A stretch of DNA of 24,000 nucleotides from Actinomycetota bacterium. GTDB taxonomy: Bacteria; Actinomycetota; Thermoleophilia; Solirubrobacterales; Solirubrobacteraceae. Both the position numbers and the translations under genes were made by a program. A model generated the notes under the pieces. That model was not told the origin of the DNA, made no database searches, and was given only the letters and a program-made list of their open reading frames with translations. The DNA lies in the NCBI GenBank assembly GCA_005883215.1, contig VAYS01000016.1:27066-51065 (forward strand). Reading direction: 5' to 3'. This document shows positions 1 through 24,000 of the stretch, one piece after another. Numbering within the stretch: the stretch's first letter is position 1; each line of letters starts with the position of its first letter.

Positions 1-163
1 CCGGCTCGAGCGCCTCGACCAGCCGCCCGCGGGTGATGATCGGGTGGGGCGCCTGCACCCAGAAGCGCTGGCTGTAGGGACACGCCGATGGGTGGCGGCG
101 CCACCACAGCGCTACTCCGAGGACCGCCCCGCCGGCGCCGAGGACAAGCCTGCTTGGTCGCAT
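1..163 (-). CDS. 5' end of a gene running off the left edge. It encodes a hypothetical N-terminally membrane-anchored protein whose N-terminus resembles some actinobacterial class I SAM-dependent methyltransferases.
   Basis: ATG at 163-161 (minus strand). My own translation is MRPSRLVLGAGGAVLGVALWWRRHPSACPYSQRFWVQAPHPIITRGRLVEALEP..., with a hydrophobic helix followed by a PSACPY/ITR block. Third-codon positions are G/C-rich. It is absent from the ORF track because it has no stop inside the window. Confidence 0.4.
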   Translation of the reverse strand, partial: MRPSRLVLGAGGAVLGVALWWRRHPSACPYSQRFWVQAPHPIITRGRLVEALEP

Positions 164-244
164 CGTCAGGCGGGCAGTCTTCCAGGCGCGAGGGTCGGCG
201 GAGTCTCCGACGCGGAGCCCCCCGCATGGACAGATGTCAGGTCC

Positions 245-1407
245 CTACACGTACTCCTCCGCCGGCACCGGCTCTGGCTCCCGCTCCATGTCGCGCTCCT
301 CCTCGGCGTCGGGCAGGAACCAGCGCTCGGCGATGGCCGTGGGCAGCACGGCGGACAAGACCACGACGGTGATCAGCAACGAGAACTGGGTGCGGTTGAT
401 GATCCCGGCGTTCAGGCCGTACAGCGAGGAGATCGTTCCGAACGTCAGACCCGTGTCATGAGCAGGGTCGTGAACGTCGAATGCCGCGGCACGAAGCGGC
501 GGGCCATCGGATAGATCATCCCCAGCTTGGGCACGATCTTGGCCGCGAACAGCAGGGCAAGTAGCCCCAGGTTCGCCACCACCGCGTCGAGCGACACGTT
601 CAGCCCGCCCTTGAGGAAGAAGAAGGGGGTAAGGAAGGCGAAGGCCACCACCCGCAGGCGCTGCTGCTCGAGCCGGTGCTGCTCGAAGTGGGTGCCCATC
701 GCCAGCCCGAGGATGAACGCGGGCAGCACCGCGTGCCCCTTGGCGGCGTCGGCCAGCACCATCAGCACGAACAGGCAGGCGAACACCAGCTTGATCTCCG
801 GCTCGATCACCCGGTCTCCGTAGCGCCGGAAGAACCACGGCGCCACGCCCGGCAGCACCAGGATGAACACGATCGAGACGACCAGGAACGCCGGGAACCA
901 CAGGTTGGGATGTATGAAGATCGCCGACAGCGCGATCGCCGTTCCCAGATCGGTGACGAACGTGGCGCTCATCAGCAGCTTGCCGATCGCCGTCTCGTTG
1001 AGTCCCCGCTCGACGAGCACCGCGTAGACCACGGCCAGCGACGTCGTCGAGAGCGCCGTGCCGGCGATCAGCGACGCCTTGAGCGTCTATCCCAGCACGG
1101 CCAGCGCCACCAGCGAGGCCACCACGAACGGGCCGATGAACGAGACCAGGCCGATCCCCGCCGAGGCCGCGAACTCCTCGCGGTAGACGCCCGCGTCCAC
1201 CTCCATCCCGGCCAGGAAGGTCAGCACGATCGAGCCGAACCCGGCCACGAAGTCAAGCCACTGCTGGGAGTGCAGCGAGAAGACGTTGCCCAGCACCACC
1301 CCCAGCCCCAGCTCGACCAGCGCCACGGTCACGCCGAGCTCGACCGAGACCATCGAGGCCAAGAGCGCCGCGGCGGCGAGTACGGCGGCGAGTTCGACCG
1401 GCGACAC
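245..1407 (-). pseudogene. Cation/proton antiporter (CPA2, Kef/NapA-like). It is disrupted by an in-frame TAG and by a frameshift.
   Basis: Three track ORFs (1087-1452, 445-1032 and the tail of 245-901) together read as one polytopic antiporter, with segments such as GMEVD..., LKASLIAGTALSTTSLAVVYAVLVERGL and GLTFGTISSLYGL. ORFs 1087-1452 and 445-1032 share a frame and are separated only by TAG (cta at 1087-1089). The reading frame changes near 455-460, consistent with a 1-nt loss. The likely start is GTG at 1407, preceded by GGAGG. Confidence 0.8.
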
Positions 1408-1551
1408 AGCGGACCTCCACGAGCAGGGGTTGACGGATCTCGTAGAGGCCATCAGCGGCCAACGCCGCGGTTATGGAGCGAGCCTCATCGCTCGCCCGGC
1501 AGCCTATTCGACTGGCCACACGCGCGGATCGCCCCTAGGCTTGCGCCCAAC

Positions 1552-2118
1552 GTGTTCACGCTCAACCTGCCCAACCTACTCACGGTGGTGCGGATCCTGC
1601 TCGTGCCCGTGCTGGTGGTGGCGCTGCTGGAGAACACCACCGAGGCGGACCTGCTGGCGGCGGTGGTTTTCGCCGTGGCCTCGATCACCGACGTCCTCGA
1701 TGGCTATCTCGCGCGCGCGCGTAACTGGGTGACCACGTTCGGCAAGCTGATGGACCCGGTGGCCGACAAGCTGCTGGTGGTCGCCGCCCTGCTGGCACTG
1801 GTCGACCGCCACAAGCTGATGGCCTGGGTGGCGATGGTGATCATCGCCCGCGAGTTCGCGGTCACCGCCACCCGCCTGGCCGCCACCCAATCCGGGGTGG
1901 TGGTCGCGGCCAAGTTCTCAGGGAAAATAAAGACAGCTATTCAAGTGGCGACCATCTTTCTGCTGATCGCGGTGTCGGGGTCCCGTCCGCTCTGGTTGGA
2001 CGTACTCGTCTACGCGATGGTGGTGGTCACGGTGGTCTCGGGCGTCGACTACTTCTTCGGGCTGCGCCGTCAGCTGGGCCAGGCGCAGGCGCGGCGCGCC
2101 GAGACGGCTCGCTCCTAG
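1552..2118 (+). CDS. pgsA: CDP-diacylglycerol--glycerol-3-phosphate 3-phosphatidyltransferase (CDP-alcohol phosphatidyltransferase family)
   Basis: The C-terminal 188 aa of track ORF 676-2118 carry the start NLPNLLTVVRI and the CDP-alcohol motif DVLDGYLAR...G...D..ADK. GTG at 1552 is the first in-frame start before this conserved N-terminus. The upstream part of the ORF is an antisense shadow of the antiporter. Confidence 0.85.
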   Translation: MFTLNLPNLLTVVRILLVPVLVVALLENTTEADLLAAVVFAVASITDVLDGYLARARNWVTTFGKLMDPVADKLLVVAALLALVDRHKLMAWVAMVIIAREFAVTATRLAATQSGVVVAAKFSGKIKTAIQVATIFLLIAVSGSRPLWLDVLVYAMVVVTVVSGVDYFFGLRRQLGQAQARRAETARS

Positions 2119-2145
2119 CGGCGCGAGTGCTCTAGCCGCCCAGCG

Positions 2146-3138
2146 TCAACTGTTCAACCACTCGCGCATGGTGGTGTGGCGCGCGGCCACATCCCCCGTG
2201 CGTAGCTCGTCGCGCAGCTCGCCCATCAGCCCGAAGCGCTCGGCGACGACGTTGTGCTGGTGGATCGACTCGAGGTTCTCCTGGCGGGCGGAGACGAGGT
2301 CGGCGTCGGGCAGCTCGGGGTAGCGTTCGATCACGCCGGCGATCATCTCCCGCACGCAGTCCTCAACGAAGCGCGGCCGCCGATGGGCCTTCTCCACCAC
2401 CTGGGCCTCGTCGGAGCGCTTCATCAGCTCGTAGATCTCCGAGGACATCGAGCCCTCGACGATCTCCAGCAGCGTCTGGGCCTCGATCTGCGTGTCGCAG
2501 TCCTCGACGCAGCCGATGTGAAGCGTGCCGATGCCGCGCTGGTTGTGGGTGGCCACCGGCACCGCCTGCAGGATGCGCTCGACCTCCTCGGCGTCGAAGT
2601 CCTCGGCCAGCAGACGCTCGCGCGCACGGCCGGTGACGAGCTCCTGCGCACACGGGCAGGCGGTCATGCCCTGGGCGGCGACTCCGACCAGCCGCCGGGT
2701 GCCCCGCTCCGAGGCGACGGCCGAGCCGAAGAGGGTGTAGATCTCCTGCGTCTGGGTACCCGAGGCCGGGGCCGGCTTGTGCTCGGGGTAGCGGGCGGCG
2801 ATCGTGACCTCGGCCCGGCGCGCGCGCTGACGGTCGCGCACGAGGACGGCGATGTGCTCGGCCAGGGTCTCGGCCTTTAAGGTGGACTCGCCCAGGATCA
2901 CCTCTCCGAGGGCCTCGTTGACCACCTCCTCGAAGCGCGACATGTGCGCGCCCTTCTGCGCGGCGCCGAGGTCGACGAAGCACTCGAGCCGAGCGTAGAA
3001 CAGCTGCTCGGAGTGGTCCTGGCGCAGGCGAATGACCTTCTCGACGCCGGTGACGCCGACCCGCGAAAGCCCCACCTGGACGGTCGGGGCCTGGGCCTGG
3101 ACGTCGGGCGTGTGTGCAGAAACGGCGGTCGGTTCCAT
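2146..3138 (-). CDS. folE2: GTP cyclohydrolase FolE2 / MptA family (type IB GTP cyclohydrolase)
   Basis: 330-aa ORF with the blocks GLSRVGVTG..., KGAHMSRF and ACPCAQEL that are typical of FolE2 (DUF198). Third-codon positions are G/C-rich. Confidence 0.8.
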   Translation of the reverse strand: MEPTAVSAHTPDVQAQAPTVQVGLSRVGVTGVEKVIRLRQDHSEQLFYARLECFVDLGAAQKGAHMSRFEEVVNEALGEVILGESTLKAETLAEHIAVLVRDRQRARRAEVTIAARYPEHKPAPASGTQTQEIYTLFGSAVASERGTRRLVGVAAQGMTACPCAQELVTGRARERLLAEDFDAEEVERILQAVPVATHNQRGIGTLHIGCVEDCDTQIEAQTLLEIVEGSMSSEIYELMKRSDEAQVVEKAHRRPRFVEDCVREMIAGVIERYPELPDADLVSARQENLESIHQHNVVAERFGLMGELRDELRTGDVAARHTTMREWLNS

Positions 3139-3367
3139 GAGCGCTCCAGGGTAGTGATCGGCCCTGGCCGGCTACCCGCAACTCCCGGTTCTCGCCCCTC
3201 CCCGAAACTCTGCTATCACTTCGGAAGTTGGTTGGAGGCGATCCTAGCCACTAGTGGGTATGCCCGCTCAGCCCCGCGCGGTAGCGCCGCGGCTTGGAGA
3301 GGAACATAGGGAGAGGTCCCCCCAGCTTGGGGGGAGACACCAGGCTCAGGCGAAGGGGTTGGCGGAT

Positions 3368-4528
3368 TTGGCGGAGAAGGTCGCGGAGAAGGTCGAAACC
3401 CTGGAGGATGCTCCGCTCGCCGAGCGCGACGAGCTCAAGGCGGTGATCGCCGAGGGTCAGGAGCGAGGCTCGCTTACCCCGGAGGCGGTCGCCGACTGCC
3501 TCGAGGATCTCGAGGTGACCCGCGAGCAGGTCCACGACCTGCACACCCATCTGGAGGATCTCGGCATCGAGGTCGTCTCCAACGTCGACTCACCCATCCC
3601 GCCGCTGGGCGACGGCGGGGGGACTCCGGAGCGCCCGGAGGTGCCCGCCGTGCCGACCCGGATGCCGACGATCAAGAAGGTCGAGGTCGACCTGACGGTC
3701 GAGCCGAGCCTGGACGCGCTGCGACTGTATCTGCGCTCGATCGGTCGCGTGAATCTGCTTACCGCCGCCGACGAGGTCGCGCTGGCCAAGCGCATCGAGC
3801 GCGGCGACATGTGCGCCAAGGAGCAGATGATCGAGGCCAACCTGCGCCTGGTCGTCTCGATCGCCAAGGGCTACCTCGGGCGCGGCCTGACCTTCCTCGA
3901 CCTGATCCAGGAGGGCTCGCTCGGCCTGATCCGCGCCGTGGAGAAGTTCGACTATCGGCGCGGCTACAAGTTCTCCACCTACGCCACGTGGTGGATTCGC
4001 CAGGCGGTCACCCGCGCGATCGCCGACAAGGGACGCACGATTCGCATCCCGGTGCACATGGTGGAGAAGCTCAACAAGGTGGTCCACGTCGAGCGCCAGC
4101 TGGTCCAGCAGCTCGGACGCGAGCCCACCCCCGATGAGATCGCCGCCGAGCTGGAGACCACGCAGCGCGAGGTGCGCGACATCATGCGCATGGCCCAGCA
4201 GCCTGTCTCCCTCGAGAAGCCGATCGGCGAAGAGGAAGACTCCGCGCTCGGCGACTTCGTCGAGGACGACACCGCCGAATCGCCGTTTGACCGCGCCTCG
4301 GAGAACCTGCGCCGGGAGAACGTGGCCCGTGCGCTGGCTACCCTGCCCCGTCGCGAGCGCGAGGTGATCGAGATGCGCTTCGGTCTCACCGGCGAGCGTC
4401 CGCAGACGCTCGAAGAGGTGGGGCTGGCCTTCGACGTCACCCGCGAGCGCATCCGCCAGATCGAAAATCACACCCTCAAGAAGCTCGAGGCGCTGCCCGA
4501 GGCCCAGGGCCTGCGCGACGCCTCGTAG
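3368..4528 (+). CDS. rpoD: Principal RNA polymerase sigma factor (sigma-70 group 1, RpoD/SigA)
   Basis: Conserved regions present: 1.2 ([15 protein letters not shown]), 2 ([12 protein letters not shown]...[37 protein letters not shown]), 3 and 4 ([19 protein letters not shown]). The ORF is open from ATG 3254. I favour TTG 3368 because GAAGGGG lies 9 nt upstream and a strong hairpin at 3317-3335 would otherwise fall inside the coding region. The start remains uncertain. Confidence 0.9.
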
Positions 4529-4586
4529 CTCGCGCTGTGCGGGACCGGCTCAGCACACCGCCACGGAGCGGGCGCACTCTTTCGCT

Positions 4587-5897
4587 CTAAGGCGCGTCGG
4601 CCTTGCCCTGGTCGCCGGGGGCCTCGACGGGAGCGCCGCGCCCGCGGGCGAGGGGAAGCCGCAGTAGGAAGCGGGCGCCCGTCTCGCCGGCGAGCGGAGC
4701 CTCGAGCGTGACCGTGCCGCCGTGCGCCTGGGCCACGGCCCGCACGATCGGCAAGCCGAGCCCTGAGCCGGCTGCCGCGGCCGTCGAGCCGCGGTGGAAG
4801 CGGTCAAAGATCCGCTCGCGCTGGCCAGGAGCGATGCCCGGGCCGTAGTCGATCACCGCTAGCTGGGCGCGGCCCTCGCTCGCCGCTACCGCGAGCTCGA
4901 CGCGCCCGCCCGCGGCGCCGTAGCGGATGGCGTTGTCGATGAGATTGAAGACGGCCCGCGCCAGCAGACGCTCGTCGCCGGTTACGACCACCGGCTCGGG
5001 CGCGTCGACGCTCAGGACGACATCCGCCGCTGTCGCGGCTTGCTCGCGCTCGGCGGCACAGGTGGCGACGAGCGCATCGAACCGCAACGGCTCGAGCTCT
5101 CTGAGCTGCTGACCGGCGTCCAGCCCCGCGAGCTCGAGCATGTCGGCCAGCGTCGTGCCGGCGACGGCGGCGGTGTCGGCGATCAGACGAGCGTCCTCGG
5201 GGCGCGGCCCCTCGCGCAGCGCCTGCTCGGCTCGTCCGCGGACGATCGCCCATGGGGTTCGGAGCTCGTGCGCGGCATCGGCCAGAAACGCCTGCTCGCG
5301 CGCCAGGGTGTCGCTCGCGGGCCGCACGGCTCGTCCGATCAGCAGCGCTCCCAGTCCGGCCAGCAGCAGCCAGCCGGCCAGGGCGGCGCCGGCCGCCAGC
5401 AGCGCGGTGGTGCGGACCTGGTCAGAGATCGTGTTGGTGCGCTGATAGCCCAGCGCGGCGCCGATCGTGCTGTTGGCGCCCTCGACCGGCAGGGCCACCA
5501 GTCGACCCGGCCCGCCGTACAGCCGGACGGGCACTGCGGCTTCGTTGCCTGCCGCGGCGCGACGCAGCGCGAGGCGGCGCGTGGCAGGGGGCAGGTTGCT
5601 GTCGGCGACGACCGGTTGGGCGTGACTGTCGATCACCGCGGTCAGTGGCCCGCCGCGCCGACGGGGGGTGTTCTGATAGGTGGTCGTGTCGATCCGGCCG
5701 GGGTGGTTGTCGTCCTCGCCGATCGTGGCAAGGGTGTCGCTGGCGGCGCCCTGAACGCTCGCGTCCAGTCGGTCGTGGCGGCGGGTGGAATCTGCCAGCA
5801 CGAAGAGAACGATGGGCACGGCGATCGCGACGGCGAGCGTCGCCGCCAGATACACGCGCAGGCGACGGCGCAGTTGCGCGAGGGAGCTCGGGGTCAC
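4587..5897 (-). CDS. Sensor histidine kinase (two TM segments, HisKA and HATPase_c domains)
   Basis: H-box FLADAAHELRTPW, N-box NLIDNAIRYG and G-boxes DYGPGI / GSGLGLPIV. The GTG start overlaps the response-regulator stop as GTGA at 5894-5897. Confidence 0.9.
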   Translation of the reverse strand: MTPSSLAQLRRRLRVYLAATLAVAIAVPIVLFVLADSTRRHDRLDASVQGAASDTLATIGEDDNHPGRIDTTTYQNTPRRRGGPLTAVIDSHAQPVVADSNLPPATRRLALRRAAAGNEAAVPVRLYGGPGRLVALPVEGANSTIGAALGYQRTNTISDQVRTTALLAAGAALAGWLLLAGLGALLIGRAVRPASDTLAREQAFLADAAHELRTPWAIVRGRAEQALREGPRPEDARLIADTAAVAGTTLADMLELAGLDAGQQLRELEPLRFDALVATCAAEREQAATAADVVLSVDAPEPVVVTGDERLLARAVFNLIDNAIRYGAAGGRVELAVAASEGRAQLAVIDYGPGIAPGQRERIFDRFHRGSTAAAAGSGLGLPIVRAVAQAHGGTVTLEAPLAGETGARFLLRLPLARGRGAPVEAPGDQGKADAP

Positions 5898-6559
5898 GGC
5901 ACGCCGTCCCCGATCCGGTAGCCGGCGCCGCGAACGGTGTCGATCACGCCGGTCCCCAGCTTGCGCCGCAGCCGACGTACGAGCGCGTCGACGACGTTGG
6001 ACTCCGGCTCGGCCGCGTGGTCCCAGCAGTGCTCGAGCAGCTCGTAGCGATCCACGACACCGCCCTCGGCGAGCGCGAGATGTTCGAGCAGGGCGAATTC
6101 CTTTATCGTCAGGGACACGATGACGCCCGCGGAGCGCACGCGCCGGCGGGCGCGATCGATCTCGAGCGAGCCGACGTGCAGCAGCGGTCGCGGCGCGACC
6201 GGTGCGCGGCGCTCGAGGGCCTTGACCCGGGCGATCAGCTCGTCCATGGCGAAGGGCTTGGTCAGGTAGTCGTCGGCGCCGGCGCCCAACCCGGCCACCA
6301 CCGCCTGCGTCTCATCGAGCGCCGTCAGGACGAGCACGGGCAGCGGGCGATCTTCGGCGCGCCATTCGGCGCACAGGTCGAGCCCCTCTCCGTCGGGGAG
6401 GCGGCGGTCGAGCACACAGAGGTCGTAGTCATGCATGTCTGCGAGCAGCCGGGCCCCGGCGAGGTCGGGCGCGAGATCGCACGCGTATCCGTTGTGCCGA
6501 AGCGCCTGACAGACGGTGTCCGCTAGAGCGGCCGTGTCCTCGACGACCAGGATCCGCAT
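5894..6559 (-). CDS. OmpR/PhoB-family response regulator (receiver plus winged-helix domains)
   Basis: MRILVVEDT..., DLCVLDRRLPDGEG, DDYLTKPF, and a C-terminal Trans_reg_C block (LTIKEFALLEHL...VRGAGYRI). Confidence 0.9.
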   Translation of the reverse strand: MRILVVEDTAALADTVCQALRHNGYACDLAPDLAGARLLADMHDYDLCVLDRRLPDGEGLDLCAEWRAEDRPLPVLVLTALDETQAVVAGLGAGADDYLTKPFAMDELIARVKALERRAPVAPRPLLHVGSLEIDRARRRVRSAGVIVSLTIKEFALLEHLALAEGGVVDRYELLEHCWDHAAEPESNVVDALVRRLRRKLGTGVIDTVRGAGYRIGDGVP

Positions 6560-6561
6560 GA

Positions 6562-6580
6562 CGTCATCTTCGCGTCATCT
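6562..6580. promoter_or_regulatory. Candidate response-regulator box: the 8-nt direct repeat CGTCATCT occurs twice with 11-bp spacing
   Basis: CGTCATCT lies at 6562-6569 and again at 6573-6580. Both copies sit in the 42-bp gap between the regulator start (6559, minus) and the protease start (6602, plus). Confidence 0.35.
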
Positions 6581-6601
6581 GCAGCGGCGCACAGTGCCGC
6601 C

Positions 6602-7501
6602 ATGCAAACTCATCGACTCACCCAACTCGTTGCAGCCGCCGTGGTGGCCGCCGCGCTCGCGGCCCCCGGCTCGGCGGGCGCGATCGTCCTCGGCAAGCAT
6701 GACGTGGGCGGCGTCGCACGCAGCGGCGTGTTTCCGTACGTGGCGGCGCTGGTTTATTCCGGACAGTCCGCCCTCGATGGTCAATTCTGCGGCGCCAGCG
6801 TGATCTCGCCCGGTGCCGTCCTAACTGCTGCGCATTGCGTGCACGGGATGACGACCGGCCAGATCGCCGTAGTCACGGGCAGCACACTTCTGTCCGACGA
6901 ACGTCACGGCCAGCGCACGGCCGTCGCTCAGATCGTTATCCATCCGCACTACAGCGACGACAGCATGGCCCATGACGTCGCGGTGCTGTTGCTGGCTCAC
7001 GACGTCGCCGCCCCGCCCATCGCGGTCGCGGGCCGGCGGGACGCCGGCGTCGACGCTCCGGGGGTGAAGGCCAGAGTCGCTGGCTGGGGCGATATCTCCA
7101 ACGGCCAGGACGATGGGCCAGACGCATTGCGGTGGACCTCGGTGGATGTCCGCAGCGACCGAACCTGCCGCCACAGCTACGGCGACGATTACCTCCGCAG
7201 CACGATGCTGTGCGCCGGTGGCAACACGGCCGACCCCTGCGGCGGCGACTCGGGCGGGCCGCTAGTCGCGACCGGCCGCGACGGAGCCGCCCGCCAGATC
7301 GGCATCGTTTCCTTCGGCGGGGACCGCTGCGGTCAGCCCGGGGTACCGGGGATGTACGCTCGGGTCTCCAGCGACGGGGCCTGGATCCAAGCGCTGCTCG
7401 CAACGAGCACCCGTGCGACGGGCATCCTCCCCGGAGTACGTCAAACGGCCGCGCGACTCCCTCCCCTGCTCACTCGGCGACGCCGCGCCGGTGACTCATA
7501 A
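6602..7501 (+). CDS. Secreted trypsin-like serine protease (peptidase S1 family)
   Basis: Signal peptide ending AGA followed by IVLG. The catalytic triad contexts are TAAHCV, DVAVLLL and GDSGGPL. Confidence 0.88.
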   Translation: MQTHRLTQLVAAAVVAAALAAPGSAGAIVLGKHDVGGVARSGVFPYVAALVYSGQSALDGQFCGASVISPGAVLTAAHCVHGMTTGQIAVVTGSTLLSDERHGQRTAVAQIVIHPHYSDDSMAHDVAVLLLAHDVAAPPIAVAGRRDAGVDAPGVKARVAGWGDISNGQDDGPDALRWTSVDVRSDRTCRHSYGDDYLRSTMLCAGGNTADPCGGDSGGPLVATGRDGAARQIGIVSFGGDRCGQPGVPGMYARVSSDGAWIQALLATSTRATGILPGVRQTAARLPPLLTRRRRAGDS

Positions 7502-7759
7502 TCGGGCGCCGCGAAGTCGTCCCGTTGTTCCACCGCCCCGACTACGACTTGGCTCTTCGATTCCGATCGCTGCGATTACCTGTTCGCCCATGTCGGCGCC
7601 GGCCGCCAGCGGCTCATTCCGGCAGCGGCTGTGGGGACAGCACGGGGATTTGTCTCGGCGGCCCCAGGTACTCCGAGTGCGAGGTTGAGCGCGGCACCCC
7701 GCTCCGGCACAAGACGACCCGGCCGCTAAGACCCAACGGCTAGACTCGATTCCCGCCCC

Positions 7760-7841
7760 GGCGGGGTACCGAAGCGGTCAAACGGGATCGGCTGTAAACC
7801 GATTGGCTCTGCCTTCGCAGGTTCGAATCCTGCCCCCGCCA
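7760..7841 (+). tRNA. tRNA-Tyr (anticodon GTA), type II with a long variable arm; CCA is not encoded
   Basis: Hand-folded. Acceptor GGCGGGG/CCCCGCC, anticodon stem ATCGG/CCGAT with loop CTGTAAA, long variable arm, and T-arm GGTTCGAATCC. It is near-collinear with the bacterial tRNA-Tyr layout. Confidence 0.9.
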
Positions 7842-7900
7842 TTTCATCCTGCGAGCGCCCCCCGCGCGATCGCGTCCGGCCCGGCTCATACCTTCTTTAC

Positions 7901-8272
7901 ATGCTCTCGGCGAGCGTGCCGGGATGGCCTCTTTGGCTAGCCGGAGTGTTGGTTGCCTTGGCGTTCTACGCCGGGGCCGCCTACCTGGTGGTGACCGGAA
8001 TTCGCGCTGGGCTGATGGCACTGCGCCGAGTTCGCGCGACGATGCGGGATAACGAGCGCGCGCGCCTCTTTGACGGGGAGTCATACCCCACGCTGTTCGA
8101 CGTGGCCGTCGCGCGAGCGGCCGATGCCGAGGCACCAGCGTGGTCGCCGGAGCCGGAGCCCGTCGCGGCGGTCCGCTCCCCCGACGCACGCGAGCGCGCG
8201 CGGCGCGCGCGGGAGCGCCGCCGAGTGGCGTCCGCCAGCGCCGCGCACGGCTCGTTCAGGCGCGCCGCGTAG
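7901..8272 (+). CDS. Hypothetical small membrane protein with one or two TM helices and an Arg-rich tail
   Basis: 123-aa ORF with a hydrophobic N-terminus (WPLWLAGVLVALAFYAGAAYLVVTGI). I recognise no family. Confidence 0.4.
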   Translation: MLSASVPGWPLWLAGVLVALAFYAGAAYLVVTGIRAGLMALRRVRATMRDNERARLFDGESYPTLFDVAVARAADAEAPAWSPEPEPVAAVRSPDARERARRARERRRVASASAAHGSFRRAA

Positions 8273-8374
8273 GCGCCGCCTGCGGCCGGTACCAGCCTCG
8301 CTTCCGCGGCCCTGGCGCTGGGGCCTTTGCGGTGAGATGATCGACGGGTCGAGAGCCAGCCGAAAGGAGCCGCC

Positions 8375-8824
8375 TTGGAGTCCTCCTCCCCAGTACGCGT
8401 CCTGGTCGTGGCCCACAAGACCGCGGCTACACGTCCGCTGATCGAAGCCGTACGCAAGAGAGCGAAAAAGGGACCGTGCACGTTCACGCTGGTCGTACCC
8501 AAGGCCGCCCACGGGCTCCACAGGGTCGTCGACCCCGAAGATCAGCAGCACGGTGAGGCGAAGGCCGTTCTCGACCAGGCTCTTCCGCTGCTTAGTGAGG
8601 CCGCTGGCTCCAAGGTCGAGGGCCTGATTGGTGCCCACGAGCCCCTGAATGCGATCCAGGACGCGGTCAACATCGAGGGCTTCGACGAGATCATCATCTC
8701 CACCCTTCCGGCCCGTGTCTCGCGCTGGCTGCGGCTAGATCTGCCGCACAAGCTCACCGGGCTTGGCCTCCCGGTGACAACCGTGACCCCGTCTGAGGAG
8801 GAAGTGGAGCAAGCGGCGAGCTGA
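8375..8824 (+). CDS. Hypothetical protein, possibly with a universal-stress-protein-like (adenine nucleotide alpha-hydrolase) fold
   Basis: TTG start at 8375 with AAAGGAG 5 nt upstream. The pattern VRVLVVAH...FTLVVP...FDEIIIST is USP-like in layout only. Confidence 0.55.
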   Translation: MESSSPVRVLVVAHKTAATRPLIEAVRKRAKKGPCTFTLVVPKAAHGLHRVVDPEDQQHGEAKAVLDQALPLLSEAAGSKVEGLIGAHEPLNAIQDAVNIEGFDEIIISTLPARVSRWLRLDLPHKLTGLGLPVTTVTPSEEEVEQAAS

Positions 8825-8844
8825 TCGCCCCAGGGTCGTCGCCG

Positions 8845-9537
8845 GTGACCACCTACGCGCTCGTCCACGGCGCGTGGCACGGCGCCTGGTGCTGGGATCG
8901 GGTCGCCCGGCACCTAAGCGGGGCGGGGCACCGGACGGTGGCCGTTGATCTTCCGTGCGAGGACCTCGCCGCCGGCTGCTCGGCATATGCCGAGATCGTC
9001 CTCACCGACGTGGCGAGCGTCGATGACGACCTTGTGCTGGTCGGCCACTCAGCCGGCGGCCTCACCCTTCCCCTGGTCGCCGCGGCTCGGTCGGTGAAGA
9101 AGCTGGTGTTTGTCGCCGCTCTGCTGCCCCTTCCGGCGCGCCCATTTGCCGAGCAGAACACCGAAGAGCACATCCTGCTCGACGAATATCAAGCCGGGAT
9201 CGAGCTCGATCACCTCGGCCGTCGGCGGTGGTTTGACGCGGAGGTCGCCGGGCGGTTTCTGTACTCCGGCTGCACCCCCGCCGACGCCCGCTGGGCCTTC
9301 TCGCACCTGCGGCCGCAGGCATCGACGATGTACACCGAGCCGAGCCCATTGCGCGCGTGGCCAGAGGTCCCCGTCATCGACATCCGCGGCACCGACGATC
9401 GCCTCATCTCAGCGCAGTGGTCGGCCCGTGCCGTACCTGCCCGGCTCGGTGTCTCCTCCGTCGTGTTCGACGGCGCCGGGCACTCGCTGCTGATCTCTCA
9501 CGCTCGGGAGCTCGCCGACTTCCTGCTTGGTCTGTGA
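8845..9537 (+). CDS. Alpha/beta hydrolase (esterase/methylesterase-like)
   Basis: N-terminal block YALVHGAWHGAWCW and nucleophile elbow GHSAGG. GTG start at 8845. Confidence 0.8.
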   Translation: MTTYALVHGAWHGAWCWDRVARHLSGAGHRTVAVDLPCEDLAAGCSAYAEIVLTDVASVDDDLVLVGHSAGGLTLPLVAAARSVKKLVFVAALLPLPARPFAEQNTEEHILLDEYQAGIELDHLGRRRWFDAEVAGRFLYSGCTPADARWAFSHLRPQASTMYTEPSPLRAWPEVPVIDIRGTDDRLISAQWSARAVPARLGVSSVVFDGAGHSLLISHARELADFLLGL

Positions 9538-9605
9538 GCAGTCGCTTCCGTCGTGGCGGTCAGCAAGGTTGGGAGCGGATCGGCCGCGCTACAGTCCGTG
9601 GCTGC

Positions 9606-9678
<73 letters not shown>

Positions 9679-9683
9679 CTCGG

Positions 9684-9713
9684 AAACCGCCTGGTAATGG
9701 GCGGTTTTTCTCT
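9684..9713 (+). terminator. Rho-independent terminator after tRNA-Thr
   Basis: Stem AAACCGCC (9684-9691) pairs with GGCGGTTT (9700-7707 read as 9700-9707). The loop is 8 nt and the stem is followed by a T-run (TTTTTCTCTT). Confidence 0.65.
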
Positions 9714-9934
9714 TGGCTAGCGACGGTGTACCCAGAGCCATTCCCACCGGTGGGCACCGTATGGACACTGGGTTGGGGCCGGGGGTGGAGCGGCTAGGAC
9801 GGCCCGGCGTCAGGGCGCCAACCTGGGAGAACCTGAGCTGCTGACCTGACCGCACGTCGCCGTCGGTCGCAGCGCACGATGCGGTCGAGGGTCCGCGAAG
9901 GCTCCGGTGACTCTTATCTGTCCTGCGGGGCAGC

Positions 9935-10789
9935 ATGAGGCCCTACGCTGGAGCGGTGGCTGACGAGATCGATCTACGCGCGGCGCTTAACGCGGTGTCA
10001 GACGTGGTGCAGAACCGTCCCCGGCCCCTTCGGGAGTTCGACCAGATCTACATGAAGGCCGGCGACATGGTCATGCAGAGCGAATTCGTCGCCCGCTGGG
10101 CAGACCGCAAGCGGCTCGCCTTCATCGGAGACGGCGACGCCATCAGCGTCTGCACTGCATATCTCCACCACCGGGAGATACTGGGCTACGGGCCCTCGAA
10201 GGTCGTCGTGTACGACTTCGACGAGCGGATCTGCCAGGCGGTCGAGCGCTTCGCCGACAGCGAGCGACTCGAGAATCTCGACGCCGAGCTCTACAACTGC
10301 CTCGATGCGTTCCCAGGTCCGACGAACTTTGACTGCTTCTACACGAACCCGCCGTGGGGTGCGAGCAACGATGGCGAGAGCGTCAACGTCTTCGTGCAGC
10401 GCGGCATGGAGGCCGTCGGCTACCGGGGCGAGGGCATGGCGGTAGTAGCGGACGATCCAGAGCTCGAGTGGCCGAAGCGCGTGCTGGCGAACCTCCAGTC
10501 CTTCGTGCTCTCGCAGGGGTTCTTCGTCCAGAGGATGATGCCCCAGGTGCACAGCTACCACCTTGATGACGCCCCCGACCTGCGGTCTTGCAATGTCCTC
10601 CTCAAAGCCATGCCCGGAAACGAGCACTGCGCCGGCAGGAGCCTCGCGATCGACGACTCGAGCCGGCTCGAGGACTTCTATGGCCGCGGCAGCCATCTTC
10701 GCGTGCGCTACGTGCGCGAGCGGGCGCGGGTGGACTACGGCAAGGCCCACCAGGACGAGTACGAGCTCGAGTTGGTGGAGCAGCCGTGA
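9935..10789 (+). CDS. Class I SAM-dependent transferase of the DUF43/BpsA-like type, carrying an NPPW motif
   Basis: The ordered blocks FDQIYM..., LAFIGDGDAIS, VVVYDFDERI, FDCFYTNPPWG and FVQRGMEAV match my memory of the DUF43/BpsA layout (GDDDLTS, V-DIDER, FD-F-TDPP, F-RG). The stop overlaps the next gene's GTG as GTGA at 10786-10789. Confidence 0.6.
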   Translation: MRPYAGAVADEIDLRAALNAVSDVVQNRPRPLREFDQIYMKAGDMVMQSEFVARWADRKRLAFIGDGDAISVCTAYLHHREILGYGPSKVVVYDFDERICQAVERFADSERLENLDAELYNCLDAFPGPTNFDCFYTNPPWGASNDGESVNVFVQRGMEAVGYRGEGMAVVADDPELEWPKRVLANLQSFVLSQGFFVQRMMPQVHSYHLDDAPDLRSCNVLLKAMPGNEHCAGRSLAIDDSSRLEDFYGRGSHLRVRYVRERARVDYGKAHQDEYELELVEQP

Positions 10790-11352
10790 CCGACATCATT
10801 CACCCCGGCGCCGGCGTCGTCTTTATGAAGGTCGGGACGCACGCGCGCGAGCCGCTCCCCGAGATCATCGCCCGCAAGAGAAAGGAGATCGATGACGCTG
10901 GCTACGCGTTCTGGGGCTACGGCGGCAACACCTGCCATCCGCTCGCGAGCGTCCAACCGTTCGCACGCAACTTCACCCAACGAGACGGCGTCATCTATCT
11001 CGTCATGCAGCCGATGGAGTCAAAGCATTTCGCGATCCCTGATCGCGCGCACGAGTTCTCCGCCGACGGAGTCCGCTGGGAGAAGGTCCCGCCCGCGATC
11101 AACGTCCGCGGCTCGCGTTATGCCCTGGCGATCGACAGTCTCGACGAAGATGAGTTCGAACTGCCGCTCGGCCGGACCCGCGTAGCTGTCGGCAACAGCC
11201 TCGGCCGGCCCGGCGACCGCTACATCAGGGGCAGAGTCGACAAGGCCTGCCTCGAGGTCGTCGATGATGCTGCCGACGACGAGGCATCGTCCTTGCACAT
11301 CGGACTGGTGGCGCGGCTCGTCGAGCCCTACGCCGTGCTACTCAGGACGTAG
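10786..11352 (+). CDS. Uncharacterised protein and paralog of the 13371-14027 product; translationally coupled to the transferase
   Basis: GTG at 10786 lies in frame within track ORF 10588-11352. Shared blocks with the 13371-14027 protein are listed in the findings. It ends with a double stop, TAGTAG. Confidence 0.6.
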   Translation: MTDIIHPGAGVVFMKVGTHAREPLPEIIARKRKEIDDAGYAFWGYGGNTCHPLASVQPFARNFTQRDGVIYLVMQPMESKHFAIPDRAHEFSADGVRWEKVPPAINVRGSRYALAIDSLDEDEFELPLGRTRVAVGNSLGRPGDRYIRGRVDKACLEVVDDAADDEASSLHIGLVARLVEPYAVLLRT

Positions 11353-11355
11353 TAG

Positions 11356-12033
11356 CTAACCCGCAAGAACCCTTGGCGCGGCGGTCCGAAGCGACCCTAC
11401 GTAGCTCTCGAGCCCCACGAGCACTGCGTCCCGCTCCATCCCGCCGCCCGAGTAACACCCGAAGCAGATGCTCGCGGTCTTGTCGACTGCCGGCTCGGCG
11501 CAGACGGCGCGAGCGATCGCCTCGAACTCGCCCGGCTTCTCGTCGAGGACGCGGAGGAAGAGCTGCTCGAGGCAGCGCACTCGTGCGCCGAGCTGTGCAC
11601 AGGTCTCCGAGAGATCGATCAGGATCTCGAGCCCGCGCACCGCGCGTTTGTCACCGGTGTCGAGCAGCGCAATGTCGCGGCCCGCGGTCATCGCCGCAAG
11701 CTGGCTCTCGCCGACGTCCAACTCGAGTCCCGTCAGCTGAGCCAGCCGCTCGAGCTCAGCCGCCGCGCCGACCTCCGCGTTGGTCGGCTCGAGCACCGCT
11801 GCCTCGGAGAGGAATTCCGCGAGCGCCTTGCTGGCGGCAGCTTTGTCGCGCACCCTCGAGCCCCGCGCGATCGCGCTCGCGATCACGAAGCGCGCCGCAC
11901 CGAGAACACCGGCGGCGGGCTCCTCGCCGGCGTGCGGCCAAAACCTCTGTGCGATGCCGTAACAGGCGGCCTTCAGCAGGACATCATTGTCCACAGCGAC
12001 ATCGACTTGCGTGTCACCGTCACGAACGCTCAC
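11356..12033 (-). CDS. PIN-like domain protein and putative nuclease effector
   Basis: Acidic residues sit in a PIN-like arrangement: VAVDNDVLLKA near the N-terminus, DVGESQLAAM, and ALLDTGDKRAV. The GTG start overlaps the upstream stop as GTGA at 12030-12033. The assignment rests on motif layout only. Confidence 0.5.
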   Translation of the reverse strand: MSVRDGDTQVDVAVDNDVLLKAACYGIAQRFWPHAGEEPAAGVLGAARFVIASAIARGSRVRDKAAASKALAEFLSEAAVLEPTNAEVGAAAELERLAQLTGLELDVGESQLAAMTAGRDIALLDTGDKRAVRGLEILIDLSETCAQLGARVRCLEQLFLRVLDEKPGEFEAIARAVCAEPAVDKTASICFGCYSGGGMERDAVLVGLESYVGSLRTAAPRVLAG

Positions 12034-13046
12034 TCGCCGGCCTCGCCGAGGACGGCATCGAGGAAGTCGACTGCGTCGACAGGTTGATCACCGAGCTCGA
12101 GTTGCTGCCTAGCGATCGCGTTTACCTGAGTCCAAACGGGCCGCGCAGCGGCGTAGATGTTGCCGAGCGCCGCGTTCGCCGTCTGCCAATCCCCCGTCGA
12201 GTGCCCATAGGCGAGCGCCAGCGTTCCGGGCTCGATCCGTAGCTCCTGCGCAGACTCAAGCGCGGCGTGGGCCAGTGCACGGCCGTGCGCCCAGCCCGGG
12301 CCGGTCGCCAGGACCGTCGGCTCCGGCGCGCCGGTGAGAAGCTCAAGCGCGAAGGCATCCGCATCCCGCTCTTCCTCGTCACCACCGTTGGCCGCGGGCG
12401 TCTCGCCCTCGAGGTCGACTATTTGCCGGTCCGCTGCGACGTGCTCTAGCGCGATGTGGCCGAGCTCGTGTGCGAGGTAGAAGGCAATCGTCGCCGGATA
12501 TGCGGAGTCCTTGCCCAGCAGCACAGTCGAGCGGCCCCCGACCCTGACGGTCATTGCCGCCATGCGCTTCTGCGGCCAGGGGAAAACGCGCAGGTGAACA
12601 ACAGGCACGGCGAGGGCCCAGCTGAGGGAGAGGAGATCGACAAGCGTTACAAACTGCCCGCCGGAGGCGAGAACGTTCTCGCGCAGGTCGCGCGCCGCCA
12701 CGCCGGCGAGATCGCCCTCGGGCGGCGACGTTGCGCTGACCAGGATCGACGCGATCGCGCGCCCGAATGAGGTGATACCGGCGCGCTCGCGCTCGCTCTC
12801 ACCCGAGAGATGCTTAAAGCGGGCCTCTTCGCGCCATAGGAAGCGCGGCTCGTCGCGGTCATCGAGGAGCGAGTGCGGATCGAGGCCAAGGCGTCGCGCG
12901 ATGCCGAACCTGAGTTCGGCACGCGCCGACGCAGACGCCTCCGCATCCTCGGACCACCAATGCGGCCACGCCGCCGAGATCGCGCGGTCACTCAGGCCGA
13001 GCCCGCGCAGACGAAACCTCAAATCCCGCCCGCTCTCCCCGGTCAC
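12030..13046 (-). CDS. ImmA/IrrE-family (COG2856) zinc metallopeptidase
   Basis: HEXXH motif in FYLAHELGHIALEH and a downstream EERDADAFALELL block. I chose GTG at 13046 because it overlaps the upstream stop as GTGA at 13043-13046. Confidence 0.8.
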   Translation of the reverse strand: MTGESGRDLRFRLRGLGLSDRAISAAWPHWWSEDAEASASARAELRFGIARRLGLDPHSLLDDRDEPRFLWREEARFKHLSGESERERAGITSFGRAIASILVSATSPPEGDLAGVAARDLRENVLASGGQFVTLVDLLSLSWALAVPVVHLRVFPWPQKRMAAMTVRVGGRSTVLLGKDSAYPATIAFYLAHELGHIALEHVAADRQIVDLEGETPAANGGDEEERDADAFALELLTGAPEPTVLATGPGWAHGRALAHAALESAQELRIEPGTLALAYGHSTGDWQTANAALGNIYAAARPVWTQVNAIARQQLELGDQPVDAVDFLDAVLGEAGE

Positions 13047-13363
13047 GGCGCTGTCTCCTTCCCGAGCGTGGGCCACAGCTCGCGCGAGGCGAGAATGAGC
13101 TTCGCCAATGCCCTCGCGTGCTCCTCCGAACCGTCCCACGTCTCGCGGACGGCGTCCAGCACAGGATCCGTGGGGGCGGGCCTGCTAGCTGCATATTGTT
13201 GCATGTAGCTGCAGAGGCGGGCATAGGCCGCCGTGCGCCGGGAGGGCTGACGTTTCAACGCGCGCGAAACCGTTGCCTGGTGCACTCCAGCCCGTTCAGC
13301 AAGTACCTTTTGGCCGATTCCCTCGCGCTCGAGGAGATCGGCGATCAAGTCCCTCAGGTCCAT
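13043..13363 (-). CDS. XRE-family helix-turn-helix transcriptional regulator
   Basis: MDLRDLIADLLEREGIGQKVLAERAGVHQATVSRALKR. I chose ATG at 13363, because the longer track ORF (to 13483) would overlap the divergent gene. Confidence 0.75.
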   Translation of the reverse strand: MDLRDLIADLLEREGIGQKVLAERAGVHQATVSRALKRQPSRRTAAYARLCSYMQQYAASRPAPTDPVLDAVRETWDGSEEHARALAKLILASRELWPTLGKETAP

Positions 13364-13370
13364 CTGGTCT

Positions 13371-14027
13371 ATGCATGATGATGCACGAGTGGCGCCTCGT
13401 GGCGATACCCTGCCGCACTCGTTTTGCTGGACCCGCTTCGGGACGGAGGCCGGCGAGACAATCCAGGCGATACTCGCGCGCAAGGAAGCCGAGCGTCAGG
13501 CGAGCGGCGGCGTGTTCTTCTGGGGCATCGGGAACTCGATCGCGCCCGCAGTCGCGGAGCTAGTGCGGCGCGCCGATGAGCCGGAGGTCCTGTTCAGCCC
13601 GATCAGGAGCCGGCCTCGGCACGTCGACGTTGCGCCCGGGTGCGTCGTGCGATGGACGTTGGCCGAAGCGCTCTCAGGAGAGGCGTTCGAGCTGCCGTCG
13701 CACGCCAGCATCACCAGTCGGTGGGACCCGGCCCGGCCGGGAGTGGCACGCTACGCGCTCGTGTGCTCATCGGCCTTGCCGCTCGAGATCGCCGCCGCGG
13801 AGCGGCTGAACTTCGGCGCACTGCGCAACCTTCGCAGCGGTGCTCCGCTAGGCGCCTCGCAGGTCACCGCCGTCGTACGTCGAGCAGACGCGTGCCGCGG
13901 CGGCAGCGAGTATTCCGTGGCGTTCCGCGCAGCGCTGGTGGCACCGTACTTCGTTCGCTTGCGCCGGCCGATGCCGCTGGACGATCACGTCCACTCCCCT
14001 CGATCCCTTCGCAAACATGGCAGCTAA
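13371..14027 (+). CDS. Uncharacterised protein and paralog of the 10786-11352 product
   Basis: 218-aa ORF that is collinear with the 10786-11352 product over its full length. Its ATG lies only 7 nt from the divergent XRE start. Confidence 0.6.
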   Translation: MHDDARVAPRGDTLPHSFCWTRFGTEAGETIQAILARKEAERQASGGVFFWGIGNSIAPAVAELVRRADEPEVLFSPIRSRPRHVDVAPGCVVRWTLAEALSGEAFELPSHASITSRWDPARPGVARYALVCSSALPLEIAAAERLNFGALRNLRSGAPLGASQVTAVVRRADACRGGSEYSVAFRAALVAPYFVRLRRPMPLDDHVHSPRSLRKHGS

Positions 14028-14207
14028 ACGGCAGAAGTGTGGGCCCGTCTGGCCGGGCTCCGTAAGCGGTCAGCCGGGGCGCGAGCGCCGCTACTAGCGC
14101 TGCCCGCCGACAGGTACCGCCCGCGTTAGCGCTGAGAAGTTCTTGTTGCTGCGGGAACGGCGACGTGCCCTGCTCGAGCGCAGCACGCAGGGCGAGCGCA
14201 TCGATCG

Positions 14208-14360
14208 CTAGCTGTGCGTTGGCAGGGTTGCCTCGACCTCGCCAGAGCGCCAGGCCTCGATGAAGTCGCTCGGGCTCCCGCCCGTGAGCTCTTCGAATCT
14301 GCCTACGCGATCGCCGAGGCCCGTCGGCTCGTCGTCCTCGGTGATCCTGGTTTTCAGCGA
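14208..14360 (-). pseudogene. Possible remnant of a small antitoxin-like gene with no usable start codon
   Basis: A minus-strand frame reads ...TRITEDDEPTGLGDRVGRFEELTGGSPSDFIEAWRSGEVEATLPTHS* and has strongly G/C-rich third positions. Back to the upstream in-frame TAG there is no ATG, GTG or TTG. The LTGGSP..F...G..V pattern recalls Xre/MbcA/ParS-type (DUF2384) antitoxin C-termini. Confidence 0.25.
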
Positions 14361-14500
14361 GCAATGGAGGCGCTGCGTGCTGCCGATACATAGAGTATAA
14401 AGGCTACATAAGGCATATTGGCGATATCGAACATATACTGGACATTGGCGCTAGGGAGGCGTAACCTCTTCCCCACGCACGTCCTCGAAGGAGGCTTCCC

Positions 14501-14689
14501 ATGGCAGTTGCAGCACCACCGAGTACCTTGCGTCGCGGCGAGGCCGCCGAGCGACTCGGCGTGCACCCGAACACGCTGGCCGGTTGGGTCAAGCGCGGCT
14601 GGCTGACGGGAGTGACGATGCCGAACGGAGAAGTGCGCTTCCGCGAAGAGGAGATCAATGCTCTGCGCGAGCGCATTTACGCCCGGTAA
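14501..14689 (+). CDS. Excisionase/MerR-type helix-turn-helix DNA-binding protein
   Basis: GAAGGAGG lies 6 nt upstream of the ATG. The sequence LRRGEAAERLGVHPNTLAGWVKRGWL...VRFREEEINAL is typical of the HTH_17/excisionase family. Confidence 0.75.
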   Translation: MAVAAPPSTLRRGEAAERLGVHPNTLAGWVKRGWLTGVTMPNGEVRFREEEINALRERIYAR

Positions 14690-14749
14690 GCGCCCCATCC
14701 GGCATCTCGCCTAGCGTTACCGGAGGCTCCGCTCGGCGGAGCCTCCGGC

Positions 14750-15370
14750 ATGTCCGAACACGACAACGACGGCCATTACTGGGAGCCTGCTCCCGAAGAT
14801 GATCTGCGCCAAGGCGACCTGCTGTTCAACGTTCCCATCGCCTTGATGCCCCAGCATCCGCGCTTTGTGCTCGGCGAAGGCGAGGAGGTGCACACCGAGA
14901 CGTACGACGACTATCCGGAGAATGCGCCCTCGTCGGAGATCGTTGTCGAGGCCGCCTTCGGGGCTTTGGGGATGGTGGTGACGCCCACGTGCCACATCTC
15001 CGAGGCCGAGAAGGATGAGGACATCGTCGCTGTGGTGCCGGTGCAGCCTCTGAACCTCGTCATCCCGGATCTCAACCAGGCACGCAGCATTCGGGCCGGC
15101 AAGAGCGTGCCACTACACCTGTTCCCGCTGCCGCGCACCGAACTCGGCGAGGGGATCCTTGCGTTCGACGGCGCTGCGCTACTTGACCGACCGGCGTCCA
15201 TGCTCAAGGACAACCTGCGCGACTACCGCCGCCTCGGCCTGTACGTCGAGGCTCGCATCGCACTCCGCAAGGCTATGGCGCGCTTTTGGGCGCGGGGGAG
15301 CGCGGATGAGAGCATCGAGAGCTCGATGCGGCCACAAATCGAGAAGCGGCCACTGGAGGACCTGGAATAG
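14750..15370 (+). CDS. Hypothetical protein with no recognised family
   Basis: 206-aa ORF with G/C-rich third positions, lying 60 nt downstream of the HTH gene. It has an acidic N-terminus and the blocks LRQGDLLFNVP and GMVVTPTCHIS. Confidence 0.55.
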   Translation: MSEHDNDGHYWEPAPEDDLRQGDLLFNVPIALMPQHPRFVLGEGEEVHTETYDDYPENAPSSEIVVEAAFGALGMVVTPTCHISEAEKDEDIVAVVPVQPLNLVIPDLNQARSIRAGKSVPLHLFPLPRTELGEGILAFDGAALLDRPASMLKDNLRDYRRLGLYVEARIALRKAMARFWARGSADESIESSMRPQIEKRPLEDLE

Positions 15371-15438
15371 AGCGCAGTGGCCGCAATCGATGAGCTCGGT
15401 CGAGTCATGCAGCGCGGGGGCTCACCTAGCCGGGCGAC

Positions 15439-15810
15439 TCAGGGTGGCGGATCGCCCCGGATCGGCAGCAGCGGAACACCGCTGGCGGTGAATCCGTGGC
15501 GGGGCCGGCGCCGGCGACGCGGTGACCGCCACGGTGGCGACGGATCCATAGGCTCGTCCGCGCGTGCCAGTGCAAGCGCGACAGCACCGGAATCGAAACG
15601 CAGACGTGCGCGCGGCCCGGCACCCAAACGGATGGCACCAAGGGGACCGGCGTGGTCGTAGACCCACGAGCGGGTGACCCCGAATCGCCGGGCCACCTCG
15701 GCGGCGTCGATGAACGGTTGGGGCTCGGTCGGACGATCGCGCAGTAGCTCGACCACACGCCGAGCGACGATCTCGGCGAGCTCCTCGAGCTGGGCGTCGG
15801 TCAGGTCCAT
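15439..15810 (-). CDS. Excisionase-type helix-turn-helix DNA-binding protein with an Arg-rich tail
   Basis: Read from the internal ATG at 15810: MDLTDAQLEELAEIVARRV...FIDAAEVARRFGVTRSWVYDH...LRF. It lies 31 nt downstream of the integrase stop. Confidence 0.6.
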   Translation of the reverse strand: MDLTDAQLEELAEIVARRVVELLRDRPTEPQPFIDAAEVARRFGVTRSWVYDHAGPLGAIRLGAGPRARLRFDSGAVALALARADEPMDPSPPWRSPRRRRRPRHGFTASGVPLLPIRGDPPP

Positions 15811-15841
15811 GCCGACGCAGGTGGACTGGAGTAAAGCGCGC

Positions 15842-16948
15842 TCAACGGGCGGCCCGCCGTGGCACGCTGGAGGCACGTTGAGCGCGGGCGCGGATGATGG
15901 CTTCTTCGGCGCTGACCCGGTCGGCCGGGTCGAACTCATCGAAGACACCGGCGTAGGTGTTCAGGCACATCTGGGGGGAGTGGCCGAGCTGGCGGGCGAC
16001 CTCGATGACGGTCTGGCCCTCGTGGATGAGGAGCGTGGCGAAGCTGCCGCGCAGGTCACGCGGCCGGACGCCCTTGGGCAGGCCGGTAGCCTCGGCCGTG
16101 GGCTTGAAGACCCGCCGGTGCCAGTTCTTCCAGTCGTGGCTGGTCCACACGCCCTGTTCGGCTGGGAACACGAGGCCCTTGGATGCCCGCAGACCGGACG
16201 CCATGCGCCAGTCGCGCAGGTCGTCGGCCAGGGGCTTGAGCAGTCGCACCGTCCGCTGGCGCCCGCCGAGCTTGGACGCTCGGATGAGCAGCGTGCGCTC
16301 GCGCATCTGCGGCCAACAGAGGGTGACCGCCTCTGACTGGGGGCGAAGACCAGCGTAGGCGAGCACACTGATCAGCGTGGCGTCGCGTAGGCGGCCGTGG
16401 ACGAGCAGGTGGCTGCGCATCGCCTCGACCTGGACGGGCGGGATGACGATCGGCTCGCGGGTGCGGCGCTGGGATGGCTTTCGCACCAGCCGCACCGGGT
16501 TGGCGGGGATCTCTTCGTCGCGGGCGGCGCGCTGAAGGATGGCCTGGAGCACAGTCAGGGCCTTGACAATCGTCGGGCCTCGGTCGCCGTCGCGGACGAG
16601 CGCGGCGATGAAGTCCTCGACCACCGACGGCTTGATCTCCCGCAGCTGCAGATCGCCGAGGCGCGGACGGATGCGCAGGTCGAGCTGGGTGGCGTACACC
16701 GCAAGCGTGCCCTCGGAGAGCCGGGTCTCGGCGTAGCTCTCCCACCATTCGGTCGCGTAGTCGCCGAGGCGCTGGGTGCCGCGGGGGGCGAGCTCGTCGC
16801 CCAGAGCGATGCGGCGCTTGATCTCGCCGTCGAAGCGGTTGGCGTCCTGGGCACGATCGAACGAGCGGGCGCGGGAGCGCCCGCCCTGGCGCCAGCGGAC
16901 CTTGTAGCGGGTGCTGCCGTCGGGCCGCTGGCTGCGTTCGACGCTCAT
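15842..16948 (-). CDS. int: Tyrosine recombinase / phage-type integrase
   Basis: N-terminal SAM-like domain (YKVRWRQGGR...) and catalytic-domain blocks (YAGLRPQSEA, LRGSFATLLIHEG, LGHSPQMCLNTYAGV with the terminal Tyr). ATG at 16948 overlaps the upstream stop as ATGA. Confidence 0.9.
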   Translation of the reverse strand: MSVERSQRPDGSTRYKVRWRQGGRSRARSFDRAQDANRFDGEIKRRIALGDELAPRGTQRLGDYATEWWESYAETRLSEGTLAVYATQLDLRIRPRLGDLQLREIKPSVVEDFIAALVRDGDRGPTIVKALTVLQAILQRAARDEEIPANPVRLVRKPSQRRTREPIVIPPVQVEAMRSHLLVHGRLRDATLISVLAYAGLRPQSEAVTLCWPQMRERTLLIRASKLGGRQRTVRLLKPLADDLRDWRMASGLRASKGLVFPAEQGVWTSHDWKNWHRRVFKPTAEATGLPKGVRPRDLRGSFATLLIHEGQTVIEVARQLGHSPQMCLNTYAGVFDEFDPADRVSAEEAIIRARAQRASSVPRRAAR

Positions 16949-17259
16949 GGCACCCTTGCCTCGCGCCGTCGGCGGACGCGCTCGCGGAAGCTGTAGTCGG
17001 GCTTTGGCCGCTCGGGGACGGTGGGGTTGCCCCGGGGGATGAGGTCGATGGGCGACGTCGGCCTGACGCGCGTGCGCTCGAGCCACTCCCTCACGCCGGA
17101 TTTGGTGACCCGCAGCCTGCCGCAGGGCTTGAACGCCTCGAGCTCGCCGCGGGCGATCGCCCGGTAGATCGCATCCCGCGCCAGGCCGACCATCTCCCCC
17201 ACCTGATCAACGGTGAACAGCGGCTCGATCGGGGCCTCGCTGCTCTTCGCCCGCACCAC
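16945..17259 (-). CDS. Excisionase-like helix-turn-helix protein and candidate recombination directionality factor
   Basis: LFTVDQVGEMVGLARDAIYRAIARGELEAFKPCGRLRVTKSGVREWLE. I chose GTG at 17259. The ORF stays open up to ATG 17538, which overlaps the M48 gene stop as ATGA, so the longer form cannot be excluded. Confidence 0.6.
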   Translation of the reverse strand: MVRAKSSEAPIEPLFTVDQVGEMVGLARDAIYRAIARGELEAFKPCGRLRVTKSGVREWLERTRVRPTSPIDLIPRGNPTVPERPKPDYSFRERVRRRREARVP

Positions 17260-17534
17260 GCGCAGCCGGCCGCCAGTGCACGGGCGGCGAGCGGTTCGCC
17301 CATCGGGCTCGGCGGGGCTTGTGGCGGATTGGGGCAACGTGGCGATGGCGTTGATGCTCGGTCTGTTCTGCCGTTTGCGGGGTCGGCCGCCGGCCGACCC
17401 TAAGTGTCCCCAGGCGCCGGGGGCGGGTTCTGTCAAGGCCAGCCGCAGGCTGGCCGTACCCCGCCCGTGGGCGGGGTTGACGGGTTCCGCCCCCGGTGCC
17501 ATAGGGCTCGGATGAACGAGCGGCGGACGGAGGC

Positions 17535-18401
17535 TCATGAACCTTCCCCGGCGCTGTAGGCGATGAGACGGTCGATGCGAAGCTCGGTGGGCGGGTGGCT
17601 AACGGCGCGCAGCCAGGCGAACGGGATCGGCTGATCGAAGGGAAGGCCCTCGTTCTCAAGTGACTGGGCCAAGTCCTCTGCGTAGCCGAGGCGAGCGGCG
17701 AACAGGTCGGCCTGGTACTCGCGGTGGCGCAAGTAGGCGCCCCAGATCGGCCGAACGAGGAACAGAGCGAGCTCGCCGGTGAGCAGCATCACCAGGAACG
17801 CCGACGCGAACCCCAGCAGGCCGGCTCCGCGGTCGGGCCATGTGACGCGGAGCGGGATGACCATTCGATCGAGGGCGACGATCAGGCTGCCGTCGATGCT
17901 GTTGAGGTGGCCGAGCTCGTGGGCGAGCGTGGCCTCGAGCCAGCGGCTCTCGATCGCCCCGCGGTGGAGGATCAGCGTTCGGCCGCGAACCCGGGCATTG
18001 ACCTCGGGCGAGTCGAGCACCCACCAGCTCCCCGGCCGGCGGATGCCGGGGCGGCTCTGGATCACGGTGTCCAGAGCATCTTCGACGGCGATGCGCTCGC
18101 GCTCGGATGGCCGGCGCGCACCGGTGCTCTGAACGAACCACCAGCCGCTTCCGATCGCGTACGGGAGCGCCAGGACCGACCAGGCCAGTGGTGCGAACCA
18201 CGCGACCAGGCCCCAAGTGCCGGCGCCGGGGCTGGCGTGGTGGCCGCTGAGCAGCAGGACGATCGCGGCGAGCAGGTAGACGAACAGCCCGCGGGCGAAG
18301 CCCAATGCGACCTGGAGCGCGAGCGTGAGGACGTAGAGCACCACCCAGCCCAGCGGCCGCTCCTTGGGCACGACGGAGGCGATCGGCTGCGCGGCGCTCA
18401 A
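17535..18401 (-). CDS. Membrane-bound M48-family (HtpX-like) zinc metallopeptidase
   Basis: N-terminal TM helices, HEXXH in LAHELGHL, and the downstream blocks REYQAD and HPPTELRIDRL that are typical of M48. The TTG start overlaps the upstream stop as TTGA. Confidence 0.75.
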   Translation of the reverse strand: MSAAQPIASVVPKERPLGWVVLYVLTLALQVALGFARGLFVYLLAAIVLLLSGHHASPGAGTWGLVAWFAPLAWSVLALPYAIGSGWWFVQSTGARRPSERERIAVEDALDTVIQSRPGIRRPGSWWVLDSPEVNARVRGRTLILHRGAIESRWLEATLAHELGHLNSIDGSLIVALDRMVIPLRVTWPDRGAGLLGFASAFLVMLLTGELALFLVRPIWGAYLRHREYQADLFAARLGYAEDLAQSLENEGLPFDQPIPFAWLRAVSHPPTELRIDRLIAYSAGEGS

Positions 18402-19825
18402 AACGGAAGCCCTCCTCCCCGCTCCGACCTACACCGCCCGGCCGGGACATCGTCGCCACGCTCGGATGACGTGGGCGCCTCGCGCGCGTGCGCGCGCGAA
18501 CCCGTAGGAGTGGCCGCCGAGTACTGAGGCACCGCGTCCTCGAGGGGGGCCGAGACCGTGGGCGCCTGGGCGACACGGACCTTCATCGCGCGCCCCTGGG
18601 CGATCACGAACGCCTCGCCGCGATCCAGGCCGCGGACCTCGTTGGGGTCGACCTTGAAGTGATGGGCCCGCCAGGCGGTCCCGTTGCCGGTGGGCCCAGC
18701 GTCGGCGATCTCGTGGGTGCGCTCAAGGGCCTGGCGGGTACCGGCGAGCGCCACCACGGCGTCAGGGGTGTTGACCCGGTGACAGACGACCGTCTCGACG
18801 CTGGCCAGGATCCGCGCCGCCTCCTCGGCCTCGCCCATCCCGGCTGCAACCTGGGGGGCGAGGATCAGAGCCGTGTTGAAGGCGCGGGCCTGCTCGATCC
18901 GGGCGGCCATCGACCCCGACGAGGCCAGTGCGCTGAACTCGTCGACAATCAGCACGCAGAAGCGCTCGCGGGCTTTACGAGCGGTGAAGTAGTGGGCGAA
19001 GTCCTCAAACAGGAAGCGCGCCAGGCCCCGAGCCTCCTCGCGCAGCGCCAAGGTGTCGAGCAGCAGATAAGCGGCCCGGCTGTCGTCCCAGCCCCAGCCG
19101 CCGTCTAGCCGACCGTCGAGCTGCCCGAAGAACGCCTCATAGCGCAGGCGCACGCCGCGGACCTGTTCGGCGGTCAGCGCCACGGCCGCGCTTGCGGGAC
19201 CGTGAACGGAGCGCAGGTGGCGCAGCTCCATCCGCGACAACGCCTCCGCCGAGCAGCGCGGGGGCCCGTCCGGATGCCGGCAGACCAGGGTGAGCACGGC
19301 CTTGGCCACATCCCGGTACCAGGCCGCCGGACCCTCCGCGGCGTAGTCGATGACCTCGGTGAGCCGCGCCTGGACATCGCCCGCTCCACCGCGCCAACCG
19401 TCGAACGGCTCGTCCGGGAACACCCGTGCTGTGCGGCCCGCACACTTCATCAGCCCCACGAAGCGCGCCGCGGTCCGGCGATCACCTTTCCCGTCCAAGA
19501 AGAACACGGGCGCGTCGTTGACCTGGGCCAGGCAATAGGCGATCCGCAACGCCGTCTCGGTCTTGCCGGCGCCGGTGGCCCCCATCACCAGCAGGTGGTG
19601 GGTCATGCGCCGCGGTGAGAGCACGACCAGACCGCCGTGGCAGGGAAGTGCCGGCTCGCCTCGCAGCCGGCGTCCCAGGACGATGCCCGCTTCCTCGCCG
19701 TCATACGCCCTCAGCGGCACGTCTACCTCCGGCCGCGGAAGGACATTCGGGCGACCGCGCCACCCCCGCGCGCGCCAGGGGAAAATCCCGCGTACTGCCG
19801 GCCTTGACGAGGCCACGGCGCTCAC
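18398..19825 (-). CDS. Type IV coupling-protein-like ATPase (TraD/TraG/VirD4 family)
   Basis: Walker A LLVMGATGAGKTE and Walker B CVLIVDEFSAL, in a layout like T4CP/TraM-recognition-domain proteins. GTG at 19825 overlaps the upstream stop as GTGA at 19822-19825. Confidence 0.7.
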   Translation of the reverse strand: MSAVASSRPAVRGIFPWRARGWRGRPNVLPRPEVDVPLRAYDGEEAGIVLGRRLRGEPALPCHGGLVVLSPRRMTHHLLVMGATGAGKTETALRIAYCLAQVNDAPVFFLDGKGDRRTAARFVGLMKCAGRTARVFPDEPFDGWRGGAGDVQARLTEVIDYAAEGPAAWYRDVAKAVLTLVCRHPDGPPRCSAEALSRMELRHLRSVHGPASAAVALTAEQVRGVRLRYEAFFGQLDGRLDGGWGWDDSRAAYLLLDTLALREEARGLARFLFEDFAHYFTARKARERFCVLIVDEFSALASSGSMAARIEQARAFNTALILAPQVAAGMGEAEEAARILASVETVVCHRVNTPDAVVALAGTRQALERTHEIADAGPTGNGTAWRAHHFKVDPNEVRGLDRGEAFVIAQGRAMKVRVAQAPTVSAPLEDAVPQYSAATPTGSRAHAREAPTSSERGDDVPAGRCRSERGGGLPF

Positions 19826-20478
19826 CGTGCGCCTCCCAGCGGCGGGAGCTCGCGGAGGTGGAGCTTCGGCCACTCGCCGCCGGCGGCCAGGCGCTCGAGC
19901 TGGCGGCGCGCCGCCGGCGCGCAGAAGTAGACGAGCGCATCGAAGCGGTCGGAGAGGTCATCGAGGATCTGGATCATGCGCGGCTGGGACTTCTGCGTGA
20001 GCTCGACCTCGACCGCGTGGCGCTGGCCGTCGAGCGCGATCACCGCGTCGGGCAGGTGCTCTCCCCGACGCGCCGTCCGGCCGAGCTCCCGCTCGCACAC
20101 CCACTCGGCCGCGGGTGCGAGCCGATCGATGTGAAGGCGCACCTCGTTGACCGCGGCGACGTGCGCCAGCAGCCCGACCCGCGGTCGCCAGACCCGAAAC
20201 CCGGTGCCGGCCAGGCGCTGCCCCGCCGGCGTCAGCCACACCCACGCGGGATGATCCGCGAGCACCGGCCTGGCCTCGATCAGGCCCGCCTCACGCAGCC
20301 GCCGGACCAGGCGCTGCGTGCTGCGCCGATGATGCCCGAGAAGAAGATCAAGGTGATCCAGCCGCGCGCCGTACTGCTCCGAGACCCAGGCCAGCGCGCC
20401 TAGATCTGATGCGAGGGGCATCTGCCCCGCCTCGTGGCGAGGGCCAGATACGGCTGCGCGTGCGGCGAGCGCTGACAT
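19822..20478 (-). CDS. Replication-relaxation family protein (N-terminal wHTH plus PD-(D/E)xK-like core)
   Basis: STQRLVRRLREAGLIEAR...VWLTPAG, followed by HLPDAVIALDG...AVEVELTQKS. This matches the Replic_Relax family layout. Confidence 0.6.
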   Translation of the reverse strand: MSALAARAAVSGPRHEAGQMPLASDLGALAWVSEQYGARLDHLDLLLGHHRRSTQRLVRRLREAGLIEARPVLADHPAWVWLTPAGQRLAGTGFRVWRPRVGLLAHVAAVNEVRLHIDRLAPAAEWVCERELGRTARRGEHLPDAVIALDGQRHAVEVELTQKSQPRMIQILDDLSDRFDALVYFCAPAARRQLERLAAGGEWPKLHLRELPPLGGAR

Positions 20479-20891
20479 CAGGCGTCTTCCCCAGCCTCGG
20501 GCTCACCGCCTGGCAGGAGGTGCCAGCCATCCTCGCGGCGCTCGAAGCGCGTCCGCTTGCCGCGGTGCAGGTGCTGGGAGATGTTGACCAGCGGCGCGTC
20601 CAACGCCCTAGCGATATCTCCCGCGCGCGATCCCGGATGCTCGACGAGGAAGGCCGCCACCTCATCCTGCGACAGCCGCGGATGTCGCTTCACGACGTCC
20701 CCTGTCAGGGCCGCCCGCGCCGCCTCCAGCCGACGACGCTCTGCCACCAAGCCCTCATAGCCCTGCAGCCGCTCATCCAGCGCCCTCAGCTGCTCGTCGA
20801 TCTGACGCACCAGCCCCAGCGACGGCACCCTTGGGCTCCTCTCGCGGCCCGCCGCGCGCCCCTGACCTCGCTGGCCCCTACGGCCTCCCAT
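20478..20891 (-). CDS. Small coiled-coil plus winged-helix protein, the first gene of the transfer/integration operon and a candidate autoregulator
   Basis: 137-aa ORF with a coiled-coil segment (QIDEQLRALDERLQGYEGLVAERRRLEAA) followed by a wHTH-like segment (LSQDEVAAFLVEHPGSRAGDIARALDAPLVNISQHL). Confidence 0.55.
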   Translation of the reverse strand: MGGRRGQRGQGRAAGRERSPRVPSLGLVRQIDEQLRALDERLQGYEGLVAERRRLEAARAALTGDVVKRHPRLSQDEVAAFLVEHPGSRAGDIARALDAPLVNISQHLHRGKRTRFERREDGWHLLPGGEPEAGEDA

Positions 20892-20926
20892 GGACGTAAC
20901 ATAACGTTATGTCTGTCTATTGTCAA
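20889..20926 (-). promoter_or_regulatory. Sigma-70-type promoter giving a probably leaderless transcript, with a 14-bp palindromic operator
   Basis: On the minus strand: TTGACA (20926-20921), a 17-nt spacer, TATGTT (20903-20898), 6 nt, then ATG (20891-20889). The perfect palindrome ACATAACGTTATGT at 20899-20912 overlaps the -10 element. Confidence 0.5.
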
Positions 20927-21039
20927 CCTCTCTCTTGCTACTCCTCCTCGCTGCACTACCTGCCTACGCCTCCCTCCGATCTGTACTTCGGTCCGGTCCG
21001 TGCCCGAACCGTCCACCTGCAACTGCTACTGCCGCCCCG

Positions 21040-21091
21040 GTGGTTGACCACCCCCACGACCCTTCAATGGGGAGGGGGGGTGGTCAACCAC
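21040..21091. repeat. Perfect 16-bp inverted repeat with a 20-nt spacer
   Basis: GTGGTTGACCACCCCC at 21040-21055 and GGGGGTGGTCAACCAC at 21076-21091. Confidence 0.9.
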
Positions 21092-21402
21092 GCCGAGCGC
21101 AGCGAGGCGAGGGGCGGCGAACGACCGAACGTGCATATCCAGGGGAATAGGGCGCGGGACCGGGCCCCGGTATCAACCGTAGGTTGACGCGGTCGGCGAC
21201 ATCAGCACGACATGGTGAGAGCTGGTGCGCCGAGACGCCGGTAGAGGACTGTGTTGGCCGCCATCGCGCGCCGCGGCCTTAGGCCGTGGGGGCCGGCGCT
21301 CCAGGCTGCCCTGGTTGCCCCGCCCGCGGCTCAGGCTCATACGCCGGCGACGCGCCCGTGAGACGCCTCGGCACTGCCGGGCCTGCTCTGAACGAGACCA
21401 AG

Positions 21403-21438
21403 TTCGAGTTCGTGATCTTGTTCGAGTTCGTGATCTTG
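21403..21438. repeat. Perfect 18-bp tandem direct repeat, two copies
   Basis: TTCGAGTTCGTGATCTTG at 21403-21420 and again at 21421-21438. Confidence 0.95.
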
Positions 21439-21496
21439 TCAACGACGCACCGCCAACCGCACGGCGGGCTAGTCGGGAATCTTCCCCGCTCCGGCC

Positions 21497-21527
21497 TTGA
21501 TTTCCGGGGCCGAGGCAGGCGTAGAAT
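21497..21527 (+). promoter_or_regulatory. Candidate promoter of the ParB-like/SNF2 operon
   Basis: TTGATT (21497-21502), a 19-nt spacer, then TAGAAT (21522-21527). GAGGAGGG (21551-21558) lies 6 nt upstream of GTG 21565. Confidence 0.4.
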
Positions 21528-21564
21528 GACTCGGCAAGGAAGCGGGTCCCGAGGAGGGCATGAG

Positions 21565-22968
21565 GTGACGAAGGAAGGGCGGAAGAAGCGCATCAAGGAG
21601 GCGCTCGCTGCGCTGGACGAGACGCCAGAGGGCCAGCGCGAGAACCTGGCCATGCAGTGGCGCGGTAGTCCGCAGATCCTCCCGGTGGTCAAGGTCGACG
21701 TCGACGTTCCGCTGCTGAACGCCACCAGCCACCGGATCAAGGCCAAGCTCGAGGACCACAAGGACGGCCAGACCGTCAGGGATGACCCCTGGGGCGAGGA
21801 GTCCCAGCGCGTCGTGGCCGAGATCCTGCGCGTGCGGCACAAGCGCTTCGGGCCCCTCAAGGACGACCTGCGCGACAAGGGCCAAACCGATCCCGGCGTC
21901 ATCACTCGCGACGGCATCCTCCTCAACGCCAACACCCGCACGGTGGGCCTGCGCGACCTCGACATGCCGGATCGCCGTTGGCTGCGCGTCGCCGTCCTCC
22001 CCGCCGACGCCACCCCCCAGGAGCTGGCCGAACTCGAGCTGCACCTCCAAGTCCAGGAAGAGTTCAAGGACGACTACCGCCTCCCCGAGGAGCTGCTGTT
22101 CATCGAGGAGCTGGCCCGCGAATACGGCAAGAGCGACGAGCAGATCGCGCGCGACCTGAGCTGGGCCACCGACGATGGCCGCAGCCTCCGGGCCGGGGCC
22201 GAGAAGGTCGCCCAGCGGCGACGCATCCTGATCCTGATCCGCGAGATGCAGCAGATGACCGACCCGCCGATCCCGCTGACCGTCTTCGACGACAAGCTCG
22301 AGCAGATGCGGGCCCTGGAGCAGAAGTACAACGCCATGGTCACCAGCGATCCGGCCAAGGCCGAGAAGTACCGCATCAACTGGCTACTGGCGTTGCTAGG
22401 CGGAACCTCGAGCGTCCATGACCTGCGCAACGTCGACGAGCACTACCTCGACTATCTGAAGCCGCGCCTGCGCGAGGACAAGCGGCTCGGGGAGCACGCC
22501 ACGGCGCTGTTGCGCCCGACGCCGAGCGAGAGGGACAACGCTGACCCTCCGCCCGGCGTCGACGTCCTCGATCCCGGCCGTCCGGCCGACGGTAATGGCA
22601 GCGGCGAGCGCGGCGTGCCGCCGCTACTGAACATCCTCGCCAAGAACGCCAACGGGGACACGGTGACGGTCACCTTGCCCGGCCGCAAGAAGGAGGACAT
22701 CGACGGGGCCGCCTTCCGCGAGGCGGCCAAGCTGGCCAACAAGCAGGCCATCAAGGACCGCAAGACCTCGGCCAAGGCCGCCGACGAGCTGGATGCCCCG
22801 AGCACCGAGCTGCGCAGCGCCCTGAAGCACCTCGAGAACGCCGAGAGCACCTACCGCGGCGTGCGCGGCTCGGAGGCCTTTGACCAGAGGCGCCGCAACC
22901 AGTTCGCCAAGCACCTCGAGAAGGTCGAGAAGCAAGTGGCCAAGCTGACCCGGCTCAAGTCCGAGTAG
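21565..22968 (+). CDS. ParB/Srx-like N-terminal domain protein with a long helical, charged C-terminal region
   Basis: LPVVKVDVDVPLLNATSHRIKAKL, followed by GQTDPGVITRDGILLNANTRTVGLRDL, resembles the ParB N-domain boxes. I chose GTG 21565 because of its strong RBS. The track ORF begins at 21286, but that upstream part reads as non-coding. Confidence 0.55.
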   Translation: MTKEGRKKRIKEALAALDETPEGQRENLAMQWRGSPQILPVVKVDVDVPLLNATSHRIKAKLEDHKDGQTVRDDPWGEESQRVVAEILRVRHKRFGPLKDDLRDKGQTDPGVITRDGILLNANTRTVGLRDLDMPDRRWLRVAVLPADATPQELAELELHLQVQEEFKDDYRLPEELLFIEELAREYGKSDEQIARDLSWATDDGRSLRAGAEKVAQRRRILILIREMQQMTDPPIPLTVFDDKLEQMRALEQKYNAMVTSDPAKAEKYRINWLLALLGGTSSVHDLRNVDEHYLDYLKPRLREDKRLGEHATALLRPTPSERDNADPPPGVDVLDPGRPADGNGSGERGVPPLLNILAKNANGDTVTVTLPGRKKEDIDGAAFREAAKLANKQAIKDRKTSAKAADELDAPSTELRSALKHLENAESTYRGVRGSEAFDQRRRNQFAKHLEKVEKQVAKLTRLKSE

Positions 22969-22984
22969 GCGGAGCGCGCAGACC

Positions 22985-24000
22985 ATGAGCCCGGCAGGGA
23001 TGCTGCAGGCCCGCCTGGTCGGGAGGCCCCCCGTCGTTGAGTTTTCGCGCGCCGCGGCCGACGTCCCCGATGACCTGTGGTTCGCGCTACCGGTGCAGCT
23101 CGGCAGCGCCCGGGGCAGCCGCAATGGGGCCCAGCGCCTGGCTGTCCCCGTCGAGCGCTTCCTCGGCGGGCGGCGCTGGCTGGCCGAGGCCTGCACCCGC
23201 TACGACGTCGGGCTCGACTTCAACCCCGAGCTGTTGGAGCTGCTGCAACGCAGTCAACTCGAGAGCGCGGCGCTCGACGAGCGCCTGGCGGCGACCCCCA
23301 GCGTCGCCGCCGCGGCTCAGGCCGCCGTCCCCGATGTGCGCGTCGCCGCTGACTCGCGCTACATCCGCGACCTGCGGGCCTTCCAGGATCGCGACCTGCG
23401 CAAGCTCCTGACCCTCGACCACGGCGCCAACTTCTCGGTTCCCGGCGCCGGCAAGACCTCGGTCGCCTACGGCATCTACGAGAGCGCCCGCGTCGCCGGC
23501 CAGGTCGATCGGCTCCTGGTCGTGGCCCCGCTATCGGCCTTCGAGTCCTGGGAGGTCGAGGCCCAGAGCTGCTTCAGCACCCCACCGCGCATCCAGCGCT
23601 TCGCCGGCCACATCCCCCACGGCACCGAGGTGGTCCTCGTTAACTACCAACGGCTCGAGAACCACCTCAGCGCCCTGGCCGGGTGGCTGCTCGAGGGCCG
23701 CGCCCACTTGATCCTCGATGAGGCCCATCGTATGAAGCGCGGGCGCAGCGGTCAGTGGGGCACGAACTGCTTGAACCTGGCCCCGCTGGCCCGCCGGCGC
23801 GACATCCTGACCGGGACCCCGGCGCCTCAAGGCCCCCGCGACTTCATCGCCCTCGTCGATTTCATCTGGCCCAATCAAGCCCGGCGCATTCTCCCCGGCG
23901 CGGCGCTGGTCTCCGACCCAGCACCGGAGACCATGGGCGATGTCAGCCAGGCCATCGAGCCGCTGTTCGTGCGGACGACCAAGAGCGAGCTGGGCCTCGA
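22985..24000 (+). CDS. SNF2-family (DEAD/DEAH-box superfamily 2) helicase; 5' part only, continuing beyond the window
   Basis: My own translation from ATG 22985 (GGAG lies 10 nt upstream) gives motif I FSVPGAGKTS, Ia LLVVAPLSAFESW, II LILDEAHRMK and III ILTGTPAPQGPRDF. No stop occurs before position 24000, which is why it is missing from the ORF track. Confidence 0.8.
   Translation, partial: MSPAGMLQARLVGRPPVVEFSRAAADVPDDLWFALPVQLGSARGSRNGAQRLAVPVERFLGGRRWLAEACTRYDVGLDFNPELLELLQRSQLESAALDERLAATPSVAAAAQAAVPDVRVAADSRYIRDLRAFQDRDLRKLLTLDHGANFSVPGAGKTSVAYGIYESARVAGQVDRLLVVAPLSAFESWEVEAQSCFSTPPRIQRFAGHIPHGTEVVLVNYQRLENHLSALAGWLLEGRAHLILDEAHRMKRGRSGQWGTNCLNLAPLARRRDILTGTPAPQGPRDFIALVDFIWPNQARRILPGAALVSDPAPETMGDVSQAIEPLFVRTTKSELGL

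What the first reader, a model, noticed from the sequence alone, without database searches (positions are those of the whole stretch)
9935..14027. Compact six-gene cassette directly downstream of tRNA-Thr: candidate undescribed defence or addiction system
Six genes fill 4.1 kb with almost no intergenic DNA.
- The transferase and the first unknown gene overlap as GTGA at 10786-10789.
- That unknown gene ends TAGTAG at 11350-11355, and the convergent PIN-like gene's stop begins at 11356.
- The PIN-like, ImmA and XRE genes are chained by two GTGA overlaps (12030-12033 and 13043-13046).
- The XRE start (13363) and the divergent paralog start (13371) are 7 nt apart.

The gene content is a DUF43/BpsA-like SAM-type transferase with NPPW, two copies of an unrecognised roughly 190-220-aa protein, and an HTH/Zn-peptidase/PIN-like trio. 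I know of no named system with this combination. Its position next to a tRNA and an integrative element fits a defence or accessory island. The packing suggests one functional unit rather than chance neighbours. Convergent genes with no room for a terminator would also imply antisense overlap of the transcripts.
Basis: partly seen in the sequence, partly recalled or inferred. Interest (0 to 1): 0.8.

Follow-up and report, generated by a model that had tools for sequence, protein, structure and literature searches.

The report
Conserved mobile transferase–peptidase–PIN gene cassette
The six tightly packed genes are a real unit that has moved between at least seven bacterial phyla; it combines a regulated RNase-type toxin with an unusual alkyl-transferase and two copies of a protein family that no database describes, and it is most likely an uncharacterised defence or addiction system.

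Summary
The six genes recur in the same order in about 75 loci from Actinomycetota, Acidobacteriota, Chloroflexota, Proteobacteria, Planctomycetota and other phyla, and on five plasmids. Their flanking genes are not conserved.

- **Transferase (9935-10789):** it matches Pfam BpsA_C. It lacks BpsA's GDDD motif (GDGD here) and has NPPW where BpsA has DPPE.
- **Two unknown proteins (10786-11352 and 13371-14027):** they are true paralogs (hhalign 96%). The family has about 1,100 clusters, no Pfam, NCBIfam, PADLOC or PHROG model, and no significant fold match.
- **11356-12033:** a PIN/VapC fold with its acidic residues intact.
- **12030-13046:** an HExxH…E peptidase of the ImmA/CapP type.
- **13043-13363:** a small XRE-type HTH protein. 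Its divergent promoter carries TGCAT repeats spaced 10 bp apart, and this operator is conserved across phyla.

The HTH–peptidase–PIN trio is a three-component toxin–antitoxin type that has been predicted before. Its fixed link to the transferase and the paralog pair is new.

My best model is inferred, not shown: a stress-triggered peptidase removes the repressor, the PIN toxin is induced, and the transferase and its partner provide a protective or marking modification. No PADLOC model or paper describes the combination. Defence function is untested.

The parts
9606..9679 (+). tRNA-Thr(GGT). This is context: an island insertion hotspot 255 nt upstream of the cassette.
   Evidence: ARAGORN and Rfam. 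No second copy of its 3' end lies in the window. A tRNA lies within 1.5 kb of the cassette edge in 10 of 60 homologous loci. One is the same tRNA-Thr(GGT), in Bradyrhizobium embrapense (L043).
9935..10789 (+). G1: a 284-aa SAM-type N-alkyl transferase, BpsA_C-like. Its motifs are GDGD (65-68), DFD (94-96), TNPPWG (137-142) and HxYHLDD (206-212), and it has an acidic C-terminal tail, DEYELELVE.
   Evidence: Pfam BpsA_C at 4.8e-18, above the cut-off. The closest solved structures are BpsA 5xnc and 2qm3, at profile E 2e-13, followed by METTL5 at 8e-4. The motifs are invariant in 35-76 homologs. Identity is 57-85% across phyla.
10786..11352 (+). G2: a 188-aa protein of an undescribed family, translationally coupled to G1. 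Its invariant residues look like those of an enzyme: K15, H19, E22, WGYGGxTCHP (43-52), S79, H81 and D152-K153-x-C155.
   Evidence: There are 2,404 homologs and none has a Pfam domain. No Pfam, PADLOC, NCBIfam or PHROG hit was found. The AlphaFold model has pLDDT 87. It has no significant Foldseek match in PDB or BFVD; the best hits are YTH domains at E 0.25 and TM 0.25-0.31. G1 and G2 are fused in frame in L016.
11356..12033 (-). G3: a 225-aa PIN/VapC-fold nuclease with a C-terminal helical extension that carries conserved cysteines (C154, C178, C190, C193). It is the predicted effector or toxin.
   Evidence: The model has pLDDT 94.5. Foldseek against PDB gives probability 1.00 to PAE2754 and to VapC toxins, with target-normalised TM 0.66-0.73. 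D15, D17, E87, D106, E109, D128 and E156 are conserved in at least 95% of 76 homologs. PHROG 15597 matches at 1.2e-6.
12030..13046 (-). G4: a 338-aa zinc metallopeptidase with H193-E194-x-x-H197 and E226. The spacing matches CapP and IrrE. It has an aromatic-rich N-terminal extension of about 95 aa.
   Evidence: PADLOC capP at 3.4e-8, with weaker RmrA and Lit hits. Pfam M78 at 1e-3 is below the cut-off. Precomputed Peptidase_U49 hits on homologs are weak. PHROG 18577 matches at 3.4e-49 over the full length. RefSeq names the Agrobacterium homolog an ImmA/IrrE family metallo-endopeptidase. The catalytic residues are conserved in 71 homologs. CapP's ligands are H96, E97, H100 and E129.
13043..13363 (-). 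G5: a 106-aa basic XRE/Cro-type HTH protein, the predicted repressor. It is the first gene of the G5-G4-G3 operon.
   Evidence: Many HTH families match below their cut-offs; the best is HTH_31 at 1e-4. PHROG transcriptional regulator matches at 7e-6. The family's median pI is 9.4. The gene is absent from about a third of loci.
13372..13385 (.). Operator-like site TGCATGATGATGCA: TGCAT repeated at 10-bp spacing. It overlaps the G6 start codon and lies in the 7-nt divergent junction.
   Evidence: The pattern occurs 3 times in the window against 0.3 expected. The same motif sits at the G5/G6 junction in about 18 loci from several phyla and almost nowhere else in those 16-kb loci. A 5-mer repeated at 10-11 nt is found at the junction in 33 of 47 divergent-type loci, against 16% of control windows and 1 of 24 loci without XRE.
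13190..13213 (.). Second cluster, TGCATATTGTTGCATGTAGCTGCA: three repeats at 10-bp spacing inside the G5 coding region. It may be an auxiliary operator.
   Evidence: Comparable second sites lie 200 nt and 225 nt from the G6 start in L006 and L024. Only three loci show it, so chance is not excluded.
13371..14027 (+). G6: a 218-aa basic paralog of G2 (pI 9.7). It keeps the Gly-rich WGxG loop but lacks G2's Cys-His and His residues. It is transcribed divergently from G5.
   Evidence: BLASTP E 6e-6 and hhalign 96%. There are 1,189 homologs and none has a Pfam domain. Invariant residues are listed. pI values are.

Best explanation
**Shown.** The window carries one copy of a horizontally mobile cassette of five genes plus one optional gene, arranged as two convergent operons.
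- Operon A (G1-G2) encodes a very conserved BpsA-like SAM-type N-alkyl transferase with an NPPW motif, plus a translationally coupled partner from an undescribed family.
- Operon B (G5-G4-G3) encodes an XRE-type HTH protein, an HExxH zinc peptidase of the ImmA/CapP type, and a PIN nuclease with an intact acidic site.
- G6, a basic paralog of G2 that lacks G2's conserved His and Cys residues, is transcribed divergently from G5. Their shared junction carries TGCAT repeats at 10-bp spacing.

**Inferred mechanism.**
- G5 binds the TGCAT operator and holds down both G6 and its own operon.
- A stress or infection signal activates the G4 peptidase, by analogy with ImmA, IrrE and CapP, which respond to DNA damage or single-stranded DNA. 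G4 then removes G5.
- The PIN nuclease (the toxin or effector) and G6 are induced.
- The convergent genes overlap at their 3' ends, so induced transcription of operon B reads antisense into G2-G1 and would lower their expression.
- G1 and G2 together place a methyl or larger alkyl group on an amino group of a conserved cellular target, most likely an RNA or DNA base. This mark protects the host from the PIN nuclease or labels self.
- G6 would be the non-catalytic counterpart that directs or licenses the effector side.

The net effect would be growth arrest or killing on infection, or on loss of the element. That makes it a defence or addiction module.
For: **Unit and mobility**
- 188 species-representative genomes encode G2.
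- In 74 loci with enough flank, G1, G2, G3, G4 and G6 are all present in the same order.
- Identity matrices of the five genes correlate, with Spearman 0.38-0.65.
- The flanks share no recurrent gene; the maximum is 4 of 140 ORFs for any one family.
- The Pseudomonas koreensis plasmid keeps the same gene set with the G6/G5-G4-G3 block inverted.
- The cassette occurs on five plasmids. It sits in Replic_Relax/HTH_17 integrative elements both here and in L091. A tRNA lies close by in 10 of 60 loci. GC content dips to 0.64-0.69 against 0.70-0.75 on either side.

**Parts**
- G3 has a PIN fold with conserved acidic residues.
- G4 has HExxH plus a glutamate at +33, as in CapP, and matches capP at 3.4e-8.
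- The operator is conserved.
- G1 motifs are invariant.
- G1 and G2 are coupled by a 4-nt overlap in 37 of 76 loci and are fused in L016.
- G2 and G6 are paralogs.
- The convergent 3' ends overlap in 63% of loci, and no terminator signal above chance was found.

**Precedent**
- HTH–DUF955–PIN three-component toxin–antitoxin systems have been predicted.
- CapH/CapP-like pairs, one of them next to a vapC-like gene, regulate defence operons.
Against: - No experiment or known-system model links these genes to defence. PADLOC gives only weak single-domain hits.
- The substrate of G1 is unknown. Its closest characterised relative makes a polyamine, not a nucleic-acid mark.
- The G2/G6 fold has no significant match, so any writer-adaptor or reader role is a guess.
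- About a third of loci have no XRE gene and no TGCAT operator. The repressor switch is therefore not essential to the core.
- In Sphingomonas loci a mercury-resistance insertion separates G2 from G3. In the P. koreensis plasmid the blocks are not convergent. Antisense coupling therefore cannot be obligatory.
- Some flanks are ordinary housekeeping genes.
Confidence: 0.4

Rival explanations
1. A DNA restriction-modification-like system. G1 is an N6-adenine (NPPW) DNA methyltransferase and G2 is its separate target-recognition subunit. G6, the paralogous recognition subunit, directs the PIN nuclease to unmodified DNA. G5 acts as the controller (C) protein that delays nuclease expression.
For: - NPPW is the motif IV typical of amino-methyltransferases. 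G1 gives weak PADLOC MTase_II and mad2 hits and a METTL5 hit at 8e-4.
- The convergent layout of M against C-R, and tandem operator repeats in front of the C-like gene, resemble C-protein-controlled R-M systems. That resemblance rests on my own knowledge.
- G2 and G6 are paralogs, one in each operon.
- PIN-like genes have been noted beside HsdM/HsdS without a restriction enzyme (PMC5499597).
Against: - G1 and G2 are 57-85% identical across phyla. That is unusually uniform for DNA-specificity determinants.
- G1 groups with BpsA, not with DNA methyltransferases.
- G2 is near-neutral and looks like an enzyme.
- PIN/VapC proteins of this type are usually RNases.
- No DNA-binding fold was recognised in G2 or G6.
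Confidence: 0.15
2. The cassette is only the immunity or induction switch of an integrative or conjugative element or a prophage, like ImmR-ImmA of ICEBs1. The other genes are unrelated cargo that happen to lie beside it.
For: - In the window it lies between tRNA-Thr and an integrase, excisionase, FtsK-like and Replic_Relax element.
- L091 shows a similar element.
- G4 and G3 match PHROG families.
- The order XRE-peptidase-third gene with a divergent partner mirrors immR-immA-int and xis. That comparison rests on my own knowledge.
Against: - The same five or six genes stay together in about 75 loci whose flanks differ and mostly lack integrases.
- G1 and G2 are the most conserved members and always accompany the trio.
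- tblastn found no match in 50,697 phage records for G2 or G4.
Confidence: 0.08
3. An enzymatic (type VII-like) toxin-antitoxin system. G1-G2 neutralise the PIN toxin, or G6, by covalently alkylating the protein itself. The peptidase and XRE protein tune expression.
For: - NPPx motifs also serve protein glutamine methylation, as in HemK/PrmC. That rests on my own knowledge.
- BpsA chemistry passes the alkyl group through acidic residues of a C-terminal tail, and G1 keeps such a tail.
- G1 divergence correlates best with G3 and G4, at 0.65 and 0.64.
Against: - G1 and G2 are far more conserved than G3. Mean pairwise identities are 0.64 and 0.60 against 0.37. That suggests a conserved target outside the cassette.
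- There is no direct evidence for a protein substrate.
Confidence: 0.1
4. A small-molecule pathway. G1-G2 make an alkylated polyamine or nucleotide that serves as a signal, a protectant or a toxin. G6 senses it, and the trio is an attached regulator or addiction module.
For: - The closest characterised relative of G1 is a polyamine aminopropyltransferase.
- Very high conservation fits a small, invariant substrate.
- G2 and G6 share a Gly-rich loop that precedes a helix, as in nucleotide- or phosphate-binding sites.
Against: - D159 of the essential GDDD motif is glycine in G1, and the acceptor-site D225 is asparagine.
- The BpsA N-terminal domain is missing.
- The distribution is patchy and horizontal, about 0.1% of species, and the genes are fixed to a PIN toxin. 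That is not what a metabolic operon looks like.
Confidence: 0.1
5. The genes are chance neighbours or a housekeeping operon with no joint function.
For: Some loci lie among ordinary metabolic genes.
Against: - The gene order is conserved across phyla while the flanks vary.
- Divergence is correlated.
- The cassette is carried on plasmids.
- The set survives a rearrangement.
- It is found in only 188 of 185,579 species representatives.
Confidence: 0.02

Closest known systems
Predicted three-component HTH(Xre)–DUF955/COG2856 peptidase–PIN toxin-antitoxin systems (Makarova et al. 2009, PMC2701414; Matelska et al. 2017, PMC5499597: DUF4411, COG2405, PIN_14, PIN_20, PIN_26)
   Same: The operon runs HTH, then HExxH peptidase, then PIN-like nuclease, with overlapping genes. 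The PIN site is intact. The genomic context is mobile.
   Different: - G3 matches none of the Pfam PIN or DUF4411 models.
- The peptidase is not fused to an HTH domain and has a long N-terminal extension.
- The trio is always joined to a BpsA-like transferase and to two paralogs of an unknown family.
- A third of loci have no HTH gene at all.
- These three-component systems are themselves only predictions.
CapH/CapP (and ImmR/ImmA, DdrO/IrrE) repressor–peptidase switches
   Same: - A small HTH repressor gene sits next to a zinc peptidase that has HExxH plus a glutamate 33 residues after the first His (G4 H193/E226; CapP H96/E129).
- G4 matches capP at 3.4e-8.
- The regulated gene is divergent, and the shared promoter region carries an operator.
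- Lau et al. note a vapC-like gene beside a CapH-CapP-like gene upstream of a DISARM system.
   Different: - CapP is peptidase–HTH–GAF with the peptidase at the N-terminus. G4 has about 95 extra N-terminal residues and only about 110 residues after the site, too few for HTH plus GAF.
- Pfam M78 is below its cut-off.
- The activating signal and cleavage of G5 are untested.
BpsA, N4-bis(aminopropyl)spermidine synthase (PF01861; PDB 5xnc, 6j27)
   Same: The catalytic Rossmann domain matches, at profile E 2e-13. The motif-I type G-D-x-D is shared, and so is an acidic C-terminal tail.
   Different: - G1 has GDGD where BpsA has GDDD, so the essential D159 is glycine.
- G1 has NPPW where BpsA has DPPE, so D225 is asparagine.
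- G1 has no N-terminal domain.
- It occurs in mesophilic soil bacteria, on mobile DNA, fixed to a partner protein and a toxin module.
Controller (C-protein) regulated type II restriction–modification systems
   Same: A modification gene lies convergent to a small-HTH-plus-nuclease operon, with tandem operator repeats at the HTH gene's promoter. The comparison rests on my own knowledge of R-M organisation.
   Different: There is no recognisable DNA methyltransferase family or restriction fold. A peptidase sits between the regulator and the nuclease. The transferase is far more uniform than DNA-specific enzymes usually are.
MADS (methylation-associated defence system; PADLOC mad1-mad8)
   Same: G1 gives a weak hit to mad2 (2.8e-6) and G5 a weak hit to mad1 (2.5e-3).
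   Different: The hits cover only the generic methyltransferase core and the HTH. No other mad gene is present. The gene number and content differ.

Membership tests
BpsA (branched-chain polyamine synthase) | Match to the BpsA_C catalytic domain above Pfam's cut-off | tested here: met
   The score is 65.7 bits against a cut-off of 27, E 4.8e-18. The profile against PDB gives 2e-13 to 2qm3 and 5xnc.
BpsA (branched-chain polyamine synthase) | GDDD motif with D159 and D160, which position the aminopropyl group of dcSAM (PMC12979288) | tested here: not met
   G1 has G65-D66-G67-D68. The alignment puts G67 opposite D159. G67 is at least 90% conserved in 35 homologs. The motif's role is described.
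BpsA (branched-chain polyamine synthase) | Acceptor-site D225, in TDPPE | tested here: not met
   G1 has T137-N138-P139-P140-W141, and N138 is invariant.
BpsA (branched-chain polyamine synthase) | N-terminal domain of about 120 aa before the catalytic domain | tested here: not met
   G1 residues 17-167 align to BpsA residues 127-268. G1 has only 16 residues before that stretch.
BpsA (branched-chain polyamine synthase) | Acidic C-terminal cluster that carries the aminopropyl group | tested here: inconclusive
   G1 ends in DEYELELVEQP, and the consensus is DEYxLELLE. Whether this tail carries an alkyl group cannot be tested here.
N6-adenine / amino-group methyltransferases ((D/N)PP(Y/F/W) class) | Motif IV NPPW following a SAM-binding Rossmann motif | tested here: met
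   TNPPWG is invariant. One divergent homolog has NPPY. METTL5 matches at 8e-4 over this region.
N6-adenine / amino-group methyltransferases ((D/N)PP(Y/F/W) class) | Methyl transfer to a nucleic-acid base or to glutamine | not testable with these tools
   This needs biochemistry or modification-aware sequencing.
PIN / VapC nucleases | PIN fold | tested here: met
   Foldseek probability is 1.00. The hit to 1v8o has E 5.7e-4 and target-normalised TM 0.68-0.73. Many VapC structures also match. The model's pLDDT is 94.5.
PIN / VapC nucleases | Conserved acidic residues of the active site | tested here: met
   D15, D17, E87, D106, E109, D128 and E156 are at least 95% conserved in 76 homologs.
PIN / VapC nucleases | Match to a curated PIN-family sequence model | tested here: not met
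   No Pfam PIN or DUF4411 hit appeared even at E up to 1. The family profile has no PDB sequence hit.
ImmA/IrrE/CapP (M78) peptidases | HExxH plus a downstream zinc-binding glutamate | tested here: met
   H193, E194, H197 and E226 are conserved in 71 homologs. The spacing is the same as CapP's H96/E129.
ImmA/IrrE/CapP (M78) peptidases | Score above the curated family cut-off | tested here: inconclusive
   Pfam M78 scores 19.3 bits against a cut-off of 22. PADLOC capP matches at 3.4e-8. Weak Peptidase_U49 (Lit) hits appear on homologs. RefSeq names the homolog ImmA/IrrE.
ImmA/IrrE/CapP (M78) peptidases | HTH and GAF domains after the peptidase (CapP, IrrE) | tested here: not met
   Only about 110 residues follow E226 and no HTH or GAF hit was found. 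The CapP architecture is given.
ImmA/IrrE/CapP (M78) peptidases | Cleaves the neighbouring HTH repressor on a damage signal | not testable with these tools
   Only the adjacency and the operator were seen.
HTH–peptidase–PIN three-component toxin-antitoxin (predicted class) | The three genes are co-oriented and co-transcribed | tested here: met
   4-nt overlaps lie at 12030-12033 and 13043-13046. The overlaps are conserved in homologous loci. The class is described.
Named anti-phage systems in PADLOC-DB 2.0 | The cassette proteins match the models of one system | tested here: not met
   G2, G3 and G6 have no hit. G1, G4 and G5 give only weak generic-domain hits to different systems.
YTH / PUA-like modified-base readers (considered for G2 and G6) | Significant structural match to the fold | tested here: inconclusive

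The most novel reading that the evidence does not exclude
G1-G2 write a previously unknown mark on RNA or DNA. It would be a methyl, aminopropyl or aminocarboxypropyl group placed on a base amino group by BpsA-type chemistry. G2 and G6 would then represent a new protein fold that recognises the marked or unmarked site: G2 guides the writer, and G6 licenses the PIN nuclease. That would be a new class of modification-based self/non-self immunity, spread across at least seven phyla.
Probability: 0.12. Interest if true: 0.9.

Novelty: new variant of a known kind. Interest (0 to 1): 0.62.

Why it matters
If the model holds, three things follow.
- A BpsA-type transferase would be tied to a biological-conflict system for the first time.
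- A family of more than 1,000 protein clusters with no annotation and no recognisable fold would gain a function.
- The HTH–peptidase–PIN toxin–antitoxin type, long predicted, could be tested in a cassette that has a clear operator, natural variants without the HTH gene, and a natural G1-G2 fusion.

The cassette is small (4.1 kb) and self-contained. It also occurs in cultured Bradyrhizobium, Sphingomonas, Rhodopseudomonas, Agrobacterium and Pseudomonas strains, so the experiments are practical.

Tried and rejected
- **Sequence profiles against PDB.** The profiles of G2/G6 and of G3, and the G4 sequence, all gave no hit.
- **Pfam on the G2/G6 superfamily.** Scanning every member at E up to 10 returned only noise.
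- **Domain fusions.** Ten long members of the G2/G6 superfamily were checked. None was informative; one carries a ROS/MucR zinc finger.
- **att site.** I looked for a second copy of the tRNA-Thr 3' end to delimit the island. None lies in the window.
- **Phage records.** tblastn with G2 and with G4 found no match, although G4 matches PHROG 18577.
- **Literature.** Searches for DUF43, PF01861 or BpsA_C in a defence context, and for aminopropyltransferase with anti-phage, found nothing relevant. One broad search was uninformative.
- **Terminators.** No terminator or sigma-70 promoter consensus above chance was found inside the cassette.
- **Ideas considered from motifs and dropped.** I considered G2 as a DJ-1/PfpI-like hydrolase, a thioredoxin-like protein or a SAM decarboxylase. 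None of those abundant PDB folds was matched above noise; only a few thioredoxin-fold entries appeared, at E 1 or worse and TM 0.18 or less.
- **Flank census caveat.** My home-made ORF caller for the flank census is imperfect in high-GC DNA. The census is therefore qualitative only.

Full report
**1.

The region 9935-14027 contains six ORFs:
- G1, 9935-10789, plus strand
- G2, 10786-11352, plus strand
- G3, 11356-12033, minus strand
- G4, 12030-13046, minus strand
- G5, 13043-13363, minus strand
- G6, 13371-14027, plus strand

GTGA lies at 10786-10789. TAGTAG lies at 11350-11355, directly followed by the minus-strand stop CTA. Minus-strand GTGA lies at 12030-12033 and at 13043-13046. Seven bases separate the divergent starts of G5 and G6. 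tRNA-Thr(GGT) lies at 9606-9679.

A public gene caller produced the same six products on a near-identical soil-metagenome contig (L086). A protein identical to G3 is deposited from an Actinobacteria MAG.

**2. The six genes are one conserved, mobile unit.**

*Distribution.* G2 has 2,404 database homologs. A pattern scan of one genome per species found 188 carriers among 185,579 species. They include Actinomycetota, Acidobacteriota, Chloroflexota, Alpha-, Gamma- and Deltaproteobacteria, Planctomycetota, a Chthoniobacterales genome and Dormiibacterota.

*Gene order.* tblastn of the six window proteins against 80 of these loci found G1, G2, G3, G4 and G6 together in every locus with enough flank, 74 in all. 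In 73 of the 74, G1-G2 lie convergent to G3-G4; in the remaining locus (L058) G1 is on the opposite strand.

*Packing.* The tight packing recurs in homologous loci. G1 and G2 overlap by 4 nt in 37 of 76 loci. The convergent G2 and G3 ends overlap or touch in 63% of loci.

*Co-inheritance.* Pairwise identity matrices of the five core genes correlate, with Spearman 0.38-0.65. That is what genes inherited and transferred together would show.

*Flanks.* The flanks are not conserved. Among 140 flanking ORFs from about 40 loci, no Pfam family occurs more than four times. The flanks hold a scatter of:
- restriction-modification and helicase genes, an integrase-core (rve_3) domain, a resolvase and a HEPN protein;
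- ordinary metabolic genes.

Curated neighbourhoods show PvuII, VapBC, a ThiF cluster, GIY-YIG, FRG, Zeta toxin, ISL3 transposases and a T4SS coupling protein. One neighbourhood has plain sigma-factor and kinase genes.

*Mobile carriers.* Five plasmids carry the cassette. On Pseudomonas koreensis p1 the block G6/G5-G4-G3 is inverted relative to G1-G2 but still adjacent. That argues for functional linkage rather than frozen synteny.

*Context in the window.* The cassette lies between tRNA-Thr and an integrative element that has an excisionase-like HTH_17 gene, a tyrosine integrase, an M48 peptidase, an FtsK/TraD-like ATPase and a Replic_Relax gene. L091 shows the cassette inside a similar element. 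A tRNA gene lies within 1.5 kb of the cassette edge in 10 of 60 loci. In Bradyrhizobium embrapense it is again tRNA-Thr(GGT). GC content falls to 0.64-0.69 over 9.5-15.5 kb, against 0.70-0.75 on both sides.

**3. What each gene encodes.**

*G1* matches Pfam BpsA_C well above the cut-off. Its nearest solved relatives are the branched-chain polyamine synthases, at profile E 2e-13. The rRNA m6A methyltransferase METTL5 is a distant second at 8e-4. Even so, G1 is not a BpsA.
- The essential GDDD motif reads GDGD, with glycine in place of D159.
- The acceptor-site TDPPE reads TNPPW.
- The N-terminal domain is missing.
- An acidic C-terminal tail, which in BpsA carries the aminopropyl group, is retained.

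I therefore call G1 a BpsA-like N-alkyl transferase whose donor (SAM or dcSAM) and acceptor are unknown. NPPW points to an amino group on a planar acceptor such as a base.

*G2 and G6* have no Pfam, NCBIfam, PADLOC or PHROG match. They are paralogs. Together they define a superfamily of 1,121 clusters at 50% identity, almost all of them single-domain proteins of 190-260 aa.
- G2 is very conserved and carries enzyme-like invariant residues: K15, H19, E22, WGYGGxTCHP, S79, H81 and DKxC.
- G6 is basic (pI about 9-9.7). It keeps the Gly-rich loop but not the His and Cys residues.
- A confident G2 model (pLDDT 87) has no significant Foldseek match. YTH domains lead the list, but only at E 0.25 and TM about 0.3, and BFVD gives nothing.
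- In one Solirubrobacterales MAG, G1 and G2 are fused in frame. This fits a physical partnership. An assembly error cannot be excluded.

*G3* is a PIN/VapC-fold protein. The model has pLDDT 94.5, and Foldseek gives probability 1.00 with target-normalised TM up to 0.73. All acidic active-site residues are conserved, and a cysteine-bearing helical extension follows the PIN domain.

*G4* is a zinc peptidase with HExxH and a glutamate 33 residues after the first His, as in CapP. It matches PADLOC capP at 3.4e-8 and PHROG 18577 at 3.4e-49 over its full length. Pfam M78 stays just under its cut-off.

*G5* is a small basic HTH protein of the XRE/Cro type.

**4. A conserved operator.**

The G5/G6 junction carries TGCAT repeated at 10-bp spacing; in the window this is 13372-13385, TGCATGATGATGCA. 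The same motif sits at the junction in about 18 loci from different phyla and almost nowhere else in those 16-kb loci. Solirubrobacterales loci use ATTCAC repeats instead.

A 5-mer repeated at 10-11 nt occurs at the junction in 33 of 47 loci with the divergent layout. The figure is 16% for control windows, and 1 of 24 for loci that lack the XRE gene. The conserved Met-His start of G6 (ATGCAT) is part of the motif.

A second cluster of three repeats lies inside G5 at 13190-13213. L006 and L024 have comparable second sites.

**5. Variants.**

- About a third of loci, mainly Alphaproteobacteria, have no XRE gene. There G6, G4 and G3 form one operon. The core is therefore five genes and the repressor is an add-on.
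- Sphingomonas loci have a mercury-resistance insertion between G2 and G3.
- One locus has a diverged G1 with NPPY on the other strand.
- In one locus G1 is cut by an ISL3 element.

**6. Mechanism.**

The anatomy, the conservation and the operator are shown. The following steps are inferred.
- G5 represses G6 and its own operon through the TGCAT repeats.
- G4 removes G5 in response to a stress or infection signal, by analogy with ImmA, IrrE and CapP.
- PIN and G6 are then induced.
- Read-through from the induced operon would run antisense into G2-G1, because the convergent genes overlap and no terminator signal stands out.
- G1-G2 modify a conserved target, giving protection or a self-mark.

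The very high conservation of G1 and G2 points to an invariant substrate. I rate this composite model at about 0.4. Within it, the identity of the substrate is the weakest step. The rivals are given separately with their tests: DNA R-M-like, element immunity switch, enzymatic antitoxin, small-molecule pathway, and chance.

**7. Comparison with what is known.**

The HTH–peptidase–PIN trio belongs to a class predicted in 2009 and 2017. It resembles CapH/CapP-type regulators of defence operons. I found nothing for the combination with a BpsA-like transferase and the G2/G6 pair in PADLOC-DB 2.0, Pfam, NCBIfam, PHROGs or the searchable literature. RefSeq annotates the plasmid copies only as bis-aminopropyl spermidine synthase family protein, hypothetical proteins and ImmA/IrrE family metallo-endopeptidase. 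DefenseFinder could not be run.

**8. Verdict.**

This is a widespread, horizontally moving cassette with one already-predicted module and three components that have no description. Its function as a defence or addiction system is plausible but untested.

Noticed in passing
window 1436-1501 (-): A fluoride riboswitch (crcB motif, Rfam RF01734) scores 36 bits against a gathering score of 34.
   Followed up: no
window 14501-20478: An integrative, AICE-like element lies next to the cassette. It has an HTH_17 excisionase-like gene (14501-14689), a tyrosine integrase (ORF 15842-17086, minus strand), a second HTH_17 protein (16945-17538), an M48 peptidase (17535-18401), an FtsK/TraD-like ATPase (18398-19873) and a Replic_Relax gene (19822-20478). 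The attR copy of the tRNA end is not in the window.
   Followed up: partly
window 14028-14500: A 470-nt stretch has no called gene. It ends in an unusually AT-rich segment at about 14385-14450, just upstream of the HTH_17 gene. This may be a promoter or the junction between the cassette and the element.
   Followed up: no
window 13190-13213: Three TGCAT-type repeats at 10-bp spacing lie inside the XRE coding sequence, 160-180 nt from the main operator. L006 and L024 have similar second sites. DNA looping is possible, but with only three loci chance is not excluded.
   Followed up: partly
L016 7134-8567: G1 and G2 are joined in one 478-codon reading frame with no stop in a Solirubrobacterales MAG. 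In L036 a single in-frame stop separates them. This is either a natural fusion or an assembly error.
   Followed up: partly
L057 8631-11476 (also L054, L060): A mercury-resistance module (MerA-like reductase, a MerT-like membrane protein and a MerR-like regulator) is inserted between the convergent G2 and G3 in Sphingomonas loci.
   Followed up: partly
L084 10222-12136 and about 23 other loci: Alphaproteobacterial variant: there is no XRE gene, and G6 lies upstream of G4 and G3 on the same strand, 10-104 nt from G4.
   Followed up: partly
L085 9593-10198 (Pseudomonas koreensis plasmid p1): An extra 201-aa hypothetical gene follows G2. The G6 homolog appears as two tblastn pieces, which suggests a frameshift. 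The G5-G4-G3 block is inverted relative to the window.
   Followed up: no
L088 13416-16268: A ThiF (E1-like) gene with three small neighbours, and an HTH–M78 fusion gene, lie next to the cassette in one actinobacterial contig. This looks like another conflict system.
   Followed up: no
window 14750-15370 (+): A 206-aa ORF lies between the excisionase-like gene and the integrase. It has no Pfam or PHROG match.
   Followed up: no

Follow-up and report, generated by a model that had tools for sequence, protein, structure and literature searches.

Two proteins of an unrecognized family, here called A and B, are encoded on either side of an Xre-ImmA-PIN operon in the window, by which we mean the whole 24,000-nucleotide stretch of DNA that was analyzed. 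They are distant homologs by their sequences, and both belong to a cassette of strictly co-occurring genes that lies on a mobile element. We tentatively read the transferase MT together with A as an enzymatic modification module and B as a noncatalytic paralog that a mobile conflict system has connected to its Xre/ImmA/PIN suicide module, a reading put forward at somewhat below even confidence. The genes concerned, including the tRNA gene next to them, are as follows.

9606 to 9679, forward strand: tRNA-Thr (GGT), found with ARAGORN, directly upstream of the cassette
9935 to 10789, forward strand: MT, a BpsA_C/DUF43-type amino-alkyl (methyl or aminopropyl) transferase of 284 amino acids with motifs GDGD and NPPW
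10786 to 11352, forward strand: paralog A, 188 amino acids, from an uncharacterized family; its gene overlaps the transferase gene, and its loops are HAxE, WGYGGxxCHP, MxS, and DKxC
11356 to 12033, reverse strand: PIN nuclease (VapC-like), 225 amino acids, with a Cys-rich C-terminal extension; fold assigned by AF2 and Foldseek; convergent with A
12030 to 13046, reverse strand: ImmA-type zincin, an ImmA/IrrE/CapP-like and Lit-like metalloprotease of 338 amino acids with an HELGH motif
13043 to 13363, reverse strand: Xre-type HTH protein, 106 amino acids; first gene of the HTH-ImmA-PIN operon and divergent from B
13371 to 14027, forward strand: paralog B, 218 amino acids, from the fold family of A; lacks the CHP loop, the His after strand 1, and DKxC

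The initial annotation had aligned A and B by eye and described them as collinear, full-length paralogs. Formal alignment upheld this description. BLASTP aligned the two proteins over 197 columns with 24% identity (E = 6e-6) and recovered all three motif pairs listed earlier, which are, in the order A/B, FMKVGTHA.../FCWTRFGTEA... with FWGxG, SRYALAI/ARYALVC, and LVEPYAVLLR/LVAPYFVRLR. When the two families, each represented by a 30-sequence alignment, were compared by hhalign, a probability of 96.2% was obtained (E = 2.7e-9, 157 aligned columns), and an HMM built from 110 diverse relatives of A matched B with an E value of 5e-10. The Smith-Waterman score of A against B was 84, or z = 11 relative to 2,000 composition-preserving shuffles (31 ± 4.7; maximum, 51), and A scored 26 to 50 against each other protein of the window, so that high-GC composition bias is excluded. 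An identity of just 24% between two Ala/Arg/Gly-rich proteins might suggest a chance or compositional artifact of a high-GC genome, but this has virtually no likelihood, since it is refuted by the hhalign, HMM, and shuffle results, and the invariant positions common to A and B are kept within both families. A and B are real, distant homologs as judged from these alignments, and ancient paralogy is the best explanation of their likeness.

As had been claimed before, the family is unrecognized. At 90% identity clustering, it comprises more than 2,400 clusters for A and 1,189 for B, and relatives are annotated as "hypothetical protein" throughout. No match to Pfam, NCBIfam, PHROG, or PADLOC was obtained for A, B, or 110 members of the superfamily, nor did a PDB sequence search with three profiles return any. 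The AlphaFold (AF2) model of A, which has a pLDDT of 95.6, gave no significant match in a Foldseek search of the PDB and BFVD, with nothing at E < 0.3. Longer relatives (P0328 and others) are possible domain fusions; their extra regions contained no Pfam domain. Family alignments, hhalign, and the invariant positions of the wider A family indicate that A retains enzyme-like His/Cys/Ser loops which B has lost. In the model of A, these conserved residues fall after strands 1 to 3, where they may form an enzyme-like or metal-binding site. B shares the scaffold of A and its basic/aromatic core (K/R15, RK30-31, E34, W43, W98, and RYAL).

Three functional assignments found no support. YTH domains follow a strand-helix-strand-helix-strand order in which the first strand carries a Lys and Trp residues come after the second strand and again later. 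The conserved Trp, Lys, and Arg residues, together with nonsignificant YTH-like Foldseek matches, gave rise to the idea that A and B are YTH/EVE/PUA-like readers of modified bases. The strand-helix order of A and its Lys/Trp placement are alike, whereas the Cys/His loops of A are missing from reader domains. The YTH domains were the best PDB matches of the A model (E = 0.31 to 1.3, probability of 0.15 or less, TM of 0.21 to 0.29), and hhalign against the YTH domain of YTHDC1, with a sequence confirmed to be identical to PDB 4r3h, gave probabilities of 0.2% for A3 and 0.1% for A2. The YTH, EVE, and ASCH Pfam models matched none of the 110 superfamily members, leaving the reader assignment unsupported. 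Sequence inspection had also suggested a pyruvoyl-type SAM decarboxylase (invariant Ser79) and a deaminase-like zinc enzyme (HAxE ... CHP) for A. Neither gained Foldseek support.

The partner of A is a transferase with a recognizable catalytic domain. MT matched Pfam PF01861 with an E value of 4.8e-18 (65.7 bits; gathering cutoff, 27) and BpsA (DUF43, PF01861; PDB 5xnc) with 2.6e-9, in an alignment that begins at BpsA residue 127. The catalytic Rossmann domain of BpsA is homologous to MT, with equivalent GDxD and (T)(D/N)PP motifs: GDGD of MT corresponds to GDDD of BpsA, and TNPPW corresponds to TDPP. However, MT lacks the 125-residue N-terminal domain of BpsA, and its NPPW resembles that of N6-adenine or glutamine methyltransferases rather than the DPP of BpsA. 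A weak METTL5 match was also found, as was a partial match to the PADLOC model mad2 (2.8e-6) that reflects generic methyltransferase similarity only. A homolog of MT is labeled bis-aminopropyl spermidine synthase family protein by PGAP. BpsA acts in polyamine metabolism, whereas MT occurs in a mobile conflict locus and its expression is always fused to that of A. Here, the GTG of A at 10786 overlaps the TGA of MT at 10787 to 10789, in agreement with the translational coupling noted previously, and all homologous loci for which genes were called showed an overlap of 4 to 11 nt. Trm112 is a small obligatory partner of the METTL5, HemK2, and Trm11 methyltransferases. MT-A resembles these systems in combining a (D/N)PP amino-methyltransferase that has no target domain with a coexpressed small partner; this is an analogy only, since A has no sequence or fold similarity to Trm112.

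The assignment of the middle operon as Xre-ImmA-PIN was likewise confirmed. The model of the PIN protein (AF2; pLDDT of 95.6) matched PAE2754 and VapC in the PDB with a Foldseek probability of 1.0 and a TM of up to 0.72, and the residues D15, D17, E87, E95, E109, and D128 are invariant; the protein matched nothing in Pfam. The stop codons of PIN and A are separated by 3 bp. The zincin matched PHROG 18577 at 5e-49 and PADLOC capP at 3.4e-8, in addition to RmrA and Lit, and reached 1e-3 against Pfam M78, under the cutoff. Its homologs gave weak Peptidase_U49 matches, and one is labeled ImmA/IrrE family metallo-endopeptidase by PGAP. The HTH protein matched HTH_31 (5.5e-5) and HTH_3, both under the cutoff. 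Gene calls on an identical contig make 13046, not 13139, the most likely start of ImmA and 13363, not 13483, that of HTH; with these starts, ImmA overlaps both HTH and PIN by 4 nt.

Xre-COG2856-PIN modules, which are common on mobile elements, have been predicted to be three-component toxin-antitoxin systems, and Xre repressors are known substrates of ImmA-type proteases (PMC2701414, PMC5499597). The described modules (Makarova 2009, PMC2701414; Matelska 2017, PMC5499597) are identical to the middle operon in composition and order, with an Xre HTH, an HExxH zincin, and a PIN protein joined by 4-nt overlaps on a mobile element. In contrast to those modules, PIN and zincin belong here to subfamilies under the Pfam thresholds, and the operon always comes together with MT-A and, within this clade, also with B, which takes the place of Xre as the first operon gene in many loci. 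The best-scoring models of the zincin were CapP of the CapH/CapP pair (CBASS regulators) and RmrA of RosmerTA. Just as capH-capP is divergent from the CBASS operon, Xre and the protease are divergent from B. The likeness is weak in score for the window protein (3.4e-8), however, and the protease has about 340 amino acids with extra domains; MT, A, B, and PIN are unrelated to CBASS or Rosmer toxins.

MT, A, PIN, ImmA, and B were present together in all of 60 complete loci, counted as one genome per species, from at least six phyla, among them Actinomycetota, Acidobacteriota, Chloroflexota, Pseudomonadota, Planctomycetota, and Verrucomicrobiota. The cassette has been seen in no fewer than 188 sequenced species and in metagenomic clusters numbering in the thousands. 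Median identities to the window proteins were 68% for MT, 60% for A, 47% for B, 42% for HTH, and 41% for PIN. An Xre HTH was detected in 32 loci of the 60. An archaeal-type adenylate-kinase-like gene (NF003122 at 4.9e-12, below the cutoff) is a frequent member. MT-A is also present in distant clades and is the universal core, and the output module is swapped around it: PIN in convergent orientation with A, a B-less MT-A-ImmA-PIN operon, or a CapP-like protease and a 2-TM protein instead of PIN. Known defense systems have a variable output module in the same way. As an addition to the cassette, B is specific to a single large clade. It also occurs on a Rhizobium plasmid with DUF4258 and a 329-amino-acid protein and, in four Burkholderia species, as an HTH-B pair beside the pqq operon, the HTH being of the family found in the window's cassette. 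Since B is found there without MT, A, ImmA, or PIN, it can act alone and need not read the product of A. The picture of a strictly conserved, horizontally mobile cassette of five to seven genes, with an MT-A core, swapped outputs, and a clade-specific B, goes beyond the initial annotation.

In the window, the cassette lies between tRNA-Thr and an integrase (15842 to 17086) with mobilization genes; excisionase-like, TrwB-like, and Replic_Relax genes accompany the integrase downstream. The tRNA-Thr gene is probably the integration site of the mobile element carrying the cassette. No att repeat of its 3' end was found within the window. Elsewhere, the cassette is carried by plasmids, occupies the accessory slot of a prophage, and neighbors type I R-M, AAA_15, PvuII, VapBC, Zeta toxin, and Tn7-like genes. 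A had only 5 plasmid matches, B was found in only two IMG/VR contigs, and tblastn of 50,697 phage records with A and ImmA gave no match. When searched against PADLOC-DB v2, A, B, and PIN gave no match, the defense models capP, RmrA, and Lit were matched solely by the cassette protease, and no named anti-phage system was matched by the cassette core proteins. Literature searches on DUF43/BpsA with defense or phage and on YTH with PIN and methyltransferase turned up no account of the cassette. It looks like an undescribed defense or addiction system.

Our preferred reading would anchor A and B in separate modules of this horizontally mobile system. The first would consist of the overlapping MT-A genes, often with the adenylate-kinase-like gene. 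MT may be a (D/N)PP-motif amino-group alkyltransferase lacking a target recognition domain of its own, with A as its obligatory partner, and the two would make or maintain an amino-group modification, probably on an adenine-type nucleotide or nucleic acid; naming nucleotide, RNA, DNA, polyamine, or protein as the substrate amounts to a guess. The second, toxin-antitoxin-like module would comprise Xre-ImmA-PIN and B. As a noncatalytic reader or decoy for a ligand or partner in common with A, B would make the zincin respond to the state of the first module or to attacks on that module. Elimination of the Xre repressor/antitoxin by this protease would in turn free the PIN nuclease, leading to abortive infection or postsegregational killing. 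All of these biochemical steps are ones that we infer. The sensor/decoy pair suggested initially is compatible with the loss from B of enzyme-like loops that A keeps and with the wiring of B to ImmA/PIN. The toxin/immunity pair suggested alongside it is unsupported: the transferase invariably accompanies A, and in other clades, A and B each occur without the other. Several observations weigh against the preferred reading: MT-A-ImmA-PIN operons work without B, B occurs outside the cassette, MT, A, B, and PIN have no PADLOC model, and A had few plasmid matches and none in phages. The reader idea itself draws on the conserved Trp, Lys, and Arg residues and the nonsignificant YTH-like matches.

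If the preferred reading is true, a widespread multigene conflict system would be added whose core enzymes were never tied to defense, namely a BpsA-type transferase and a family without a recognizable fold. A large family of hypothetical proteins would gain a function, the long-predicted and little-tested Xre-ImmA-PIN module would gain a concrete upstream partner, and one locus would provide a natural case in which an enzyme serves as effector and a paralog of it, degenerate in its catalytic features, as sensor or decoy. We hold with low confidence the broader proposition that MT-A, with or without the kinase, and B/ImmA/effector constitute an unrecognized immune or addiction class centered on the alkylation of amino groups in an adenine-type nucleotide or nucleic acid, with a new fold that would serve, as A, as the catalytic or targeting partner and, as degenerate B, as the reader or decoy arming a protease-gated PIN or membrane effector.

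The divergent arrangement of HTH and B lends itself to another explanation, possible but rather unlikely, which is modeled on CapH/CapP and ImmR/ImmA. Xre would repress two overlapping promoters that point away from each other, one for B and one for its own operon, until the zincin cleaves it upon a stress or infection signal; B would be an induced effector or enzyme and not a sensor, and A would be a constitutive, transferase-bound version of the same activity. The back-to-back orientation of B and the repressor-like gene noted initially holds, with start codons 7 bp apart (HTH start at 13363, supported by homologs), and in most homologous loci, the divergent starts are 7 to 50 bp apart. The standalone HTH-B pair of Burkholderia, the CapP matches of the protease (3.4e-8 in the window and 7e-31 against capP for the short protease of the 2-TM variant), and the known role of Xre repressors as targets of ImmA-type proteases are consistent with such a regulon. 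However, in 21 of the 60 loci B heads a B-ImmA-PIN operon in which an Xre gene is not detectable, and a search of the HTH/B junction for promoters and operators gave no consensus matches. The enzyme-like loops, conserved in A and lost in B, also fit an effector enzyme poorly.

It is improbable, in our judgment, that MT-A, with or without the kinase, is the real defense or modification activity and B a catalytically dead mimic of A that is also bound by phage inhibitors of A, so that an inhibitor on B would trigger back-up suicide by ImmA and PIN. Other clades have MT-A by itself or combined with different outputs, which makes B with ImmA-PIN look like an added layer; B evolves faster than A (median identity of 47% versus 60%) and retains the scaffold, not the catalytic loops. 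On the other side, there is no known phage inhibitor, B is found in genomes without A, and protection by MT-A alone has no evidence behind it.

Quite improbable as well is the notion that MT and A form a pair carrying out modification for metabolism or housekeeping, for example, in polyamine or nucleotide tailoring, and that Xre-ImmA-PIN-B is an unrelated toxin-antitoxin addiction module stabilizing the mobile element that they share. The frequency of Xre-COG2856-PIN on mobile elements, the occurrence of MT-A alone, and the PGAP label of MT are in line with it. However, the BpsA N-terminal domain is missing from MT, convergent stop codons that overlap or lie 3 bp apart leave no independent terminators, and the A/B paralogy links the two halves of the cassette by descent. 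Their co-occurrence in 60 of 60 loci across phyla also persists through inversions and operon changes. In Alphaproteobacteria, B, ImmA, and PIN form one operon with overlapping stop and start codons, and on Pseudomonas koreensis p1, the block of B and HTH-ImmA-PIN is inverted, with the gene set intact.

The products of 10786-11352 (paralog A, 188 aa) and 13371-14027 (paralog B, 218 aa) were found to be homologous. BLASTP aligned them with an E value of 6e-6 and 24% identity over 197 columns, and the alignment reproduced the three motif pairs between which the initial annotation had seen similarity by eye. Their Smith-Waterman score was 84, compared to 31 ± 4.7 (maximum, 51; z = 11) for 2,000 composition-preserving shuffles, and all other proteins in the window scored 50 or less against A. 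When the A-family and B-family alignments were compared by hhalign, a probability of 96.2% was obtained (E = 2.7e-9, 157 columns), and an HMM built from 110 diverse A relatives matched B at 5e-10. The proposed paralogy was thus borne out by formal alignment, and chance similarity was excluded. Residues common to both proteins (A numbering) are K/R15, G17-T18, E22, R30-K31, E34, W43-G44-x-G46, W98, R111-Y112-A113-L114, and P181-Y182.

The two genes are part of the following locus in the high-GC DNA of the window.

Features of the cassette locus and its flanks (window coordinates)
7760-7841: tRNA-Tyr, upstream
8375-9537: 149-aa ORF, then an alpha/beta-hydrolase (Abhydrolase_6) gene
9606-9679: tRNA-Thr, upstream of the transferase gene
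9935-10789, + strand: BpsA_C-type transferase (MT), 284 aa
10786-11352, + strand: paralog A
11356-12033, - strand: PIN gene, 225 aa
12030-13046, - strand: zincin protease (ImmA)
13043-13363, - strand: Xre-type helix-turn-helix (HTH) gene
13371-14027, + strand: paralog B
15842-20478: tyrosine integrase, second HTH_17 protein, M48 peptidase, TrwB/HerA-like ATPase, and Replic_Relax protein

The starts of ImmA and HTH follow the genes called on a metagenomic contig of identical sequence, resulting in 4-nt overlaps at both the HTH/ImmA and ImmA/PIN junctions. As had been proposed, A is translationally coupled to MT: its GTG start codon at 10786 overlaps the MT stop codon, the two sharing bases as GTGA. 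The back-to-back arrangement of B with the repressor-like HTH gene also held, their divergent start codons being separated by 7 bp (13361-13385). No sigma-70 consensus was found at this junction. Most B homologs begin with ATGCAT (Met-His), even when the N terminus is otherwise variable, and this conserved start may represent a DNA signal, such as an overlapping promoter/operator, or may reflect leaderless mRNAs. A distance of 3 bp separates the A stop codon (TAG, 11350-11352) from that of the convergent PIN gene (CTA, 11356-11358; TAGTAGCTA), and the two genes overlap by 4 to 14 nt in homologs. Since there is no space for terminators between them, their transcripts must overlap as antisense RNAs, which could be relevant to the control of PIN.

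Downstream of B, an excisionase-like gene, a 206-aa gene, and the tyrosine integrase follow in this order. The presence of the integrase, M48 peptidase, TrwB-like ATPase, and Replic_Relax genes downstream indicates that the locus is the cargo of an integrative mobilisable element adjoining tRNA-Thr. No attL/attR repeat was detected within the window; therefore, the far end of the element probably lies beyond it. On the other side, the tRNA-Tyr, 149-aa ORF, and Abhydrolase_6 genes are the ordinary chromosomal flank of the island. The 206-aa ORF between the excisionase-like and integrase genes (14750-15370, + strand) did not match any entry in Pfam, NCBIfam, PHROGs, or PADLOC; it is outside the conserved cassette and was met only on the identical contig L003.

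When one genome from each of 185,579 species was scanned, a close A homolog was identified in 188 species. Of these, the best 80 loci include Actinomycetota, Acidobacteriota, Chloroflexota, Alpha-, Gamma-, and Deltaproteobacteria, Planctomycetota, and Verrucomicrobiota. MT, A, PIN, ImmA, and B were each present in all 60 of these 80 loci that had sufficient flanking DNA, and an HTH gene was detectable in 32 of the 60. Median identity to the window protein was highest for MT (68%) and A (60%), followed by ImmA (52%), B (47%), HTH (42%), and PIN (41%). Rearrangements have left the gene set intact: the block of B and HTH-ImmA-PIN is inverted relative to MT-A on Pseudomonas koreensis plasmid p1, and in 21 loci, mostly of Alphaproteobacteria, B heads a B-ImmA-PIN operon with overlapping stop and start codons and no detectable Xre gene. 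An accessory P-loop kinase of approximately 195 aa, absent from the window, occurs in 23 of the 60 loci (e.g., L088, 5559-6143, and L089, 7593-8198), in many cassettes immediately before MT or after A or B. The most fitting description of it is archaeal-type adenylate-kinase-like (NF003122, 4.9e-12, below the cutoff; Pfam AAA_17/18). Neighboring genes (type I restriction-modification, AAA_15, PvuII, VapBC, Zeta toxin, a ThiF cluster, and Tn7-like genes) are typical of defense islands and mobile elements, and the cassette was also found on plasmids and in a prophage accessory slot.

When metagenomes were scanned with distant A relatives as seeds, 80 further loci were obtained, in which the overlapping MT-A pair was found wherever the contig allowed. 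Four variants were distinguished. The window architecture, including B, was represented by 28 complete loci; a codirectional MT-A-ImmA-PIN operon without B or Xre was found in six. In a third variant, which occurs in at least eight loci (L106, L109, L110, L120, L122, L137, L142, and L163), PIN and B are absent, and a short CapP-like protease (approximately 185 aa, HELGHH; capP, 7e-31) accompanies MT, A, often the kinase, and a protein of approximately 135 aa with two predicted transmembrane helices. L120 carries two copies of A. The fourth variant is MT-A by itself, with or without the kinase. Certain A relatives are solitary, in prophages or other contexts. Because MT-A recurs across all variants while the other genes change, it is the conserved core; the protease and effector output is exchangeable, a feature of many defense systems, and B is an accessory of one large clade. 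B was also found without any other cassette gene, for instance on the Rhizobium plasmid described below, and can function independently. In four Burkholderia species (B. cenocepacia, B. arboris, B. stagnalis, and B. multivorans), a divergent HTH-B pair lies beside the pqq operon. In the B. cenocepacia replicon (L090, 5569-6600), the same Xre-type HTH gene and a B-family gene form a divergent pair adjoining the pqqB-E operon, and MT, A, ImmA, and PIN are absent; this interval carries no annotated features in the collection's gene table, which is incomplete.

The relatives of A and B comprised 2,404 and 1,189 clusters at 90% identity, respectively, all with the source name "hypothetical protein" and none with a Pfam domain. 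The A profile, run exhaustively with HMMER against 1.84 billion representatives, retrieved 470 clusters at 50% identity. Neither A, B, nor any of 110 superfamily members matched Pfam, NCBIfam, PHROGs, or PADLOC, and sequence searches of the PDB with the A/B family gave no match. The AlphaFold2 model of A, based on a 110-sequence alignment (pLDDT, 95.6; pTM, 0.91), starts with a strand-helix-strand-helix-strand unit, followed by a strand-rich half and a long C-terminal hairpin. Foldseek returned nothing significant for this model in the PDB (best E = 0.31, TM of 0.29 or less) or BFVD. The view that the family was an unrecognized one therefore withstood four family libraries, PDB sequence searches, and Foldseek, and, as judged from the model, the family appears to be without a known fold. 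The top PDB matches were repeatedly YTH domains, none significant; hhalign against the verified YTH domain of YTHDC1 gave a probability of 0.2% or less for either family, which was therefore not assigned to the YTH/PUA-like domains.

Several groups of residues are specific to A. H19, in H-A-x-E after strand 1, C50-H51-P52 after strand 2, and D152-K153-x-C155 are retained even in the most distant relatives; S79, after strand 3, is conserved family-wide and H81 only in the close cassette family. In the model, the H19, CHP, and S79/H81 groups map to the loops that leave the C-terminal ends of strands 1 to 3, where alpha/beta folds usually have their active sites. According to hhalign, B has Glu at H19, Pro at H81, a 7-residue deletion that takes out the CHP loop, and a gap opposite DKxC. 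A would thus be an enzyme or metal-binding subunit, and B would retain the scaffold and a basic/aromatic pocket without the chemistry of A.

MT is a member of PF01861 (65.7 bits) with a weak match to METTL5. Its alignment covers only the catalytic half of BpsA, and it carries GDGD in place of GDDD and TNPPW in place of TDPP. MT lacks a target-recognition domain, and its translational coupling to A is invariable. Both proteins are probably joined in a complex that would alkylate an amino group. Adenine-N6-type or similar chemistry is suggested by the NPPW motif, and methyl or aminopropyl transfer by the homology to BpsA; the adenylate-kinase-like partner, which occurs frequently, suggests adenine nucleotides or nucleic acid.

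ImmA, with the motif HELGH, matched PHROG 18577 (5e-49), CapP (3.4e-8), RmrA, and, weakly, Lit/U49. The PIN protein had no Pfam match; its AlphaFold2 model (pLDDT, 95.6) was assigned to PIN/VapC by Foldseek (probability of 1.0, TM up to 0.72), and invariant acidic residues are present, as is a Cys-rich extension at the C terminus. B, as a degenerate paralog, heads or diverges from the Xre-ImmA-PIN module, and its most plausible role is that of a reader or decoy through which the protease would be linked to the state of MT-A or of the MT-A substrate. Removal of Xre by the protease would then unleash PIN; in sister clades, a membrane effector would stand in for PIN. We infer this to be the most likely mechanism for MT-A, B, ImmA, and PIN as a whole. 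Possible rival explanations are a CapH/CapP-like regulon with B as an induced effector, B as a guard or decoy of A against phage inhibitors, and Xre-ImmA-PIN-B as a hitchhiking toxin-antitoxin module.

A three-component toxin-antitoxin-like module has been predicted for Xre-COG2856-PIN (PMC2701414, PMC5499597), and the Xre-ImmA-PIN part is of this already known, predicted kind. The searchable literature and the four family libraries yielded no description of the cassette or the A/B family; what is new is the core formed by MT and A, the B paralog, and the apparent absence of a known fold. We rate the cassette among mobile multigene conflict systems; that it constitutes a new class of system, combining amino-alkylation with a paralogous enzyme/reader pair, we regard as possible and rather unlikely.

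Two further gene arrangements involve relatives of A and B. A 380-aa protein encoded by L085 (812-1954), near a SNIPE/T5orf172 nuclease gene, consists of an A-family domain at the N terminus and a C-terminal half of approximately 200 aa without a Pfam match, and may be an informative fusion. On Rhizobium phaseoli plasmid pRphaN671a (L091, 4680-6693), a B-family gene forms an operon with genes for a DUF4258 protein and a 329-aa protein, within a defense island that encodes a PD-(D/E)XK nuclease, TcmP/DUF5131, a type IIG restriction-modification system, and a GIY-YIG nuclease.
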